A stretch of 64,000 nt of DNA. Origin: an uncultured Collinsella sp. Lineage in GTDB: Bacteria; Actinomycetota; Coriobacteriia; Coriobacteriales; Coriobacteriaceae. Made by a program: the position numbers and the translations under genes. The DNA is taken from positions 2,403 through 66,402 of the forward strand of contig CAJLCM010000001.1 in the NCBI GenBank assembly GCA_905205145.1, given 5' to 3'. Positions 1-64,000 of the stretch are shown piece after piece; the first letter of the stretch is position 1, and each line of letters opens with the position of its first letter. Under the pieces are notes generated by a model. It searched no databases. It worked only from the letters and a program-made list of their open reading frames with translations, and had not been told where the DNA came from.

Positions 1-1
1 G

Positions 2-301
2 GGCGAGAACTACGAGTGGACCACGATGTACGACGAGTTCGCCAAGACCGCCGAGGAGGAGGGCTTTGCCGAGATCGCCGAGAAGTTCCGTGGCGTCGCC
101 GCCGTCGAGAAGGCCCACGAGGAGCGCTACAACAAACTCGTCGAGCGCATCGAGTCGGGCGAGGTGTTTGAGCGTGAGGGTGTGAAGGTGTGGAAGTGCC
201 TGAACTGCGGGCACCTGCACGTTGGTGCCGAGGCGCCCGAGGTGTGCCCGGTGTGTAACCACCCGAAGGCGTACTTTGAGGAGCAGGTGGTGAACTACTA
301 G
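2..301 (+). CDS. rbr: Rubrerythrin, 3' portion. The gene begins upstream of the window. Ends with a rubredoxin-like C-terminal domain.
   Basis: The reading frame is open from position 2, so the listed ATG at 26 is internal. The diiron-type helix text ([12 protein letters not shown]...EKAHEERY) is followed by the C-terminal CxxC...CxxC rubredoxin-like motif (CLNCGH...CPVCNHP). Confidence 0.85.
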
Positions 302-321
302 CGCTTGGCGCTGGCTGCTGC

Positions 322-505
322 GGAGCGCAGGGCGGGAGGCCGGATCGCCTTCCCTCCCCGCTCACGGCTCCGCAGGGTCGCGTTGAGGGAAGGCGATCCG
401 GCCTCCCGCCCTGCGCTCCGGCGTTGGGTCGTCGCGTGCTCGTTACAGAAAAGCTGATAAGAAGTTTGTGTGCCGCCCCTTATGGGGCGGCACGTTTTTG
501 TGGGG
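322..505. repeat. Intergenic structured repeat, family 1 copy a. A 31-bp perfect stem-loop is followed by a conserved linker and a terminator-like hairpin.
   Basis: The stem cgcagggcgggaggccggatcgccttccctc at 325-355 pairs perfectly with 384-414. The following 90 nt (ccggcgttgggtcg...gttacagaaaagctgataagaagtttgtgtgccgcccc) are nearly identical to 1320-1406. Confidence 0.6.
468..500 (+). terminator. Rho-independent terminator-like hairpin (gtgccgcccct tat ggggcggcac followed by gtttttgtg).
   Basis: A GC-rich 10-bp stem followed by a T-rich tract, downstream of rubrerythrin. Confidence 0.55.
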
Positions 506-584
506 GCCGGTTGGGGCGGTGACGTTGCTTAGAGGGTACACTGGGTAGCGTTGGCTATTCGTTTCCTCTTGTGAGGTGTTGGTT

Positions 585-1217
585 ATGGGTAAGAAGTCTC
601 GGGCTCGGGTTGCTGCGGCGGGAACTCGCAAGGATCCTGGTCGTCGGGTTGCCGAGGGTAAAAAGGCCGATCGTGCTGAGAAGGACAAGAAAGTCGGCGC
701 GCATGCTCATCCTGAGTGGGCGCCCCATTTGAATTCGGCTAGTGAGGATTTGACTGCCAAGCTGTTCACGATGGTCGAGGTCATCTTGGGTGTGGTGCCC
801 GTGGTGGTCATTGGCCTGTTCCTGGCCTCTAAGGATGCCACGAGCGTGGATAAGCTCACCGGGGTCTTTTCGCAGGACCCCTCGATGGTGGTCACGTTTA
901 TTTCTGCGTGCTTGCAGCCGTTTGTGGCGTACATGCTGTATATGGTCTACCGCAAATACTGCGAGGGTAATGCGGGCTTTGCCGCCGGCAACCTGATCGG
1001 TCTTTTGTGCTCCGAGATCTTGCTGCTCAATATCCCGGGCGTCATCGGTATGGGCATCTTGCTGTGGCGTGTTTGGCGCAACGTTGCCCCGCACTTTGAG
1101 AGCTGGTTGTTTGAGCGCCGTGCAATGGGCGTACTGGCAGACATCGCGGGCTCGCTCGTGATTCTAGCCTTGGCGTTTATATGCGCCACCGCCGCCCGAG
1201 GTCTCGCGGGCATGTAG
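585..1217 (+). CDS. Hypothetical polytopic membrane protein with a Lys/Arg-rich N-terminal tail.
   Basis: ORF 576..1217. The preferred start is ATG 585, 7-12 nt after GAGGTG. Multiple hydrophobic segments follow a KKSRARVAAAGTRKD... tail. Confidence 0.55.
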   Translation: MGKKSRARVAAAGTRKDPGRRVAEGKKADRAEKDKKVGAHAHPEWAPHLNSASEDLTAKLFTMVEVILGVVPVVVIGLFLASKDATSVDKLTGVFSQDPSMVVTFISACLQPFVAYMLYMVYRKYCEGNAGFAAGNLIGLLCSEILLLNIPGVIGMGILLWRVWRNVAPHFESWLFERRAMGVLADIAGSLVILALAFICATAARGLAGM

Positions 1218-1235
1218 TCTGTCCTCACCGACCAC

Positions 1236-1406
1236 GGAGCGCAGAGCGGGGAAACCTTTCCCTCTCGCTCACGGCTTCGCAGGGTCGCGCGAGGCAAAGG
1301 TTTCCCCGCCCTGCGTTCCGGCGTTGAGTCGCCGCATGCTTGTTACAGAAAAGCTGATAATAAGTTTGTGTGCCGCCCCTTTGGGGCGGCACTTTTTGTG
1401 GGGGGT
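1236..1406. repeat. Intergenic structured repeat, family 1 copy b.
   Basis: It has the same architecture as 322-505. The long stem has a different sequence (gcggggaaaccttt / aaaggtttccccgc) but is again self-complementary. The loop cgctcacggct.cgcagggtcgcg and the 3' linker plus terminator hairpin are conserved. Confidence 0.6.
1368..1398 (+). terminator. Terminator-like hairpin (gtgccgcccctttggggcggcac followed by tttttgtg).
   Basis: A GC stem followed by a T-run. It lies inside copy b of family 1. Confidence 0.5.
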
Positions 1407-1650
1407 CCCTGTCTTCACAATTTTCGTCAAGCTTTTGGTTAGATTTTGGTCAGTTGGCGTAAAGGCGGAAGTCCAAAAGATTGATGGCGAAAAAAGCTCA
1501 GAGAAAGTGCTGGTAGGGGAGTTGTTGAGCTTTTCGACAGCTTTTGAGCAAAAGAAACTTTGTGGCTATTGCCGGCGATTGCGTTGTCGCGGTCATGGCG
1601 GTGCGGGATGCTGGTCGTAAGCGTCGAATGCTCCGATTTTGGAGGCCAGC

Positions 1651-2073
1651 ATGGATCTGTTTCTTGAGACTCCGCAGCAACAAGCTGAGCGCATGCTGCG
1701 TCAGCAGCAACGACTCATGGAGATGCAAATGCGAGGGGCGGCAGCCCAGCCCCCTGCGCAAAATGCCACGCCTGCGGTTTCGCCTGCGGGCGAATCGGCA
1801 CCAGAGGCCTATTCCGTACAGCAAGATTCATATGCGCAGGAGCTCGCGTTCGACAAGCGTCGTGCGCGTCGTCGCCGCGTGGGCCAGCGCCTGCGCACAT
1901 TGGCGATGATCGTGCTCATCCCGCTGGGGCTTGCGGTCATCTTTCTGGCGTCGTATGCCCTCACGTGCATCCTCAACGGCGCATCGCCCAACGAGGTGCT
2001 CCAACATCTGTCAGCCCTCGGCCAGCGCCTAGGCGACGTCATGACAACCATTCGCACCGGCTGGGAGAGCTAG
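1651..2073 (+). CDS. Hypothetical protein with a Gln-rich N-terminus and a C-terminal transmembrane anchor.
   Basis: ORF 1639..2073. ATG 1651 follows GGAGG. A single hydrophobic helix (LAMIVLIPLGLAVIFLASYAL) sits near the C-terminus. Confidence 0.45.
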   Translation: MDLFLETPQQQAERMLRQQQRLMEMQMRGAAAQPPAQNATPAVSPAGESAPEAYSVQQDSYAQELAFDKRRARRRRVGQRLRTLAMIVLIPLGLAVIFLASYALTCILNGASPNEVLQHLSALGQRLGDVMTTIRTGWES

Positions 2074-2197
2074 CGTTTTAGCGTCCGTGGCTCTAAGAGA
2101 AATTTGTCTGCAAGGCAGTGAGTGATCCGTGTGTGTGGCGGGGTAAGATTGATCGCGGTTTTGATTGGTGCTCGATTGGGTTTGTTGGGCGGAGTTT

Positions 2198-3553
2198 ATG
2201 TCTGCTATTGATATCGTGCTTGTTGTGATCGCCTTGGTGGCGGTGGGGGTTGCTGTGGCTTGCGCCCTCCAGCTCAAGAGCCTGCGTGCCGAGTTGCGGG
2301 AGCGTGGCGACAGTAGCGCGGAAACGCTCGCGGCGCTCGAGCAGGCCAACAGCACGCTCGATGCCCTGAACGTCGCGCTGGCCGAAACCCGCCGCACGGC
2401 CAATGTCATCGCGCAGCAGCAGACGACCGATGCGGCCGTGGAGCAGCAACGTTACCTGACCATCGCACGCGAGTTTTCGCAAGCTGGTGACCGGATGGAT
2501 GACCTGCGCCGCGAGACGGCCCAACAGCTCGGCGCCAACCGCGAGGGCATCGAGCATCGCCTGGACAAGGTGCGCGAGACGGTCGATGCCCAGCTGGGCG
2601 CCATCCGCAAGGACAACAACGTGCAACTCGATCAGATGCGCGCGACGGTGGACGAGAAACTCTCCCGCACGCTCAACGACCGCCTGTCTGCATCGTTTAA
2701 GCAGGTGAGCGACCAGCTCGAGGCCGTGTACAAGGGTCTGGGCGACATGCAGTCCATCGCCACCGGCGTGGGCGACCTTAAGCGCGTGCTGGGCAACGTG
2801 AAGGCGCGTGGCATTTTGGGCGAGGTACAGCTGGGTGCAATTCTGGCGGACATCCTTACACCCGACCAGTATCTGGAAAACGTCGCCACCAAGCCCGGCG
2901 CCTCGGAGCGCGTTGAGTTTGCCGTCAAGCTGCCGGTGGACGAGGGCGACCCCGTGCTGCTGCCGATTGACTCCAAGTTTCCGGGCGACGCGTACGAGCA
3001 CTTGCTCGACGCGCAGGAGTCGGGCGATGCGGAGACCGTGGCGGCTGCGCGCAAGACGCTCGACACCATGGTCAAGCGCGAGGCCAAGGACATCTGCGAA
3101 AAGTACCTGAGTGTGCCGGCAACGACCAACTTTGGCATCATGTTCGTTCCGTTTGAGGGACTGTACGCCGAGGTCGTCAGCCGCCCCGGGCTTATCGAGA
3201 CCCTGGGCCGCGACTATCACGTCAACGTTGCCGGTCCCAGCACCATGGCGGCCATCCTCAACAGTCTGCAGATGAGCTATCAGACGTTTAAGCTGCAAAA
3301 ACGTACCGACGACGTGCTGCGCGTGCTCTCCGCCGTCAAGGCCGAGCTGCCGCGCTATCAAAAGGCACTGCGCCGCGCCCAGCAGCAGATCGAGACCGCG
3401 GGCAAAACGGTCGAGGGTATCATCACCACGCGCACCAACGTTATGGAGCGCAAGCTCAGGGACATCGACGCGCTGGAAGACGCCGACCAAGCCGATGAGA
3501 TCTTGGGACTCACGCCTGCGGGCCTTCCCACAGACCAAGAAGACGAGGACTAA
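2198..3553 (+). CDS. rmuC: DNA recombination protein RmuC.
   Basis: An N-terminal TM helix is followed by a long coiled-coil and then the RmuC nuclease-like C-terminal region (..NFGIMFVPFEGLYAEV..). The size and architecture are typical. The ORF starts at 2165, and the internal ATG 2198 is preferred. Confidence 0.75.
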   Translation: MSAIDIVLVVIALVAVGVAVACALQLKSLRAELRERGDSSAETLAALEQANSTLDALNVALAETRRTANVIAQQQTTDAAVEQQRYLTIAREFSQAGDRMDDLRRETAQQLGANREGIEHRLDKVRETVDAQLGAIRKDNNVQLDQMRATVDEKLSRTLNDRLSASFKQVSDQLEAVYKGLGDMQSIATGVGDLKRVLGNVKARGILGEVQLGAILADILTPDQYLENVATKPGASERVEFAVKLPVDEGDPVLLPIDSKFPGDAYEHLLDAQESGDAETVAAARKTLDTMVKREAKDICEKYLSVPATTNFGIMFVPFEGLYAEVVSRPGLIETLGRDYHVNVAGPSTMAAILNSLQMSYQTFKLQKRTDDVLRVLSAVKAELPRYQKALRRAQQQIETAGKTVEGIITTRTNVMERKLRDIDALEDADQADEILGLTPAGLPTDQEDED

Positions 3554-3680
3554 TTGCAACAAGACGGCGGGGCGCCGGCGTAAACGCGGGTGCCCCGCTG
3601 CTTTTCGCATCGCGCTTGCCTGAAGTGCGCTTCAGTGTGCAACAATGGCGTTTCGCCCTATCAGATGCGAAAGGAAGCCC

Positions 3681-5483
3681 ATGTCTCAGAGAAGCACCAG
3701 CCCGCTCAGCCGCTCCACCGTGCGCCGCACGCTGCAGCGGTTTTGGGGTGTCACGCGCACGCAGCCGCTGATCGTCTTTCTCTCGGTGCTCTCGTCGGCG
3801 GGCTACATCTTTTTGCTGACGTTTGCCAATACCTATGTGATGGCCCTCATTGTCGATCGCGTTCAAGCCGGTCCCGTGGCGGGTGACCAGGTGTTTGAGG
3901 TCTTCGGCCCCTATATCCTGGCGCTCGTACTCGTTAACCTGGTGGGTCAAATCCTCTCCAAGCTACAGGACTACACCGTCTACAAGCTCGAGATCGCAGG
4001 CAACTATCACCTGGCGCGTCTAAGCTTCGACACGCTCTCCAACCAATCCATGACATTCCATACCAGCCGCTTTGGCGGATCGCTTGTGAGCCAGACGAGC
4101 CGTTTTATGAGCGGCTATACGGGGCTGGTGGACGTGACGGTGTATTCGCTCATCCCCACCATCACCTCGGTCATCTGCACCGTGGCCGCGCTCGCCCCGG
4201 TGGTGCCGACGTTTACCGTGATCCTGGTGTGCATCATGGTCGTCTACATCGCGTTTGTCTGGCTTATGTACAAGCGCATCATGCCGCTTTCGGCCGCGAC
4301 GTCCGCCGCGCAGAACAAGCTCTCGGGCGTGCTCTCCGACGCAGTCACGAACATCTTGGCCGTCAAGACCTGCGGGCGCGAGGACTTTGAACGCGATCTG
4401 TTCGACGCCGCCGATCGTGCCGCGCGCGATGCCGAGACGGTCTCGATGCACGCCATGATGCAGCGCAACTTTACGACCTCGGGCCTTATCGTCATCACCA
4501 TGGCCGTGGTGAGTGTGTTCGTCGCGGGTGGCAACGCGTGGTTTGGCATCTCTGCCGGCGCGCTCGTCATGATTTTTACCTACACCTATAACCTCACCAT
4601 GCGCCTGAACTACGTAAGCTCCATGATGCAGCGCATTAACCGCGCACTGGGCGATGCGGCCGAGATGACGCGCGTGCTGGACGAGCCGCGTTTGGTGGCA
4701 GACGACCCGGACGCCCCTGAGCTCAAAGTGACCGAAGGCGCGATTGATTTTGAGCACCTGAGCTTTGCGTACCGTGACGCTGTGGCGGGCGAGAGCGTGT
4801 TCGATGACCTGACGCTTCATGTGGCGGCGGGCCAGCGCGTGGGCCTGGTGGGCAAATCGGGCTCGGGTAAGACGACGCTCACCAAGCTGCTGCTGCGCCT
4901 GGATGATGTTCAGGGCGGCCGCGTGCTCGTGGACGGTCAGGATGTCTCGCGCTGCACGCAGCAGAGCCTGCGCCGTCAGGTTGCCTACGTGCCGCAGGAG
5001 GCGCTGCTGTTCCACCGCTCCATTCGCGAAAACATTGCCTACGGTCGTCCCAACGCCACTGATGAGCAGATCCGCGAGGCGGCTCGCTTGGCTAATGCGA
5101 CCGAGTTTATCGACCGCCTGCCCCGTGGCTTTGACACCATGGTGGGCGAACGCGGCGTCAAGCTCTCGGGCGGCCAGCGTCAGCGCGTGGCTATCGCCCG
5201 CGCCATCCTAACCGACGCGCCGATTCTGGTGCTCGACGAGGCGACCTCTGCCCTCGACAGCGAGTCCGAGGCGCTGGTGCAGGAGGCGCTCGAAAACCTG
5301 ATGCGTGGACGTACCTCCATTGTGGTGGCGCACCGCCTGTCCACCGTGGCGGCACTCGACCGCATTGTGGTGCTGGCCGATGGCGAGATCGTCGAGGACG
5401 GCACGCATGCGCAGCTTGTCGAGGCGGGTGGCGAGTACGCGAGCCTGTGGAGCCGTCAGACCGGCGCATTCTTGGAGGCGTAA
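3681..5483 (+). CDS. ABC transporter, fused permease and ATP-binding protein (exporter type).
   Basis: A six-TM N-terminal half is followed by Walker A GKSGSGKTT, the signature LSGGQRQRVAIARA and Walker B ILVLDEATSALD. The start ATG 3681 follows GAAAGGAAG. Confidence 0.85.
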   Translation: MSQRSTSPLSRSTVRRTLQRFWGVTRTQPLIVFLSVLSSAGYIFLLTFANTYVMALIVDRVQAGPVAGDQVFEVFGPYILALVLVNLVGQILSKLQDYTVYKLEIAGNYHLARLSFDTLSNQSMTFHTSRFGGSLVSQTSRFMSGYTGLVDVTVYSLIPTITSVICTVAALAPVVPTFTVILVCIMVVYIAFVWLMYKRIMPLSAATSAAQNKLSGVLSDAVTNILAVKTCGREDFERDLFDAADRAARDAETVSMHAMMQRNFTTSGLIVITMAVVSVFVAGGNAWFGISAGALVMIFTYTYNLTMRLNYVSSMMQRINRALGDAAEMTRVLDEPRLVADDPDAPELKVTEGAIDFEHLSFAYRDAVAGESVFDDLTLHVAAGQRVGLVGKSGSGKTTLTKLLLRLDDVQGGRVLVDGQDVSRCTQQSLRRQVAYVPQEALLFHRSIRENIAYGRPNATDEQIREAARLANATEFIDRLPRGFDTMVGERGVKLSGGQRQRVAIARAILTDAPILVLDEATSALDSESEALVQEALENLMRGRTSIVVAHRLSTVAALDRIVVLADGEIVEDGTHAQLVEAGGEYASLWSRQTGAFLEA

Positions 5484-5546
5484 GCGTTTCGGACGTGGGA
5501 CAATTGTGCCCATAAGTTTATTGTGCCGTTGAGCCGAGGAGTCGTT

Positions 5547-6212
5547 ATGCCACGCGAGACCAATGCCGCCAAACGCGAGCGCGCCGTTGAGGTGTGCGAG
5601 CGTCTCAACCGTCGCTATGGCCCGGTCGAGTGCTTTTTGGACCACGAGAATCCCTTCCGCCTGCTGATCGCGGTGCTGCTCTCGGCGCAAACGACCGACG
5701 CGCAGGTCAACAAGGTGACGCCGAAGCTGTTTGCCCAGTGGCCCACGCCCGAGGCCATGGCCGGGGCGAGCGTGGCTGACGTGGCAGACACCATCAAGTC
5801 ACTCGGCTTCTACAAGAGCAAAGCCAAGCATGCCGTCGAGGCCGCACAGATGATCGTCGCCGACTATGGCGGCGAGGTGCCGGCCGACATGAAGGAACTC
5901 GTGAAGCTGCCGGGTGTGGGACGCAAAACGGCGAACATCGTGCTCAACGTGGGGTTTGGCATTGTCGAGGGCATCGCGGTCGATACACACGTCAACCGCA
6001 TCGCACACCGCCTGATGCTGAGCCCCAAGACGCATGCTAAGGAGCCGCTCAAGACCGAGCAAGATCTGCTCAAGATTTTGCCGCACGAGTATTGGGAGTC
6101 GGTCAACCACCAGTGGATCACCTTTGGTCGCGAGATCTGCGATGCCCGCAAACCCAAGTGTGACGAGTGTCCGCTGGCAGATTTGTGCCCCAGCGTGCGC
6201 GTAGCGGGGTAG
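5547..6212 (+). CDS. nth: Endonuclease III (DNA glycosylase/AP lyase).
   Basis: HhH-GPD motif LPGVGRKTANIVL and the C-terminal 4Fe-4S cluster motif CDARKPKCDECPLADLC. ATG 5547 follows GGAG. Confidence 0.85.
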   Translation: MPRETNAAKRERAVEVCERLNRRYGPVECFLDHENPFRLLIAVLLSAQTTDAQVNKVTPKLFAQWPTPEAMAGASVADVADTIKSLGFYKSKAKHAVEAAQMIVADYGGEVPADMKELVKLPGVGRKTANIVLNVGFGIVEGIAVDTHVNRIAHRLMLSPKTHAKEPLKTEQDLLKILPHEYWESVNHQWITFGREICDARKPKCDECPLADLCPSVRVAG

Positions 6213-6369
6213 GGCGGAACGCATCTTCGTCTGGCGTTTTTTGCGGGGCTGGGTTTGCCCTTGAGCCGGAGTCCTCTCCATGCGCTACCATGACAGACAA
6301 TGTATTTGACGTACAACCCGCCGAGCTTGCCCCGGCGGGCTTTTGGCGTTGCAATGCCGGAGGAACAGC

Positions 6370-9300
6370 ATGCTCATTCACCGTATAGCCGCGCAGCTCT
6401 ACACTGCCGAGGCGCTGCAGACCGTCGAGGCGGGACTCGATGCTGGCGAGGACGTGACGCTGGCCGTGTCGCAGTCGGGCCGCACGCTTATGGCGGCCGC
6501 CCAGTTTGCGCGCCGTCCGCGCCCGACGGTCTACATTGTGAGCGGCGAGGATGCGGCCGATCGCGCCGCGCGCAGCCTTGCCGCCTATGTGGGTCTGGCG
6601 CACGTGTGCCGCTTTCCCGAGCGCAAGGACTACCCTTGGCGCGAGCAGGCGCCCGACGACGCCGTGGTAGCCCAGCGCTGCGAGGCGCTCGGGCGCATCG
6701 TGCGCGGCGACAACTGCATCATGGTCGCCTCGGCTCGCGCGCTGCTGCGCTGCGTGCCGCCGGTCGAGAGCCGCTACTGGGAGTCCACTACTTTTGCGGT
6801 GGGCGAGGAGATTCCTTTTGACGAGGTGCCGCAGCGTCTGGTGGGCATGGGCTACACCAATGCCGGCACCGCCGACGCGCCCGGCCTGTTCCGTGTGCAC
6901 GGCGACACCGTCGAGGTGTTTCCCGCGCAGGAAAAGGCGCCCGTGCGCATTGAATTTTTCGGCGACGAGATCGACCGCATCCGCCGCATGGTGAGTTCAA
7001 CGGGCCAGACCATCGGCAACGAGGACAGCATCGAGATCTTCCCCTGTCGCGAGCTTGCACTCACCGACGACGCCGTCCACAACATGCATGTGGCGCTCTA
7101 CCGCGCCAGCCAGGACGACAGCAAGTTGGCGGCGCTGCTCGAGATGGTGGATGCGCGCATCGTCACGCCTGAGCTCGACCGCTTTTTGCCGGTGATGTAC
7201 GGCCAGACCGTGAGCCCGCTGTCGCATGTGAGCGGCAATGCGCTCGTGGTGCTGTCCGAGCCGCGCTCGCTGTTCGACGATTGCCTGCGCGCCTACGAGG
7301 ATATCGAGGCGCGTGCCGGCGAGGCGGGGATTGACCGCCTGGATGGCCTGTATGTACGCGCCCAGCAGCTCGATTTTGGTGCTCAGCAGCGCCTGAACTA
7401 TGTGAGCCTGATCCGTGCCGGCGGTGCGGTGACGGCCGAGCTCAAGATTGAGCAGCCTGCCATCGCAGGATCGGACAATCGCTTTATGACGCGCATCCAG
7501 GAGGTCGTGGGCAAGCGCTATGCCTGCGTGTTTGCCATCCCCGACCGCGGTGCGCGCGAGTCGATGGAGCTCACCTTTGGCGACGAGGGCATTACCTTTG
7601 AGGAATCGCTGACCGCGGCGCCCGAAAACGCCGGCGCTATCGGCGACCGCGTGCGTGTGGCAGCGGCGGATTCCGCTGACCGTGCCGCACGCCAGGAGGC
7701 CCATGCTTCCATTCGCGAGCGTAAGGCCGACGCGCTTAACGCCCGCCCGCTCGAGGCGGGTGCCGCCCAGGCTGCCGCCGGTGCCGCCGTGCCCACCATC
7801 TCGCGCGGGCGCGTGACCTTTGTCGATGCTGCTTTGCCGCAGGGCGTGGTGGTGCCCGACGCCAATTTGGCCGTGTTCTCGATCGCCGACCTCAACGCCC
7901 GCATGGATGCCAACCGCGCGCGCAGCCGCCGCAAGGTTGACATTACGCAGATCACCTTCCCGTTTAAGCCGGGCGACTACGTGGTGCACGCTACCCACGG
8001 CATCGCGCTCTTTAGCGAGATCGCGCGCCAGGAAGTGGGCGGCAAGGAACGCGACTACTTTTTGCTGGAATACGCCGATGGCGACAAGCTCTACGTGCCG
8101 CTGGAGCAGGTTGACCGCATTACGCGCTACGTTGGTCCCGACGGCGATAAACCGCGCTTGACCAGGCTCAACACCGCCGACTGGACACGGGCCACCAACA
8201 AGGCGCGCAAGAATGCCAAAAAGCTGGCGTTTGACCTGGTCGACCTGTATACGCGCCGCTCGTCGATTACCGGTATCGCCTGTCCGCCCGATACGCCTGA
8301 GCAGATCGAGATGGAGGAGAGCTTCCCCTACGACGAGACACGCGACCAGCTGGAGGCTATCGCCGACATCAAGGCAGACATGGAGGCGCCCAAGCCCATG
8401 GACCGCCTGCTGTGCGGCGACGTGGGTTTCGGCAAGACCGAGGTCGCCCTGCGCGCAGCCTTTAAGTGCGTGGACTCCGGCCGCCAGGTCATGGTGCTCT
8501 GCCCCACGACCATTCTGGCCCAGCAGCACTACGAGACGTTCTTTGAGCGATTTGCCCCGTTTGGCCTTGAAGTCGAGGTGCTCAGCCGCTTCCGCACCCC
8601 GGCGCAGCAAAAGCGCGCGCTCAAGGCGTTTGCCGAGGGCACGATTGATGTACTCATCGGCACGCACCGCTTGCTTTCTGCCGATGTGAACCCCAAGAAC
8701 CTGGGCATGGTGATCATCGACGAAGAGCAGCGCTTTGGTGTGCAGCACAAGGAGCAGCTCAAGAACCTGCGCGAGCAAATCGACGTGCTCACGCTCTCGG
8801 CAACGCCTATTCCGCGAACCATGCAGATGGCCACGAGCGGCGTGCGCGACATGAGCCTGATCACCACACCGCCGACCGGGCGCCGTCCCGTGATCGTGCA
8901 CGTGGGGGAGTACGACCCCGACGTGGTGAGCGCGGCGATTCGCCTGGAGGTGGGCCGCGGCGGCCAGGTGTATTACGTGTCCAACCGCGTCAAGACCATC
9001 GATGACGCCGTGGCGCGCGTGCACGAGGCCGCGCCCGAGGCGCGCGTGGGTGTGGCACACGGCAAGATGAGCCCGCGCGAGGTCGAAGACGTGATGATCG
9101 AGTTCGCGACCAAGAAGATTGACGTGCTTATCGCCACGACCATCGTGGAGAGTGGCATCGACAACGCAACGGCAAATACGCTCATCATCGAGGACTCGCA
9201 GCGTCTGGGTCTGGCACAGCTCTACCAGCTTAAGGGCCGCGTGGGCCGTTCTGCCACGCAGGCCTATGCGTACTTTATGTTCCCGGGCGAGCTGCCGCTT

Positions 9301-10002
9301 ACCGAGGAGGCCACGGCGCGCCTGACCGCGCTTTCCGAGTTCCAGGACCTGGGCAGCGGCATGCGCATCGCCATGCGCGACCTGGAGATTCGCGGTGCCG
9401 GTTCGCTCATGGGTGCCGAGCAGCACGGTAACCTGTCGAGCGTGGGCTTTGACCTGTTTACGCAGATGCTGGGCCAGGCCGTGGCCGAGGCGCGCGGCGA
9501 CGACGATGCCGGCGTGGAGGCGGCGAGCGTGGGCATCAACCTGCCGGCCGACTACTTCTTGTCCGAGGAGTACATGCCGGCGGTGGACCAGCGCGTGCTC
9601 GTGTACCGCAAGCTCGCGGCGGCCGAGGACCTGGAGAGTATCGACGAGGTGCAGGAGGAGACCGAGGCCGCGCACGGTGAGCTTCCGTTGGCGGGGCTCA
9701 ACCTGTTCAACCGCGCTCGCATCCGTATTCGCGGCGAGCGCCTGGGGCTCGAGAGCGTCACGCTCAGCGGCGGACGCATCACGTTTTTGGGCGTCGACGT
9801 GCCCAAGAAGGTGGCCTATGAGCTTAAGACTCGCTATGGCGCGGTGAACTTCCCCAAGAGCCGCAAGCTCTCGGTGCCCTACAAGGCGGGCGCCGGTGCG
9901 GGCAGCGGCCTGGGCCGCGGCCTCGATGCCAACGACGGCACCGGCCCGGTGGCGGCCGCGCTCATGCTGCTGCAGCAATTGGGTGCTAGCGACGACGACT
10001 AA
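6370..10002 (+). CDS. mfd: Transcription-repair coupling factor Mfd.
   Basis: ~1210 aa. Contains the RNAP-interacting domain, helicase motif I GDVGFGKTEVALRAAF, DEEQRFGV and the TRG/C-terminal domain. ATG 6370 follows GGAGGAA. Confidence 0.9.
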   Translation: MLIHRIAAQLYTAEALQTVEAGLDAGEDVTLAVSQSGRTLMAAAQFARRPRPTVYIVSGEDAADRAARSLAAYVGLAHVCRFPERKDYPWREQAPDDAVVAQRCEALGRIVRGDNCIMVASARALLRCVPPVESRYWESTTFAVGEEIPFDEVPQRLVGMGYTNAGTADAPGLFRVHGDTVEVFPAQEKAPVRIEFFGDEIDRIRRMVSSTGQTIGNEDSIEIFPCRELALTDDAVHNMHVALYRASQDDSKLAALLEMVDARIVTPELDRFLPVMYGQTVSPLSHVSGNALVVLSEPRSLFDDCLRAYEDIEARAGEAGIDRLDGLYVRAQQLDFGAQQRLNYVSLIRAGGAVTAELKIEQPAIAGSDNRFMTRIQEVVGKRYACVFAIPDRGARESMELTFGDEGITFEESLTAAPENAGAIGDRVRVAAADSADRAARQEAHASIRERKADALNARPLEAGAAQAAAGAAVPTISRGRVTFVDAALPQGVVVPDANLAVFSIADLNARMDANRARSRRKVDITQITFPFKPGDYVVHATHGIALFSEIARQEVGGKERDYFLLEYADGDKLYVPLEQVDRITRYVGPDGDKPRLTRLNTADWTRATNKARKNAKKLAFDLVDLYTRRSSITGIACPPDTPEQIEMEESFPYDETRDQLEAIADIKADMEAPKPMDRLLCGDVGFGKTEVALRAAFKCVDSGRQVMVLCPTTILAQQHYETFFERFAPFGLEVEVLSRFRTPAQQKRALKAFAEGTIDVLIGTHRLLSADVNPKNLGMVIIDEEQRFGVQHKEQLKNLREQIDVLTLSATPIPRTMQMATSGVRDMSLITTPPTGRRPVIVHVGEYDPDVVSAAIRLEVGRGGQVYYVSNRVKTIDDAVARVHEAAPEARVGVAHGKMSPREVEDVMIEFATKKIDVLIATTIVESGIDNATANTLIIEDSQRLGLAQLYQLKGRVGRSATQAYAYFMFPGELPLTEEATARLTALSEFQDLGSGMRIAMRDLEIRGAGSLMGAEQHGNLSSVGFDLFTQMLGQAVAEARGDDDAGVEAASVGINLPADYFLSEEYMPAVDQRVLVYRKLAAAEDLESIDEVQEETEAAHGELPLAGLNLFNRARIRIRGERLGLESVTLSGGRITFLGVDVPKKVAYELKTRYGAVNFPKSRKLSVPYKAGAGAGSGLGRGLDANDGTGPVAAALMLLQQLGASDDD

Positions 10003-10045
10003 CGGGTCGACGCTGCAAACGCCCCATTTGGGCAATCTGGTTCCA
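10003..10045. repeat. Fragment of repeat family 3 (cgacgctgcaaacgcccc...gcaatctgg core only).
   Basis: Matches the 5' core of the copies at 15010-15045 and 23535-23565. Confidence 0.4.
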
Positions 10046-10058
10046 TCGAAAGGAAAGC

Positions 10059-10922
10059 ATGTTCGGATACATCTATAAGAAAGATGTCGCCATTATCGCG
10101 GTTGTCCTGTGCCTTTGTCTGGGCGTGGGCAGCTTCTTTGATTATCAAATCTCGAGTGCGCTGTTCAACATCGGCAGCATGTACGGTCGCTTTGTCGAGG
10201 CGGCCGGTGAGCTGCCGTTCGAGCTGACGGCGAGCATCGCAGGCGTTATGCTCGTGCGCTCGGCACGTCCCGATTCCAAGGCGAGCAAGTGGCTCGCTGC
10301 GCTGGGCGTTTTGATCAACGTGGGTCTGGTCGGCTACGAGATTATCGGATCGCTGCGCGTCGGCGGCAAGCTTATTGCGTTTCAGCTGGTTCTGACGTTT
10401 GTGCTGGTCATCGCAGCCAACTTCATCTCCTACCGCCTCACGCGCACGACCGAGCCCGACGAGCTTACGCGCTGGGCGTTGATGGTGCTTGCCGTGTGGG
10501 TCGCTCAGGCTATCGTCCTCAACGTGATTGTCAAGCCGCTGTGGTCGCGCCCGCGCATGCGCGTGATTGAGGTCACGCCGGGGCTCAATTTTCAGCCGTG
10601 GTGGGTGATCGGCAACCCCGACAAGTGGACCTATATCGCCGCCGGCGTGATCAAGGACGGATTCAAGTCGTTTGCGAGCGGACACACGGCGCACGCGGCG
10701 ATCGGCCTTATGCTCGCCGGGCTTCCCGCGGTGGCCTTTAAGGAAAAACCTTCGCGTCGCCGCGTGATCTTTTGGGCGGCGGCTGTGGTCGCGGCGCTCG
10801 TCGCCTTTGGGCGCATCGTGATTGGAGCACACTTTTTGAGCGACGTGAGCTGCGGTTTTGCCCTGGTACTGGCACTTGAGTGCCTTGCCGCGCGCATCGC
10901 CTATCCCAACGGCGTACAATAG
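10059..10922 (+). CDS. PAP2-family phosphatase (phosphatidic acid phosphatase type 2 / undecaprenyl-PP phosphatase-like).
   Basis: PAP2 motifs KPLWSRPRP, SFASGHTA and SRIVIGAHFLSDV. Multi-TM. Confidence 0.75.
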   Translation: MFGYIYKKDVAIIAVVLCLCLGVGSFFDYQISSALFNIGSMYGRFVEAAGELPFELTASIAGVMLVRSARPDSKASKWLAALGVLINVGLVGYEIIGSLRVGGKLIAFQLVLTFVLVIAANFISYRLTRTTEPDELTRWALMVLAVWVAQAIVLNVIVKPLWSRPRMRVIEVTPGLNFQPWWVIGNPDKWTYIAAGVIKDGFKSFASGHTAHAAIGLMLAGLPAVAFKEKPSRRRVIFWAAAVVAALVAFGRIVIGAHFLSDVSCGFALVLALECLAARIAYPNGVQ

Positions 10923-10967
10923 CTCCGTTTGAATCATCTGGCCGATACCCGGTAAGAGAGGATTGCC

Positions 10968-11993
10968 ATGCTCGCGTTTAACAACGACTATTCCCACGGC
11001 GCACATCCGGCAGTGCTGCAGGCGCTCGTCGACACCAATATGGAGCCGCAGCCCGGCTACGGTACCGATGCGCACACCGAGCGTGCCAAGCAGCTTATCC
11101 GCGAGGCCTGTCAGGCCCCCGATGCCGACGTGTTTTTTCTGGTGGGCGGCACGCAGGCCAACGCGACGGTGATCGACATGTTGCTCGCGCCGTACGAGGG
11201 CGTCGTTGCTGCCGAGACCGGCCACGTCGCCTGCCACGAGGCGGGCGCCATCGAGTTTGGCGGTCACAAGGTGCTCACCATCCCCGGCTACGAGGGCAAG
11301 ATGCACGCCGAGGATCTGGAGAACTATATCCAGGTGTTCTACGAAAACGAGAGCTACGAGCACACGGTGTTCCCGGGCGCCGTGTACGTGAGCCTATCGA
11401 CCGAGTACGGCACGCTGTACTCCAAGGCCGAGCTCGCGGCGATTCACTCAGTGTGCCAGAAGCGCCAGATTCCGCTGTTTGTGGATGGCGCCCGCCTGGC
11501 CTATGCGCTGGCGGCCGATGAGTGCGACATTACCCTGCCCGAGCTGGCGCAGCTATGCGACGTATTCTACATCGGCGGCACCAAGTGCGGCGCGCTCTGC
11601 GGCGAGGCTGTGGTGTTTGGCGGCATGCACGCTCCGGCGCATCCCATTCCGCGTATTAAACAGCATGGCGCGTTGCTGGCCAAGGGCCGCCTGACGGGCG
11701 TGCAGTTTGAGGCGCTCTTTACCGACGGTCTGTATTTCGAGATTGGTCGCCAGGCGATCGAAACCGCGCAGGCGCTTCGTCGCGTACTGCACGAGCGCGG
11801 CTACCAGTTCTTCTTGGAGACGCCGACGAACCAGCAGTTTGTGATTCTGCCCAACGAGGACATGGCGCGCATTCGCGAGCATGCCTCGATCGAGTACTGG
11901 GAAAAGTACGATGAGACCCACACGGTGGTGCGCTTTTGCACCAGCTGGGCCACGACGCAGGAGGATATCGACGCGTTGGCGGCGGTTCTGTAG
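10968..11993 (+). CDS. ltaE: Low-specificity L-threonine aldolase / beta-eliminating lyase family PLP enzyme.
   Basis: ~340 aa, fold-type I PLP enzyme. Has the N-terminal ..NDYSHGAHPAVLQAL.. and GGTKCG lysine region typical of the threonine aldolase family. Confidence 0.65.
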   Translation: MLAFNNDYSHGAHPAVLQALVDTNMEPQPGYGTDAHTERAKQLIREACQAPDADVFFLVGGTQANATVIDMLLAPYEGVVAAETGHVACHEAGAIEFGGHKVLTIPGYEGKMHAEDLENYIQVFYENESYEHTVFPGAVYVSLSTEYGTLYSKAELAAIHSVCQKRQIPLFVDGARLAYALAADECDITLPELAQLCDVFYIGGTKCGALCGEAVVFGGMHAPAHPIPRIKQHGALLAKGRLTGVQFEALFTDGLYFEIGRQAIETAQALRRVLHERGYQFFLETPTNQQFVILPNEDMARIREHASIEYWEKYDETHTVVRFCTSWATTQEDIDALAAVL

Positions 11994-12070
11994 CCTGATG
12001 TAATGACGAGGGGCCGCCTTGCGCTGGGTTTAGCGCAAGGCGGCCTTTGTTTTTGAGGGAGAAGGGTTGT

Positions 12071-12661
12071 ATGACCGAGATGTCCGAGCCGACGATTCGT
12101 CTGGCGACGCCCGATGATGCGCCGGCGTTGCTTGCCATCTATGAGCCGTATGTGCGCCAGACGGCGATAACCTGCGAATACGCGGTGCCGAGCGTTGAGG
12201 AGTTCGCCGGGCGTATTGAGCGTACGCTCAAGCGCTATCCGTATCTGGTGATGGAGTTGGACGGGCGTCCGGTAGGCTATGCCTATGTGAGTCCGCTTAA
12301 CAGCCGCGAGGCCTACGACTGGTCGGTCGAGACGTCGATCTACCTGGCACGCGATGTGCGCCATGGCGGGCTGGGTCGCAAGCTGCACGACGCGCTCAAG
12401 CAATGCCTGGTCGCGATGGGCATCACCAACATGTGCGCCCTCATCGCCGTGCCGCACGACAAGGACGACGAGTACCTGACGCACAATAGCCAGGATTTCC
12501 ATGCCCATATGGGATATCGCCTGGTGGGCGCCTTCGACCGCTGCGCCCAAAAGTTCGGCCGCTGGTACGACATGTGCTGGATGGAGCTGGTCCTGGCTGA
12601 GCGCACACCCAACCAACCCAAACCAATCTGGTTTCCCGACCTCCCCAAACCCACCATTTAG
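12071..12661 (+). CDS. GNAT family N-acetyltransferase (phosphinothricin-acetyltransferase-like).
   Basis: Acetyl-CoA binding motif RHGGLGRKLHDAL. PAT/YncA-like length. ATG 12071 follows GAGGGAGAAGG. Confidence 0.7.
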   Translation: MTEMSEPTIRLATPDDAPALLAIYEPYVRQTAITCEYAVPSVEEFAGRIERTLKRYPYLVMELDGRPVGYAYVSPLNSREAYDWSVETSIYLARDVRHGGLGRKLHDALKQCLVAMGITNMCALIAVPHDKDDEYLTHNSQDFHAHMGYRLVGAFDRCAQKFGRWYDMCWMELVLAERTPNQPKPIWFPDLPKPTI

Positions 12662-12672
12662 GGACAGGTTTA

Positions 12673-12910
12673 TTTTGGCCGCTTTGTAGCGTCAATCCAC
12701 CGCGAGAAGTACGGATTCACGCGTCTTTTGATGCGGATGGGCTTAATTTGGCTTCGATTTGGGTCCGTTTGGCTTCGATTCGAACTAAGTGAGTAGACTT
12801 TTTGGCGCAGGTCGAGCACAAGGCGTATCTGCCTTAGTAAAACCGCAGGTCACAGAGGTGACAGTTTTTGGTGTGCTCGACAGGTCACGAAAAGTCTACT
12901 CACTTAGATT
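12673..12910. repeat. Intergenic repeat family 2, copy a (~236 bp). Has an internal tandem tttggcttcgatt x2 and a terminal inverted repeat ctaagtgagtagacttttt ... aaaagtctactcacttag.
   Basis: ~85% identical to 21131-21366 over its full length. Confidence 0.6.
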
Positions 12911-13057
12911 TGCGGTACTGGATATTCTGAGCAGGAACAGTTGAGCTTGGACGGCGCGTATTGCCAGGCGATGTTGGCATCTGTGCCATGCTGGCTTGAG
13001 ATTTAATAAAACCGCAGGTAAAACGTTCATTAGGTACAGTTTGCCTCGTTTGGTGCG

Positions 13058-13780
13058 CTAGCCGATGGGCTCGGTGTATTTGGCGCGGTCGGTGCGCTGG
13101 ATGCGCTTGGAGACGTGGAGCGGGCGGCCGTCGGTGTCGTAGACGTAGTCGGTGATTAGGATCAGCGCCTGCCCGCGCTCAACGTTGAGCAAAAACGCCT
13201 CGTTTTGCGAGGCGTAGCACACCTCAAAGGTCTTATGCCCCTGTGCCGGTGCGCGATGGAACTCCTGTCGCAGCGTGGCGTAGAGCGAACCGTTGATATC
13301 GCGATCGATGAGTGCCTCAAAGCTCGGTGGTAGATAGGTGGTCTCCAGGCACAGCGGCGCATCGTCCAGATAACGCAGACGGACAAGTTTGACGAGCTTG
13401 CTGCCCACGGCGGCATCAAAGAACTTAGCTATGCTGCCGCCCGCCTTGGTAAAGCCCGAGTCCACGGTGCGCGTGGTGGGCTTCATGCCCTGGCCTTCGA
13501 CCTGCTTGGTATAGCTCGAAAACACCAGGTTGTTCTCGTGGAGCGCGGGCGTGTCGGCCACAAAGGCACCACGTCCGCGCTCGGTGCGAACCAGGCCCTC
13601 ATCAACGAGCACCTTAAGGGCATGGCGCACGGTGCTGCGCGACAGCCCCGATTCGTCCATGAGTTCCATCTCGGACGGCAGCTTGTCTCCGCGCGCGTAG
13701 GTGCCGGCGGCGATGCGGTCGCGCAGCATGCCCGCCAAGCGCTCGTATTGGCTTAGTTTCTTTTTAGATGAGACGCTCAT
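13058..13780 (-). CDS. GntR/HutC-family transcriptional regulator (winged HTH plus UTRA effector domain).
   Basis: N-terminal GntR HTH (..LPSEMELMDESGLSRSTVRHALKVLVDEGLVRTERGRGAFV..) and a C-terminal UTRA-like domain. It is divergent from the SIS gene. Confidence 0.8.
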   Translation of the reverse strand: MSVSSKKKLSQYERLAGMLRDRIAAGTYARGDKLPSEMELMDESGLSRSTVRHALKVLVDEGLVRTERGRGAFVADTPALHENNLVFSSYTKQVEGQGMKPTTRTVDSGFTKAGGSIAKFFDAAVGSKLVKLVRLRYLDDAPLCLETTYLPPSFEALIDRDINGSLYATLRQEFHRAPAQGHKTFEVCYASQNEAFLLNVERGQALILITDYVYDTDGRPLHVSKRIQRTDRAKYTEPIG

Positions 13781-13985
13781 ATTGCCAACCTATATCTAAC
13801 TTGTATGCCTAACTAAGCAAGCATGTATTCAATACAAGAACAAAACAGCTGGTAACGAATAATCGAAAACCGCATCAGCAAAATTTCTAAGATAAATATA
13901 GCATACAACTAGTCGACATAACCAAAACATGTATGTAACTTGTATGCCATCGAGAGCATCAAACGAGAAGAAAGGCTGATGCACG

Positions 13986-14978
13986 ATGACTACTCAGGAA
14001 CAGGTTAAGGATGTCGTCTCCCAGGTTTTGGCTGACAAGGCAGACAAGGGCGGCATCAAGCGCGTCGTGTGGATTGGCGCTGGCGGATCCAACGGCGGCA
14101 ACTATCCTGCCCAGTACTTTATGGAGCACGAGGCCACGCAGGTCGTGAGCTCCAGCTACACCAGCAACGAGTTCGTGCACGCCACCCCGGCCTACGTCAA
14201 TGAGAACACCCTGGCCGTGGTCGTGTCCATGCGCGGCACCAAGGAGACCATCGTCGCCGCCCAGGTCGCCAAGGACCATGGCGCCAGCACTATCGCCATC
14301 TATGTCGACGAGTCCGGCCTTACCGAGGTCTGCGACTACAAGATCCAGTACGATAGCCTGGCCGTCGATGAGTCCTGCATGGGCCGCACCAACTCCGCCG
14401 TCGTGACCATGATCGCCATGGAGCTTACGCAGCAGACCGAGGGCTATGCCGAGTACGAGACCGCTATGGCCGCGTTCGACTTGGTCGACCCCATCTATCG
14501 CAAGGCCGTCGAGTACACCCGTCCGCTCGCCGCCAAGTGGGCCGAGCAGAACGCCGACAAGCCCTGCATCAACGTCATGGCCCAGGGCCCGCTCTTTGGT
14601 GCCGCCTACGTCTTTAGCATCTGCAACGTGCAGGAGATGCTGCAGATCGACTCCTGCACCATCAACACCTGCGACTTCTTCCATGGCCCCTTCGAGATCC
14701 TGGACAAGCGCACCTCGCTGTTCCAGCTCATCAGCGTCGGCCGCAGCCGCTGCAACGACGAGCGCGGCATCCGCTTCGTCAACCAGTACGGTGGCGAGCG
14801 CGTCTATCAGCTCGACGCCAAGGAGCTCGGCCTCAACGACATCAAGGACAGCGTGAGCGAGTACTTCAACCACCTGATCTTTGCCCCGATCCTCAACAAC
14901 GTGTACATGCGCGCACTTTCTGCCGTCACCCACAAGGACTACATGACGCGCCGCTACATGTGGAAGCTGGACTACTAG
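13986..14978 (+). CDS. SIS-domain sugar-phosphate isomerase/deglycase (FrlB/AgaS-like), paralog 1.
   Basis: Two SIS-like halves. The C-terminal ..RRYMWKLDY is shared with paralogs at 19376 and 26795. Confidence 0.7.
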   Translation: MTTQEQVKDVVSQVLADKADKGGIKRVVWIGAGGSNGGNYPAQYFMEHEATQVVSSSYTSNEFVHATPAYVNENTLAVVVSMRGTKETIVAAQVAKDHGASTIAIYVDESGLTEVCDYKIQYDSLAVDESCMGRTNSAVVTMIAMELTQQTEGYAEYETAMAAFDLVDPIYRKAVEYTRPLAAKWAEQNADKPCINVMAQGPLFGAAYVFSICNVQEMLQIDSCTINTCDFFHGPFEILDKRTSLFQLISVGRSRCNDERGIRFVNQYGGERVYQLDAKELGLNDIKDSVSEYFNHLIFAPILNNVYMRALSAVTHKDYMTRRYMWKLDY

Positions 14979-14980
14979 GA

Positions 14981-15193
14981 GTTACGCGGTTTTACCAAAC
15001 CGCGCAACTGGTTGACGCTGCAAGCCCGCCAGAGCGGCAATCTGCCTTTCAACTTCGGCGGCATGACCAGAAGGTCAATGCCGCCTTGTTTCAAGGCACC
15101 TTGCTCGCTCTGGCGGGCTTTCGCTGTCGTTACCAAAACATTGGCGTTGCCGCGATTGCCAAGTAGTCATTCAAGAACGTCCCCAATGACTAT
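14981..15193. repeat. Intergenic structured repeat family 3, copy A. Contains a gttacgcggttttaccaaaccgcg hairpin, a long-range 13-bp stem and an internal hairpin.
   Basis: Shares a conserved backbone with 23503-23814 and 46741-46930. The stem gcccgccagagcg/cgctctggcgggc is perfect. Confidence 0.6.
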
Positions 15194-15272
15194 GTGGGCT
15201 GTGGTGAGGGAGCAGATTTTCCCGTTTGCCGATTTATGTCTTGATAAATGTATATAACGACTATAACGTAGC

Positions 15273-16391
15273 ATGAAACATACTGGAAACACTACCGAGG
15301 AGGCTGCGTTGAGGAAAAGTAATCTGGGCTATGCACTGGTGCTGATCGCCGCATTGATGTGGGGCACCATCGGAATCTTTGTAAACGGCATCTCGGCCAT
15401 GGGCGTTTCATCCCAGAGCATGGCTGCCTTTCGCTTGTTGGTCGGAGCGCTTATCTTGGCGCCGGTCCTGATGTTTATGGGCTGCCGTCCGGGTGAGGGG
15501 TCTACCGTGGCTCAGGGTCCGCTGGCCCTGTTCAAGGCAAGCCCTAAAGAGCTTGTTCCCTGCGCGCTTGTCGGTATCGTCGGTTTGGCCGCCGCAAACA
15601 CCTGCTATTACGAGTGCATGCGCGAGGTGGGTATGTCTACGGCCTCGGTGCTGCTCTACACCTCGCCGGTGTTTGGCGTCATGCTCGGCCGCGTGCTTTA
15701 TCGCGAGGACGTGACCCCCAACAAGCTCGTTGCCATTGTCTTTAACATCGTTGGCTGCGTGCTTGCGGTGACCAATGGCGACCTTTCCGGTTTTCATTTT
15801 TCGGTTTGGGGCGTCACGTCGGGCGTGATTGCAGGCCTTTGTGGTGCGTCGCTCGCGGTGTTTAGCCGAATAGCAACCAAGACGGTCCACCCGCTGGCTG
15901 TCACGTTTTGGGGTTTTGTTTTTGGCGGTGCGGTTATGGCAGCTATCGCGGCTCCGTGGCCGGATGTCGCCGCGGCAATGTCGCCACAGCTGCTGCTGCT
16001 GTTCCTTGGCTTTGGACTCATCCCCACAGCCGTGGCTTACATCTTATATATGCAGGGTCTGTCCATGGGGCTCGAGACGTCGAAAGTTCCCGTCGTAATG
16101 TCATTCGAGACGGTTGTCACCGTACTGGTGGGCATTGGTGTCTATGCCGAGCCCGCTGGCGCGATCAAGGTCCTGGGCATCGTGCTGGTGCTCGCGTCCA
16201 TCCTGATCATGAACACCGACTTCTCCAAGCTGCGCAACAGTGTGTTTGTCGGCCATGTCGTTGAGAGCATGACCTTTAAGCCCAATGTGTGGTGGACGGA
16301 GAAATCGCAGGACATGGATCTGTTTAAGGAGCGCACTGGCATCGTGCTGGAGCCTACCGTGCAGGAAAGCCCCTGGTACTTCGTGCGATAG
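15273..16391 (+). CDS. EamA/DMT-family transporter (10 TM) with a hydrophilic C-terminal extension.
   Basis: Duplicated EamA-type membrane domains. Confidence 0.7.
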   Translation: MKHTGNTTEEAALRKSNLGYALVLIAALMWGTIGIFVNGISAMGVSSQSMAAFRLLVGALILAPVLMFMGCRPGEGSTVAQGPLALFKASPKELVPCALVGIVGLAAANTCYYECMREVGMSTASVLLYTSPVFGVMLGRVLYREDVTPNKLVAIVFNIVGCVLAVTNGDLSGFHFSVWGVTSGVIAGLCGASLAVFSRIATKTVHPLAVTFWGFVFGGAVMAAIAAPWPDVAAAMSPQLLLLFLGFGLIPTAVAYILYMQGLSMGLETSKVPVVMSFETVVTVLVGIGVYAEPAGAIKVLGIVLVLASILIMNTDFSKLRNSVFVGHVVESMTFKPNVWWTEKSQDMDLFKERTGIVLEPTVQESPWYFVR

Positions 16392-16543
16392 GGGATTGCG
16401 TGCAGGGTCTGACCTGGGGTTATCCAGCCAGCGCCGGCCTACCCGGCCCCACCGTTTCAAGTGCGTTAAACCCGTCAACGGTCGATTTTCACCCGCGAAC
16501 GGTCTTTATACTAATTAGCAATAAAAGCAACGTATAAGACGTT

Positions 16544-16549
16544 ATAATG
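16544..16549 (+). promoter_or_regulatory. Candidate -10 box (TATAAT) for the PTS operon.
   Basis: A perfect TATAAT sits 26 nt upstream of the IIAB start codon in an AT-rich leader. The -35 is unclear. Confidence 0.3.
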
Positions 16550-16574
16550 ACCATAACGAAAAGGAGGAGGCAAG

Positions 16575-17498
16575 ATGAATCAGATCATTCTCGCATCTCA
16601 TGGTGGCCTGGCCGCAGGCGCCAAAGACACGCTCGAGATGGTTCTCGGCGACGTGTCGAACGTCCACGTCGTGTCGCTTGCTCGCGACGACAAGGAGCCC
16701 ATCACCAACAAGGTCGATGCCCTTATCGCTACGTTCAATGCGGACGACACTGTCTATGTGCTCACCGATATGCTCGGCAGCTCGGTCAACAACAACATGG
16801 TCGAGCTTTCCAAGAACGGCACGAAGTTCACGGTTGTCAGCGGTTTCAACATCCCGCTGGCGCTCACGCTCGCTATGAGCCCCGTCCCCGTCAAGGGCGC
16901 CGAGCTCGCGGCCCTCATCAACGAGGCCCGCACCGGTCTGACCAACCCCAACGCACCGGTCGAAGCTGCCGCGGCTCCCGTCAAGAAGGCCAAGGCGCCC
17001 CGTCACAGCTCCGGTCCCGCCAAGATCGTCCTCGCACGTCTTGACTACCGTCTGCTGCACGGCCAGGTCGTCTTTACCTGGACCACCAAGGTCCAGGCCG
17101 AGCGCATCATCGTCGTCGACAACGCTGCCGCCAACGATGACATCAAGAAGGGCGCTCTTAAGCTGGCCAAGCCCCAGGGCGTGCGCCTGAACGTCTTCAC
17201 CGTCGAGCGTGCCCTCGCCAAGATGGACAAGCTCAACACCCTCGGCGAGCGCGTCATGTTCGTCTTTGGCAACACTGCCGAGATGCTGCAGTTCTGCCAG
17301 GGCTACAAGCTCGACGCCATCAACCTGGGCGCCACCGCCAACCACGACGGTGCCGATCAGGTCGGCGGCAAGGACAGCTCCGTCTTCCTCGACGCCACCC
17401 AGAAGGCCGACGTCAACCAGCTGCTCGACATGGGCATCAAGCTCTACGTCCAGCAGACCCCTACGTATCAGAGCGTCGACATCGACGCCAAGCTGTAA
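16575..17498 (+). CDS. PTS mannose/fructose/sorbose-family IIA-IIB fusion (EIIAB-Man).
   Basis: An N-terminal EIIA-Man domain is followed by an Ala/Pro linker and an EIIB-Man domain (RLDYRLLHGQV..). The RBS is AAAAGGAGGAGG. Confidence 0.8.
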   Translation: MNQIILASHGGLAAGAKDTLEMVLGDVSNVHVVSLARDDKEPITNKVDALIATFNADDTVYVLTDMLGSSVNNNMVELSKNGTKFTVVSGFNIPLALTLAMSPVPVKGAELAALINEARTGLTNPNAPVEAAAAPVKKAKAPRHSSGPAKIVLARLDYRLLHGQVVFTWTTKVQAERIIVVDNAAANDDIKKGALKLAKPQGVRLNVFTVERALAKMDKLNTLGERVMFVFGNTAEMLQFCQGYKLDAINLGATANHDGADQVGGKDSSVFLDATQKADVNQLLDMGIKLYVQQTPTYQSVDIDAKL

Positions 17499-17534
17499 TC
17501 AACCAGGCTTTTGCCTGACTGAAAGGAGAAGGGT

Positions 17535-18329
17535 ATGAATACGTTCATCAGTGCGGTGCTCGTCGGCCTCGTCGGCGTGTTCTGCATGTGGGACTCCCGC
17601 CTGCTCGGTCGTCTTAACTTCGAGCAGCCCCTCGTTGGCGCTACGCTCGTCGGTCTGCTGCTGGGCGATGTGCCCACCGGCCTTGCCGTCGGTGCCGCCG
17701 TCGAGCTCGTGTCCATGGGCCTGGTGCAGGTCGGCGCCGCCGTTCCGCCCGATATGGTCCTGGGCGGCATCGTGGCCGCTGCCTTTGCGTGCCTGACCGA
17801 TGCTTCCGCCGAGACCGCCATGACGATCGCCATCCCGGTCGCCGTCCTGGGTCAGCTCCTCGGCATCGTGTTCCGTTCCATCATCGCCGCCCTCACCCAT
17901 GTGGCCGATAGCGCGATCGATAACGGAAAGTTCAAGACCGCCTACCGTATGCACATCTGCGCCGGCTCCGGTCTGTACGCCATCATGTACTTCCTGCCGA
18001 TCTTCCTCGCCGTCTTTGTTGGCACCGACCTGGTTCAGGCCATCGTCAACATGGTTCCCGAGTGGCTGTCCACTGGTCTTAACGTTTCGACCAAGATCAT
18101 GACCGCCTACGGCTTGGCCCTGCTGCTCACCATGATGATCAAGAAGGGTATGACTCCGTTCCTGTTCATCGGTTTCCTGCTCGCCGCTTACCTCAACCTG
18201 TCCGTCATCGCGGTCGCTCTGATCGGTGTGTGCCTGGCTGTCGTCTTCATGGGCTTCAAGTTCAACGGTTCCCATGCAGCCGCCGGTGTCGATTCCGACT
18301 ACGATCCGCTCGAAGACGACGAAGACTAA
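17535..18329 (+). CDS. PTS mannose-family IIC component.
   Basis: ~264 aa polytopic protein placed between the IIAB and IID genes, with typical IIC-Man hydrophobic organisation. Confidence 0.8.
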   Translation: MNTFISAVLVGLVGVFCMWDSRLLGRLNFEQPLVGATLVGLLLGDVPTGLAVGAAVELVSMGLVQVGAAVPPDMVLGGIVAAAFACLTDASAETAMTIAIPVAVLGQLLGIVFRSIIAALTHVADSAIDNGKFKTAYRMHICAGSGLYAIMYFLPIFLAVFVGTDLVQAIVNMVPEWLSTGLNVSTKIMTAYGLALLLTMMIKKGMTPFLFIGFLLAAYLNLSVIAVALIGVCLAVVFMGFKFNGSHAAAGVDSDYDPLEDDED

Positions 18330-18342
18330 GGAGGAACACACT

Positions 18343-19176
18343 ATGGCAACCGCAACCAAGGACGTGTCCCTGAACAAGAAGGTCAGCCAGTTCTTCTGGC
18401 GCTCCTGGGCCATCCAGGCCTCTTGGAACTACGAGCGTCAGATGAACATGGGCTTCCTCTACGGCATGGTTCCCACGCTCGATCGCCTCTATCCGGATGA
18501 GTCCGACCCCAAGCAGCTCGCTGCTAAGAAAGAGGCTTACCACCGTCACATGGCGTTCTACAACTGCACCCCGCAGACGAGCGCTTTCATCCTGGGCCTC
18601 TCCGCCTCCATGGAGGAGGAGTACGCCAAGGATCCCGAGAACTTCGATCCCGATTCGATCAACGCGGTCAAGACCTCCCTCATGGGTCCGCTTTCCGGCA
18701 TCGGTGACTCTTTCTTCCAGGGCACCATCCGCGTTATCGCCTTTGGCCTTGGCGTTCAGCTGGCTCAGCAGGGCTCCATCATGGGCCCGATCCTGGCCAT
18801 GCTCATCTCCATCGTCCCCTCCGTGCTGATCACTTGGTTCGCAGCCAAGATGGGCTATCAGGGCGGCCACGAGTACCTGAGCAAGCTTCAGGGCGGCGAC
18901 CTCATGGAGAAGCTCATGTATGTCTGCGGCATCGTGGGTCTTATGTCCGTGGGCGGCATGATCGCTACGCTGATCGGCGCCACCACCCCGCTGCAGTTCG
19001 CTGAGGGCACCGTCGTTATCCAGGACATCCTGGACGGCATGATGCCCCAGATGATCTCCCTTGGCCTCACCGGCCTTATGTACTGGCTCATCAAGAAGAA
19101 CGTCAACACCGGTTGGCTTCTCGTGATCGCCATCGTGGGCGGCATCGCCCTCTCCGCGGCCGGCATCCTGGCCTAG
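18343..19176 (+). CDS. PTS mannose-family IID component.
   Basis: Has ..FFWRSWAIQASWNYERQMNMGFLYGMVP.. typical of ManZ/IID. ATG 18343 follows GGAGGAA. Confidence 0.8.
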   Translation: MATATKDVSLNKKVSQFFWRSWAIQASWNYERQMNMGFLYGMVPTLDRLYPDESDPKQLAAKKEAYHRHMAFYNCTPQTSAFILGLSASMEEEYAKDPENFDPDSINAVKTSLMGPLSGIGDSFFQGTIRVIAFGLGVQLAQQGSIMGPILAMLISIVPSVLITWFAAKMGYQGGHEYLSKLQGGDLMEKLMYVCGIVGLMSVGGMIATLIGATTPLQFAEGTVVIQDILDGMMPQMISLGLTGLMYWLIKKNVNTGWLLVIAIVGGIALSAAGILA

Positions 19177-19375
19177 TCGCGACCAAGCGCCTAATCGCTT
19201 TCCCCCGGGGGCCTGCCTGGCATCCCATACCCCAGGCAGGCTTCCATCCCTATACGTGACAATGGGACAGTCCCCTTGTCGCATCCTCAACGGGCCGGCG
19301 ACTCGGTCCAAACCACGGTAACCCTGCGAGCGCCCGGCAATGTGGCGCCGCAAAAATCGAAAGGAATGTGTCAGA

Positions 19376-20358
19376 TGTACGAGATCGACCTTAACCTCCC
19401 TAAGCAGATCGTCGCTGACGTCCTGTCCAACCACGAGATCCACAGCGTCGCTTTCGTCGGCTGCGGTGCTTCCATGTCCGACCTTTACCCCGCCAAGTAC
19501 TTCCTGGCCAACAACACGGACAAGCTGAACGTTCAGATCTTCACCGCTAACGAGTTCAACTACGACACGCCTTCCTGGGTCAACGAGCACACCTTCGTGA
19601 TCACCTGCTCCCTCGGTGGCTCCACGCCCGAGACCGTCGAGGCCAACAAGACCGCCAAGAAGCACAACTGCCCGGTCGTCTCCCTCACCAACAAGGCTGG
19701 CTCCGCTCTGACCGTCGACGCCGACCACGTCATCGTTCACGGCTTCCACGCCAACTATGCTGCCAAGGCCGAGAAGCCCGCTTACGCCATCGCTCTTGCT
19801 CTCGAGATCCTTCAGCAGACCGAGGGCTATGATCACTACGAGGACATGATCACCGGCCTCAACAACATCTTCGAGCTGATCGAGAACGCTGCTCAGTCCG
19901 CCAAGGGCCTGGCCAAGCAGTTCGCTCAGGACTTCAAGGACGACAAGATGATCTACTTCATGGCCTCCGGTGCCTCCGAGAAGATGGCTTATTCTAACGC
20001 CGCCTTCCTGTTCACCGAGATGCAGTGGATCGACGCCGCCTCCTACAACACCGGCGAGTACTTCCACGGCCCGTTCGAGGTTTCCACCGAGGGTAAGCCC
20101 TACGTCTTCCTTATGTCCGACGGTGCTACCCGTCCGATGGACGCTCGCGCCCTCACCTTCCTGCAGCGTATGGGTGCCAAGGTCGCTCTGATCGACTCCA
20201 AGGACTACGGCCTGGCCGACGCCGTGCCGGCAAGCGTCCTCACCTACTTCAACCCGCTGCTGCACCTCGCCGTTATGCGCGAGTACGGCAACCAGATCGC
20301 CGAGGCCCGTCAGCACCCGCTGACCATGCGTCGCTACATGTGGAAGCTCAGCTACTAA
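19376..20358 (+). CDS. SIS-domain sugar-phosphate isomerase/deglycase (FrlB/AgaS-like), paralog 2.
   Basis: Paralogous to 13986..14978 along its whole length and ends ..RRYMWKLSY. ATG 19376 is preferred over the upstream frame extension. Confidence 0.7.
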
Positions 20359-20460
20359 TCGCAAGTAGGTAGACCTTACTGGTTGATTGAGAGGGGATGG
20401 GGTTTGCGCCCTGTCCCCTTTTTGCTTTGGGGAGGACGTGCCCGTTGCGCTGTAAAACCC

Positions 20461-20502
20461 CAGATAAAACCTACCAAAATAAACCTGTCCCTTTTTGGCA
20501 GG
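20461..20502 (+). promoter_or_regulatory. Conserved ~48-nt upstream motif, copy 1 (cagataaaacctaccaaaataaacctgtccctttttggcagg). Ends 4 nt before the RBS of the HAD gene.
   Basis: Near-identical sequence at 22590-22640 (+) and 30896-30945 (-). Contains a 10-bp inverted repeat CCTRCCAAAA/TTTTGGYAGG. Confidence 0.45.
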
Positions 20503-20513
20503 TGGGAGGAGAT

Positions 20514-21147
20514 GCGTATGATCAAGGCAGTGCTGTTTGATATGGATGGCGTGCTGGTCGATACCGAGTGGTTCTACAACCGTCGTCGCGTGGCGTTTAT
20601 GGAAGAGAAGGGGTTTCACTTTGACGAGATCCCCGATCTTTCGGGATCTAACGAGCCGGCCATTTGGGAGGCACTGGTGCCCGACGATGTTGAACTGCGC
20701 GAGCGCCTGCGCGTTGAGTACAAGCAGGTCTATAGCCCGGACCATCCCGTTCCGTATGCCGAGCTGCTCAACGAGCAGACGGAGCCGGTGATGCGTGAGC
20801 TGCACGAGCGCGGCGTGAAGTGCGCCATCGCGAGCTCGTCCTATCGCGAGCTTATTGACGAGCTGGTGGAGATTGCCGGCATTGCCGATGTGCTGGATTA
20901 CACCATCAGCGGTCACGAGTGCAGCGCGTTTAAGCCCGACCCCGAGATCTACCTGCGTGCCATGGAGGCGCTGGGTGTGGAGCCTACCGAGTGCCTGGTT
21001 ATCGAGGATTCGCCTTTGGGCATTGAGGCTGGCAAGCGCTCCGGCGCCCGAGTCCTGGCGCTGCGTCCGCACGAGGGTGTCAACCTGGATCAATCGGGAG
21101 CCGATGCCGTTATCGACACGCTTACCGACATTTTGGCCGCTTTGTAG
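20514..21147 (+). CDS. HAD-superfamily hydrolase (beta-phosphoglucomutase-like sugar phosphatase).
   Basis: HAD motif I LFDMDGVLVDTE plus downstream motifs II-IV. The RBS is GGGAGGAG. The last 5 codons plus the stop lie inside the family 2 repeat. Confidence 0.75.
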
Positions 21148-21366
21148 TGTCAATCCGCCGCGAGAAGCACGGGTTTAAACGTTTTTTGCGGTGGACTGGC
21201 TCAATTTGGTTTCGATTATGATCCGTTTGGCTTCGATTCGGGCTAAGTGAGTAGACTTTTTGGCGTAGGCTGAGCACAATGCATATCTCCCTTTGTAAAA
21301 CCGCAGGTCACAGGGGTGGCGGTTTTGGGTGTGCACTGCAGGTCGCGTAAAGTCTACTCACTTGTA
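21131..21366. repeat. Intergenic repeat family 2, copy b.
   Basis: Aligns end to end with 12673-12910. It begins inside the HAD gene at ttttggccgctttgtag. Confidence 0.6.
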
Positions 21367-21502
21367 ATTTGGGCCTTTGGTCGTGGGGGTTGCTGGTCCC
21401 GCTTTGGTTGGCGAGAGAGGGTGAATTGAAGCGCCCCCGCACGCTCCATGCTACAATCGCGGGCATGCCCCACAACCACATCTGCCTTCGAAGGGAGCCT
21501 AC

Positions 21503-22510
21503 GTGGCGAACGCCATCGATCAGCTCACGGACCGAGTGCTCGTGCTCGGCCGTCTCACCATCGTTCGCCGCGCTATTACCGCCGTGGCGGTCACAATTTC
21601 CGCCATTCTCCAGACATTTCTGATCCAGGCGTTCATCCAGCCCGCCGACCTGCTTCCGAGCGGTCTTACCGGCGTCGCGGTCCTGCTCGATCGCGTTACC
21701 TCGCTCGGCGGCGTTCACATCGACATCTCGCTCGGTATGCTCGCGCTCAACATCCCCGTGGCGCTCCTATGCTGGAGCGGCATTAGCAAGCGCTTCGTCA
21801 TCTTCTCGATGATGCAGGTCGTGCTCTCATCGCTGTTTCTCAACGTCTTTCACTTCGCTCCGTTTTTGGGCGACAAGATCATGCTCATCATTTTTGGCGG
21901 CGTGGTCTCGGGTCTGGGCGCTGCCATCGCGCTTAAATCCGGCGCATCCACTGGCGGCACCGACTTTATCGCGCTGTGGGTTTCCAACCACACGGGCAAG
22001 ACCATCTGGGGCGTCATCTTTGGTTTCAACTGCTTTATCCTGGCGATCTTTGGCTTTATGTTTGGCTGGGACAAGGCGGCGTACTCCATCGTGTTCCAGT
22101 TTATTTCGACCAAGACCATCGACAGTTTCTATCGTCGTTACGACCGCGTGACGCTGCAGATCACGACGCGTAAGGCAGACGAGGTCATGACCGCCTATGT
22201 TGACCATTTTCAGCATGGCATTAGCTGTGCCGAGGTCATCGGCGGATACAGCCGCGAAAAGATGTATCTGCTGCACGCCGTTGTCTCGACCTACGAGAGT
22301 CAGGACATTATCAAGCTGGTGTGTGACATTGATCCCGGCGCCGTGATCAATGTGTTCCACACGCTCAACTTTGTGGGCGGCTGGTGGGGCGGTCATGTCG
22401 ACGAGCCCATGCCCACGGCCGTACCCGATCCCGACAAGCCCGCGCGCATGGCCAGCAGGCAGGCGCGCCTCAGCGAGCAGGACAGCCTGCAGCAGGACGA
22501 CGGCAAGTAG
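21503..22510 (+). CDS. YitT-family membrane protein (DUF161 plus DUF2179).
   Basis: Polytopic N-terminal region and a C-terminal soluble DUF2179-like domain (..VTLQITTRKADEVMTAYVDHFQHGISCAEVIGGYSREKMYLLHAVV..). Confidence 0.65.
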   Translation: MANAIDQLTDRVLVLGRLTIVRRAITAVAVTISAILQTFLIQAFIQPADLLPSGLTGVAVLLDRVTSLGGVHIDISLGMLALNIPVALLCWSGISKRFVIFSMMQVVLSSLFLNVFHFAPFLGDKIMLIIFGGVVSGLGAAIALKSGASTGGTDFIALWVSNHTGKTIWGVIFGFNCFILAIFGFMFGWDKAAYSIVFQFISTKTIDSFYRRYDRVTLQITTRKADEVMTAYVDHFQHGISCAEVIGGYSREKMYLLHAVVSTYESQDIIKLVCDIDPGAVINVFHTLNFVGGWWGGHVDEPMPTAVPDPDKPARMASRQARLSEQDSLQQDDGK

Positions 22511-22589
22511 GGTACCGGCATTTTGCCGGCCTGGCGCAATCCTGTCCGCTTGAGCCTCCCGAAAGCCTCGTTGCTTTTGTGAGGCTCTC

Positions 22590-22640
22590 GTTTGCCCAGA
22601 TAAAGCCTATCAAAATGAAGCTGTCGCTTTTTGGTAGGGA
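22590..22640 (+). promoter_or_regulatory. Conserved ~48-nt upstream motif, copy 2.
   Basis: gtttgcccagataaagcctatcaaaatgaagctgtcgctttttggtaggg. Lies 90 nt upstream of the GntR gene at 22731. Confidence 0.4.
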
Positions 22641-22730
22641 GGGTGTATCGTTTTATCAATATGAGGTAACATGAAACTAGACGTTATATACGTATTAGTT
22701 ATTTCAATATTTCGATAAGAGTGATTAGAT

Positions 22731-23450
22731 ATGCCTGCACCCAAAAATGCACCGCTTTACCAGCAGATTTACGACGAAATTAAGGACGCGATCGAGAAAG
22801 GTGTTTATGCACCCAAGGAGCGTATTCCGTCCGAGCTTGAGCTAGCCGAGCAGTACGACGTGAGCCGCATTACGGTGCGCCGCGCCGTCGAGGAGCTGTG
22901 CTCCGATGGCTACCTGGTTAAGCAGCAGGGCCGTGGCACCTTTGTCTCCACGCCGCACATCAACCGCCAGTTCCACGCTTCGACGCTGCAGACGTTTACC
23001 GCGCTGTGTGCCGATAATGACATGAAGGCGGGCGCGCATGTGGTCGATCGCCAGATTGTGCCGGCACGTCAAAACGAGATGGAGTTCTTTGGCCTGCAGA
23101 AGGACGCGCTGCTGCTGCACATCAAGCGCGTGCGTACGGCCGACGGCGAGCCCATTTTTGAGGAGAACATCTTTGTGCCGTTTGACGCCTACCGTGAGCT
23201 GTTGACGGCCGATCTTGAGGACAAGTCGATTTTTGCCGAGGTCGAGCGTGTTGGCGGAACGCCGATTGTCTCGGTTGGTTACCGCACGGTCGAGGCCGTT
23301 CGTGCCAATACCGAGCAGGCGGCCGAGTTGGGCATTGCTCCGCACGATCCACTGCTCAACCTGCGTGCCGGCTTTATCGGCCCCAATGGCGAGCCGGTCC
23401 TGATGGGTAAGCAGTACTACGTGGGATCGCGCTACGTTATGGTCATGTAG
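22731..23450 (+). CDS. GntR/HutC-family transcriptional regulator, paralog 2.
   Basis: HTH (..PSELELAEQYDVSRITVRRAVEELCSDGYLVKQQGRGTFV..) plus a UTRA domain. Confidence 0.8.
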   Translation: MPAPKNAPLYQQIYDEIKDAIEKGVYAPKERIPSELELAEQYDVSRITVRRAVEELCSDGYLVKQQGRGTFVSTPHINRQFHASTLQTFTALCADNDMKAGAHVVDRQIVPARQNEMEFFGLQKDALLLHIKRVRTADGEPIFEENIFVPFDAYRELLTADLEDKSIFAEVERVGGTPIVSVGYRTVEAVRANTEQAAELGIAPHDPLLNLRAGFIGPNGEPVLMGKQYYVGSRYVMVM

Positions 23451-23502
23451 GGTTGGTTCCGCCGTTCTTACGAACGGCGGACCGATCGACGCTGCGCCTT
23501 TG

Positions 23503-23814
23503 GTTACGCGGTTTTACCAAACCGCGTAACGGCTCGACGCTGCAAACGCCCCTAAGCGGCAATCTGACGTTCAATCGTCGGTCGCGTACCGAAGTACGCT
23601 TCCCTCCTCTTTCACGTCACCTTGCTCGCTTAGGGGCGTTTTCGCTGACTTATGCTCAACCAGCGACGTTTCCGTGCTTGTCAAGAGATAAAACATCGAC
23701 GTTGCCGGGCCGGCACTTGGGGACGTTCCTTTTGTGCCGGCACCTGGGGACACTCCTTAGTCGTTGGGGACGTTCTTAAACGACTGGTCATTCAAGAACG
23801 TCCCCGATGACTAC
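23503..23814. repeat. Intergenic structured repeat family 3, copy B (the longest).
   Basis: Has the perfect palindrome gttacgcggttttaccaaaccgcgtaac, the long-range stem aacgcccctaagcg/cgcttaggggcgtt and the extra 3' hairpin ggggacgttctt...aagaacgtcccc. A terminator-like hairpin (ccgccgttcttacgaacggcgg) precedes it at 23457-23480. Confidence 0.6.
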
Positions 23815-23903
23815 CCGCAGAATGAGCGTGGCTGACAGCCGTGCGGCACCGGTCCGCGTGGCGGCGTATAATCGGCGGCAGATGACTTGGACGTTAGGAA
23901 ATC

Positions 23904-25883
23904 ATGACCGATAGCATGCAGCAGATGGCGCTCGACACGCTCGGCGCCTATTTTGGCTACACCTCGTTTCGCCCGGGGCAGGACCGCATGGTGGATGCGA
24001 TTCTTGCCGGCCGCGATGCGCTCGGCGTTATGCCCACAGGCGCCGGCAAGTCCATTTGCTACCAGGTGCCCGCGCTCATGCTGCCTGGTATCACCTTTGT
24101 GGTGAGCCCGCTGCTGTCGCTTATGGAGGATCAGACCCGCGCGTTGCTCGCGGCGGGTGCGCGCCCCAGCTATCTCAACTCCAGCCTTACGCCGGCTCAG
24201 CAAAATACCGTGCTCAAGCGGGCGCGCGAGGGCCGCTATCAGCTTATGTACGTGGCACCCGAGCGTCTGCTCGAGCCGCGCTTTTTAGCCTTTGCGCAGG
24301 AAGCCGCGGCCGAAGGTGGCATCGGCGTGCCGCTCGTGGCCATTGACGAGGCCCACTGCGTAAGCCAATGGGGCCAGGATTTTCGCCCTGCTTACCTGCA
24401 GATTCGCGAGTTCATTGATTCCCTGCCGCAGCGTCCCATCGTGGCGGCCTTTACCGCTACGGCGACCGAGCGTGTGCGTGCGGACATTCAGCAAATGCTC
24501 GGCCTACAAAACCCGGCGACCGTGGTGACGGGCTTCGATCGCAAGAACCTCTACTTTGGTTGCGAAGAGATGGGCGACAAGGCCAAGACCGCGTGGGTGC
24601 GCGACTATGTGATCGCGCATTCGGGCGAGAGCGGCATCGTGTATTGCTCGACCCGCAAGACGGTCGACGCGCTGGCCGCGGAGCTTGCCGAGGCCCTGGG
24701 TCCCAGCGGCATTCGCGTGGGCCGCTACCATGCCGGCATGGGCAACGACGCCCGCCGCCAGAGCCAGCGTGCCTTTATCGACGACGACATACAGGTGATG
24801 GTTGCCACCAACGCCTTTGGAATGGGCATCGATAAGCCCAACGTGCGCTACGTCATCCACAACAACGTGCCCGAGAGCATCGAGGCATACTACCAGGAGG
24901 CGGGCCGCGCCGGCCGCGATGGCGACCCGGCCAGCTGCCACTTGCTGTGGAACGGCAACGATTTTCGCATGCGCCGCTTTCTGATCGACCGCGGCGATGC
25001 GGCCGACGAGGCGCTTGACGACGAGCAGCGCGCGTGGGCGCCCCAGAATCGATATCGTCTGCTCAGCCAGATGGAGGGCTACTGCAATACCACGGGCTGC
25101 CTGCGCGAATACATGCTGCGCTACTTTGGCGACGAAGCCGCGGCCGAGCATGCGGTTGCGGCTGCTACGGGCGGCACGGCAGACGACGCCGAGGGCTGCG
25201 GCAACTGCAGCAACTGTCTCACGCAGTTCGAGGTCGAGGACGTCACCGATATGGCCCGCGCCGCTGTGCGCTATGTGGCCACGCGTCCCATGCGCTTTGG
25301 CAAGTCGCTGATCGCCGATGTGCTCCACGGCGGCAACACCGAGCGCATTCGCCAGATGCATCTGGACGAGGACCGCGGCTACGGTGAGCTGTCGAGCGAA
25401 TCGGTCGGGCGCATCAAGGACATCATCGGCCAGCTGTGCGGCCGTGGTTATTTGGCCACCTCGCAGGGGCAGTACCCGGTCGTGGGGCTGGGTCCGCGTG
25501 CCGGCGAGGTCGAGGACGAGGCGTTCGCCTTTACCGTTAAGCGTCGCGCGTCCAAGCGCAAGGCCTCGGCCCGCGCCCGCCGTGCCGTCGATCTGCTGCG
25601 CGAGGAGGCCGAGCTGGATGAGCGCCCGCGCGTTGGCGACGATGCTGAGCTGTTCGAGCGTCTGCGTGCCCTGCGCAAGGAGATCTCGACCGAGCTGGAG
25701 ATGGCGCCGTACATGGTCTTTTCCGACAAGGCCCTGCGCGGCCTGTGCCGCTTGCGCCCGCAGACACGCGACGAGCTGATCCAGGTCAACGGCATTGGCG
25801 AGAAAAAGGCCGACGCCTTTGGCGAGCAGTTTATGGCGGCGATTGAAGAATTTGAGTCCGAGCATGCGCGGGATGGAGCGTAA
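23904..25883 (+). CDS. recQ: ATP-dependent DNA helicase RecQ.
   Basis: Motif I PTGAGKS, DEAHCVSQWGQDFRPAY, the RecQ-Ct zinc-binding region and a C-terminal HRDC domain. Confidence 0.9.
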   Translation: MTDSMQQMALDTLGAYFGYTSFRPGQDRMVDAILAGRDALGVMPTGAGKSICYQVPALMLPGITFVVSPLLSLMEDQTRALLAAGARPSYLNSSLTPAQQNTVLKRAREGRYQLMYVAPERLLEPRFLAFAQEAAAEGGIGVPLVAIDEAHCVSQWGQDFRPAYLQIREFIDSLPQRPIVAAFTATATERVRADIQQMLGLQNPATVVTGFDRKNLYFGCEEMGDKAKTAWVRDYVIAHSGESGIVYCSTRKTVDALAAELAEALGPSGIRVGRYHAGMGNDARRQSQRAFIDDDIQVMVATNAFGMGIDKPNVRYVIHNNVPESIEAYYQEAGRAGRDGDPASCHLLWNGNDFRMRRFLIDRGDAADEALDDEQRAWAPQNRYRLLSQMEGYCNTTGCLREYMLRYFGDEAAAEHAVAAATGGTADDAEGCGNCSNCLTQFEVEDVTDMARAAVRYVATRPMRFGKSLIADVLHGGNTERIRQMHLDEDRGYGELSSESVGRIKDIIGQLCGRGYLATSQGQYPVVGLGPRAGEVEDEAFAFTVKRRASKRKASARARRAVDLLREEAELDERPRVGDDAELFERLRALRKEISTELEMAPYMVFSDKALRGLCRLRPQTRDELIQVNGIGEKKADAFGEQFMAAIEEFESEHARDGA

Positions 25884-25885
25884 CG

Positions 25886-26650
25886 ATGGTAGCCGATAGC
25901 AAGACCGAACGTTCCGAGCGCGCCGAGGTGTCCGCCGTGCCACTGTACCAGCAGGTCATGGACGACCTAAAGGGCGAGATTGCGCGCGGCGTGTACGTGG
26001 CCGGCTCGCGCATTCCTTCCGAGATGGAGCTCGCGAAGTCCTACGGCGTGGGGCGCGTCACCGTGCGTCGCGCCATCGAGGAGCTGTCGCGTGCGGGGTA
26101 TCTCAACCGCCAGCAGGGGAGGGGCACCTTTGTGTGTGCGCCCAAGCTCAAGCGCAAGATTCGCCAGAAGGGTGACGTCCAGAGCTTTACTGAGGGTTGT
26201 GCTGCCAACGACATGGTGCCGGGTGCGCGTCTGGTGTCGCGCACGGTGGTCGCGGCGACGCGCGAGGATGCGACGTTCTTTGGCGTGGAGCCCGGCTGCG
26301 AGCTTATCGTGGTCGAGCGCGTGCGCACGGCCGACGGCATCCCTGTCATGCTTGAGAACAACGCCTTTGTGCTCGGCGACCATCCCTACCTGCAGACGCT
26401 GGCCGATGAGGACCTCACCGATAACTCAATCTTTGCGCTCGTTGCCGAGCATTCGGGTCGCGCGCCGCTCAAGTCCGACCCCTGCACCGTGGAGATTGCG
26501 CTTGCTGATGCTCAAGCGGCCCCACTGCTGGAGGTGCCGGTCGGCGAGCCGCTCTTCTATATGGAGGCGTACTTTACCGATGAGGACGAGCGCCCCTTGC
26601 TGTTCGGACGCCAAAAGATCGTGGGCTCGCGCTACGTCTTCGACATCTAA
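25886..26650 (+). CDS. GntR/HutC-family transcriptional regulator, paralog 3.
   Basis: HTH (..PSEMELAKSYGVGRVTVRRAIEELSRAGYLNRQQGRGTFV..) plus a UTRA domain. The start is 3 nt after the recQ stop. Confidence 0.8.
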   Translation: MVADSKTERSERAEVSAVPLYQQVMDDLKGEIARGVYVAGSRIPSEMELAKSYGVGRVTVRRAIEELSRAGYLNRQQGRGTFVCAPKLKRKIRQKGDVQSFTEGCAANDMVPGARLVSRTVVAATREDATFFGVEPGCELIVVERVRTADGIPVMLENNAFVLGDHPYLQTLADEDLTDNSIFALVAEHSGRAPLKSDPCTVEIALADAQAAPLLEVPVGEPLFYMEAYFTDEDERPLLFGRQKIVGSRYVFDI

Positions 26651-26794
26651 CGTCCACAGATAGAACAACATAGAACAAATTTGCCGGGATGACTTCACGG
26701 GCGTTGTTACACGTGTTATAAATAGGACAACATAGAACGACAGCAGGTACGAGCTGCCGTCGCTCAAAGCTGCCCCACAAGGAGGAACATCAGG

Positions 26795-27763
26795 ATGAAC
26801 GCACATGATCTGGTTCAGGAAATCATCGAGCGCAAGGGCAAGATCGAGAACGTCTTTTGGATCGCCTGCGGCGGTTCGATGATCGACCTGATGCCGGCCA
26901 ACGAGCTGCTCAAGCGCGAGGCCACCACGTTTTCCTCGACGGTCTACACGGCACGCGAGTTTTGCCTGATGGCCCCCAAGAGCCTTGGCGAGAAGTCTCT
27001 CGTTATTGCATGCAGCCACAGCGGCAACACGCAGGAGGTCGTCGACGGCTGCGAGATGGCGTTGGCTGCCGGCGCCGAGGTCGTCGCCATGACCGACTGC
27101 GAGGGCTCCAAGATCGACAACGGCAAGTGGGCCACCTGGGTCTATCCGTGGGGCGAAGGCGTGCCGCAGGCCGAGGTGCCTCAGGGTATCGGCGCTCTGA
27201 TCGCCGCCGAGCTGCTCGACCAGCAGGAGGGCTACGAGGCACTCGCCGACATGTACGCCGGCCTTAAGCAGATGGATGCGCTGCTGCCCGCTGCCCGTGA
27301 GAAGGTCAACGCCGAGCTGGGCGATCGCTTTGCCGAGCTCTGCCAGCAGCACAAGTTCTTCTATATCCTGGGCTCCGGACCCAACTTTAGCCAGACCTAC
27401 GCCATGGCCATCTGCTCGCTCATGGAGATGCAGTGGCAGCACTGCTGCTACATCCACTCCGGCGAGTATTTCCACGGTCCCTTCGAGGCCACCGAGCCCG
27501 GCGTGTTCTACTTTGTGCAGCTTGGCGCGGGCGAGTGCCGCCCCATGGAGGAGCGCGCTCTTGCGTTCCTCAACACGCACACCGATACGATTATGGTGCT
27601 CGACGCACTTGAGTACGGCGTGGGCGAGGTGCCCGCCAGCGTGCGTTCGTACCTGGAGCCGATCTTCTTCTACAACATGAGCTGCGAGCTGCGCGCCGCG
27701 CGCGGCAAGGTGTTTGACCACAGCCCCGAGGTTCGTCGCTACATGGGCATCGAGCAGTACTAG
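26795..27763 (+). CDS. SIS-domain sugar-phosphate isomerase/deglycase (FrlB/AgaS-like), paralog 3.
   Basis: Paralogous to 13986 and 19376. Ends ..RRYMGIEQY. The RBS is CAAGGAGGAA. Confidence 0.7.
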   Translation: MNAHDLVQEIIERKGKIENVFWIACGGSMIDLMPANELLKREATTFSSTVYTAREFCLMAPKSLGEKSLVIACSHSGNTQEVVDGCEMALAAGAEVVAMTDCEGSKIDNGKWATWVYPWGEGVPQAEVPQGIGALIAAELLDQQEGYEALADMYAGLKQMDALLPAAREKVNAELGDRFAELCQQHKFFYILGSGPNFSQTYAMAICSLMEMQWQHCCYIHSGEYFHGPFEATEPGVFYFVQLGAGECRPMEERALAFLNTHTDTIMVLDALEYGVGEVPASVRSYLEPIFFYNMSCELRAARGKVFDHSPEVRRYMGIEQY

Positions 27764-27785
27764 GTACCGGGAATTGTCTTTTTTG

Positions 27786-27819
27786 ACGGGGCCTGCGCTG
27801 TGCGCGGGCCCCGTTTTAC
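27786..27819 (+). terminator. Terminator-like hairpin (acggggcc...ggccccgt followed by tttacgttg) after the SIS gene.
   Basis: A GC stem followed by a short T-run. Confidence 0.45.
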
Positions 27820-27852
27820 GTTGTGGCGGCCGGATTTGTGTCTGCGCGAAAA

Positions 27853-28034
27853 CGAAGGTGAATACTTTTCCGCGAAGTGAACGACCTATTTTGGACCCCC
27901 GAAGCATCCACACTTTTTGACGCCAAAACTGCAGGAAAAACTTGGCGAAACCGCAGGAAACGGCGTCTGAAAAGTGTCGATGCTTCGGGGGCTCGTTTTT
28001 GCTCGTTCACTTCGCGGAAAAGTATTCACCTTCG
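27853..28034. repeat. 182-bp near-perfect palindrome (hairpin element).
   Basis: Outer arms cgaaggtgaatacttttccgcgaagtgaacga at 27853-27884 and 28003-28034 are exact reverse complements. Inner arms cccccgaagcatccacactttt / aaaagtgtcgatgcttcggggg are also exact. Confidence 0.6.
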
Positions 28035-28056
28035 ATTCGCAAGGGCACTGTGTGAG

Positions 28057-28099
28057 TCAAAAAAGCGGGCCGTGCCGGAAATCCCCGGCGCGGCCCGCT
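28057..28099 (-). terminator. Rho-independent terminator of ldh (gcgggccgcgccgggga-ttccggcacggcccgc followed by TTTTTT on the minus strand).
   Basis: A GC-rich stem followed by a six-T run in the minus orientation, 40 nt after the ldh stop. Flanked by the direct repeat cttcgattcgcaagg. Confidence 0.65.
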
Positions 28100-28141
28100 T
28101 AGTATCGCGCTTCGATTCGCAAGGTTGCGGCAGCCAACGGC

Positions 28142-29119
28142 CTACTTTGCGTCGTAGGCCTCGGCGTCCCACCAGTCGAGCTGGGCGATGTTGTCGCGGA
28201 TGTGCTGGCAGCTCTTGTGGAAGCCATCGAGCTCGTACTCGGACAGGTCGAGCGTGTAGACCTCCTCGACGCCCTCGGCGCCGATCACGCACGGCAGGGA
28301 GGTAAAGATGCCCTCCTCGCCATACTGGCCGGTCATAAGCGTAGAGGCGGAAAGCACGGCGTGCTCGTTGTGCAGCACGGCGGCGCAGACGCGCGCGGCG
28401 GAGTTGGCGACGGCGTACTCGGTGCACTGCTTGCCCTGGTAGGTTACGTAGCCGCCCTTGCGCGCAAGCTCCTCGACCTCCATGTGGTCGAAGGCGTACT
28501 TGTCGGGGTTCTCGGCCTGGAGCTCGTTGAGGCTCTTGCCGGCGATGGTCGCGGCCTTAAAGGCGGCCAGCTGGCTAAAGCCGTGCTCGCCGATCATGTA
28601 GGCGTCGATGGACTTGGGGCTCACGCCGACCTTTTTGGAAATCTCGGTGCGCAGGCGGGCGGAGTCCAGGCCGCAGCCCGAGCCGATGATCTTCTTGGGA
28701 TCGTAGCCGGTCAGGTGCCACAGCTCGGTGCACACGACGTCGCAGGGGTTGGAGATGCTCACAAAGATGCCGTCGAAGCCGGCGTCGACGATGCGCTTGG
28801 CAAAGGTGCGGGCGGCGTCGGTGGTAAAGAACAGCTCGCCGTCGCGGTTGCCGGCGGCCAGCGCGACCTTGCCGGCGGCGTTGACGATGACGTCGCAGCA
28901 GGCCAGCTCCTCGTAGTGGTCGTAGCAGTTGACGATCTTGGTGTTATACGGGACAAACGAAAGGGAGTCGCGCAGGTCCTGGACCTCGGACGTCACCTTG
29001 GCCTCGTTGATATCGCACAGGTACAGCTCGTCGGCAATGCCCTGCATGAGCAGGCTGTTGGCGACATGTGCTCCTACGTGGCCCTGGCCGACCACACCGA
29101 TCTTACGCGTCTGGTACAT
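28142..29119 (-). CDS. ldh: L-lactate dehydrogenase (LDH/MDH family).
   Basis: N-terminal Rossmann motif KIGVVGQGHVG, catalytic IGEHG and the substrate-loop ..NAAG... The start is MYQTRK, which removes the 13-aa upstream frame extension. Confidence 0.8.
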   Translation of the reverse strand: MYQTRKIGVVGQGHVGAHVANSLLMQGIADELYLCDINEAKVTSEVQDLRDSLSFVPYNTKIVNCYDHYEELACCDVIVNAAGKVALAAGNRDGELFFTTDAARTFAKRIVDAGFDGIFVSISNPCDVVCTELWHLTGYDPKKIIGSGCGLDSARLRTEISKKVGVSPKSIDAYMIGEHGFSQLAAFKAATIAGKSLNELQAENPDKYAFDHMEVEELARKGGYVTYQGKQCTEYAVANSAARVCAAVLHNEHAVLSASTLMTGQYGEEGIFTSLPCVIGAEGVEEVYTLDLSEYELDGFHKSCQHIRDNIAQLDWWDAEAYDAK

Positions 29120-29330
29120 ATATGTATCCTTTCGGCCGAGTTTTTTGCGTCGAACCATTGTAGCGTCCTGCTACCACTTTGCTAGACTAAAGCGCCGTAG
29201 ATTTTTGGGACATGCCTTAATCTCTACTTTTGGAGTGATTTGGGCCGCTGACGGCATCGCTGGGCGATGTGCTCGCGCGGATAGGGCTGCTCGTTGTACC
29301 ATAGCTGCAACTGACTCGTAAGGAGCATCC

Positions 29331-30257
29331 ATGCCCATTCGCATTCCCGACGCCCTCCCTGCCGCCGCGCAGCTCGAGAGCGAGAACATCTTTGTCATGA
29401 CCGAGTACCGCGCACTGCACCAAGACATCCGCCCGCTGCGCGTGCTCATCCTCAACCTCATGCCCACCAAGATCGCCACCGAGACGCAGATCATGCGCAA
29501 GCTCTCCAACACGCCGCTACAGGTGGAGGTGGACCTGCTGCGCACCAAGACGCACGAGGCCACGCACGTGAGCGCTGGCCACCTGGAGACGTTCTACCGC
29601 ACGTTCGACGACATCCGCGACATCCACTACGACGGCCTGATCATCACGGGCGCGCCGGTGGAACAGATGCCGTTCGAAGAGGTCGACTACTGGCCCGAGC
29701 TCTGCCAGATTATGGATTGGTCCACCACGCACGTGCACTCTACGCTGCACATTTGTTGGGGCGCGCAGGCGGGCCTGTATCACCACTACGGTATTCAGAA
29801 GTACGACCTGTCGACAAAGGCGAGCGGCGTGTTCGAGCATCATCTGGTGAAGCCGCAAAGCCCGCTGGTTCGCGGCTTCGACGACCGTTTCTATGCCGTG
29901 CATTCGCGCAACACCGATGTGCGCCGCGAGGACGTGGAAGCCGAGCCTCAGCTTGAGGTCGTGGCCGTGTCCGACGAGGTGGGCCTGTACATCGTCAAGT
30001 CGACCGACAGCCGCCGCTTCTTTGTCTTTGGCCATCCCGAGTACGATACCGACACGCTGCGTCTGGAGTACGAGCGTGACGTGAAGCGCGGACTCAACCC
30101 GGAGGTGCCGGCGCATTACTTCCCAGGGGACGACCCCGCTGCCGAGCCGCGCAACGTCTGGCGCAGCCAGGCGCAGTTGCTCTACACCAACTGGCTCAAC
30201 TACTACGTCTACCAGACCACGCCTTACGACCTGGCCCGCGCCGGCGAGGAGCACTAG
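29331..30257 (+). CDS. metA: Homoserine O-acyltransferase MetA (succinyl/acetyl).
   Basis: [10 protein letters not shown]...[11 protein letters not shown]-terminus, the catalytic Cys region ..[10 protein letters not shown].. and a typical ~305 aa length. The RBS is TAAGGAG. Confidence 0.85.
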
Positions 30258-30279
30258 ACTGCCGGGGGTACGCTGGCAT

Positions 30280-30876
30280 TTAGGCGCTGACGATGTGGGG
30301 CAGCGGCAGGTCGTGGGCATTGGTGGGAACGTGGTCGACGCGCTGTTCGTCAAAGGCGATGCCGACGATTAGGCATTTAGGTGCAACTGTGGGCAGGTAG
30401 CGGTCGTAGCAGCCTCCGCCGTAGCCCAGGCGCGCGCCGGTGCGGTCGAAAGCCACGAGCGGCACGATAATCATGTCGAGAGCCTTGGCGGGCACGATGG
30501 GGAAGTGGTCGCTGTCGATGTCCGTGGCTGCGAAGGCCCGCGTAGGGTGGGCGATAAACGGGGCCTCGGACACATCGCCGGCAGAGACTGCCCGCATGCA
30601 CATGCGCTGGCCGCATGTGGCGGCGTCGCTTGCCGAGAGCATGCACGGATAGGCTACGCGCCAGCCACGCGCGACGGCCGCGGCGGCAAACGCGGCTGGG
30701 TCGACCTCGGAACCCATCGCGGCATAGACGGCAACGGTGCGCTGGCCCGCAGCGCCGCTGGGCTCCAGCAGCTCAACAAGCCGCGCGCAGATAGTGGCGG
30801 ACTTTGCCGCCCGAACATCCAAATCAAGAGCATCGCGCCGAGCAATCACCGCCCGCCGCAACTCAGCCTTATCCAT
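30280..30876 (-). CDS. 5-formyltetrahydrofolate cyclo-ligase.
   Basis: MDKAELRR.. N-terminus and the GYGGGCYDR motif. The start follows GAGGAGG. Confidence 0.8.
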   Translation of the reverse strand: MDKAELRRAVIARRDALDLDVRAAKSATICARLVELLEPSGAAGQRTVAVYAAMGSEVDPAAFAAAAVARGWRVAYPCMLSASDAATCGQRMCMRAVSAGDVSEAPFIAHPTRAFAATDIDSDHFPIVPAKALDMIIVPLVAFDRTGARLGYGGGCYDRYLPTVAPKCLIVGIAFDEQRVDHVPTNAHDLPLPHIVSA

Positions 30877-30895
30877 TCCAGCCTCCTCTAACAAA

Positions 30896-30945
30896 CCTGC
30901 CAAAAAGGGACAGGTTTATTTTGGCAGGTTTTATCTGGGCAAACG
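30896..30945 (-). promoter_or_regulatory. Conserved ~48-nt upstream motif, copy 3. Lies immediately 5' of the cyclo-ligase RBS and has a perfect 10-bp inverted repeat.
   Basis: The minus-strand read is cgtttgcccagataaaacctgccaaaataaacctgtccctttttggcagg. Confidence 0.45.
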
Positions 30946-31022
30946 TGATATGGGCAGTAAAGCCACCGCAAATATGCCTGTGAACTGCGCCCTTTGTGGT
31001 TGTTTGGGCCTATGCGTTAATG

Positions 31023-31352
31023 CTATAACGCCGCAGCGATTGCTTCAGTCACAAACTTATTGAGTGACTCACCCTTCTTTGCCGCTGCCAGCGCTGCTTG
31101 CTTGTGGAGCTCAGAGCCCGTTCTTACGTTGAACGAGCCCTTAAAAGCTCGCTCGGGTTCCTTGCCCTTCTCGGCGCAAAACTCAAGGTAATCGTCGACG
31201 GCGTCGTGGAAGCATTGCTCCACTTCTTCAACCGTGGAGCCTTCAAATACGATTGCGTCCCTAATGCCGGTGACCATACCTGTGAGCACATGCTGTTCGG
31301 CATCGAACTCGACTGGGGCGAAATAACCCTTGTATGCCAAAACGTTACTCAT
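31023..31352 (-). CDS. hicB: HicB-family antitoxin.
   Basis: UPF0150/HicB N-terminal fold text (..YKGYFAPVEFDAEQHVLTGMV..) and a C-terminal RHH-like tail. Its start overlaps the hicA stop. Confidence 0.7.
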   Translation of the reverse strand: MSNVLAYKGYFAPVEFDAEQHVLTGMVTGIRDAIVFEGSTVEEVEQCFHDAVDDYLEFCAEKGKEPERAFKGSFNVRTGSELHKQAALAAAKKGESLNKFVTEAIAAAL

Positions 31353-31608
31353 GACTACCTCCGACATCTTGCAGAAATCGAACGATGTTTCGAATGGTCC
31401 CCGCTGTCAATTCGTCAGATGGATGTGGCGCGTGCATTACGAACATCCTGCCATCCGATGGCCTGTAGAAGCGAACGCGCGATCCGGATGTCTTGCCTTT
31501 GTTGTCCATTTCAAAGCCATATGAAGCCATGACTTTTAAAAAATCGGTATACCGATACGTCGAAGGGCAGCTAAGCAGCTGGGCGATGAGTTTATCGGTC
31601 CGAGTCAT
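31345..31608 (-). CDS. hicA: HicA-family mRNA interferase toxin.
   Basis: 87 aa. The C-terminal ..HPSDELTAGTIRNIVRFL resembles the HicA consensus. It lies upstream of and overlaps hicB. Confidence 0.75.
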   Translation of the reverse strand: MTRTDKLIAQLLSCPSTYRYTDFLKVMASYGFEMDNKGKTSGSRVRFYRPSDGRMFVMHAPHPSDELTAGTIRNIVRFLQDVGGSHE

Positions 31609-31622
31609 CCCGCCTCACATTC

Positions 31623-31643
31623 TGCAACTATATCTTAGTTGCA
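31623..31643. promoter_or_regulatory. Candidate HicB operator: the perfect palindrome TGCAACTA-tatct-TAGTTGCA, 15-35 nt upstream of the hicA start.
   Basis: An 8-bp inverted repeat in the position expected for antitoxin autoregulation. Confidence 0.4.
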
Positions 31644-31830
31644 ATTTAAGTCCGATGCAAGCACCCCCTACTATAGAACATGCGTACGTATAGAACAAGT
31701 GTTCGAACCAATACAAAGGCGCCTGTGAACTGCGCCCCTTTGCGATGGTTTGGGCTGAATGTTGCGCAACAAGGGCTGCATTTTTGGGTTTACCTTCATG
31801 GTAGAAGGAATGAATCGAAAGGAGCCCGCC

Positions 31831-33489
31831 ATGTTTTGTCGCTCGTGTGGCACGCCGCTTGTCGACGACGCCCTCTTTTGCCCCGTCTGCGGCGCGCCCG
31901 TAGCACCCGACCAGGTCGCGGCCACGCAGCAACCCCAGCCTGCCGCCGCGCCCGCTCCTCAGCAATACATGCCTGCGCAGCAGCCCGTGCGGCGCAAACG
32001 TTCCAAGAAGCCCCTCATCGCTCTCGCCGCGGTGCTTGCCGTGGCGGCCGGCATCGGCGGTGGCGCGCTGTTCTACTTCACCCAGATTGCGACCACCCCA
32101 ATCGACGAGAAAACCTTTCCAGACAGCGGCATGCGTGCGCTTGTCTCGACCAAGTACGATACTAACGGTGATGGCCGCATCTCACGCGACGAGGCCAAGG
32201 CGGTGACATCGGTCGAGCTGGACGGCATCGCGTCGACGCAGGGCCTGGGCAAGACATTCCCCAATATCGTTACAGTGGAGTCCGGCGACGACAAGCTCGT
32301 CAACCTGGACCTTTCGGGCTGCGGCGACCTTAAAACCGTCGAGCTTAACTCGGCGAGTAATGTCACCGCCGTTAACCTGGACGGCTGCGACAACATCGAG
32401 AAGCTCGACCTTTCAAATGCCGGGGAGCTCAAAAGCGTCGATCTTTCGGGCAAAAAGAAGCTCGCCACGTTGGAACTGCCGCAGGATACGAAGGTTAGCG
32501 GCATTAAGGACACACAGCTCGACGAGCTGTGGCTGCCGGTGTCCTACGAAGGTACCGACAAGTCGGACCAGTACGGCGATATCTACGAGATCGAGCGTGA
32601 CGAGAACGGTTACGTCACGGGCTTCACGTCTGCCGTCAAGCAAGGTGGCGGCGTAAGTTACAGCGTCGAGCACGATGAGTCGCATCGCATTTCGGAGATT
32701 GAGGAAGATCTGGCGGGCGGTTATGCGAACGTCAACACGTTTACGTACGACGCCGACGGTAACGTCACGCGCATCGATTGCGATGCCGACATTAGCGATT
32801 CGTCGAGCACCACGACGTTTACCTACGACGCGGACGGAAACCTGATCAACAAGACGACCCATGCGGGTTACGGCGAGAGCGCGAGCACGTATATTTATCA
32901 GAACGGCAACATGGTGACCAACACCGATACCAGCCCGGCCAATCCTCGGACGGTCGTGTATTCGTACGGATACGACAAGGATCGCGTGACGTCCTTTACG
33001 CTGGATTGCCAGGGCGACACGGTGGGAACTACGTGGACGATTACCGCGGGCTACGAGTATGACAAGGACGGCAACATTTCGCGTATCTCGCCTGTGGCAT
33101 ATGACTCGCACGGCAACGACTACGGTTCGCTGAGCTCGTATGCCGCGGTGGATTATTCGTACAGCGACGGAAAGCTCGACAGGATCGATTCCGAGCGCGG
33201 CGGCTATGCGGAGTTCTATTACGACGAGCACGGCAACCTGACGTCGGTCGACGAGTATGCCGGCCGCGGTTCGGATGCCGAGTTTGAGTTTGAGCACGAG
33301 GTTGAGTACCAGCGCTACTTCTGCAGCAAGCACGAGAAGAATAAGCCGGAGGAGTGGATTCGTCTGGATGCAGAGTACGACGTCGACCAGGGTAGCTGGA
33401 GCAATGACTCCGATTATGGTCGTGAGTGCTTTGCAACCATGTACAAGCTCGATCCGCTGGCGGGCAGGCTGAACCCGTTCATCAAGTAA
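31831..33489 (+). CDS. Membrane-anchored surface protein with an N-terminal zinc-ribbon, one TM helix, a leucine-rich-repeat region and YD (RHS-like) repeats.
   Basis: Zinc-ribbon CRSCGTPLVDDALFCPVCG, TM helix LIALAAVLAVAAGIGGGALFYF, LRR-like LDLSGCGDLKTVELNSASNVTAVNLDGCDNIEKLDLSNAGELKSVDLSG, and repeated xYDADGN/YxYDKDG units. ATG 31831 follows AAAGGAG. Confidence 0.7.
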   Translation: MFCRSCGTPLVDDALFCPVCGAPVAPDQVAATQQPQPAAAPAPQQYMPAQQPVRRKRSKKPLIALAAVLAVAAGIGGGALFYFTQIATTPIDEKTFPDSGMRALVSTKYDTNGDGRISRDEAKAVTSVELDGIASTQGLGKTFPNIVTVESGDDKLVNLDLSGCGDLKTVELNSASNVTAVNLDGCDNIEKLDLSNAGELKSVDLSGKKKLATLELPQDTKVSGIKDTQLDELWLPVSYEGTDKSDQYGDIYEIERDENGYVTGFTSAVKQGGGVSYSVEHDESHRISEIEEDLAGGYANVNTFTYDADGNVTRIDCDADISDSSSTTTFTYDADGNLINKTTHAGYGESASTYIYQNGNMVTNTDTSPANPRTVVYSYGYDKDRVTSFTLDCQGDTVGTTWTITAGYEYDKDGNISRISPVAYDSHGNDYGSLSSYAAVDYSYSDGKLDRIDSERGGYAEFYYDEHGNLTSVDEYAGRGSDAEFEFEHEVEYQRYFCSKHEKNKPEEWIRLDAEYDVDQGSWSNDSDYGRECFATMYKLDPLAGRLNPFIK

Positions 33490-33500
33490 CAGCTCGCCGG

Positions 33501-33542
33501 AAAACCACCACAAAGGGGACAGGCACCTTTGTGGTGGTTTTG
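33501..33542. terminator. Bidirectional terminator hairpin (aaaaccaccacaaagg-ggacaggcac-cctttgtggtggtttt) between convergent genes.
   Basis: A 14-bp perfect stem flanked by A-run and T-run. Confidence 0.6.
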
Positions 33543-33553
33543 CTTGCGGTGCG

Positions 33554-36500
33554 TTAGGCCAGCAGGTCGATGACGGTAAAGCTGGCGTTGCTCTTGGCGA
33601 TGACGTCGCGTCCGCCAAAGACGCAGGTGGGCGACGCGGCTGCGATGCGCGTCACATCGGCGCCGAGCGAGCGCAGCTCACCGGGTGTGGCCGCGAGCAT
33701 CTGGGCGCGACGCTCCTCGCGCGCGTGCGGATCGAGCCCAGCCAGGTAGGTCGTATTGCGGCGCTTGGTGAGCGCGTACGGCTTCACGGGCGCGTCCATG
33801 CCGCTCACGCAGCTCACGATAAAGCCCTCGAAGGCGGCCTCGTCGGGCTCAAAGCTGCCGAGCCATGCGCCCGCGCGCTCCACGCGCTCAATCGAAGGAT
33901 CGACCGCCGGGTCGCGGTAGGTGTAGAACGCCGTCTGACGCTCGCCAGCAGCGCGGAATCCGCAGCCGTACGCACCGCCCTTCACGCGGATCTCGTTCCA
34001 CAGGTAGTCGTAGGAGAGCGCGTTGGCGGCAACCGCCCAGGCGCCCGTCACGTCGATGCCCAGGCGACGCGGGTCGCACGCGCGCGCCGCAAAGCAGATG
34101 TCGCTGGGGATGACGAAAGCCTCGTGACGGTCGCGCGGCTCCGGCACCACGAGCGTGCCGCTGCTAGCGCCGTCGCCGGCGCCAAGCCCCAAGTCGCCCG
34201 CGGCATCCCAGTACGCGTCAAAGTCCTCGTCGCTGCCGGTAAAGCTCGCCATGCAGCCATCGGCCACAAAGATGCGGTCTGCCAGCGCGGCAAGCTTGGC
34301 GCGCAGGTCGTCCAGTCGCTCGTCAAAGTGCTCGAGCAGATCGCGCAGGAACAGGTAGAAGTCCACGCCCGAAAGCTGCTCGCGCACCACGGCCGAAGGC
34401 GCACTGTAGCTCATCGCGCGACCGAGCGCCGCCGAGTGGCCGTTGTTGATAAAGCCCTGCTCAAGCCCAATGCGAATCTGCGTAAGCACGTCGCGCACGC
34501 GGTCGGCGTCGGCGTCTGCCAAAAGCGTGCTCGACCATACCTCGCGCGGTAGACTCGCCAGCGCGTCGATCTTCTCGGACAGGGCGCCGGCGCTCACCAG
34601 CAGGTAGGGGCGCACGCCGTCCACTTCGGGCTGGGTCATGACCTCGGTCGTAAAGCTCAAAAAGCCCAGCTTGCCAGCGAGCAAGTTGTCGAGTTCCTCG
34701 GCCGAGTGCTCGCGCGTGGGTAGCTGCTTAAGCAGGCGGCAGAGCAGTGTCACATAGGGCAGGTCCTCAAACGTGACGCAGCTCAGGTCGAAATACTGCA
34801 TGGCGTAGGCCAGGCGGTTGGTGGGGATGCCGTGGCGCAGGCAGGGGATGGGCGCGGTCGTGTCCACGACCAGCGGCGGCTCGGGGCGCGCCTCGCCAAT
34901 GTCGGACACGCGCAGGCGCGGCAGCGTGGCCTTGGCCTCGGGCGTGTCTTCCGCCTCCTGCGCGGCACGCAGCGCGGCCGTGCGCTCGACCACGTCGGCC
35001 AGCTCGGCATCGGTCATGGCATCGCGCTTGGCTGCTAGCTCGGCGGCCTCGGCACCCTCCGAACCCTCGGCGGCGTCCACCGGCACCAGCTCGACCAGCG
35101 CCATGTGATCGTTCTGCAGCACCAGCTCGCGCAGCAGGTCCTCAAAGTAGCTGCCGTCCAGCTCGCCGCGCAGCTCCTCGTACACCGGGCCTTACTTGAG
35201 CGCCAGCGTCGCAGCGTCGTCATCGTAGAGCCAGGTGCTCAGCGCATCGCACGCAATGGCCACGCCGTCGGCGATGCCATAGTCGCGCTGGCGCAGGTCG
35301 TACTCGTTGCTGCTGATGATGGCCTCCAGGCGCTCGCGCGGAACGCCGTGCTCGCACAGGTCGCGGCAAGCGTCCTGGAATACGCGACGCAGCTCGCGCG
35401 CCACGCCGGGCTGCGCATTTTGCAGCATGATGAGCTCGTAGGGCTGCAGGCACTCGGCCGCGGTGTAGCTCACCACGTTGCCGCCCAGGCCGGCGGCCAG
35501 AATGGCCTTCTTAACTGGTGCTTCGTTGGAGCCCAGCAGCGCCTCGAACAGGATATCTGCTGCGATCGTGCGCTTGCGGTCGAGTGCACTGCCCAGCACA
35601 AGACCCAGGCCCACCAGGGCGTTCTCGGGCGTGGTGGCCATCTCGACGCGCTTATACTCGCAGGTCACAGGCGCCTGCACGTCCAGCGGATTGGGTGCCA
35701 GCGCGGACGGGTCCTCGCCGGCGGCAACAGCGGCGTCCATGCGGCGGCTCGCGGCACTCGACTGCGACAGATAACGCTCGTCCAAAAAGGCTAACGCGCG
35801 GTCCACGTCCAGGTCGCCGTAGAGCGTGATGTAGGAGTTGGAAGGATTGTAGTGGCGTGCGTGCGTATCCAGGAACTGCTCGTAGGTGAGCGCGGGAATC
35901 GCGCGCGGGTCGCCACCGCTCTCGTGCGCATAGGCGGTGTCGGGATAGAGCGCGGCGTTAACAGCATCGTCCAGCACGCTCATGGGGTCGGACAGCGCGC
36001 CCTTCATTTCGTTGAACACCACACCGTTATAGCGCAGCGTGCCCTCGCGCAGGCTCGCGGAGCTGCCGTCGACCTCGCCCTCGGCGCCCTCCGGCAGGTC
36101 CAGTTCGTAGTGCCAGCCCTCCTGCTCAAAAATAGTCGGCTTGGTGTAGATGGCCGGGTTGAACACCGCGTCCAGGTACACGTCCATCAGGTTGTACAGG
36201 TCCTGCTCGTTGGTGGTGGCAACGGGGTAGATGGTTTTGTCGGGGTAGGTCATGGCGTTGAGGAACGTCTGCATGGAGCTCTTGATCAGATCGACGAATG
36301 GCTCCTTGACGGGGAACTTGGCCGATCCGCACAGCACCGAGTGCTCAAGAATATGGAACACGCCGGTGGAATCGGCCGGCGGCGTCTTAAAGCCAATGGC
36401 AAAGGCCTTGTTTTCGTCGTCGCATGCCAGGTACAGCAGGCGAGCGCCCGAGGCGGTGTGGCGTAGCACGTAGGCGTCCGAGTCGAGCTCGGGCACGGTC

Positions 36501-36592
36501 TCGCGACGCTCGACGGCAAAGCCGTGGCAGGTGGTGTCGGGCACCAGCAGCGCGGCGGCAGCGGCGCGCGGGTCGGTTGAGGTGGTGGGCAT
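33554..36592 (-). pseudogene. PreP-like M16C zinc metalloprotease (insulinase family) interrupted by a single in-frame TAA stop at 35192-35194.
   Basis: The N-part (36592..35192) carries the inverted zinc motif HILEH. The C-part (35191..33554) continues the M16C-associated domains in the same frame (..ATLALK*GPVYEELRG..). Together they make ~1012 codons, which is typical for PreP. The RBS is AAAGGAG. Confidence 0.65.
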
Positions 36593-37162
36593 ATGCAGTC
36601 TCCTTTGACGCCCCAGCGGGGGCGAATCGAGTCGAATCCTCGAGAGTATACCCATATGGGGCCGCGGCTCTGCGGCGAACTGAAGACGATGCTGGCGGAT
36701 TGGGCATAGGTCCCGCGTGCCCGCCGCACGAGCGTGGAAAATTGGACACTCGCCAAACGAGAGTGGATATTTGGACGGAATTTGCCGCAAAAGCCCCAAA
36801 AACCGTCCAAATATCCACTCTCGATATCCGACCGTCCGAAAATCCTCGCTCGTCCATCACTCGCGTATCTCTCGTCTCTCATTCGTCTCTAATATGAGAG
36901 ATGACAGGAAGATGAGAGAAAAATATGAGAGATAACTGAGCAGCAAAGAGACAGGCAATCATGGTATTGTCTCAATACCGATTGTTCTACCAGCAAAAAT
37001 ATGTATAAATGAAGCAAATGGTAGACATTCCATCTCTATCTATCTCTTATCTCTAAGCCGAGAGATAGAGAGATAGATGAGAGATAATTACGAGAGATAA
37101 CTGAGAGACGAGGGAAATCTATCCGCGGCATTCTTCGCAGGACCGAGCGAAAGGACGTGAAG

Positions 37163-38629
37163 ATGAACGAAAACGAGCTGACCGGTCTGCTTGAGTCTTT
37201 AAGGCGTATGGGCTCGGATGATCTTAGCGTCGAAGTGAAGGAGAGCGCCACGACGCTTTCCCGCGACGTGTGGGAAACGGTGAGCGCATTCGCGAACACT
37301 GCCGGCGGAATCATCGTGCTCGGAGTGAGTGAGCGCGCAGGTTTTGTCCCGGTTGAGAACTTCGAGACCGAGAAAGTGCTCAACCAGTTTGTGGCAGGCA
37401 TGGGCGATGCCGGCGGCCGAGGAAAGCTGGCCAATCCGCCCAAATACACGATCGAGCGATTGGAGCTCCAGGGCGCCATTGTTCTCGTCATCACGATTGA
37501 GGAGCTCGACCCGTCGAGCAAGCCCTGCTATGTCATAGAGCGGGGCGCCCAGGGCGGCAGCTACAAACGCATCGACGACAAAGACGTGCCGCTTTCATCG
37601 ACCGAGGTTCTGTCCTTGTCGTCGTATGAACGAACGAGCCCCAGTGATCGTGATGCAGTGCCGGGTGCGGGTGTGGGAGACCTCGACGAGGCCCTGATTG
37701 ACCGCACGATAGAGCGTGCTTTCTCGCTGACGCCCCGAGCTATGCGCGGTGCGATGGACAAGAAAACAAAGCTGGAGCGCCTGAATTTCCTCGACTCCCG
37801 GGGTAATGTGACTAAGGCCGGGCTCCTGGCTGCGGGCATCTATCCTCAGCAGTTCTATCCCAAGCTCTTCATTGATGTGGCTGTCCACGTGGGAGCTCAA
37901 AAGGGAGCTGCGGGGTCGCTGAGGTTCATGGACCGCACAATCTGTGAGGGAACGTTGGGCGAGATGATCTCGGATGCCGTCGCAGCCGTCGCCAAGAATT
38001 TGCGGCGAACCTCGACCGTCCAAGGCGTCTCGCGTGTCGACTCGCTTGAGATTCCCGAGGAGGTTCTGCGCGAGGCAATCGCTAACGCCGTAATCCATCG
38101 AGAATACGGGGATCGGTTCTGTGGACAATCGATTGCCGTCGACGTCTTTGACGATCGTGTCGAGGTGACGAATCCTGGCGGCCTTTACGGGGGAAAGACT
38201 CGCGAGAACTTGTTTGACGGCAGCTCCCGATGCCGTAACGCGACGCTTGTGAAGCTCATGTCGATTGTCCCGCTGCCGGATGGCGCAGGTTCGCCGGCTG
38301 AGGGCAATGGCTCGGGCATCCCGATGATGATCGATGCCATGCGCGCGCATGGTCTGGCCGAGCCCCTGTTCTGCCCGGGATTCGATCGGTTCAAGGTCGT
38401 ACTTTACCGTTCAAAGATCGAGCCGGTCGATCATGGCGGGGGCTTAATTGTGACGGCACTCAAACACTACGGCGAGCTGGGGACGCGCGAGCTGGCAGAG
38501 CACACAGGGCTCACAATTTCCCAGGTTAGGTCGCGCGTCAACGCGCTCATTGCTCAAGGCGAGCTTGAGCCCACGGCGCCGGCGACGAGCCGCAACCGCA
38601 AGTATCGACTGTCGGAGCGCGTGGGATAG
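37163..38629 (+). CDS. AlbA_2 (Schlafen-like DNA-binding) plus HATPase_c_4 domain protein, a putative ATP-dependent DNA-binding/regulatory protein.
   Basis: N-terminal ..ESLRRMGSDDLSVEVKESATTLSRDVWETVSAFANTAGGIIVLGV.. matches AlbA_2. Central ..LREAIANAVIHREYGD.. matches HATPase_c_4. A C-terminal HTH-like tail is present. GC is lower than in flanking core genes. Confidence 0.7.
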   Translation: MNENELTGLLESLRRMGSDDLSVEVKESATTLSRDVWETVSAFANTAGGIIVLGVSERAGFVPVENFETEKVLNQFVAGMGDAGGRGKLANPPKYTIERLELQGAIVLVITIEELDPSSKPCYVIERGAQGGSYKRIDDKDVPLSSTEVLSLSSYERTSPSDRDAVPGAGVGDLDEALIDRTIERAFSLTPRAMRGAMDKKTKLERLNFLDSRGNVTKAGLLAAGIYPQQFYPKLFIDVAVHVGAQKGAAGSLRFMDRTICEGTLGEMISDAVAAVAKNLRRTSTVQGVSRVDSLEIPEEVLREAIANAVIHREYGDRFCGQSIAVDVFDDRVEVTNPGGLYGGKTRENLFDGSSRCRNATLVKLMSIVPLPDGAGSPAEGNGSGIPMMIDAMRAHGLAEPLFCPGFDRFKVVLYRSKIEPVDHGGGLIVTALKHYGELGTRELAEHTGLTISQVRSRVNALIAQGELEPTAPATSRNRKYRLSERVG

Positions 38630-38729
38630 ATGCGTTAGTGGACGAGGCGACCCAATAATCGACTCTCGATTGGCGTCCATTAAGGTAAAGCGGTTGTTGC
38701 CCAGTCGACGGTGATGCTAAAGACTCGGC

Positions 38730-39221
38730 TTACGCCGGCATGGCCCCGAACCCGTCCATCAAGAACAGCCTAAGAACCAGCTTGATGACATATCCCGGTT
38801 TGACTTCAGCCGTGCCAAAGACGCTGCGCTCGGCGAGCTCGCTGCAGTATGCATAGATGTCGCGGATAAGGTCCGCGCCCGAAAGCGTAAACATGTAGCC
38901 TGCGTCCGAAAGCGCATTGGGCGCGGCAGGCAACTTGGCCATGTGACAGAACGTTTGCAGGTCGGGCGCCATAACGTTCTGGTAGTCGAGGGGGCCGTTG
39001 GCATCCTGCGCGGCAAGCTCCAATTGGCGCACAAAATCCAGCGCCGCCGCTAACACAAAGCTCGGCGTAGGCGCATTGACGTCCTGAGTGGTCGCCACAA
39101 GCCTGCCCGCCGCCTGCGTGACAAGCCAAGCGACCTCGCGCTGGCAACGCACGGCCTTGCGCGTAACCGGCTTGATGGACGAAGAAGAAACGCTCCCCTT
39201 AGGCGGATTCGAAACAGCCAC
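38730..39221 (-). CDS. Hypothetical protein (163 aa) with no recognisable domain.
   Basis: An ORF with coding-like composition. It is divergent from the HNH gene, with its start codon only ~11 nt from the annotated HNH start. Confidence 0.35.
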   Translation of the reverse strand: MAVSNPPKGSVSSSSIKPVTRKAVRCQREVAWLVTQAAGRLVATTQDVNAPTPSFVLAAALDFVRQLELAAQDANGPLDYQNVMAPDLQTFCHMAKLPAAPNALSDAGYMFTLSGADLIRDIYAYCSELAERSVFGTAEVKPGYVIKLVLRLFLMDGFGAMPA

Positions 39222-39232
39222 AAGAACCTCCC

Positions 39233-40105
39233 ATGAACGACCCGGCCCAACAAGCCCGGATGAAACACGTGCTACATCAGTATACAGGGAAGTGGGGTAG
39301 CGGGGTACAAGCGCGCCAGCGGCAAACCGAGAGCATCAACGATGTGCCTCCGCTCTATTTGGACGATGGTACGTGGGTCATTAAGTACTCGGTTCAAGCG
39401 CCGGGTACCGTTGGTTTTCGAGACCAGAATTACAACCGTAAAATGCTCAACTGCATGGAATGTGGCGTTCCAGTCGGAGTCATATTTGCAACCGAGGTGG
39501 GCTACAAGGTGCTCGGCCTTGCGTTTGTTGAACGGTTCGAGTCCGAAAACGGATGGTTTGTTCTGCACGGTCCTGTTCATAAAGGCGGACCGGACCCTCG
39601 TTTTGCGCCCGACATGAGTTATCTGAAGCACATGCCCGTCGATATTGAGTTTGTCGGACAGGGTACGACCGACGACGAAAAGGCCCGCTATGCGTTAAGG
39701 CGCGAGCGATTGGGGCAGCAATGGTTCCGCAAGCAGCTCGTTGCCGCCTATGATGGCCGTTGCGCGGTGTCGGACTGCGGCGTCAGCGAAGCTCTGGAGG
39801 CTGCACATATCGAGAATTACTCGGGACCCAAATCGCAGGTTGCCAGCAACGGCATTCTGCTTCGGCGCGACTTACATGCTTTATTCGATGCTCATCTGAT
39901 TTCGTTTGAGCCTGTTTGCGGCGAATATCGGCTGTGCGGATCGTACCTGCTGGATAAGACCGACTACGCTTCCTTTGCGGGTGCGACGCTAAGGCAGCCG
40001 AATGAGCGTCAGTGGCGACCCAATACGGTGTTTCTTGAGGCCCATCGCATCGAGTTCGATCGCTCGGAAAAGAAGCGTGAAAAGGCGGGGCTTCTGCCGT
40101 ATTAG
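39233..40105 (+). CDS. HNH-family endonuclease with an unassigned ~150-aa N-terminal domain (putative modification-dependent / Type IV-like restriction nuclease).
   Basis: C-terminal zinc-HNH: ..DGRCAVSDCGVSEALEAAHIENYSGPKSQVASNGILLRRDLHALFDAHLISFEPVCGEYRLCG... The start may instead be ATG ~39260 (MKHVLHQ). Confidence 0.65.
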   Translation: MNDPAQQARMKHVLHQYTGKWGSGVQARQRQTESINDVPPLYLDDGTWVIKYSVQAPGTVGFRDQNYNRKMLNCMECGVPVGVIFATEVGYKVLGLAFVERFESENGWFVLHGPVHKGGPDPRFAPDMSYLKHMPVDIEFVGQGTTDDEKARYALRRERLGQQWFRKQLVAAYDGRCAVSDCGVSEALEAAHIENYSGPKSQVASNGILLRRDLHALFDAHLISFEPVCGEYRLCGSYLLDKTDYASFAGATLRQPNERQWRPNTVFLEAHRIEFDRSEKKREKAGLLPY

Positions 40106-40251
40106 CGTATTTGGCTTTGGCGGTCTTTGACGATCGTGTTGTTTGATCGGATCGCGTGGCGATGCAATCTCGCGCGCACTTGCTGGTGCATGCTCTTCCT
40201 GGTTTGAATAACGGGAAGGGAGCGAGCGTGAGCTGGCGAGGCGATATTGCG

Positions 40252-40512
40252 ATGGGGAAGTACGGAAAACTGCCGTGCGCCCTTATAGACAACAATATGT
40301 TTCCGAGCGTAGAGGTTGATTGCGGGTCGTTTGTCGTCACCTGCCCTTGCTGCGGCTCGCAAATACCGTGTCTCGACATTTGGTTCATCGATGCGCGCGA
40401 CAGACTCAGCGACGAAGTGAGGAAACGTATGGGCGTTCATATGCCGGTGTATCCGGAGAAATGCCCTGTTTGTGGCCTCGATATCGTGTACGACGCCGGC
40501 GACGAGGGATAG
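40252..40512 (+). CDS. Small Cys-rich (zinc-ribbon-like) hypothetical protein.
   Basis: Motifs CALIDN...CGSFVVTCPCCGSQIPC...CPVCGLDIV. The start is ambiguous (40156 or 40252). Weak coding evidence. Confidence 0.3.
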   Translation: MGKYGKLPCALIDNNMFPSVEVDCGSFVVTCPCCGSQIPCLDIWFIDARDRLSDEVRKRMGVHMPVYPEKCPVCGLDIVYDAGDEG

Positions 40513-40549
40513 GTGATGCGGAGGAGTTGGCTGTGAGTGTCTTTTGCCT

Positions 40550-41236
40550 CTACAAATAAACCCCCTCACCGAGTTGCCTGTGGAACTCGGCGTGATGGTC
40601 GCGTGCCCAGGTAAAGAGCGCCTGGTCAAAGTCGGTACGCGTGGCCGGGACGCCAAAGACGCCGGCAACTTCGACGCGTATAAACTCCAGTGCCGGCAGC
40701 TTGTTGATGGCAGTGAGGGCAAACGGGGACGAGGGCTCCTCGAACAGATAGCGGCTGCCTTGCAGCGCGTCGCAACTGGTGCACGTGTTGCTGAGCGACG
40801 GGGCTTTGGAGGCTCGCGCGCCTACGGGCTTGTAGCCGCAGCGCTTATGAAGGTAGTCACGGATCTCGCCCGGCACGCAGCCAAGAGCGGGCACGATGGC
40901 GAGTGCGTTGGCGTTGACCGTGTCGATGGCAATGTGTCCGGCTTCGTTGGGCGCGTGCGCGATGACGATGCTCTCGTCGTTATCGGTTCGATAGGGAATG
41001 CCGAAGGCCGCGACCGAGGTCTCTTTGTGACACTTCCAGCACTTGCGCTTGCCCAGTACTAGATATATATACGGCGCTGAGGGGTCGGATCGGTCAACAC
41101 CGGGCAGCCACTCGGCAAAGGGCTCGGGGTTGACGCCGCTAGGTACATACCAGATCTTCTTGGTCCGGTCCCATTTGGCGCCCAGCGCCTTGGCTTCTTC
41201 TTTGTGCGAAAAGGGGACATCGAGCTCGGTACGCAT
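40550..41236 (-). CDS. DUF5710-domain protein with a C-terminal CxxC zinc-finger region (plasmid/phage primase-associated N-terminal domain).
   Basis: MRTELDVPFSHKEEAKALGAKWDRTKKIWYVP.. matches the DUF5710 consensus. RBS AAGGAG plus ATG at ~41236. The upstream frame extension is rejected. Confidence 0.5.
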   Translation of the reverse strand: MRTELDVPFSHKEEAKALGAKWDRTKKIWYVPSGVNPEPFAEWLPGVDRSDPSAPYIYLVLGKRKCWKCHKETSVAAFGIPYRTDNDESIVIAHAPNEAGHIAIDTVNANALAIVPALGCVPGEIRDYLHKRCGYKPVGARASKAPSLSNTCTSCDALQGSRYLFEEPSSPFALTAINKLPALEFIRVEVAGVFGVPATRTDFDQALFTWARDHHAEFHRQLGEGVYL

Positions 41237-41477
41237 GGCGGCTCCTTGGTGCTGCAGGTGCAAGTGGCTCAAGGATACCGCAGGGTGTGGACGCTGTGGC
41301 GTTTTGCTGAGAAGTTGCGGCTCGGATGGGTTCGAGACGTGTTGGTCTCGGCCTCGGTGGCTATTGACGCGGTTTTGTGCATGGGCAGGGTGGTTGCTTG
41401 GGCGGTTGGAGCTGCCAGCTGATTTGGCGACATAAAACAAAACAGCCCAGAGACATAGCCTCTGAGCTGCGAACATT

Positions 41478-41552
41478 TGGTGGGCGTTAGAAGATTTGAA
41501 CTTCTGACCTCTTCCGTGTCAGGGAAGCGCTCTCCCCCTGAGCTAAACGCCC
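41478..41552 (-). tRNA. tRNA-Val (anticodon GAC), CCA-encoded.
   Basis: The reverse complement folds into a cloverleaf: acceptor GGGCGTT/AACGCCC, D-stem GCTC/GAGC, anticodon stem CTTCC/GGAAG with loop CTGACAC, T-stem AGAAG/CTTCT with TTCAAAT loop, discriminator A and CCA. Confidence 0.85.
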
Positions 41553-41841
41553 GATCAAGGGTGCGCAAGTGCGCAAGGGATAATATAACGGAGCCTGAAC
41601 TCGGTGGCAAGAACATTTTTAAAAATCGCTTACATTGTGGAATTCGGAGGCTTTGTCATATCCATTTCAAAAGAGTCTGCTGCCGCGATTTGGCTGTCGA
41701 CTAATGCAAGGCCATTGCGGTATCGAGCTATGGAAAGACGCCTGCGGAATTGTCCTACCGATAAGCGGACAAGCCTCAAGCTGGTGCCTTCGCCGTGGTA
41801 AGGTAAGCCGAATTGTTTCCAAGCTGCTTCGGGGGAGTGGA

Positions 41842-42864
41842 ATGAGCAAAGAGTGTGTCGAGCGGGTCGAAGGCGCAGGGGCTTCGGTGCCGATGACCGA
41901 TATATCGAACATAGATGTGCCCGAGGGCACCGATGAGCTCAGCCGCAACACCCGTCGCGCATGGCGCGACCGCCTGAACAGCGCTTCGACGCGCAAGATG
42001 ATCACGGGCGTCTTGGCTACGCTGGTGGGCGGTTCGTTTTGGGGCTTCTCGGGCACCAGCGCGAGCTTTCTGTTCGATACCTACCACGTCGACACCTTGT
42101 GGCTTATGAGCGTGCGTCAGATTCTCGCCGGTCTACTCTTTATGGCCGTAGTTGTTACGCGCGACCGCGAGCGCCTGATTAAGCTCTGGACCACACCCGC
42201 CGATCGCAAGCAGCTGCTGCTCTTTACCGCCTTTGGTCTGCTGTTCAACCAGTTTTGCTATCTTTCGGCCGTGCGCCTGACGAACGCCGGAACCGCGACG
42301 GTGCTCCAGTGCCTGCAGCTCGTTATCATCATGGGCTACACCTGCGTGATCGATCGCCGCATGCCGCGTACTCGCGAAGTCATCGGCATTGGCCTGGCTC
42401 TGGGTGGAACCTTTTTAATCGCCACCGGCGGCGACCCCACCAGCCTGAATATCTCGCCGCTTGGCCTGGCAGCAGGTCTTATGTGTGCGGTCAGCGCCGC
42501 GTGTATGGCGGTGATTCCCGCCAAGATCCTGCCCGAATACGGCAGCCCCATCGTCACGGGCTCGGCAATGCTCACGGCGGGCGTGATCTCATGTGTCTTC
42601 GTGCAGCCCTGGGCGCATATGCCGGCACTCGACGCTGCCGGCGTCGAGGCGCTCGCGGTGTTCGTGGTTATCGGCTCGTTTTTTGCTTACATGCTCTATA
42701 TGCAGGGCGTTAAGGACATCGGCTCGGTGCGTGCGAGTCTCATCGGAACCGTGGAGCCCGTCTCGGCGACCATCACCAGCGCCGTTATGCTGGGCACGGT
42801 GTTTTTGCCGACCGACCTTATCGGCTTTGTCATGATCATCGTGATGATGTTCCTCACGGTGTAG
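41842..42864 (+). CDS. DMT/EamA-family transporter.
   Basis: Ten predicted TM segments with two EamA-like repeats. ATG 41842 follows GGGGAGTGG. Confidence 0.65.
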   Translation: MSKECVERVEGAGASVPMTDISNIDVPEGTDELSRNTRRAWRDRLNSASTRKMITGVLATLVGGSFWGFSGTSASFLFDTYHVDTLWLMSVRQILAGLLFMAVVVTRDRERLIKLWTTPADRKQLLLFTAFGLLFNQFCYLSAVRLTNAGTATVLQCLQLVIIMGYTCVIDRRMPRTREVIGIGLALGGTFLIATGGDPTSLNISPLGLAAGLMCAVSAACMAVIPAKILPEYGSPIVTGSAMLTAGVISCVFVQPWAHMPALDAAGVEALAVFVVIGSFFAYMLYMQGVKDIGSVRASLIGTVEPVSATITSAVMLGTVFLPTDLIGFVMIIVMMFLTV

Positions 42865-43013
42865 CTGGCGCCGCCACCAAGACAGAAAAGGTGTTGTGCC
42901 GCATTTTCGCCAATTGATGTCCGTGTCTGGAGTTTAGCTGTCGATGCTCAAAATGCCATAAACTAGTAACGTTATGGACTTTTTCATTGCGACTCAATTG
43001 CGAGGATTTCTTT

Positions 43014-45326
43014 ATGGCTGGTAATCACTTTAAGGGTAGCGATAGCGGCCGCCCTGCAGTTCCGCCGCGTCCGAACGGGGCTGGTAAGGCCGGCACGCCG
43101 GGCGGCGCTGGACAGGGCGGTTCCGGTAAGCGCGTGTCCCCGGGCGAGACGGCGATGTTTACCGCTCTGTACGAGCAGTCTCAAAAGGCAAAAAAGACCG
43201 GCCGTGCAAGAGGGAATGTCTTTGCGGGCGGTGCAACCTCCACGTCGCAGCCGAGCGGGGCTCCTTCGGTACCCGCGAACAACGCAGGTGCTGCCAACGC
43301 CGCGAATGGCGCCGGCAACGTTAATGCCGGCAAGGCCGCCAACAATACTCCCTCTGCCGGTGGCGCGGGGCTTACGGGTAACCTTGGCACGATTTACACC
43401 GGCGCCTCCGAGACTGGCACGTTCGCCCGCCTGGATGATAGCGGTGCCGAGTTTGCGGGCTCGGGTTCCAAGGAAGATTATTACGATTTTGGCTTGAACT
43501 ACGGTAGCGACGCTTCGTCGAGTTCGACCTCTGACGGTCTGGTCCGTCATCGCCATCGCAAGGGCGAGCGCAAAAAGCGTCACACCGGCGCCATTATTGC
43601 CGCTGTAGTCGCGGTGCTTCTCGTTGCGCTTGGCGCAAGCGGCTTTATGCTGCTTAACTCGGCAAAGACCGTAAAGAGTGAAGCGAAGGAGGCTGTCGAG
43701 ATCGTCGGTGGCCTTAAGGACAAGGTCACGTCGGGCGATTTTTCGACGCTGCCTGACGACGCGAAGAAGATCGATGAGCTCTGCGACAGCATGAAGGCGG
43801 AGACCTCGAGCTCGCTGTGGACGGCGGCATCGTTTATCCCGGTGTATGGCAGTGACATCAACGCAGCCCGCACCATGATTGATGCCCTGTCCGATGTCTC
43901 GAGCAACGCGCTGGTTCCCATGGCCGATAACCTCTCGCAGGCCACGCCCGGCAAGCTGTTCCAGGACGGCATGATTAACGTGTCCGCGCTACAGGCGGTC
44001 GCCGATTCGCTTTCCAGCAGCTCGAAGGTGTTCAAGAGCGCCAACGAGAAGATCCAGGGCATTGGCGATACTCATATTTCCCAGGTGACCGAGCTGGTCG
44101 ATAAGGCCAAGGACGGTTTTGCCACCCTCAACGGCGCGGTTGACGCGGCGGAGAAGGTCGCCCCCGTCCTTCCCCAGATGCTCGGCGTCAACGGCCAGAC
44201 GCGCAACTACCTTATGTACGCCATGAACAACGTCGAGATTCGTGCTTGCGGCGGCTTTGGCGGTTCGCAGGGCCTGATTTCGGTCACAGACGGCCAGATG
44301 TCGATTGGCGAGTTTGTTCCCCGCATTGGACTCAGCGAGGATGAGGCAGTCGAGAGCGTCGACGAAGAGGATGAGGCGCTGTTCGGCAACCACAGTAACC
44401 TGTACAACTCGGGCAATACCTATTCGCCTGATTGGCCCCGCAACTCGCAGCGTGTCGCCGCGCTGTGGAAGTCCCAGTATGGACAGGACGTTGATGGCGT
44501 CATCGGTATCGACCCGGTGTTCCTGCAGTATCTGCTGGGCCTGGTCGGTAACGTGTCACTGCCCGACGGAACGGTTGTCGACGGCACCAACGCCGCAAAG
44601 GTCCTCATGCACGATGTGTACTGGAACTATCCGGTCGAGGAGTCTGACGGCATCTTTGCATCCGTCGCCAGCGCTGCCTTCGACAAGATCCTTGGCGGTA
44701 TCGGCGATGTCGATGTTACGAAGCTTGTCAGCGCCGTTGAGCGCGGTGCCGAAGAGGGCCGCCTGATCGCTTGGATGAGAAACGATGATGAGCAGAATGC
44801 CATCAAAGAGACGGGCATTGACGCTTCGCTGCCCGATCCGGATGATCCGAGTGCCGATCCCGTTGCCGGCGTTTACTTTAACAACCTGAGCTTCTCCAAG
44901 CTCGACTGGTATCTGAACGCCGACACGCAGATTGGCCAGGGCGTGAAGAACGGCGACGGCACGTGCTCCTATCGCATCACCGTTACCCTGACGAACATCA
45001 TGACGCAGGAGGAGGCCGGCAAGCTGCCCGACTACGTCGCGGCGAGCGCGCCCGATGCCGCGCGCGACGACGAGCGTCTGAATGTCTCACTGTTTGCCCC
45101 GACGGGCGGCAACATCAGTGACCTTACGGTTGAGGGCACCCAGTTTGGTCTTGGCGCCGCTACGTGGCATGGAATCCCCTTCTATTCGGGCACCGTTGAC
45201 CTGCATGCTGGCGAGACGACGACGATCACGTATACGCTGACCACGTCGGCTGAGGCGGGGGACAAGCCGCTTACATTGCGTCAGACTCCTACATGCCAGG
45301 CGGCTCGCGATAGCGCGTCGGCGTAG
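43014..45326 (+). CDS. DUF4012-domain membrane-anchored protein with a long Gly/Ala/Asn-rich disordered N-terminal region.
   Basis: A low-complexity N-terminus is followed by a TM helix (IIAAVVAVLLVALGASGFML) and a ~550-aa extracytoplasmic domain with ..NYLMYAMNNVEIRACGGFGGSQGLISV.. typical of DUF4012. Confidence 0.55.
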   Translation: MAGNHFKGSDSGRPAVPPRPNGAGKAGTPGGAGQGGSGKRVSPGETAMFTALYEQSQKAKKTGRARGNVFAGGATSTSQPSGAPSVPANNAGAANAANGAGNVNAGKAANNTPSAGGAGLTGNLGTIYTGASETGTFARLDDSGAEFAGSGSKEDYYDFGLNYGSDASSSSTSDGLVRHRHRKGERKKRHTGAIIAAVVAVLLVALGASGFMLLNSAKTVKSEAKEAVEIVGGLKDKVTSGDFSTLPDDAKKIDELCDSMKAETSSSLWTAASFIPVYGSDINAARTMIDALSDVSSNALVPMADNLSQATPGKLFQDGMINVSALQAVADSLSSSSKVFKSANEKIQGIGDTHISQVTELVDKAKDGFATLNGAVDAAEKVAPVLPQMLGVNGQTRNYLMYAMNNVEIRACGGFGGSQGLISVTDGQMSIGEFVPRIGLSEDEAVESVDEEDEALFGNHSNLYNSGNTYSPDWPRNSQRVAALWKSQYGQDVDGVIGIDPVFLQYLLGLVGNVSLPDGTVVDGTNAAKVLMHDVYWNYPVEESDGIFASVASAAFDKILGGIGDVDVTKLVSAVERGAEEGRLIAWMRNDDEQNAIKETGIDASLPDPDDPSADPVAGVYFNNLSFSKLDWYLNADTQIGQGVKNGDGTCSYRITVTLTNIMTQEEAGKLPDYVAASAPDAARDDERLNVSLFAPTGGNISDLTVEGTQFGLGAATWHGIPFYSGTVDLHAGETTTITYTLTTSAEAGDKPLTLRQTPTCQAARDSASA

Positions 45327-45409
45327 GGTTTTTCTGGTAGCGCAGATAATCGAGTACCATTTTGGGGCGGACAGGTAATCTGTCCGCCCCTATTTTGTAA
45401 GGAGAGCGC

Positions 45410-46741
45410 ATGAAGTACTTTGGCACCGACGGCTTTCGCGGTGAGGCCAACGCTGGGCTGACGGTAGAGCACGCTTATAAGATTGGCCGTTTTGTGGGCT
45501 GGTATTACGGCGCCAACCGCAGTGCTAAGGCGCGCGTTATCGTGGGCAAGGACACACGTCGCTCGAGTTATATGTTCGAGGCGGCGCTGGTGAGCGGTCT
45601 GGTCGCGAGCGGTGCGGACGCCTATATGCTGCACGTGATCCCCACGCCGGGCGTAGCGCATCAGACCGTGGAAGGCTGCTTCGATTGCGGCATCATGATC
45701 AGCGCGAGCCACAACCCGTTTTGCGATAACGGCATTAAGCTCGTCAATAGCGACGGTTTTAAGATGGACGAGGACGTACTGGAGCTCATCGAGGACTACA
45801 TCGATGGCAAGAGCGAAGTTCCGCTGGCCACGGGCAACCACATCGGTGCCACGGTGGACTACATGCAGGGCCGCAACCGCTACATTGCTTCGCTCATTGC
45901 AAGTGCGAACTTTTCGCTGCAGGGCGTCAAGATCGGTATCGACTGCGCCAACGGCTCGGCTTCCTCGGTGGCCAAGCCGGTGTTCGACGCGCTCGGTGCC
46001 GACGTGCGCGTGATCAACGCCGCGCCCGATGGCTTTAACATCAACGTCGACTGCGGCTCCACGCATATGGAGCGCCTGCAGCGCCATGTGGTGGAGCAGG
46101 GCCTGGATGTGGGCTTTGCCTATGACGGCGATGCCGATCGCTGCTTGGCCGTGGACGAGCGCGGTCGCGTGGTAGACGGCGACCAGATCCTGTACGTGTG
46201 CGGCGTGTATCTGAACAAGCACGGGCGACTCTCGGGCGGTACCGTGGTGCCGACGATTGCCAGCAACTTTGGCCTGGTCAAGTCGCTGGAGCTTGCCGGT
46301 CTGAGCGCCGTGACCAGCGGCGTGGGCGACCGTCACGTGTATGCCAAGATGCGCGAGGGCGGCTACAGCCTGGGTGGCGAGCAGACGGGCCATACGATCT
46401 TTGGCGATATCGAGCGCACGGGCGACGGCATTATGACCTCGCTGCGCGTGATGGAAGTGATTCGTGCCGAGCGCGAGACGCTCTCGCAGCTCACGGCTCC
46501 GTGCAAGCTGCTGCCGCAGGCGCAGGTGGCCGTGCACGTGGCGGACAAGGACGCCGCGCTCGAGAACATGGGCGTGCAGAACGCCATCGCCGAGGCCGAG
46601 GCCGCGCTGGCAGGCGAGGGCCGCGTACTGGTGCGCAAGAGCGGAACCGAGTCGGTTATCCGCGTGCTGGCCGAGGCGCCCGACCAAGCATCCGCCGATG
46701 CCGCCATGAAGCGCATCGCAAGTGCTCTGGAGGCTCTTTAG
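45410..46741 (+). CDS. glmM: Phosphoglucosamine mutase.
   Basis: MKYFGTDGFRGEAN N-terminus, the active-site Ser loop GIMISASHNPFCDNGIKL, the metal-binding DGDADR motif and a sugar-binding GEQTGH-like loop. Confidence 0.85.
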   Translation: MKYFGTDGFRGEANAGLTVEHAYKIGRFVGWYYGANRSAKARVIVGKDTRRSSYMFEAALVSGLVASGADAYMLHVIPTPGVAHQTVEGCFDCGIMISASHNPFCDNGIKLVNSDGFKMDEDVLELIEDYIDGKSEVPLATGNHIGATVDYMQGRNRYIASLIASANFSLQGVKIGIDCANGSASSVAKPVFDALGADVRVINAAPDGFNINVDCGSTHMERLQRHVVEQGLDVGFAYDGDADRCLAVDERGRVVDGDQILYVCGVYLNKHGRLSGGTVVPTIASNFGLVKSLELAGLSAVTSGVGDRHVYAKMREGGYSLGGEQTGHTIFGDIERTGDGIMTSLRVMEVIRAERETLSQLTAPCKLLPQAQVAVHVADKDAALENMGVQNAIAEAEAALAGEGRVLVRKSGTESVIRVLAEAPDQASADAAMKRIASALEAL

Positions 46742-46930
46742 TTACGCGTTTTTACCAAACTGCGTAACTGCTCGACGCTACAAACGGCCCCAAGCGGCAG
46801 CCTGATGTTCAATTTCAAGGGCGCGACCAGAAGGTCAGCGCCCTTTCATTTCACGTCACCTTGCTCGCTTAGGGTCGTTTTCGCTGACGTTGCCAAGACA
46901 TTAGCGTCAACGAACTAGTCATTGGGTACC
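46741..46930. repeat. Intergenic structured repeat family 3, copy C. Begins at the G of the glmM stop codon.
   Basis: gttacgcgtttttaccaaactgcgtaac hairpin, the long-range stem aacggccccaagcg/cgcttagggtcgtt, and the internal hairpin agggcgc-gaccagaaggtca-gcgccct. Confidence 0.55.
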
Positions 46931-47007
46931 TAGTTATTGGGTGAAAAAAGGGGACGCTGCGGATTGGTTCCGCGGCGTCCCCTTTGCGTTGGCGTGTTGG
47001 TTATGCC

Positions 47008-48591
47008 TTACAGCTCGTAGAGCGTGGTGAACTTGTCCTGCAGGTAGCTGCAGTAGTAGCGGGCATCGAACGCCATGCCGCATGCGCCCTTGATGAGTTC
47101 CGGTGCGTCCTTGGCGCGGCCCCACTGCCAAATGTGCTCGCCCAGCCAGGCACGGACGGGCGCCAGGTCGCCGCTCGCACAGGCGCCGTTAAGGTCGACA
47201 CCGTCGCGGCACATGGCCGGCACAAACATGGCATCGTAGGCACTGCCCAGCGCATACGTGGGGAAGTAGCCAAACGAGCCGCCGCTCCAGTGCGTATCCT
47301 GCAGGCAGCCGTGCGTGTCGTCGGGAACGGGAATGCCCAGGTACTCGTCCATAAAGCGATTCCAAAGCGCGGGGATATCCTTGGCCATGGCCTCGCCGGC
47401 AAACAGCATGCGCTCGATCTCGTAGCGCACCATAACGTGCAGCGGATAGGTGAGCTCATCGGCCTCGGTGCGGATCAACGACGGCTGCGCGATGTTCACG
47501 GCGCGGTAGAGCGTGTCCTCGTCGACGTCGCCGTAGACCTCGGGTGCGTGGCGGCGCAGCACCTCGAGCAACGGTCCCATAAAGGCGCGGCTGCGACCCA
47601 CGGTGTTCTCGAAAAAGCGGCTCTGGCTCTCGTGGATGCCCATGGAGGTGCCACCCTCAAGACAGGTGCGCGCATAGGCAGGATTGACGCCCAGCTCGTA
47701 CATGGCGTGTCCCGCCTCGTGGATGATGCTGTAGACGTTGGAGATGCAATCGTCCTCGTAGATGTGTGTCGCGATGCGCGCGTCACCCACGGCAAAGCCC
47801 TCGCTAAACGGGTGCTCGGTAAAGGCAAGCGTGGTGTCGTCCAGGTTCAGGCCGACAAGCTTCATAAGGTCGAAGCTCATGGCGCGCTGGGCGGCCTCGG
47901 GCACGCGGGCGTGCAAAAAGTCGGCATCGGGCTGCTGGCTGCGCTCGCCGATGGCGTGCACGAGCGGCACGACCGTCGCCTTGACCTCATCGCAAAACGC
48001 ATCGAAGCTCTTGGCGGAAAGGCCGCGCTCGTACTGGTCGAGCCAAACATCGTATGGGTCGCGCTTGGGGTCCATAAGTTCGGCCTGATGCTTAAGTTGG
48101 GCGACGATCCTATCCACATAGGGCTCAAAGCTCGCCCAGTCATTAGCCGTCTTGGCCTTGTGCCACACGGCATCGGCCTCGCAGGTGAGCCTGGTCCAGG
48201 CCTCGGCCTCCTCGGTGGGGATGACGCTTGCCTCGCGCTGGTCGCGACCGAGCACACGGATCTCGTCGAGCAGCTGCGGGTCGTCAATTTTGCCGCCGGC
48301 GACGGTCTCGCGCGCTAACGAGCGTACGAGCTCAACGGATTTCTCGCTGGTCAGCAGCTTGTGATGCTCACCGGCAAGCGTGCCCATGGCGTCGGCACGG
48401 GCGGCAGCACCATTGGCAGGGGCAATCGTCGCGCCGTCGAACTCGGCAATCTTGAGCAGGTACTCACGAGTCCACAGCTTGCCCTCGAGTTTGCGGAACT
48501 TTTTGACGGCCTTGTCGACTTTAGCGGCCTTGACGCCCTTGGCGGCCTTTGCCACGGCGGCCTTGGCCTTCTTATCGAGTTTCTTTCCCAT
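47008..48591 (-). CDS. M32 carboxypeptidase (carboxypeptidase Taq family) with a Lys/Ala-rich N-terminal extension.
   Basis: HEAGHAMYE (HExxH), HESQSRFFEN and the DTHW motif. The RBS is AAGGA. Confidence 0.8.
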   Translation of the reverse strand: MGKKLDKKAKAAVAKAAKGVKAAKVDKAVKKFRKLEGKLWTREYLLKIAEFDGATIAPANGAAARADAMGTLAGEHHKLLTSEKSVELVRSLARETVAGGKIDDPQLLDEIRVLGRDQREASVIPTEEAEAWTRLTCEADAVWHKAKTANDWASFEPYVDRIVAQLKHQAELMDPKRDPYDVWLDQYERGLSAKSFDAFCDEVKATVVPLVHAIGERSQQPDADFLHARVPEAAQRAMSFDLMKLVGLNLDDTTLAFTEHPFSEGFAVGDARIATHIYEDDCISNVYSIIHEAGHAMYELGVNPAYARTCLEGGTSMGIHESQSRFFENTVGRSRAFMGPLLEVLRRHAPEVYGDVDEDTLYRAVNIAQPSLIRTEADELTYPLHVMVRYEIERMLFAGEAMAKDIPALWNRFMDEYLGIPVPDDTHGCLQDTHWSGGSFGYFPTYALGSAYDAMFVPAMCRDGVDLNGACASGDLAPVRAWLGEHIWQWGRAKDAPELIKGACGMAFDARYYCSYLQDKFTTLYEL

Positions 48592-48729
48592 ACCGTATCC
48601 TTAATCTCGCAGGCCGAGCACCGCAGGCGGATGCACGGCCACTTTTCACAGCTACTTGCCTTGTACCCAGCGCGAACAAAACGGAACGCGGCGATGCGCT
48701 CGCGAAATGTGTTATCCTATAGCCCAATG

Positions 48730-49000
48730 CGTTGACGGAGAGGGTTTTGCCCGCCGCGTCGCCGGCAAGAGAGGGAAGGTCATGGGCTGCAAGCCTTCCT
48801 GCGGTGGCAAGGGCCAAGCGTTCACTCCCGAGCAGCGACCTCAACGGGCACGCGGCCAGTGGCAGCAAAGCCTCAGTAGGGAAGCCGTGAGCCTCGCGAC
48901 AAGAGGCGCAGAGTGGGCGCGGCGGGCCAGACATCCGCCGGGTCAAACAAGGTGGTACCGCGGAATTTAACCGTCCTTGGGCAATGCACATGCCCGAGGG
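48730..49000 (+). ncRNA. T-box riboswitch leader of pheS-pheT.
   Basis: Canonical T-box sequence AAGGTGGTACCGCGG at 48939-48953. It is followed by the terminator hairpin ccttgggca-atgcaca-tgcccgagg plus a TTTTTTGTT tract at 48963-49000. An AGAGAG-type box lies near 48770. Confidence 0.55.
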
Positions 49001-49094
49001 CGGTTTTTTGTTACCGAACCGGGCCGCGCATCCGCAGCATCGGGCGGCGTCAGCCGTCCCGGGGTGCGGATGCGCGAGAGACGAAAGGGAAGAC

Positions 49095-50171
49095 ATGAGT
49101 CTGATTGATGATCTGGTCAAACTCGAGGAAGAGGCCAAGGAGCTCGTCACTAGCGCCGACGACGCCGCAAAGCTCGAGGCCGCGCGCGTTGAGCTGCTCG
49201 GCCGCAAGGGCCGCATCACCGGCCTGATGCGCATGATGGGCAAGCTCGCCCCCGAGGACCGTCCCGTGATGGGCAAGCGCGCCAACGAGATGCGCCAGCT
49301 GATCGAGGGCATGCTCGACGAGCGCACCACCGAGATGAAGGCCGCCGCCCTCAAGCATGCACTCGAGCACGAGGCCGTCGACATCACGCTGCCGGGCATC
49401 CGTCCGCAGATCGGTCACCAGCACCTGATCAAGCAGATCATCGAGGAGGCCGAGGATATCTTCTGCGGTATCGGCTACACCGTCGAGTCCGGCCCCATGG
49501 TCGATACCTCCTACTACAACTTCACCGCGCTCAACGCGCCCATGGATCACCCGAGCCGCTCGGCTCGCGACACGTTCTATGTGGTCGACAACAACCCCGG
49601 CAGCGTCGCGCATCCCGAGGCCCACGCTCACGGCGAGTCCGACGTACTGCTGCGCACCCAGACCTCGGGCGTGCAGATCCACACCATGGAGTCGCAGAAG
49701 CCGCCCATCTACATGATCTGCCCGGGCACCGTCTACCGTCCCGACACGGCCGACGCCTGCCACCTGCCGCAGTTCAACCAGATTGAGGGCCTGGTCGTCG
49801 ACGAGGGCATCACCTTTGGCGATCTTAAGGGCACGCTCGACTACTTTGTTAAGTGCATGTTTGGCGAGGACCGCAAGACGCGCTACCGCCCGCATTTCTT
49901 CCCCTTCACCGAGCCTTCTTGCGAGGTGGACGTGAGCTGCCACGTCTGCGGCGGCAAGGGCTGCAACTTCTGCAAGCACAGCGGCTGGATCGAGATCCTG
50001 GGCTGCGGCATGGTCGACCCCAACGTCCTGATCAACTGCGGCATCGACCCCGAGAAGTACACCGGCTTCGCCTTTGGTATTGGCGCCGAGCGCGTCGCGG
50101 CACTGCGCTACGACCTGCCCGACCTTAGAACGCTCATGACGGGCGATATGCGCTTCTTGAACCAATTTTAG
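49095..50171 (+). CDS. pheS: Phenylalanine--tRNA ligase alpha subunit.
   Basis: Class II aaRS motifs, ..FFPFTEPSCEVDV.. ATG 49095 follows GAAAGGGAAG. Confidence 0.9.
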   Translation: MSLIDDLVKLEEEAKELVTSADDAAKLEAARVELLGRKGRITGLMRMMGKLAPEDRPVMGKRANEMRQLIEGMLDERTTEMKAAALKHALEHEAVDITLPGIRPQIGHQHLIKQIIEEAEDIFCGIGYTVESGPMVDTSYYNFTALNAPMDHPSRSARDTFYVVDNNPGSVAHPEAHAHGESDVLLRTQTSGVQIHTMESQKPPIYMICPGTVYRPDTADACHLPQFNQIEGLVVDEGITFGDLKGTLDYFVKCMFGEDRKTRYRPHFFPFTEPSCEVDVSCHVCGGKGCNFCKHSGWIEILGCGMVDPNVLINCGIDPEKYTGFAFGIGAERVAALRYDLPDLRTLMTGDMRFLNQF

Positions 50172-50179
50172 GCTTGCCC

Positions 50180-50290
50180 AGGCACCCCATCTTGGCGTTC
50201 AAACCGTCGCTCGCGTACCTTTAGTACGCGTCGCTCCTCTTTCACGCCAACCTGGGGCACCTGGACAACCCTAAGGCGAACGTCTTCATT
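50180..50290. repeat. Partial copy of repeat family 3 (central hairpin block).
   Basis: gttcaaaccgtcgctcgcgtacctttagtacgcgtcgctcctctttcacgcca aligns with 23570-23625 of copy B. Confidence 0.4.
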
Positions 50291-50334
50291 TGATATTTTT
50301 TCCCTATGCGGAGATTAAGAACTAGGAGAGCTAC

Positions 50335-52788
50335 ATGCGCGTTTCTTACGACTGGCTCAAGACCATGATCGATATTCCGGAGGATCCCAAGACCCTTTCG
50401 GACGAATATATCCGCACCGGCACCGAGGTCGAGGCGATCGACACCGTGGGCGAGTCCTTCGACCACGTGGTGACCGCCAAGGTGCTCACCAAGACCCCGC
50501 ACCCCGATAGCGACCACATGTATGTGTGCTCGGTCGACGTGGGCGACAAGAACCTCGACCCCGACGGCAACCCCGCTCCGCTGCAGATCGTCTGCGGCGC
50601 GCAGAACTTCGAGGCCGGCGACCACATCGTCACGGCCATGATCGGCGCCGTGCTTCCCGGCGACGTCAAGATCAAGAAGAGCAAGCTTCGCGGCGTCGTG
50701 TCCATGGGCATGAACTGCTCCGCGCGCGAGCTCGGCCTGGGTGGCGACCACTCCGGCATTATGATCCTGCCCGAGGATACGCCCTGCGGTATGCCGTTTG
50801 CCGAGTACGTGGGCTCGAGCGACACCGTGCTCGACTGCGAGATCACGCCCAACCGCCCCGACTGCCTGTCCATGATCGGCATGGCTCGCGAGACCGGTGC
50901 CATCTTCGACTGCGATTTCCACGTTGAGCTGCCCGCCATCAAGGCCGAGACCGGCCGCGCGACCGACGACGAGCTTTCCGTCGAGATTGCCGACGAGGGC
51001 CTGTGCGACCGCTACGTTGCCCGCATCGTGCGCAACGTCAAGGTCGGCCCGTCGCCCGACTGGATGGTCAAGCGCCTTAACGCCCTGGGCGTGCGCCCGC
51101 ACAACAACATCGTCGACATCACCAACTATGTGATGATGCTCACCGGTCAGCCGCTGCATGCCTTTGACCTGGACACCTTTGCCGCGCGCGATGGCCACCG
51201 TCGTGTGGTGGTTCGCGCCGCCCAGCAGGACGAGAAGTTCACGACGCTCGACGGCGAGGAGCGCGTGCTCGACGCCGGCATGGGCCTCATCACCGACGGC
51301 GAGCGTCCCGTGGCGCTGGCCGGTGTCATGGGCGGCATGGATTCCGAGATCGAGGACGACACCGTCGACGTGATGGTCGAGAGTGCCTGCTTCAACGCCG
51401 GCCGCACCTCGCACACCAGCCGCGACCTGTCGCTGATCTCCGACGCCTCCATTCGCTTTGAGCGCCAGGTCGACGAGACCGGCTGCGTGGATGTCGCCAA
51501 CGTCACGTGCGCGCTCATCGAGGAGATCGCCGGCGGCGAGGTCGCTCCCGGCTACGTCGACGTTTTCCCCGCGCCCAAGACCATCGATAGCATCAAGCTG
51601 CGCCTGGCCCGCGTGCACGCCATCTGCGGCGCCGACATCGAGCCCGACTTTATCGAGCGCTCGCTCACCCGTCTGGGCTGCACCGTCGAGCGCGACGGCG
51701 AGGACTTTATGGTCACGCCGCCGAGCTTCCGTCCCGACCTGCCGCGCGAGATCGACCTGATCGAGGAGGTCCTGCGCCTGTGGGGCATGGGCCGCGTGAC
51801 GGCGACCATCCCGGCTGCCAAGAACCATATCGGCGGCCTGACCCGCGAGCAGAAGCTTACCCGCAAGGTTGGCGAGATCCTGCGCGCCTGCGGCCTCAAC
51901 GAGACCACGACCTTTGGCTTCGCCGCCCCGGGCGACCTGGAGAAGATTGGTATGTCCACCGAGGGCCGCGGCTGCCCCGTGGTTCTCATGAACCCGCTGG
52001 TGGCCGAGCAGACCGAGATGCGCCGCTCGCTGCTGCCGGGTCTGCTGCAGTCCGTGGCCTACAACGAGGCCCACGGCACGCCCAACGTGCACCTGTACGA
52101 GGTCGGCAGCCTGTTCCATGGCCGCGAGAACGCCAGCCTGCCCAAGGAGACCAAGTCCGTGGCGGGCGTGCTCTCGGGCCAGTGGAGCGAGCAGTCTTGG
52201 AACATGAAGTACCGCAAGCTGCGTTTCTTCTTTGGCAAGGGCATCGTTGAGGAGCTGCTTGCCCAGCTGCGCATTGAGAAGGTTCGCTTCCGTCCCGTCG
52301 AGGGCGAGAGCTATGCCTTCCTGCAACCGGGTCGTGCTGCCGAGGTGCTCTCGGGCGGTACCGTGCTGGGCTGGGTTGGCGAGATCCACCCCGAGGCGCG
52401 CGAGGCTATGGGCATCGACGAGGTCGTCGTTGCCTTTGAGCTTGACCTGGACAAGCTGATCAAGGGCGCCCGCAACCAGGATAACTACCGTGAGTTCTCG
52501 CAGTACCCGGCCGTTGAGCACGACCTTGCTATCGTGGTCGACAACACTGTGACCTGCGAGGATCTTGAGCGTCGTATTACGAGTGCCGGCGGCAAGCTGC
52601 TCGAGGGCGTGCGCCTGTTCGATGTCTACCGCGATCCGGTCCGCATCGGCAAGGGTAAGAAATCCATGGCCTTTGCGCTTACGTATCGCTCCGACGACCA
52701 CACGCTCACCAGCGAAGAGGTCGAAAAGGCGCACCAGAAGATCGTCACCAAGGTGTGCAAGGGCGTAAACGGCGAGGTCCGCGGCTAG
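50335..52788 (+). CDS. pheT: Phenylalanine--tRNA ligase beta subunit.
   Basis: 817 aa. Contains the tRNA-binding, B3/B4, B5 and anticodon-binding FDX domains. The RBS is GGAGAGC. Confidence 0.9.
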   Translation: MRVSYDWLKTMIDIPEDPKTLSDEYIRTGTEVEAIDTVGESFDHVVTAKVLTKTPHPDSDHMYVCSVDVGDKNLDPDGNPAPLQIVCGAQNFEAGDHIVTAMIGAVLPGDVKIKKSKLRGVVSMGMNCSARELGLGGDHSGIMILPEDTPCGMPFAEYVGSSDTVLDCEITPNRPDCLSMIGMARETGAIFDCDFHVELPAIKAETGRATDDELSVEIADEGLCDRYVARIVRNVKVGPSPDWMVKRLNALGVRPHNNIVDITNYVMMLTGQPLHAFDLDTFAARDGHRRVVVRAAQQDEKFTTLDGEERVLDAGMGLITDGERPVALAGVMGGMDSEIEDDTVDVMVESACFNAGRTSHTSRDLSLISDASIRFERQVDETGCVDVANVTCALIEEIAGGEVAPGYVDVFPAPKTIDSIKLRLARVHAICGADIEPDFIERSLTRLGCTVERDGEDFMVTPPSFRPDLPREIDLIEEVLRLWGMGRVTATIPAAKNHIGGLTREQKLTRKVGEILRACGLNETTTFGFAAPGDLEKIGMSTEGRGCPVVLMNPLVAEQTEMRRSLLPGLLQSVAYNEAHGTPNVHLYEVGSLFHGRENASLPKETKSVAGVLSGQWSEQSWNMKYRKLRFFFGKGIVEELLAQLRIEKVRFRPVEGESYAFLQPGRAAEVLSGGTVLGWVGEIHPEAREAMGIDEVVVAFELDLDKLIKGARNQDNYREFSQYPAVEHDLAIVVDNTVTCEDLERRITSAGGKLLEGVRLFDVYRDPVRIGKGKKSMAFALTYRSDDHTLTSEEVEKAHQKIVTKVCKGVNGEVRG

Positions 52789-52909
52789 GTCCTGCGCCGG
52801 ATATGGGCCAGCGTCGGCTGCCGCCGAGTTTTACGTGACTGCTGTTTTCGGTATAAGGCACCGTTGAGCCTGCATATATGACACGCGCATTACATAACGG
52901 CGTGCTGCT

Positions 52910-52976
52910 TTGTCGGCAGTGCGCCGTTTTGCTATGATAGCCCGCGGAGTGTTACGAATCTGACATTACGTAACAC
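52910..52976 (+). promoter_or_regulatory. Candidate promoter (TTGTCG-N18-TATGAT) with a downstream 8-bp inverted-repeat operator GTGTTACG-N12-CGTAACAC, upstream of cbiMNQO.
   Basis: -10 box at 52934-52939. Palindrome arms at 52949-52956 and 52969-52976, ~60 nt upstream of the cbiM start. Confidence 0.35.
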
Positions 52977-53033
52977 TGGAAAGGTGATTCAAGCGGCGTT
53001 GCAATTCCGTGCGCCGATAACCGGGAGGCGTAC

Positions 53034-54119
53034 ATGCACATTCCAGATAATTATCTGTCCCCGCAGACCGATGCCGTTATGGCGGTGGCGATGGTGCCCG
53101 TTTGGATCCACTGCATCAAAAAGGTGCGCGCCACGCTCGATCGCGAGCACATGGCGTTCCTGGGCATCTGCGCCGCGTTCTCCTTCCTGCTCATGATGTT
53201 CAACGTGCCGCTGCCTGGCGGCACCACAGGCCACGCCGTTGGTGGCGCACTCATCGCGCTGCTGCTGGGCCCCGAGGCCGCGGCTATCGCGGTTTCGGTC
53301 GCGCTGGCGCTGCAAGCGCTGCTGTTTGGCGACGGCGGCATCCTGTCCTTTGGCGCTAACTGCTTTAACATGGCCTTCGTGTTGCCGTTTGCCGCAGCCA
53401 TCGTGTTCCGCGCGCTTAACAGCCGTTTGCACGACAAGAGCTGGGGTACCTCGGTTTCGGCCATCGTAAGCGGCTGGGTCGGCCTGTGCCTGGCGGCCCT
53501 GTGCGCAGCAATCGAGTTTGGTATTCAGCCGATGCTTTTCACGAATGCTTCGGGCGCTCCGCTGTACTGCCCCTTCCCGCTGTCCATTGCCATTCCGGCC
53601 ATGATGATCCCGCATATGTTGGTAGCCGGCGTGGTCGAGGGCGTGGCGACTGCCGCGATCTACGGCTTTATCAAGAAGACGGCGCCGAGCGTTATCGTCG
53701 GCCCCGAAGCCGCCGATGGACAGCTTGCTGCCGAGGGCGCTGCTGCTAAGAAGACCTCGCTGGTCCCCACGCTCATCTTGGTTGCCGTGCTTGTCGTGGC
53801 CACGCCGCTGGGCCTGCTGGCCACGGGTGACGCCTGGGGTGAGTGGGACGCCGAGGGCGCCGCGACCGCCGTTCAGGAGGTTGGCGACGACAGCCTGCAG
53901 GCTTCGGTCGGTCTCGACACCCCGACCTTTGCCGATGCGCTGCCTACGGGTGATTACCTGCAGGCCTATTCCGAGGAGCAGGGTCTCGGCTTTGCCGGTC
54001 AGGCTGCCATGTATATCCTGTCCGGCGTGATTGGCGTGGCGGTGCTCACCATCGCATTCCGTCTGGTCTCGCTGACGGTCAAGGAAAGCGGTGCTCATGG
54101 CGATGGCCGAGCTGCCTAG
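53034..54119 (+). CDS. cbiM: ECF-type cobalt/nickel transporter substrate-capture component, CbiM-CbiN fusion (CbiMN/NikMN).
   Basis: The N-terminus MHIPDNYLSP with conserved His2 is the metal-binding N-terminus of CbiM/NikM. The C-terminal extra TM region corresponds to CbiN. Confidence 0.8.
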   Translation: MHIPDNYLSPQTDAVMAVAMVPVWIHCIKKVRATLDREHMAFLGICAAFSFLLMMFNVPLPGGTTGHAVGGALIALLLGPEAAAIAVSVALALQALLFGDGGILSFGANCFNMAFVLPFAAAIVFRALNSRLHDKSWGTSVSAIVSGWVGLCLAALCAAIEFGIQPMLFTNASGAPLYCPFPLSIAIPAMMIPHMLVAGVVEGVATAAIYGFIKKTAPSVIVGPEAADGQLAAEGAAAKKTSLVPTLILVAVLVVATPLGLLATGDAWGEWDAEGAATAVQEVGDDSLQASVGLDTPTFADALPTGDYLQAYSEEQGLGFAGQAAMYILSGVIGVAVLTIAFRLVSLTVKESGAHGDGRAA

Positions 54120-54933
54120 CTGGCTTGCGGTCGAGCAGCGTTACGAGCCCACGGGCGCTCGTCATCGCGTGATGCAAAAGAACGTCCTGCACCTGGCGAG
54201 CCTGCTTGAGCGGGTTCGCCTGGGTGGAGGCGCGCACGAGGGCGGGTCGATGGTCGACCGCGCCCTTTCTTGCGTTTCGGCTCCGGTGCGCCTGGTGGGG
54301 ATATTCGTTTGCGTCCTGTGCGTGTGCCTGACACAAAGCCCGCTGTACCTCATGTTGATGGCGGCCATTGCGCTGGTGCTCGTTGCCGTGCGTCCCGTAC
54401 GCGGGCTGCGCGCGACCTTTGTGCCGGCGCTTGGCGCCGCGGGGCTCGCAGTGGTTTTGGCGCTGCCTGCCCTGCTGCTGGGTGCTTCCGCTACGGGCGC
54501 CATGCTCAAGATTGCGCTCAAGACCTTCATTAATGTGTCGCTGGTGCTGGGCGTTTCGTGGACCCTCACGTGGAGCCGCATGTCGGCGGCGCTCAAGATG
54601 CTGCATCTACCCGACGAAGTTATCTTTACGTTTGATATGGCGCTCAAGCACATCGAGGTGCTGGGTCGTACGGCGCACGATCTGTGCGAATCGGTCATGC
54701 TGCGCAGCGTTGGCCGTGCGCCCGAGGGATTTTCGCGTACCGATTCGATCGCGGGTATCATGGGCATGACCTTTATCAAGGCGATGAAATGCAGCCGCGC
54801 GATGGACGAGGCTATGCTTTGCCGCGGCTTTGCCGGTGCGTATCCGGCTCCCGCGCGCGCCAGGTTTGGCTGGCGCGATGCGGCCTATGCGGCCGGCGTG
54901 GCGCTGCTGACAGTGTTGTGCGCCGTGCTGTAG
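54097..54933 (+). CDS. cbiQ: ECF transporter transmembrane (T) component CbiQ.
   Basis: Polytopic ~275-aa protein located between cbiMN and cbiO. The start is ambiguous (54091 to 54103) and overlaps the cbiMN end. Confidence 0.7.
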   Translation: MAMAELPSWLAVEQRYEPTGARHRVMQKNVLHLASLLERVRLGGGAHEGGSMVDRALSCVSAPVRLVGIFVCVLCVCLTQSPLYLMLMAAIALVLVAVRPVRGLRATFVPALGAAGLAVVLALPALLLGASATGAMLKIALKTFINVSLVLGVSWTLTWSRMSAALKMLHLPDEVIFTFDMALKHIEVLGRTAHDLCESVMLRSVGRAPEGFSRTDSIAGIMGMTFIKAMKCSRAMDEAMLCRGFAGAYPAPARARFGWRDAAYAAGVALLTVLCAVL

Positions 54934-54955
54934 GCGCTGCTGGTTCCGACTGGGG

Positions 54956-55750
54956 ATGCAAATGGGGAAGGGCGACGTTTTGACGATCGATATGAATAGT
55001 GCGGCGGGCACGAACGGTGTGGGCGGCGCCGAGGTCGTTCCGCTCATCGAGCTGCGCGACGTGGTGTTCTCCTATGCGGGGCATACGGTTGTCGATGGCG
55101 TGTCGCTGCAGGTCGATCGTGGTGAACTCGTTGCCCTGCTCGGTCCCAACGGCTGCGGCAAGACGACGATTATGCGTCTTATTAACGGCCTTGAACTCGC
55201 GGACGCAGGGGCATACCTGTTTGACGGGCACGTGGTCGATGCGGCGTATCTGAAGGATTCTGCTGCTGCTCAGAAGTTCCACCAGCGCGTGGGCTTCGTA
55301 TTCCAAAACGCCGATGCCCAGCTGTTCTGCGCCACGGTGGGCGAGGAAGTTGCTTTTGGTCCCGCGCAGATGGGTCTGCCGGCAGACGAGCTCGAGCGCC
55401 GCGTGCGCGATGCCATGGGGCTGTTCCAGGTTGCCGACCTTGCCGACGCCTCTCCCTATCAGCTCTCGGGCGGGCAAAAGAAGCGTGTTGCGCTGGCTGC
55501 GGTGGTGTCGATGAACCCGGATATCTTGGTCCTCGACGAGCCCACCAATGGGCTCGACGAGGATTCATGCGACATCGTGGTCAATTTCTTGCTGGCTTAT
55601 GTCGCGGCGGGTAAGACGGTCTTGATGAGCACGCATCACCAGGATTTGGTGCGACGCCTGGGTGCCCGTGCAATCCATATCGATCGATATCACCATGTGG
55701 TCGAGGCGTCTTCGTCGTCGTATGGAACCGAAAGCGGTGCTACGGACTAG
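54956..55750 (+). CDS. cbiO: ECF transporter ATPase CbiO.
   Basis: Walker A GPNGCGKTT, signature LSGGQKKRVALAA and Walker B ILVLDEPTNGLD. Confidence 0.8.
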   Translation: MQMGKGDVLTIDMNSAAGTNGVGGAEVVPLIELRDVVFSYAGHTVVDGVSLQVDRGELVALLGPNGCGKTTIMRLINGLELADAGAYLFDGHVVDAAYLKDSAAAQKFHQRVGFVFQNADAQLFCATVGEEVAFGPAQMGLPADELERRVRDAMGLFQVADLADASPYQLSGGQKKRVALAAVVSMNPDILVLDEPTNGLDEDSCDIVVNFLLAYVAAGKTVLMSTHHQDLVRRLGARAIHIDRYHHVVEASSSSYGTESGATD

Positions 55751-55830
55751 TTGCTGCGTAGAGCGTGCGTAGCCGTCCGCGCGGCTTTGCCGTGATGGTA
55801 TAGTTATCCAGGTTTTTTATGGGGGTGGCT

Positions 55831-56679
55831 ATGCCAAGCTGGAACATTCATATCGCTCAGACGGAGCGTTTGCTGGAGCGCACCGGTGCGCTTGCCAATA
55901 GCGTGCGCGACCGCAATGCCTTTTTGTTTGGCTGCGTGGTTCCGGATATCTTCGTGGGCTATATGGTCCCTGGCATCGCCGATCCCATCCCGTACCGCAT
56001 TACGCACTTTGCAAAGCCCGAGCCTATCCCTAAGCCTCGTGAGCATGAGTTCTGGGATACCTATGTGGCACCGTTGCTTAAAAGTTCGCCCACCGGTGCG
56101 CCAGCCGCGGCGACCTCGATTATCGAGGAGCGCGAGCGACTGAATCGCGTGCACTATCCCCAGCGCTACAGGGATGCCGAGCCGGTTGTCGGTCCCGGCG
56201 CTCGTGAGTTCTCGCTTGCGTCCGAGGACGTGGCGCAGTCGTTGCTCGATTTGACGCTGGGTGTCTGGTCGCATCTGGTGGCCGATACCGTATGGAATAC
56301 GCGCGTGAATCAGTACCTGGAGGCGCACGGCGGCAAGCCGTGCGAGGAGTTCCGCATTAAAAAGCAAGGCGACTTTGACTGGTTTGGCAAGACGCTCGGC
56401 ATTGTTTCGATTCCGCGCGCGACCGATCGCCTGTATACTGCGGCGACGCGTTTTGGGCAGTATCCCATCCATAAGGAGTATGTGCTCAAGACCATCGGCG
56501 TTATGCACGAGATCGTGCGCGAAAACCCCGGCGAGCCCGACCATCCGCCATACCGCCTGCTGACCGAGGAATTCTTCGACGAAACGTTTACCGAGGTCAT
56601 CGAGCTGACCGAGGCGGGTTTTGCGGCTCGCGTTGCCGCTTCTGACGTCCCCGCAGTCCCTCTGATCGCTAGCTGCTAG
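55831..56679 (+). CDS. Hypothetical cytoplasmic protein.
   Basis: A 283-aa ORF with no motif that could be assigned with confidence. The start MPSWNIHIAQ. Confidence 0.4.
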   Translation: MPSWNIHIAQTERLLERTGALANSVRDRNAFLFGCVVPDIFVGYMVPGIADPIPYRITHFAKPEPIPKPREHEFWDTYVAPLLKSSPTGAPAAATSIIEERERLNRVHYPQRYRDAEPVVGPGAREFSLASEDVAQSLLDLTLGVWSHLVADTVWNTRVNQYLEAHGGKPCEEFRIKKQGDFDWFGKTLGIVSIPRATDRLYTAATRFGQYPIHKEYVLKTIGVMHEIVRENPGEPDHPPYRLLTEEFFDETFTEVIELTEAGFAARVAASDVPAVPLIASC

Positions 56680-56812
56680 CCGGCCGGCTTGACAGTGAAC
56701 AGTTCACCCCAATTGACCAACGGTTCCCCTCGCAGGGCGTCTTCGGTGGTGCGCTCGGTATCGGAGAGGCTTGCGACTGAACGCAAATCGATGAAGTGAC
56801 ATATGGAGAAGG

Positions 56813-56852
56813 TCTTAAAAAAGGGGCCCGGAAGGCAATGCCTTCCGGGCCC
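56813..56852 (-). terminator. Rho-independent terminator of pyk (ggggcccggaaggcaatgccttccgggcccc followed by TTTTTT on the minus strand).
   Basis: Perfect 13-bp GC stem with a T-run in the minus orientation, 30 nt after the pyk stop. Confidence 0.65.
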
Positions 56853-56883
56853 CTTGCAATGCAAATTTGCTTGCAAGTACGAT

Positions 56884-58344
56884 TTAGCGCACCTGAGCGA
56901 CGTAAGCGACGTTGGTCGAGGAGACCTTATCCTCGAGTTGGACGCTCATGCGGGGATCGCCAGCGGTAGCGACGGTCAGATCGCCGGCCTTGACGTAGCC
57001 GAGCTCCTTAGCGGTCTCGATCGCCTTGACGATCGTGCCGTTGACGGTGCCCTGGGTAATCTCGGCCTGGTGCGGGATAACGCCCCAGTACATAATCATC
57101 TGCTGGACGGCCCACTCGTGGCGGGAGAACGCGCAGATCGGCATGTTGGGACGGAAGTGCGAGATCAGGCGAGCGGTACGACCGGTGGTCGTCGGCACGG
57201 TGATGCACTTGGCGCCAACGGTGGTAGCCATGTTCACAGCGGACATACCCACAACGTTGTTGACGACGCGGGTGCCGTGAGCGTCAGCCGGAACCTCGAG
57301 CGGAGCGTGAGCCGGGAGGTACTTCTCAGTCTCGAGAGCAATGCTGGCCTGCATCTTGACGGCCTCGACCGGGTACTTACCGGCAGCGGACTCGCCAGAG
57401 AGCATAACGGCGTCGGTGCCGTCGTAGATGGCGTTAGCAACGTCGGCAACCTCGGCGCGCGTCGGGCGCGGGTTCTGCTGCATGGAGTCGAGCATCTGCG
57501 TAGCGGTGATAACGGGCTTGTAGGCCGCGTTGCACTTGGCGATGATCTCCTTCTGGATGTGCGGAACGAGCTCGGGCTTGATCTCGATGCCCAGGTCGCC
57601 ACGGGCGACCATGATGCCGTCGGAAGCCTCGAGAATCTCGTCGAAGTTCTCGACGCCCAGGGCGCACTCGATCTTCGGGAAGATCGTCACGTGCTCGCCG
57701 CCGTTCTCGCGGCAAAGCTCGCGGATGCCGCGGACGGACTCGCCGTCACGGATGAAGGAAGCGGCGATGTAGTCGATGTTCTCGGTCAGGCCAAAGAGGA
57801 TGTCCTGACGATCGCGCTCGGTGATGGCGGGCAGCGAGATGTTGACGTTGGGCATGTTGACGCCCTTGCGCTCGCCGATCAGGCCGTCGTTCTTAACGAC
57901 GCAGGTCATGTCCTGGCCGCTGACGGACTCGACCTCGAGGGCAACCAGACCGTCATCGATCAGGATAAGGGAGCCCTTCTCGACCTCGGAGGGCAGAGCC
58001 AGGTAGTCGAGGGAGATGTGCTCAGCGGTGCCGTGGAAATCCTCGGACGTGGGCTGAGCGGTGACGACGATCTTATCGCCGGTCTTGACGGCAACCTTCT
58101 TGCCGTCGACCAGAAGGCCGGTGCGGACCTCGGGGCCCTTGGTGTCGAGCAGGATGCCGACGGGCAGACCGAGCTCCTTGGAAATACGACGGACGCGCTC
58201 GATGCGACCGTGGTGCTCGTCGTAGGATCCGTGCGAGAAGTTAAAACGGGCGACGTTCATGCCCGCCTTGATCATCTCGCGGATGGTCTCGTCGCTATCG
58301 CAGGCGGGACCCATGGTGCATACAATCTTGGTGCGCTTGTACAT
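56884..58344 (-). CDS. pyk: Pyruvate kinase.
   Basis: MYKRTKIVCTMGPA.., ..NFSHGS.. and ..MVARGDLGIE.. motifs. The RBS is GGAGG. Confidence 0.9.
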   Translation of the reverse strand: MYKRTKIVCTMGPACDSDETIREMIKAGMNVARFNFSHGSYDEHHGRIERVRRISKELGLPVGILLDTKGPEVRTGLLVDGKKVAVKTGDKIVVTAQPTSEDFHGTAEHISLDYLALPSEVEKGSLILIDDGLVALEVESVSGQDMTCVVKNDGLIGERKGVNMPNVNISLPAITERDRQDILFGLTENIDYIAASFIRDGESVRGIRELCRENGGEHVTIFPKIECALGVENFDEILEASDGIMVARGDLGIEIKPELVPHIQKEIIAKCNAAYKPVITATQMLDSMQQNPRPTRAEVADVANAIYDGTDAVMLSGESAAGKYPVEAVKMQASIALETEKYLPAHAPLEVPADAHGTRVVNNVVGMSAVNMATTVGAKCITVPTTTGRTARLISHFRPNMPICAFSRHEWAVQQMIMYWGVIPHQAEITQGTVNGTIVKAIETAKELGYVKAGDLTVATAGDPRMSVQLEDKVSSTNVAYVAQVR

Positions 58345-58786
58345 TCAGACCTCCATCTGACATCGTCTTGCGCTGATAGATAAACCATAAGAAATAAAAC
58401 TGAGATGATTATAACGAAATGCCGACCGAATACCCCAAAAAATCGACCGTATGCCGAATTAGAAGTTCATTTTTTGCGGTAAAAACGGTATATGCAAAAA
58501 CTTTACCAACCGTTCTAACCGCTGCTATCTGGGCGATATTTCAGTTTGATGATGCACCGAAGAAAAAACGTTTTATCAATGTTGAGCATCACACGGTCTG
58601 CATCGTTGCACTCGAGCCGTGTTTCCAATTGGAATGTTTTGGCTAGACGCGTTGCTTTGGGGTACCATAGCTCCACTATCAACTGCCGCTCAGCACGGCA
58701 GCCTTGATGAGCCCTTGCCCTTCTCCTGGGAATTATGATCGGGCATCAATCTGCTGAGTGGCCCGAATCCCAGGAGGGGACTCTAT

Positions 58787-61468
58787 ATGCAAAAGGAATA
58801 CCTGTCCGCCGCGGCGGAGGTACTCAGCGACCAGGGTGTCGATGAGAACCTCGGCCTGAGCAACGACGAGGCGTCGTCGCGCCTCGCCAAGACAGGCCCT
58901 AACAAGCTCGAGGAAGCCGAGAAGACACCGTTGTGGAAGCGCTTCTTTGAGCAGATGGCCGACCCCATGGTCATCATGCTGATCGTTGCCGCCGTCATCA
59001 GCGCGCTCACGGGCATGGTTAAGGGCGAGGCGGACTTTGCCGATGTCGCCATCATCATGTTCGTCGTTATCGTCAACTCGGTGCTGGGCGTGGTCCAAGA
59101 GGCTAAAAGCGAGGAGGCTCTCGAGGCCCTGCAGGAGATGAGCGCGGCGCAGTCCAAGGTGCTGCGCGACGGCAAGCTCGTGCACCTGCCGAGCGCCGAG
59201 CTCGTGCCCGGCGATGTGATCATGCTCGAGGCGGGCGACTCCGTCCCGGCCGACTGCCGCGTGCTCGAGAGCGCCACGATGAAGATCGAGGAGGCTGCAC
59301 TCACCGGCGAGTCCGTGCCTGTCGAGAAGCATGCCAACGTGATCGAGCTCGCCACCGGCACCGATGACGTGCCGCTCGGCGACCGCAAGAACATGTGCTA
59401 CATGGGTTCCACCGTGGTATACGGCCGCGGCCGCGCCGTCGTGGTCGGCACCGGCATGAACACCGAGATGGGTAAGATCGCCGGCGCCCTGGCCGAGGCT
59501 AAGGAAGAGCTCACGCCGCTGCAGGTGAAGCTTGCCGAGCTCAGCCGCATCCTCACCATCATGGTTATCGTCATCTGCGTCGTCATCTTTGGCGTCGACA
59601 TCATCCGCCACGGCGTGGGCAACGTCCTTACCGACCCGACAGCGCTGCTCGATACCTTTATGGTTGCCGTCTCGCTCGCCGTCGCTGCCATCCCCGAGGG
59701 CCTGGTCGCCGTCGTGACCATCGTGCTGTCGCTTGGCGTGACCAAGATGGCCAAGCGCCAGGCAATCATCCGCAAGCTCTCTGCCGTCGAGACTCTCGGC
59801 TGCACGCAGACCATCTGCTCCGACAAGACCGGTACCCTTACCCAAAACAAGATGACCGTCGTCAAGCACGAGCTCGCTGCGCCTAAGGAGAAGTTCCTGG
59901 CTGGCATGGCTCTGTGCTCCGACGCCCAGTGGGACGAGGAGCTGGGCGAGGCCGTGGGCGAGCCGACTGAGTGTGCGCTCGTCAACGATGCCGGCAAGGC
60001 GGGCCTCACCGGCCTGACTGCCGAGCATCCGCGCGTGGGCGAGGCCCCGTTCGACTCGGGCCGCAAGATGATGTCCGTGGTCGTCGAGACCCTGGACGGC
60101 GAGTATGAGCAGTACACCAAGGGCGCGCCCGACGTGGTGATCGGCCTGTGCACCCATATCTACGAGGGCGACAAGGTTGTCCCCCTGACCGAGGAGCGTC
60201 GCGCCGAGCTCGTGGCCGCCAACAAGGCCATGGCCGACGAGGCCCTGCGCGTGCTGGCGCTGGCGAGCCGCACCTACACCGAGGTCCCGGCCGACTGCAG
60301 CCCCGCCGCGCTCGAGCATGACCTGGTCTTCTGCGGCCTGTCCGGCATGATTGACCCGGTCCGCCCCGAGGTCGCCGACGCCATCCGCGAGGCGCACGAC
60401 GCCGGTATCCGCACCGTCATGATTACGGGCGACCACATCGACACCGCCGTGGCCATCGCCAAGCAGCTGGGCATCGTCACCGATCGCAGCCATGCCATCA
60501 CCGGTGCCGACCTCGATCGCATGAGCGACGAGGAGCTCGACGCGCACATCGAGGACTACGGCGTGTACGCCCGCGTTCAGCCCGAGCATAAGACCCGCAT
60601 CGTCGAGGCTTGGAAGTCGCGCGACCAGATCGTGGCCATGACGGGCGACGGCGTCAACGACGCCCCGTCCATCAAGCGTGCCGACATCGGCGTGGGCATG
60701 GGCATCACCGGTACCGACGTCACCAAGAACGTTGCCGACATGGTGCTCGCCGACGACAACTTCGCCACCATCATCGGTGCCTGCGAAGAGGGGCGCCGCA
60801 TCTACGACAACATCCGCAAGGTCATCCAGTTCCTGCTTTCGGCCAACCTTGCCGAGGTGTTCTCGGTGTTTATCGCCACGCTCATCGGCTTTACCATCTT
60901 TCAGCCGGTGCAGCTGCTGTGGGTGAACCTGGTCACCGACTGCTTCCCCGCGCTCGCGCTGGGCATGGAGGATGCCGAGGGCGACATCATGAAGCGCAAG
61001 CCGCGCAACGCCAAGGACGGCGTCTTTGCCGGACATATGGGTCTGGACTGCGTGGTCCAGGGCCTGATCATCACCGTGCTGGTGCTGGCGAGCTTCTTTG
61101 TGGGCGTGTACTTTGACATGGGCTACATCCACATCGCCGATATGATCGCCGGCAATGCCGACGAGGAAGGCGTGATGATGGCGTTCATCACGCTCAACAT
61201 GGTCGAGATTTTCCACTGCTTCAATATGCGCAGCCGTCGTGCGTCGCTGTTCACCATGAAGAAGCAGAACAAGTGGCTGTGGGCTTCCGCCGCGCTGGCA
61301 CTGGTGCTGACGGTGATCGTGACCGTGCAGCCGACGCTTGCCGAGATGTTCTTTGGTCCTGTGACGCTTGAGCTCAAGGGCGTTCTTGCCGCGCTGGGCC
61401 TGGCCTTCCTGATCATCCCGCTGATGGAGATCTACAAGGCGATCATGCGCGCGGTCGAGAAGGAGTAA
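58787..61468 (+). CDS. P-type ATPase, Ca2+-transporting (PMCA/SERCA-like P2 type).
   Basis: Phosphorylation motif CSDKTGTLTQN, TGES, MTGDGVNDAPS and 10 TM segments. The RBS is AGGAGGGG. Confidence 0.85.
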   Translation: MQKEYLSAAAEVLSDQGVDENLGLSNDEASSRLAKTGPNKLEEAEKTPLWKRFFEQMADPMVIMLIVAAVISALTGMVKGEADFADVAIIMFVVIVNSVLGVVQEAKSEEALEALQEMSAAQSKVLRDGKLVHLPSAELVPGDVIMLEAGDSVPADCRVLESATMKIEEAALTGESVPVEKHANVIELATGTDDVPLGDRKNMCYMGSTVVYGRGRAVVVGTGMNTEMGKIAGALAEAKEELTPLQVKLAELSRILTIMVIVICVVIFGVDIIRHGVGNVLTDPTALLDTFMVAVSLAVAAIPEGLVAVVTIVLSLGVTKMAKRQAIIRKLSAVETLGCTQTICSDKTGTLTQNKMTVVKHELAAPKEKFLAGMALCSDAQWDEELGEAVGEPTECALVNDAGKAGLTGLTAEHPRVGEAPFDSGRKMMSVVVETLDGEYEQYTKGAPDVVIGLCTHIYEGDKVVPLTEERRAELVAANKAMADEALRVLALASRTYTEVPADCSPAALEHDLVFCGLSGMIDPVRPEVADAIREAHDAGIRTVMITGDHIDTAVAIAKQLGIVTDRSHAITGADLDRMSDEELDAHIEDYGVYARVQPEHKTRIVEAWKSRDQIVAMTGDGVNDAPSIKRADIGVGMGITGTDVTKNVADMVLADDNFATIIGACEEGRRIYDNIRKVIQFLLSANLAEVFSVFIATLIGFTIFQPVQLLWVNLVTDCFPALALGMEDAEGDIMKRKPRNAKDGVFAGHMGLDCVVQGLIITVLVLASFFVGVYFDMGYIHIADMIAGNADEEGVMMAFITLNMVEIFHCFNMRSRRASLFTMKKQNKWLWASAALALVLTVIVTVQPTLAEMFFGPVTLELKGVLAALGLAFLIIPLMEIYKAIMRAVEKE

Positions 61469-61694
61469 GTTAACCTGTCCGGGCCCGCCCCTGCGTGTTT
61501 TCTTCTTCGCTGGTCCTCGCGCTTCGCGCTGCGGGATCGCTCAGAAGAAACCCCTCCCGGCGGGCGGGCCTTCGGATGACCTCTCGGGACCGTAAGCTGA
61601 GGAAAAGTTTGTGAGCTGGTCGGGCTTTGCCCGGCCAGCTCTTTTTGATTTAAAATACCTGCTCAGTTGTGATTTTGGGTGCTGGGAGGCGTTT

Positions 61695-62879
61695 GTGGCT
61701 AAGGCTAAGGCTAAGGCGAAGAAAAAGACGACGGGGGCGCGGGCTAAGCGCGATCGTCGTCGGAAACTTGCGACCGAGGCCCCCGCGTCTGCCGAGGAGC
61801 TGTTGGCGAGCGTACCGGGGCTCGATGCGCTGCAGGATGTCCCGGCGTTTGATGACCTGCCGGTCGATGAAGCCCAGCAGACTGCCTTTGATGATTTCTG
61901 CGTACATGCCGAGGAGCCCGAGCAGATGCAGCTGGGTGCCGTTGTTCGCCTGGATCGCGGGTTTCCGCTGGTGGCCACTGCCGACGACACCTTTCGCGCC
62001 GAGCATGCCGTGGGGTTTGCCAAGTCGCGCGGCGAGGACGAGGTCCTGCTGCCTGCCGTGGGCGACCGTGTGGCGGTGCGCCGCGCTCCCGGGCACGATA
62101 TGGGCGTGATTGAGTGCGTGCTGCCGCGCCGTACGAGCTTTGAGCGTTGGCGCGGCCGTGCCCGTGGAGAGCGCCAGGTGCTCTGCTCCAACGTGGATAG
62201 CGTGCTAATCGTGCAGGCGCTCGGTGCCGGTGAGGTGCTGCTCGACCGCGTGGCGCGCTCGCTGGTGTTGGCGCTCGACTGCGATGCCGAGCCGGTGGTG
62301 GTGCTTACCAAAGCTGACCGCTGCGATGCCGAGGAGCTCGAGCGCGATCTGGACCGCGTGCGCCGCCTGGTGGGTCCGGACGTGCGCGTGATCGTGACGT
62401 CCTCTGCCGAGGGCCGCGGCCTGGACGAGGTCCGTGCCTGCGTGCCCGCCGGGAGCTGTGCCATGATTCTGGGCGAGTCGGGTGCCGGTAAGTCGACGCT
62501 GCTCAATGCACTGCTGGGCCACGATACGTTGGCGACCGGCGGTGTGCGCGAACGCGACGACCAGGGCCGTCACACTACCGTTGCGCGCGTGATGGTGGCG
62601 CTGCCGGGCGACGCCGGCGTGATCGCCGATGCCCCGGGCCTGCGCAGCCTACCGCTCGTGGGTCACGAGCGGGGTCTGGCGCGCGCCTTCCCCGAGATTG
62701 TCGAGACATCGCGCGCGTGCCGGTTTGGCGATTGCACACATACCCATGAGCCGGGTTGCGCCGTTCGCGAGGCCGAGGACGCCGGGCAGATTGACAGCCT
62801 GCGTCTGGAAACGTTCCAAAACCTGGCGTCATCCATGCGCGTGAGCGCTCAAATGCTCGATCCCGATGTCCATCTGTAA
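61695..62879 (+). CDS. rsgA: Ribosome small-subunit-dependent GTPase A with a Lys/Ala-rich N-terminal extension.
   Basis: G-motifs in circularly permuted order: VLTKAD (G4), then G1 GESGAGKSTLLNAL. C-terminal zinc finger CRFGDCTHTHEPGC. The GTG start at 61695 follows GGGAGG. Confidence 0.75.
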   Translation: MAKAKAKAKKKTTGARAKRDRRRKLATEAPASAEELLASVPGLDALQDVPAFDDLPVDEAQQTAFDDFCVHAEEPEQMQLGAVVRLDRGFPLVATADDTFRAEHAVGFAKSRGEDEVLLPAVGDRVAVRRAPGHDMGVIECVLPRRTSFERWRGRARGERQVLCSNVDSVLIVQALGAGEVLLDRVARSLVLALDCDAEPVVVLTKADRCDAEELERDLDRVRRLVGPDVRVIVTSSAEGRGLDEVRACVPAGSCAMILGESGAGKSTLLNALLGHDTLATGGVRERDDQGRHTTVARVMVALPGDAGVIADAPGLRSLPLVGHERGLARAFPEIVETSRACRFGDCTHTHEPGCAVREAEDAGQIDSLRLETFQNLASSMRVSAQMLDPDVHL

Positions 62880-63132
62880 TTGATTTTTCCTATGACAGCC
62901 GTCTCCCAACTGTTCGGGAGACGGCTTTTTTTGCTGCGGAAAAGCCTCGAAACATGCAGCTTGCTGACGTGCTGACCAAAACCTTGCCATGAGCTTGACG
63001 GGCTGGTCAGCTTTTGGTCAGCGATTGGTTTGACATCGAAAACCAAGATCACGATTGCGCCGCTTTGCACTCTGACCGCCCAGACAATGGTGGTACGGGC
63101 ATTCGCCCGGCACTGCCATGAGAGGAGCGGCC

Positions 63133-63792
63133 GTGAACAAGAGCAAGCGCATCGCCATCAGTCTGGTCGCGGGCGTGCTCGCTGCTCTGCTCTGCATGGT
63201 TTACGGCTCGTCGATCCGCTCGCAAGCCGAACGGGTCCAGGCTGAGACCTTGGCCAAGTACGGTGGCGATCGCGTCGAGGTATGCGTCGCGGCGCGCGAT
63301 ATCGATGTGGGCGAGACCCTCGATGAGACCAATGTCATAACCCAGGAATGGCTGACGAGCCTGTTGCCGCGTGACGCGGCGACCGAGCTGCGCCAGGTGC
63401 GCGGCGACGTGACGACTTCGCGTATTCCCAAAAACGCCGTGATCTGCAATGTCTACACCAAGGCCGAGAGCCACAAGCTCGAGGTGCCTAAGGGCAAGGT
63501 TGCCGTTTCGGTGGCGGTCGATGCCGAGCACTCGGTCGGCGGTGCTACAGGCGTGGGCAGCTACGTGGATGTGTATGTGCAAAAAGACGGCGTAACCGAT
63601 CGACTGTGCGGCGCGCACGTGATCGATACCAGTGAGGATTCCGGTGCCACGCGCGAGGGCAAGATCGAATGGGTGACGCTGGCGGCTGACCCCGAAGACG
63701 TCAAGGAACTGCTGGGAGCCTCGGGCAAGGGAACGGTCAGCTTGACGATTCCCGCCACGGCGCGCGGCAAAAAGAACGGAGGCGACGAGTGA
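63133..63792 (+). CDS. cpaB: Flp/Tad pilus assembly protein CpaB (RcpC).
   Basis: An N-terminal TM helix, a SAF domain (..VAARDIDVGETLDETNV..) and a C-terminal beta region. The start is GTG 63133, after GAGAGGAGCGG, or ATG 63118. Confidence 0.65.
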   Translation: MNKSKRIAISLVAGVLAALLCMVYGSSIRSQAERVQAETLAKYGGDRVEVCVAARDIDVGETLDETNVITQEWLTSLLPRDAATELRQVRGDVTTSRIPKNAVICNVYTKAESHKLEVPKGKVAVSVAVDAEHSVGGATGVGSYVDVYVQKDGVTDRLCGAHVIDTSEDSGATREGKIEWVTLAADPEDVKELLGASGKGTVSLTIPATARGKKNGGDE

Positions 63793-64000
63793 TGAAGGCG
63801 ATCTGGCTTGCGTGCTGCGCGTGCGGCGATTACGGGCTGTTGCAGCGGGAAGTCGAGGGCCGTGATGCGGGTGCACAGGTGCTTCGCGTGGGTGACCTGG
63901 ACGGGCTGATTTCCATGGCGCGGGCGTTTCCGTCGCGCCGCGGGGCTGCCATCATCGCGGCGTCTCTGTTTGATATCGAAGATGTGCGCAAGACTGTTGC
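63792..64000 (+). CDS. 5' part of a downstream gene (possible Tad-pilus CpaE/TadZ-like protein). Truncated by the window end.
   Basis: ATG overlaps the cpaB stop (tgATGa). The frame is open to the window end (MKAIWLACCACGDYGLL..). Confidence 0.3.
   Translation, partial: MKAIWLACCACGDYGLLQREVEGRDAGAQVLRVGDLDGLISMARAFPSRRGAAIIAASLFDIEDVRKTV

Follow-up and report, generated by a model that had tools for sequence, protein, structure and literature searches.

A family of non-coding hairpin repeats, which is real, Collinsella-specific and apparently new and undescribed, recurs in the window, that is, in the whole 64-kb stretch of Collinsella DNA analysed here, and its secondary structure is confirmed to be selected or maintained. 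The best explanation, to which a probability of approximately 0.6 may be given, is that the hairpins are needed for the propagation or recombination of the element itself, that resident copies drift, and that effects at the transcript level are side effects that may be used locally.

Architecture and distribution of the repeat

The unit of the family is non-coding and approximately 190 nt long, and opens with a first hairpin (H1) and CGACGCTGC, continues with a long interrupted hairpin (L) and TCGCTG, and closes with one of two alternative tails. H1 is a perfect 28-nt hairpin of the general form GTTACGCGGTTT-TACC-AAACCGCGTAAC, followed by a 5-nt linker that precedes GACGCTGC; L spans approximately 100 nt and is interrupted by conserved pyrimidine internal loops, and the tail measures approximately 30–40 nt. 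The modules exist as discrete variants that are shuffled between copies, and tandem H1 modules also occur in this mosaic arrangement. Beyond the copies, REP-like palindromes, GGCACTTGGGGACGTTCC modules and GAGCGTGGATAATCTCCC hairpins are regularly encountered, and palindromes of the GTAG-tagged REP-like type share spacers with the hairpin repeat.

The window contains three full copies on the + strand, one solitary 5' hairpin module, one deletion remnant and one diverged member (Table 1). The five loci named in the preliminary description all exist and lie on the + strand, whereas the right-hand limits proposed for the full copies (15193, 23814 and 46930) were wrong in that they included neighbouring modules of other families, among which are GTAG-tagged REP-like palindromes at 15163–15192 and 23758–23814 and a GGCACTTGGGGACGTTCC module at 23709–23757 that is distinct from copy B. 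A separate canonical bidirectional terminator, serving the convergent M32 peptidase gene, lies 3' of copy C near 46945–46990. The two loci previously listed as fragments are a deletion remnant at 10003–10039, the mfd site of other strains carrying either the complete L hairpin or no element, and a diverged member at 50174–50268, in which the inner segment TTCAA..GTAC-loop-GTAC..CTCTTTCAC is shared with the family, the outer stem is different but self-complementary, and both H1 and the end motifs are missing. The hairpin of the solitary module is a bulged-T variant of H1 and is joined to copy B by GCCTTTG (23496–23502). All genes upstream of the window loci (mfd, a SIS-domain gene, gntR, glmM and pheS) are unrelated housekeeping genes.

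Each of three conserved blocks is found three times in the window, as compared with 0.00–0.06 occurrences expected by chance, and a covariance model of the family scores the three full copies at 148–174 bits, the diverged member at 33 bits and the solitary module, placed by the model at 23453–23499, at 24 bits. Hairpin repeats at 321–420 and 1235–1320 were considered as candidates and gave a weak match to the same model (26 bits), but they belong to an unrelated family.

Table 1. Members of the hairpin family in the 64-kb window and their modules
Feature	Position	Strand	Remarks
Copy A, full	14981-15162	+	upstream gene encodes a SIS-domain protein
Copy A, H1	14981-15008	+	GTTACGCGGTTT-TACC-AAACCGCGCAAC
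Copy A, junction motif GACGCTGC	15014-15021	+	conserved in nearly all copies
Copy A, L and 3' motif	15022-15126	+	L 15022-15120, TCGCTG 15121-15126
Copy A, tail module 1	15127-15162	+	consensus TCGTTGCCAAAACATCGGCGTTGCC.., common to many copies at unrelated loci
Solitary hairpin module	23455-23495	+	GGTTCCGCCGTTC-TTAC-GAACGGCGGACC, then CGACGCTGC
Copy B, full	23503-23690	+	downstream of gntR
Copy B, H1	23503-23530	+	perfect 12-bp stem
Copy B, GACGCTGC, L and TCGCTG	23536-23647	+	23536-23543, 23544-23641 and 23642-23647, respectively
Copy B, tail module 2	23648-23690	+	ACTTATGCTCAACC.., alternative tail, present in many copies
Copy C, full	46741-46915	+	upstream gene glmM
Copy C, H1	46741-46768	+	shares its first G with the glmM stop codon TAG (46739-46741)
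Copy C, GACGCTAC, L and TCGCTG	46774-46886	+	L 46782-46880, TCGCTG 46881-46886
Copy C, tail module 1	46887-46915	+	
Remnant, deletion-derived	10003-10039	+	CGGG-TCGACGCTGC together with the 5' arm of L as far as GGCAATCTG
Diverged L-type hairpin	50174-50268	+	pheS-pheT spacer

When one genome per species was scanned for the exact pattern, at least 120 loci were obtained, those listed being almost all in Collinsella isolates or gut MAGs. Viral contigs gave one match, and the phages searched gave none. Plasmid carriage was rejected, since the sole 'plasmid' match, a C. aerofaciens record of 0.9 Mb, is mislabelled and represents part of the chromosome, as is evident from its recA, ftsK, rho and ribosomal protein genes. 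The covariance model found four copies in 400 kb of this record; the copy density is roughly ten per Mb and patchy, and the window is a dense patch containing three full copies within 64 kb.

A search of the whole window against Rfam 15 at the gathering threshold found tRNA alone, and permissive scans of copies A and B returned unrelated hairpin families at chance level, all far below their gathering scores (the best match reached E 0.008 and 25 bits against a gathering score of 69). The Collinsella-1 RNA motif (RF01700) is likewise a structured non-coding motif from Collinsella aerofaciens and the human gut (Weinberg et al. 2010; PMC2864571). The hairpin repeat is a separate element, and small-region scans of copies A and B gave no match to RF01700 even at E <= 10. 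A full-text literature search retrieved no description of Collinsella repeats, and both Collinsella and Actinobacteria are absent from a 2013 survey of tagged REPs.

Maintenance of pairing and the folded strand

The cores of the three window copies (147–148 nt) fold with z-scores of -10.0, -9.9 and -7.1 relative to dinucleotide shuffles. Among 102 distinct copies taken from the matches listed, 22 of the 42 pairs predicted by RNAalifold show changes on both sides, and in a second alignment of 55 distinct sequences, chosen for diversity, both sides had changed at 29 of 42 pairs. In the 55-sequence set, 95.8 % of cells were paired, compared with 33–38 % when the partners were slid by 1–3 columns, and the observed value was reached on any measure by none of 500 shuffles. 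With these doubly changed pairs, the earlier claim of selection on secondary structure, which had been made from the window copies, holds on many more copies; the stems might have proved non-compensatory once these were added, and they stay paired with many matched double changes.

The covariance model not only recovered the window copies but also retrieved further ones whose outer stems are wholly different in sequence and still self-complementary, such as GAAGCCATCTGGTG/CACCAGCTGGCTTC and GCGGGCCGCATTTGG/CACAAATGCGACCCGC. H1 covaries too (CGCGG/CCGCG, CGGCG/CGCCG, GTTGC/GCAAC and GCTAC/GTAGC) and has a variant with a bulged T (GGTTCCGCCG/CGGCGGACC). The long-range stems had been thought to be perfectly complementary in all three window copies, which is true of A and B, the outer stems of L being AAGCCCGCCAGAGCG/CGCTCTGGCGGGCTT and AAACGCCCCTAAGCG/CGCTTAGGGGCGTTT, respectively, whereas copy C (AACGGCCCCAAGCG/CGCTTAGGGTCGTT) contains one G.T and one C.A. 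A constant loop had also been ascribed to the internal hairpin; the apical hairpins read GACC-AGAA-GGTC in copy A and GTAC-CGAA-GTAC in copy B, and the GACCAGAAGGTC form is found in A and C only, B having GTACCGAAGTAC. The nearly invariant positions are unpaired or mismatched ones, and comprise GACGCTGC, GCAA-TC-TG opposite CA-CC-TTGC, TTCAA, TTTCA, the NRAA apical loop and TCGCTG.

Long-lived functional RNA is expected to tolerate G.U and to purge A.C. In the hairpin family, single stem mismatches of the G.U and A.C types number 48 to 35 in one alignment and 34 to 54 in the other, and a count by columns gives 23 to 18 or 16 to 17. The antisense strands of the three window copies have predicted folding energies of -101, -83 and -68.5 kcal/mol, against -88, -74 and -65 kcal/mol for the sense strands, and in the antisense strand the conserved pyrimidine loops become purine (GA-type) loops. 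Both results speak against simple selection on a + strand RNA, as G.U is not in excess and the antisense fold is at least as stable. Most simply, pairing would be enforced at a step that sees the folded single strand, during propagation or recombination, and resident copies would afterwards gather transitions neutrally.

Position at stop codons and turnover between strains

Among the matches listed, 88 of 101 copies (approximately 87 %) follow an ORF on the same strand with high coding-type GC3, the end of which falls between -5 and +2 nt from the first G of H1. The proximity to stop codons that had been remarked on in the window is thus borne out and is much tighter than claimed. The commonest junction is a TAG sharing its G with GTTAC, and 97 distinct gene tails from more than 25 different genes are represented among the matches listed. 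The stop codons adjacent to the element are TAG in 69 cases, TAA in 28 and TGA in none, compared with 295 TAG, 257 TAA and 27 TGA in the background, the share of TAG being 71 % at the element and 51 % in the background. In an independent PGAP annotation of 400 kb, all four copies abut annotated CDS ends, with the junctions TAG-G-GTTAC, TAG-GG-GTTAC, TAG-TTAC and TAA-CCAAT-TGACGCTGC.

H1 of copy A follows the TAG of the SIS-domain gene (14976–14978) by 2 nt, the diverged member follows the TAG of pheS (50169–50171) at the same distance, and the remnant directly adjoins the TAA of mfd (10000–10002). Copy B lies 52 nt from the TAG of gntR (23448–23450) because the solitary module, which starts 4 nt after this codon, intervenes. 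Exceptions to stop abutment comprise copies behind partial copies, one locus situated 150 nt past the stop and after a terminator, and leader-like positions, as in L058 and L092, where a 7-codon mini-ORF ends exactly at H1. One 8-kb locus (L097) bears two copies in opposite orientation, each behind the stop of its own gene, and L036 and L071 carry a second copy or fragment on the opposite strand of the same locus, indicating that orientation tracks the gene and not the replication strand. The next downstream gene is co-directional at approximately 70 % of sites and convergent at approximately 25 %.

Canonical terminators are located downstream of several copies, and L itself was rejected as an intrinsic terminator, as it ends in UUU(U)CGCUG with a U-tract of only 3–4 nt (the criterion being at least 5 U in 8); a terminator scan found none at copies A and C and, at copy B, only a 5-bp sub-stem at chance level. 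The element is therefore considered a resident of the 3' UTR and not a terminator. A coding or read-through function was likewise ruled out by the coexistence of unit lengths of 152 and 153 nt and by the absence of in-frame extension past the stop, the median open length being 29 codons in frame 0, 24 in frame +1 and 16 in frame +2, with no frame preferred.

The preliminary description had presented the family as MITE-like, a view that the ends of the element do not sustain. Local alignment of the left end (TAG, H1 and core) with the reverse complement of the right end (TCGCTG and tail 1) scores 11.0, as compared with 10.9 +/- 2.2 for shuffles (p approximately 0.46); the seeming likeness of H1 and tail 1 as terminal inverted repeats was thus gone on shuffling, and inverted symmetry is confined to H1 and L. 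A clean target-site duplication was not found, the filled and empty alleles at mfd-PAP2, SIS-EamA and pheS-pheT differing beyond simple insertion. A TAG or TAA often lies 26–39 nt after TCGCTG and is mostly part of the next REP-like module. A TA or TAG duplication in which the first G of the element regenerates the TAG stop would, if true, account for both the orientation and the TAG excess; it was not confirmed, the trailing TAG usually being that of the next REP-like module. No autonomous partner with matching ends was seen in approximately 2.4 Mb of Collinsella DNA. The transposases seen belong to the IS21, IS30, IS1249, IS256, IS3 and IS110 families, together with one unclassified 'transposase' CDS. 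No Y1, IS200/IS605 or RAYT gene is named in 400 kb of annotated C. aerofaciens sequence, and within 250 kb of that annotated record and the whole window a regular-expression scan detected H1-type hairpins in copies of the element only. What survives of the earlier reading is a structure-dependent repeat that is mobile or recombining.

Turnover was assessed at orthologous spacers, including a set of 80 metagenome loci whose EamA protein is 96–98 % identical to that of the window. Among 22 mfd-PAP2 alleles, 11 lack the element, three carry a full copy and eight carry remnants; the element-free spacers (72–157 nt) carry instead a hairpin, simple or composite, with no relation to the family, and other forms include a complete L without H1 (215–219 nt) and the 56-nt remnant of the window. 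At SIS-EamA, the element is absent from approximately 23 of 52 alleles and present in approximately 29, with at least four junction types (TAG-TTAC, TAG-GA-GTTAC, TAG-GGGATATTG-GTTCC and TAG-TTCC). The gntR-recQ spacer holds one to three tandem modules made up of H1, CGACGCTGC and GCCTTTG, has an A-type or a B-type L at one and the same site, with recombinants broken in the apical loop, and in at least six alleles is truncated exactly after GGCAATCTG, the breakpoint being identical to that of the mfd remnant. The pheS-pheT spacer measures 63 nt without the element in a related genome (L105), as opposed to 163 nt in one allele, and at another site TAG-CCGACGCTGC stands alone in one genome, against a long hairpin in two others. 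Moreover, one L variant was found at different loci in different strains. The occurrence of orthologous spacers that are empty, full, truncated, tandem or swapped indicates that the family is dispensable, mosaic and exchanged between sites. The comparison of occupied and empty sites proposed earlier thus delivered element-free alleles, but neither a clean empty site nor a target duplication; an all-against-all BLAST of the upstream gene ends from at least 120 listed genome loci gave a single empty-site candidate, and this carries a diverged copy on the opposite strand.

Candidate explanations and relation to known repeats

In the best explanation, the folded single strand would be recognised by a recombinase or transposase, so that the element is propagated or retained, and resident copies would drift neutrally after insertion. 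Diversity may be spread by ectopic recombination or gene conversion, with the conserved junctions CGACGCTGC, GCAATCTG, CACCTTGC and TCGCTG proposed as the homology. Presumably being co-transcribed with the upstream gene, the element probably also exerts a cis effect on this message, possibly as a barrier to 3'-exonucleases or as a target of double-strand RNases; in addition, H1, which abuts the stop codon, might be an obstacle to the terminating ribosome, by analogy with stop-proximal E. coli REPs. Several observations count against this explanation. No transposase or recombinase partner, terminal inverted repeats or clean duplication were found, and selfish insertion combined with purifying selection does not obviously predict oriented stop abutment in approximately 87 % of copies. 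The conservation of asymmetric internal loops alongside variable stems points to selection at the sequence level and would equally fit a host function, and the density, which is low and patchy, is modest for an actively spreading element.

The strict co-orientation with the upstream gene and the abutment on its stop would also be displayed by a cis-acting 3'-UTR RNA element that controls this gene, is selected by the host and persists because its copies are useful. H1 would then delay termination or induce ribosome rescue and decay of the mRNA, and L would be an RNase III site, an exonuclease barrier or an atypical terminator. The conservation of loop sequences while stems covary, the 7-codon mini-ORF that ends at H1 and the ribosome stalling reported for REPs located no more than 15 nt from the stop (PMC5082802) are consistent with such a role. 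However, the element is dispensable, as is apparent from the SIS-EamA and mfd-PAP2 alleles that are devoid of it, some alleles are truncated remnants unable to form L, the host genes are unrelated housekeeping genes, G.U is not favoured over A.C, the antisense strand folds at least equally well, and the element is not a canonical terminator, true ones following some copies; host selection is thus somewhat unlikely. Alternatively, the repeat may be a single-strand-DNA hairpin element moved by an HUH/Y1 enzyme (an IS200/IS605-type PATE, or a REP with a RAYT), in which the hairpins and flanking motifs would serve as recognition and cleavage signals and insertion into exposed single-stranded DNA would be strand-specific. 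The retention of stem structure in the face of sequence variation, the bulged-T variant of H1, the motifs at a fixed distance from the foot of the hairpin, the tandem iteration of H1 with CGACGCTGC and GCCTTTG, the recurrent breakpoints at GCAATCTG and the apical loop, the symmetry of the mismatch spectrum between strands and the GTAG-tagged palindromes in the same spacers are all in line with this possibility, which is nevertheless unlikely, given that orientation follows the gene and not one replication strand, that no IS200/IS605 or RAYT gene is named in the Collinsella sequence examined (a fraction of a genome) and that H1 stands anywhere from 0 to 4 nt from the TAG, in contrast to a fixed GTAG tag.

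Anchoring at stop codons might itself be mechanistic rather than a survivor effect. The element would then be a new type of structure-dependent mobile DNA targeted to stops, with strand-specific integration where translation ends, for example on the non-template strand exposed when the ribosome and RNA polymerase uncouple, or else a dedicated module for translation termination or ribosome rescue, put by Collinsella behind selected genes. Mechanistic anchoring is quite unlikely; if one of its versions were true, 'stop-codon-targeted structured repeats' would form a distinct class, with a bearing on the choice of sites by repeats and on the effect of stop-proximal structure on termination. Small RNAs, which had been suggested by the preliminary description, could be transcribed independently and act in trans, or be derived from 3' UTRs and have targets elsewhere. 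The strong structure and covariation and a position compatible with release by processing fit this proposal, but it is highly improbable, because the interval from the stop to H1 is too short for a promoter and there is no conserved single-stranded seed (all variable parts are self-paired), no wobble bias, no Rfam match and no constant presence among strains, and the antisense strand folds equally well or better. Hardly any credence can be given to integron-like attC sites or to a translated element (inserted in frame as are the Rickettsia palindromic elements, or read through), although the repeat lies directly behind ORFs, the GTTAC..GTAAC ends of H1 recall attC core sites and copy B falls within a 108-codon open frame: the order of GTT and AAC is reversed, the hosts are scattered core genes and not cassette arrays beside an integrase, and the 152- and 153-nt lengths break the frame, with frame 0 not preferred past the stop. 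None of these readings explains well the near-universal oriented abutment on stop codons, which is worth an experiment.

Collinsella is a common genus of the human gut and has been linked to metabolic and inflammatory disease. The repeat breaks metagenome assemblies, many contigs ending inside the element, and through it strains come to differ in the 3' UTRs of housekeeping genes such as mfd, glmM, gntR, pheS, queA and proB. Its natural variants, of which there are more than 100, and its ample covariation make the family an unusually clean test system for two questions, namely what keeps a long hairpin paired when the RNA-type wobble signature is lacking, and why a repeat sits exactly at the stop codon.

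Among known systems, the REP/BIME group of Enterobacteria and Pseudomonas comprises extragenic palindromes and mosaic elements (PMC2817692, PMC3733652). Ribosome stalling has been reported for REPs of E. coli that lie no more than 15 nt from a stop codon (Liang et al. 2015, as summarised in PMC5082802), a stop-proximal subset that is also reported to affect translation and mRNA decay (PMC5082802). The hairpin repeat resembles these elements in being extragenic, in lying behind genes or in the spacers between cistrons and presumably being co-transcribed with the upstream gene, in the REP size of H1 (a 28-nt palindrome with a 12-bp stem, present behind more than 25 genes across Collinsella among the matches listed) and in its discrete stem variants with matched changes and its mosaic association with other conserved motifs. 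It differs in that its unit is far larger (approximately 190 nt) and includes a second hairpin of approximately 100 nt, and in that H1 lacks a fixed GTAG or CGTC tag: the TAG that precedes H1, 0–4 nt from the stem, is in most cases the stop codon, and TAA-GTTAC junctions occur too, whereas the neighbouring TAGTCRTTGGGGACG.. palindromes, a different family, do bear the GTAG tag. Furthermore, the Collinsella copies are single and co-oriented with genes, approximately 87 % of those among the matches listed abutting a stop, and do not form alternating inverted pairs.

ERIC (IRU) and the Correia elements of Neisseria, imperfect palindromes of 100–160 bp, are similar in size and likewise form one long interrupted hairpin that is intergenic and co-transcribed. 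Both alter mRNA processing and stability through RNase E or RNase III, and Correia elements possess 26-bp terminal inverted repeats and a TA duplication. The hairpin repeat has no sequence or covariance-model likeness to any Rfam family and, unlike Correia elements, has ends that are unrelated to each other; to our knowledge, ERIC and Correia elements are inserted in either orientation and are not anchored at stops. MIRUs, reportedly described by Supply et al. in 1997, are said to be mycobacterial intergenic repeats that are oriented as the flanking genes and touch the upstream stop, and so provide another actinobacterial family that is intergenic, gene-oriented and located at the upstream stop codon. 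They are tandem units of 46–101 bp with small ORFs that overlap the neighbouring stop and start codons, whereas the Collinsella element is a palindromic hairpin without a conserved ORF and without direct tandem arrays of whole units. PATEs derived from IS200/IS605 differ from the Collinsella copies, which have no uniform orientation on the replication strand, and attC sites differ in that H1 reads 5'-GTTACGC...GCGTAAC-3', the reverse of 5'-RYYYAAC ... GTTRRRY-3', and in that the hosts are dispersed core genes (mfd, glmM, pheS, queA and proB) with no integrase nearby. The family thus lacks the defining features of a classical MITE, as judged by its ends, and those of a tagged REP, an attC site, a canonical terminator, a PATE and a MIRU. 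It is best read as a Collinsella-specific member of the REP/BIME/ERIC/Correia kind, rather than as a new class of RNA gene.

Companion and unrelated repeat families

The element, a Collinsella hairpin repeat of ~190 nt, is accompanied by palindromes of a separate family, (G)TAGTCRTTGGGGACGTTCTTAAAYGACTA, which are REP-like, carry a GTAG tag and measure 29-30 nt. These palindromes are found either as single copies or in inverted pairs, each pair making up a larger hairpin; their usual place is shortly 3' of the tail of the element, with a further repeat module, GGCACTTGGGGACGTTCCTTTTNTGCCGGCANNTGGGGACACTCCT, frequently lying between the two at many loci. The window also contains other repeat families. 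The CGGAGCGCAGGGCGGG...CCCGCCCTGCGCTCCG hairpins, which differ from the element, have arms of 34-41 nt with 88-95% complementarity and share flanking sequence. The CCCAGATAAAACCTACCAAAATAAACCTGTCCC.. family includes a 234-nt pair with 85% identity.

Positions of repeats and of an insertion sequence (window coordinates unless a locus is named)
Feature	Position	Strand or occurrence
CGGAGCGCAGGGCGGG...CCCGCCCTGCGCTCCG hairpin family	321-420, 1235-1320	- strand
Flanks common to this family	405-508, 1305-1408	
CCCAGATAAAACCTACCAAAATAAACCTGTCCC.. dispersed family	12641-12905, 20459-20511, 21130-21363, 22586-22638, 30895-30948	both orientations
Inverted repeat (57-nt arms) and short GAGAGAT-rich direct repeats	36728-36853, 36892-37105	intergenic region
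GTAG-tagged REP-like palindromes, (G)TAGTCRTTGGGGACGTTCTTAAAYGACTA	15163-15192, 23758-23814	also very many places in loci L001-L200
GGCACTTGGGGACGTTCCTTTTNTGCCGGCANNTGGGGACACTCCT module	23709-23757	many other loci
IS110-family insertion sequence	L165:12783-14330	gntR-recQ spacer, metagenome contig

An insertion sequence within a repeat module

At locus L165, the repeat module GGCACTTGGGGACGTTCCTTTT|CTGCCGGCA is interrupted by an insertion sequence that is assigned to the IS110 family by its Pfam domains (PF01548 and PF02371). The left junction of this insertion recurs in the tail of L201, at a different locus, which suggests that the module is a sequence-specific target of the insertion sequence.

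Assembly breaks, record labelling and stop codon usage

Many of the metagenome contigs that encode an EamA protein 96-98% identical to that of the window (L121-L200) break off within the repeat-filled spacer on the upstream side of the EamA gene, at a distance of 130-250 nt from it; short-read assemblies are broken by the repeats of this spacer. The 0.9-Mb record NZ_OY725717.1 (C. aerofaciens TSDC17.2-1.1; L203-L210) is labelled 'plasmid 6'; it is evidently a chromosome segment, because it carries recA, ftsK, rho, dnaE and genes for ribosomal proteins. In a set of 579 different ORFs with high GC3, taken from all Collinsella loci L001-L201 and the window, the stop codons were TAG (295), TAA (257) and TGA (27), the last thus accounting for only ~5% of stops at a genome G+C content of ~60%.

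The element in a leader-like position

At L058 and L092, and at the orthologous loci L011 and L008, the element is preceded by a divergent promoter region rather than by a long gene. In both L058 and L092, a 7-codon mini-ORF (MSRYQTY*) equipped with a ribosome-binding site terminates exactly at hairpin 1, and this combination of mini-ORF and hairpin resembles a leader-peptide arrangement.

What the first reader, a model, noticed from the sequence alone, without database searches (positions are those of the whole stretch)
36824..41477. Low-GC accessory island next to tRNA-Val carrying nuclease/defense-like and mobile-element-like genes, with no integrase
The 4.7 kb upstream of the 3' end of tRNA-Val(GAC) has visibly lower GC than the ~65% core. 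It is separated from the core by an unusual GA/TC low-complexity palindromic spacer. Every gene in it is accessory-type:
- an AlbA_2 + HATPase_c_4 protein
- a domain-less 163-aa protein divergent from the HNH gene at almost zero spacing
- an HNH endonuclease with an unassigned reader-like N-terminal domain
- a Cys-rich mini-protein
- a DUF5710 protein

The gene content and the tRNA-flanked position fit a decayed integrative element that retains a candidate modification-dependent restriction module. The unusual pairing of an AlbA_2/HATPase protein with an orphan protein and an HNH nuclease could be an undescribed defense arrangement.
Basis: partly seen in the sequence, partly recalled or inferred. 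Interest (0 to 1): 0.7.

Follow-up and report, generated by a model that had tools for sequence, protein, structure and literature searches.

The report
Broken methyl-DNA restriction gene in Collinsella
This stretch is a long-resident variable corner of the Collinsella aerofaciens chromosome whose centre is a swap site for restriction genes, and in this genome the resident methylated-DNA-cutting nuclease has lost its front end by a small deletion, so it is ordinary restriction-gene turnover and not a new defence system.

Summary
The genes, the tRNA-Val and the domain calls are real. GC is only modestly low: 57.3% against 61.2% for the window, not ~65%.

Eighty Collinsella loci were fetched. 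In every one with enough flank, tRNA-Val lies next to the DUF5710 gene, and none shows an empty site. There is no integrase and no att repeat. Synonymous divergence of the block equals that of its flanks.

Window 39297-40543 is a cassette slot:
- 31 relatives hold the intact SRA-HNH gene plus a Cys mini-gene.
- 7 hold a Sau3AI-type endonuclease plus a C5-methyltransferase.
- Several others carry different deletions.

The "orphan" models as a single-chain tandem ribbon-helix-helix protein and stays in place whichever cassette is present. Distant homologs of the HNH protein and of the orphan never co-occur. The proposed three-gene defence arrangement is not supported.

The parts
36728..36853 (.). 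126-nt palindromic element in the M16-AlbA_2 intergenic region. It is MITE/REP-like and not part of the restriction slot.
   Evidence: Inverted repeat with 57-nt arms, 77% complementary. RNA fold -73.4 kcal/mol, z = -11. Absent at this site in L001. Present at the same place in most Collinsella loci, with stray single arms elsewhere.
36856..37110 (.). Inferred to be an operator array.
   Evidence: All 6 octamers of the window lie here. There are 5-8 copies within 320 nt upstream of AlbA_2 in 53 of 54 related loci, against 1 copy in the remaining ~1 Mb of those loci.
37157..38629 (+). AlbA_2 (Schlafen-like) + HATPase_c_4 + C-terminal winged-helix protein. The probable start is the ATG at 37163. 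It is a framework gene, not tied to the nuclease.
   Evidence: Pfam PF04326 at 1.8e-13, PF13749 at 4.3e-21, HTH_24 weak. dN/dS 0.11. Absent from the variant loci L007-L009 and L064, and 5'-truncated in L039, L069 and L078.
38730..39221 (-). 163-aa 'orphan': a predicted single-chain tandem ribbon-helix-helix DNA-binding protein. It is a framework gene on the left of the slot.
39222..39296 (.). Highly conserved 75-nt stretch just upstream of the orphan gene. Inferred to be its promoter/operator. Its right end is the left edge of the cassette slot.
   Evidence: A long run of identical columns against L001 within this stretch, although the neighbouring coding DNA is 75-83% identical. Collinearity with the R-M-carrying loci ends at 39296-39298.
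39297..40543 (.). Cassette slot. It holds SRA-HNH + mini-gene here and in most relatives, and a Sau3AI-family endonuclease + C5-methyltransferase in others.
   Evidence: L036 and L042 are collinear with the window up to 39296/39298 and again from 40544, with 3.0 kb of other DNA between. That DNA encodes NF040973 restrict_Sau3AI (477.6 bits, cut-off 300) and TIGR00675 dcm (202.9 bits, cut-off 100.65).
39233..40105 (+). 5'-truncated SRA-HNH type IV restriction gene. It reads as a 290-aa fusion ORF whose first 35 codons come from former intergenic DNA. Probably a pseudogene.
39340..39348 (+). Deletion junction: the single remaining copy of a 9-nt repeat (CGATGTGCC).
   Evidence: Intact L032 has CGATGTGCC and CGATGTACC 403 nt apart. 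The window has one copy. The lost DNA is 88 nt upstream of the true ATG plus 105 codons.
40228..40512 (+). 94-aa Cys-rich (CxxC-type, probably zinc-ribbon) mini-protein of unknown role. It travels with the SRA-HNH gene.
   Evidence: Present wherever the HNH gene is present and absent from all R-M-swap loci. 46% identical in the variant locus L007. dN/dS 0.15. No significant family hit.
40550..41236 (-). DUF5710 protein: an N-terminal 44-aa DUF5710 domain plus a Cys-containing C-terminal part. It is the framework gene on the right of the slot.
   Evidence: PF18974 at 4.3e-21. Kept next to tRNA-Val in all loci with flank. dN/dS 0.31. No relatives in viral contigs or in the PDB.
41442..41470 (-). 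Terminator-like hairpin just after the tRNA 3' end.
   Evidence: 13-pair stem followed by TTTTGTTTTAT.
41478..41552 (-). tRNA-Val(GAC).
   Evidence: ARAGORN. Rfam RF00005, 70.1 bits.

Best explanation
The segment is a long-resident, vertically inherited variable region of the Collinsella aerofaciens-complex chromosome. It lies between the M16/PreP peptidase gene and tRNA-Val.

Its centre, 39297-40543, is a restriction-gene slot bounded by two framework genes. On the left is a tandem ribbon-helix-helix protein (the 'orphan'). On the right is a DUF5710 protein.

In most lineages the slot holds a single-protein type IV restriction enzyme of the SRA-HNH architecture, plus a small Cys-rich gene. 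By analogy with TagI and ScoA3IV (inferred), the SRA domain flips out 5-methyl- or 5-hydroxymethylcytosine in incoming DNA. The dimeric HNH domain then cuts nearby. The host is safe because its own DNA lacks the mark.

In other lineages the same slot holds a Sau3AI-type endonuclease with a C5-cytosine methyltransferase. That enzyme makes the very mark an SRA-HNH enzyme would attack, so the two contents exclude each other.

In this genome the SRA-HNH gene has been disabled by a 403-bp deletion between 9-nt repeats. The deletion removes the ribosome site, the start codon and 105 codons, about 40% of the SRA reader. What remains reads as a 290-aa ORF only because an upstream ATG happens to be in frame. 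I take it to be a non-functional remnant.

The AlbA_2/HATPase_c_4/wHTH gene, with its conserved GAGAGATA array, is a separate neighbour. It is probably an autoregulated DNA-binding protein (inferred).
For: **Family and fold**
- The family is 360 aa long. The window copy aligns only from residue 106.
- The AF2 model of the nearest intact relative has pLDDT 85.4.
- Foldseek top hits are TagI, VcaM4I, ScoMcrA and SUVH5 SRA.
- 11 of 67 family members hit Pfam SAD_SRA weakly.
- SAD_SRA model positions 20/26-132 map to P0216 62-168 and P0227 57-170. This places the deletion end near model position 60 of 148.
- The HNH domain matches VcaM4I by sequence at E 7.7e-9.

**Deletion**
- Collinearity breaks and a single repeat copy remains at 39340-39348. 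The true start lies 88 nt inside the lost DNA.

**Population picture in 80 Collinsella loci**
- 31 have an uninterrupted 360-aa gene.
- 4 have the window-type deletion (L043, L051, L069, L026).
- Other lesions occur in L064, L065 and L088.
- 7 have the Sau3AI + dcm pair.
- The exact 290-aa product is on 5 contigs, whereas one intact allele is on at least 1000.

**Residence**
- Synteny is conserved in a relative whose five gene products are 64-92% identical to the window's.
- tRNA-Val is beside DUF5710 in every locus with flank.
- dS of the block equals dS of the flanks, and dN/dS is 0.11-0.31 for all five genes.

**Literature**
- SRA-HNH enzymes cleave 5mC/5hmC DNA and are toxic to Dcm+ cells (PMC6212794, PMC6765204).
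Against: - No enzymology exists for this subfamily. Modification dependence is inferred from fold and architecture.
- The flipped-base pocket residues were not mapped.
- The truncated ORF keeps an open frame and all HNH catalytic residues, so residual activity is not excluded.
- dN/dS among deletion carriers is low (0.12), which could suggest continued constraint. However, the carriers are not each other's nearest relatives in this region, so that divergence probably predates the deletions.
- The lower GC3 and the constant tRNA adjacency remain compatible with an old horizontal origin.
- Only lineages with 97-98% M16 identity, plus two more distant variants, were sampled.
Confidence: 0.75

Rival explanations
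1. One reading: a decayed tRNA-Val-integrated mobile element whose AlbA_2/HATPase protein, orphan protein and HNH nuclease together form an undescribed multi-gene defence system.
For: - Accessory-type gene content, lower GC and GC3, and tRNA adjacency.
- AlbA_2/Schlafen-like domains occur in pAgo-associated defence proteins, giving domain-level PADLOC hits.
- Extra variable genes lie between DUF5710 and the tRNA 3' end in L001 and L007.
Against: - No integrase, and no att repeat.
- No empty site in 80 loci.
- dS of the block equals that of the flanks.
- The orphan persists when HNH is swapped for an R-M pair.
- AlbA_2 is absent from L007-L009, which keep the other four genes.
- Distant HNH homologs and distant orphan homologs are never neighbours.
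- The tight spacing comes from a deletion.
Confidence: 0.07
2. The truncated 290-aa protein is still made and active. It could act as a nuclease with relaxed or altered modification dependence, or as a dominant-negative or regulatory fragment, so the deletion created a new allele and not a pseudogene.
For: - The reading frame stays open from ATG 39233, and all HNH_2 residues are kept.
- The same open fusion ORF is seen in L043, L051 and L069.
- dN/dS among carriers is 0.12.
- In the literature, an SRA domain alone or fused to another nuclease retains function (PMC6765204).
Against: - There is no Shine-Dalgarno sequence before 39233 or before the next in-frame ATG at 39260.
- Family-invariant residues W33, G76, I77 and Y105 are lost.
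- About 40% of the SRA barrel is missing.
- L026 carries the same deletion plus a second one, as expected of a dead gene.
- Carriers are interspersed with intact alleles, so the low dN/dS is uninformative.
- The allele is rare.
Confidence: 0.12
3. The framework genes are functionally coupled to the slot. In this view the tandem RHH protein acts as a controller (C-protein-like) of whichever restriction cassette sits next to it, and DUF5710 and/or the RHH protein help cassette exchange.
For: - The RHH gene and the 75-nt conserved stretch abut the slot in every variant.
- One distant orphan homolog lies a few kb from relaxase genes.
- The slot edges are sharp.
Against: - In the R-M variant the methyltransferase gene reads toward the RHH gene and not divergently from it, so no common promoter layout is kept.
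- Distant RHH homologs have no restriction genes nearby.
- No recombinase and no repeats flank the slot.
- Homologous recombination through conserved flanks is enough to explain the exchange.
Confidence: 0.1

Closest known systems
SRA-HNH type IV modification-dependent restriction endonucleases (TagI, ScoA3IV/Sco5333, TbiR51I, MsiJI)
   Same: - N-terminal SRA fold followed by a linker and a C-terminal HNH (beta-beta-alpha-Me) domain.
- A single gene with no companion methyltransferase.
- Found in Actinobacteria.
- Distant homologs stand alone in the genome.
   Different: - About 75 residues longer than TagI (360 vs 285 aa), with an extra N-terminal helical segment.
- Only 15% identical to TagI in the structural alignment, and below the Pfam SAD_SRA threshold.
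- Accompanied in Collinsella by a Cys-rich mini-gene.
- The copy in this window lacks the first 105 residues.
- No biochemical data exist.
Cassette-like variation of restriction genes at a fixed chromosomal site, such as the E. coli 'immigration control region' (reviewed in PMC12707154)
   Same: Conserved flanking genes with alternative restriction contents in different strains. These include a modification-dependent enzyme versus a methyltransferase-bearing system, and frequent inactivating lesions.
   Different: - A different organism and different flanking genes (tandem RHH and DUF5710).
- A much smaller slot of about 1.2-3 kb.
- It lies next to a tRNA gene.
Single-chain tandem ribbon-helix-helix proteins (F-plasmid TraY, archaeal-virus AvtR, VirC2)
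   Different: - Long inserts lie between the two units.
- No relaxase or conjugation genes are found in this locus.
- DNA binding has not been tested.
tRNA-linked genomic islands / integrative elements
   Same: Located at the 3' side of a tRNA gene, with lower GC3 than housekeeping genes and accessory gene content.
   Different: - No integrase and no att repeat.
- No presence/absence polymorphism.
- Divergence equals that of the flanks.

Membership tests
SRA-HNH type IV restriction endonuclease (TagI/ScoA3IV) | N-terminal SRA (PUA-superfamily) reader domain - in the intact 360-aa relatives | tested here: met
   [not shown]
SRA-HNH type IV restriction endonuclease (TagI/ScoA3IV) | Complete SRA reader domain - in the copy in this window | tested here: not met
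   Residues 1-105 of the family are absent from the whole window. This is about SAD_SRA model positions 1-60 of 148. Invariant W33, G76, I77 and Y105 are lost.
SRA-HNH type IV restriction endonuclease (TagI/ScoA3IV) | C-terminal HNH / beta-beta-alpha-Me nuclease domain with catalytic residues | tested here: met
   PF13391 at 5.5e-11. Profile match to the VcaM4I HNH domain at 7.7e-9. Invariant H192, N206, H215 and D219 (window numbering) are kept.
SRA-HNH type IV restriction endonuclease (TagI/ScoA3IV) | No cognate DNA methyltransferase beside it | tested here: met
   None of the genes adjacent to the HNH gene has a methylase domain. No C5-methyltransferase homolog in the 64-kb window by tblastn. 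The C5-methyltransferase occurs only in loci that lack the HNH gene.
SRA-HNH type IV restriction endonuclease (TagI/ScoA3IV) | Flipped-base pocket (two aromatic walls plus a carboxylate) sized for 5mC/5hmC | tested here: inconclusive
   Invariant Y105, Y122 and D107/D115 are candidates. However, no residue-level structural superposition was available.
SRA-HNH type IV restriction endonuclease (TagI/ScoA3IV) | Cleavage of DNA that depends on 5mC/5hmC | not testable with these tools
   Needs enzyme assays or Dcm+/Dcm- toxicity tests.
tRNA-integrated genomic island / integrative element | Integrase or recombinase gene | tested here: not met
   All five ORFs were scanned. The flanking genes are a peptidase, an EamA transporter, DUF4012 and GlmM.
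tRNA-integrated genomic island / integrative element | Direct repeat of the tRNA 3' end at the far boundary | tested here: not met
   Only the tRNA itself matches, at up to 3 mismatches. No such repeat appears.
tRNA-integrated genomic island / integrative element | Presence/absence polymorphism with an empty site in relatives | tested here: not met
   No empty site among 80 Collinsella loci. The content varies but the block is there. More distant genera were not sampled.
tRNA-integrated genomic island / integrative element | Composition unlike the core genome | tested here: inconclusive
   GC is 57.3% against 61.2%, and GC3 is 0.62-0.75 against 0.81-0.89. But the genes beyond the tRNA are equally low.
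Known multi-gene anti-phage systems (PADLOC-DB v2) | Profile matches to the components of one described system | tested here: not met
   Only domain-level hits were found: a pAgo-associated Schlafen-like region for AlbA_2, and generic HNH. The orphan, mini-protein and DUF5710 have none.
Tandem ribbon-helix-helix DNA-binding proteins (TraY/AvtR type) - the 163-aa orphan | Two strand-helix-helix units in one chain | tested here: met
   [not shown]
Tandem ribbon-helix-helix DNA-binding proteins (TraY/AvtR type) - the 163-aa orphan | Sequence-specific DNA binding through the paired strands | not testable with these tools
   Needs EMSA or footprinting on 39222-39296.
Cassette-variable restriction locus (like the E. 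coli immigration control region) | Conserved flanks with alternative restriction contents in related strains | tested here: met
   Sharp collinearity breaks at 39296/8 and 40544. SRA-HNH + mini-gene alternates with Sau3AI-family REase + dcm. Further variants occur in L007 and L073.

The most novel reading that the evidence does not exclude
The conserved frame around the slot may be a dedicated docking and control platform for interchangeable restriction cassettes in Collinsella. The frame comprises the tandem ribbon-helix-helix protein with its 75-nt invariant upstream stretch, the DUF5710 protein, and the AlbA_2/HATPase/wHTH protein with its GAGAGATA array. In this reading the RHH protein would regulate whichever nuclease is installed, and the truncated SRA-HNH allele could be a tolerated or re-purposed form and not dead DNA.
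Probability: 0.08. Interest if true: 0.6.

Novelty: new member of a known kind. Interest (0 to 1): 0.3.

Why it matters
- It adds a divergent, gut-Actinobacteria branch to the SRA-HNH type IV restriction enzymes. That branch falls below Pfam's SRA threshold and is annotated only as 'HNH endonuclease'.
- It gives a clean natural example of the conflict between a 5mC-reading nuclease and a 5mC-writing R-M system.
- This matters for understanding barriers to gene transfer and phage host range in Collinsella, and for choosing strains and methylation states for genetic manipulation.
- For this window specifically, the nuclease is most likely dead, so the practical interest is low.

Tried and rejected
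- **att site.** Searched for the tRNA 3' end as a direct repeat and for any long direct or inverted repeats bounding the segment. Nothing att-like was found.
- **RNA families.** An Rfam scan of 35-43 kb found only the tRNA.
- **Defence and phage profile libraries.** PADLOC, NCBIfam and PHROGs on all five proteins gave no system-level or informative hits for the orphan, the mini-protein or DUF5710.
- **Viral contigs.** Scans for orphan and DUF5710 relatives found none, so there is no sign of a prophage origin.
- **PDB sequence searches.** Searches with DUF5710 and AlbA_2 found nothing functional.
- **dN/dS test for constraint on the truncated allele.** Rejected as uninformative. Deletion carriers are not monophyletic in the HNH 3' region, which points to a recurrent microhomology deletion or to recombination.
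- **The L007-L009 variant as a transposed cassette.** I first read this variant as the cassette in a different chromosomal context. I rejected that because the same PTS-mannose operon lies between AlbA_2 and M16 in other loci, so it is the same locus.
- **Literature.** Searches for AlbA_2/HATPase_c_4 and DUF5710 gave nothing on function.
- **Promoter scan.** No consensus sigma-70 site was found for the truncated ORF.

Full report
**1. What is there**

The tRNA-Val(GAC) gene lies at 41478-41552 on the minus strand, with its 3' end toward the segment. It is followed by a terminator-like hairpin at 41470-41442.
- AlbA_2 + HATPase_c_4 + weak winged helix, 37157/37163-38629 (+).
- A 163-aa ORF with no domain, 38730-39221 (-).
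- HNH_2, 39233-40105 (+).
- A Cys-rich mini-ORF, 40228-40512 (+).
- DUF5710, 40550-41236 (-).

GC of 36824-41477 is 57.3%, against 61.2% for the window. That is the 1.3rd percentile of equal-sized windows, and a stretch near 12.2 kb is lower. GC3 of the five genes is 0.62-0.75, against 0.81-0.89 in housekeeping neighbours. The EamA and DUF4012 genes beyond the tRNA are just as low at 0.727. So the deviation is real but modest, and the tRNA does not bound it.

No copy of the tRNA 3' end exists elsewhere in the window, and nothing att-like bounds the segment. No integrase is present.

**2. Organism and comparative frame**

Searching one genome per species with the neighbouring M16/PreP peptidase returned 80 loci. 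Nearly all are titled Collinsella, most of them unnamed Collinsella sp. MAGs plus several C. aerofaciens genomes, with 97-98% peptidase identity. A further relative, with five gene products 64-92% identical to the window's, was reached through the HNH protein.

In that relative the order is the same: M16 - AlbA_2 - 163-aa gene - HNH - mini-gene - DUF5710 - (one extra gene) - tRNA-Val - EamA - GlmM. In the 80 loci, every one with enough flank has tRNA-Val next to DUF5710. None has the peptidase abutting the tRNA.

Median pairwise synonymous divergence among 30 lineages is 0.05-0.27 for the five genes and 0.05-0.21 for the flanking peptidase, EamA and DUF4012 genes. dN/dS is 0.11-0.31 for all five. 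The block has therefore been resident, and under selection, for as long as these lineages have been diverging. An ancient acquisition stays possible.

**3. The HNH gene is a truncated SRA-HNH enzyme**

Homologs are 360 aa long and align with the window protein only from its residue 36, which is family residue 106. The first 35 residues of the window ORF resemble nothing in the family.

An AlphaFold model of the nearest intact relative, built from 67 sequences, has pLDDT 85.4.
- Foldseek ranks TagI, VcaM4I, ScoMcrA and plant SRA domains first.
- Eleven of the 67 family members reach Pfam SAD_SRA below threshold.
- The HNH half matches VcaM4I by sequence.

The family therefore has the SRA-HNH architecture of the type IV enzymes TagI and ScoA3IV. 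Those enzymes flip out 5mC/5hmC, cut nearby with a dimeric HNH domain, and are toxic to Dcm+ cells (PMC6212794, PMC6765204).

Homologs at 38% identity in Olsenella and other Coriobacteriia stand alone among housekeeping genes. They have no orphan, AlbA_2 or DUF5710 nearby, as expected of a single-protein enzyme.

**4. The lesion**

Against the close relative L032, the window is collinear up to 39348 and again from 39337, and L032 carries 403 extra nucleotides there. In L032 the two edges are CGATGTGCC and CGATGTACC. The window keeps one copy, at 39340-39348.

The true start codon lies 88 nt inside the lost DNA. So the ribosome site, the start codon and 105 codons are gone. This is a classic deletion between short direct repeats.

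The ATG at 39233 lies in what is intergenic DNA in intact relatives. It overlaps, on the other strand, the GGGAGG ribosome site of the 163-aa gene, and it has no Shine-Dalgarno sequence of its own. The '11-nt divergent spacing' is thus an ORF-calling by-product. In the intact relative L001, 215 nt separate the two genes.

Mapping the weak SAD_SRA hits of two family members onto the alignment puts the break near model position 60 of 148. The lost 105 residues are nowhere else in the window.

**5. A cassette slot**

Among the 80 loci:
- 31 have an uninterrupted 360-aa gene.
- L043, L051, L069 and L026 have the window-type deletion. L026 has a second deletion as well.
- L064 and L065 share another internal deletion.
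- L088 is interrupted.
- L036, L042, L053, L072 and L081 (and also L044 and L067) have neither the HNH gene nor the mini-gene.

In L036 and L042 collinearity with the window stops at 39296-39298 and resumes at 40544, with 3.0 kb of other DNA between. That DNA encodes two proteins:
- A Sau3AI-family type II endonuclease: NCBIfam equivalog at 477.6 bits against a cut-off of 300, and a PDB 4pxg match at E 7e-68.
- A Dcm-type C5-cytosine methyltransferase.

A 5mC-writing system and a 5mC-reading nuclease thus alternate at one site. This is what the known toxicity of SRA-HNH enzymes in Dcm+ cells predicts.

The variant locus L007-L009 has two extra unknown genes inside the slot and lacks AlbA_2. 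L073 has only a divergent mini-gene there.

The exact 290-aa product of the window is on record on 5 contigs, while one intact allele is on at least 1000.

**6. The other genes**

*The 163-aa orphan.*
- It belongs to a very narrow family: 32 representatives among 1.84 billion.
- With a 45-sequence alignment that includes homologs at 33-39% identity, its model reaches pLDDT 88.5. The model shows strand-helix-helix twice.
- I read it as a single-chain tandem RHH DNA-binding protein. Basic residues R21, K22 and R25 sit on the first strand.
- It remains in place whichever cassette fills the slot.
- Its distant homologs lie in unrelated accessory contexts with none of the other window genes.
- The 75 nt upstream of it (39222-39296) contain a long run of positions identical to L001. 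They are probably its promoter/operator (inference).

*The AlbA_2 gene.* It is preceded in 53 of 54 loci by 5-8 GAGAGATA octamers, a motif seen once in the remaining ~1 Mb of those loci. It may be an autoregulatory operator for its winged-helix domain (inference).

*The mini-gene.* It co-varies with the HNH gene and is under purifying selection, but it has no recognisable family.

*DUF5710.* It is constant beside the tRNA, and no function could be assigned.

**7. Is the truncated gene alive?**

dN/dS among the four deletion carriers is 0.12, the same as among intact alleles. However, each carrier's nearest relatives in this region are intact alleles. The identical deletion has therefore either arisen repeatedly at the same microhomology or moved by recombination. 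Either way the divergence mostly predates it, and the test is uninformative.

The missing start signals, the missing invariant residues, the additional decay in L026 and the rarity of the allele all favour a pseudogene. I put residual function at about 0.12.

**8. Verdict**

The interpretation as a decayed integrative element with a novel three-gene defence arrangement is not supported.

What is there is a known kind of thing. It is a divergent SRA-HNH type IV restriction gene, annotated in databases only as 'HNH endonuclease'. It sits in a cassette-variable restriction locus comparable to the E. coli immigration control region (PMC12707154), and in this genome a microhomology deletion has inactivated it.

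The tandem-RHH assignment of the orphan, the GAGAGATA array and the SRA-HNH / Sau3AI-dcm alternation are useful annotations, but none is surprising to a specialist.

Noticed in passing
window 35192-35194 (minus strand), within the M16/PreP peptidase gene 33554-36700: There is an in-frame TAA where all 80 Collinsella relatives encode Tyr (TLALK-Y-GPVYEE). It splits the ~1024-aa peptidase into two ORFs. It is either a nonsense mutation in this genome or a sequencing error.
   Followed up: partly
window 36728-36853: A 126-nt palindrome with 57-nt arms. Its RNA fold is -73.4 kcal/mol, z = -11. It lies at the same site in most Collinsella loci and is absent there in L001. A related arm lies between the mini-gene and DUF5710 in L001, and single arms are scattered in other loci. 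It looks like a small mobile palindromic repeat.
   Followed up: partly
window 36856-37110: The GAGAGATA/TATCTCTC array is conserved, with 5-8 copies upstream of the AlbA_2 gene in 53 of 54 related loci. It is essentially absent elsewhere (1 copy in ~1 Mb). The binding protein is unknown.
   Followed up: partly
window 27849-28040; L001 13907-14097: A ~190-nt segment matches L001 in both orientations at 70-81% identity. It is a second palindromic repeat family. In L001 it lies in the extra DNA next to the tRNA-Val 3' end.
   Followed up: no
window 30951-33501 and 42864-45409: An RHS-repeat/zinc-ribbon protein gene (31759-33489) and the DUF4012 gene (42987-45326) are insertions relative to L001. 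L001 has a P-type ATPase at the first site. The whole neighbourhood is mosaic, not only the flagged segment.
   Followed up: no
L037, L040, L041, L045, L050, L066, L071, L085, L094 (between AlbA_2 and M16); L007-L009: About 5 kb of extra DNA lies between the AlbA_2 gene and the peptidase gene in many lineages, and in L041 this is a GntR-regulated mannose/sorbose PTS operon. The same operon flanks the variant locus L007-L009.
   Followed up: partly
L001 13051-13872; L007 12650-13753: Extra unknown genes of 273 aa and 367 aa (the latter with a weak R3H hit) lie between DUF5710 and the tRNA-Val 3' end in two relatives. This hints that the tRNA-proximal edge also gains and loses DNA.
   Followed up: no
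L039, L069, L078: The AlbA_2 gene is itself 5'-truncated in some lineages, with matches starting only at residue 99/100. In L069 this corresponds to a ~296-nt deletion at window 37150-37447.
   Followed up: no
L098 9899-10169: A second, fragmentary copy of the orphan (RHH) gene lies 1.5 kb from the full copy in a distant relative's locus.
   Followed up: no
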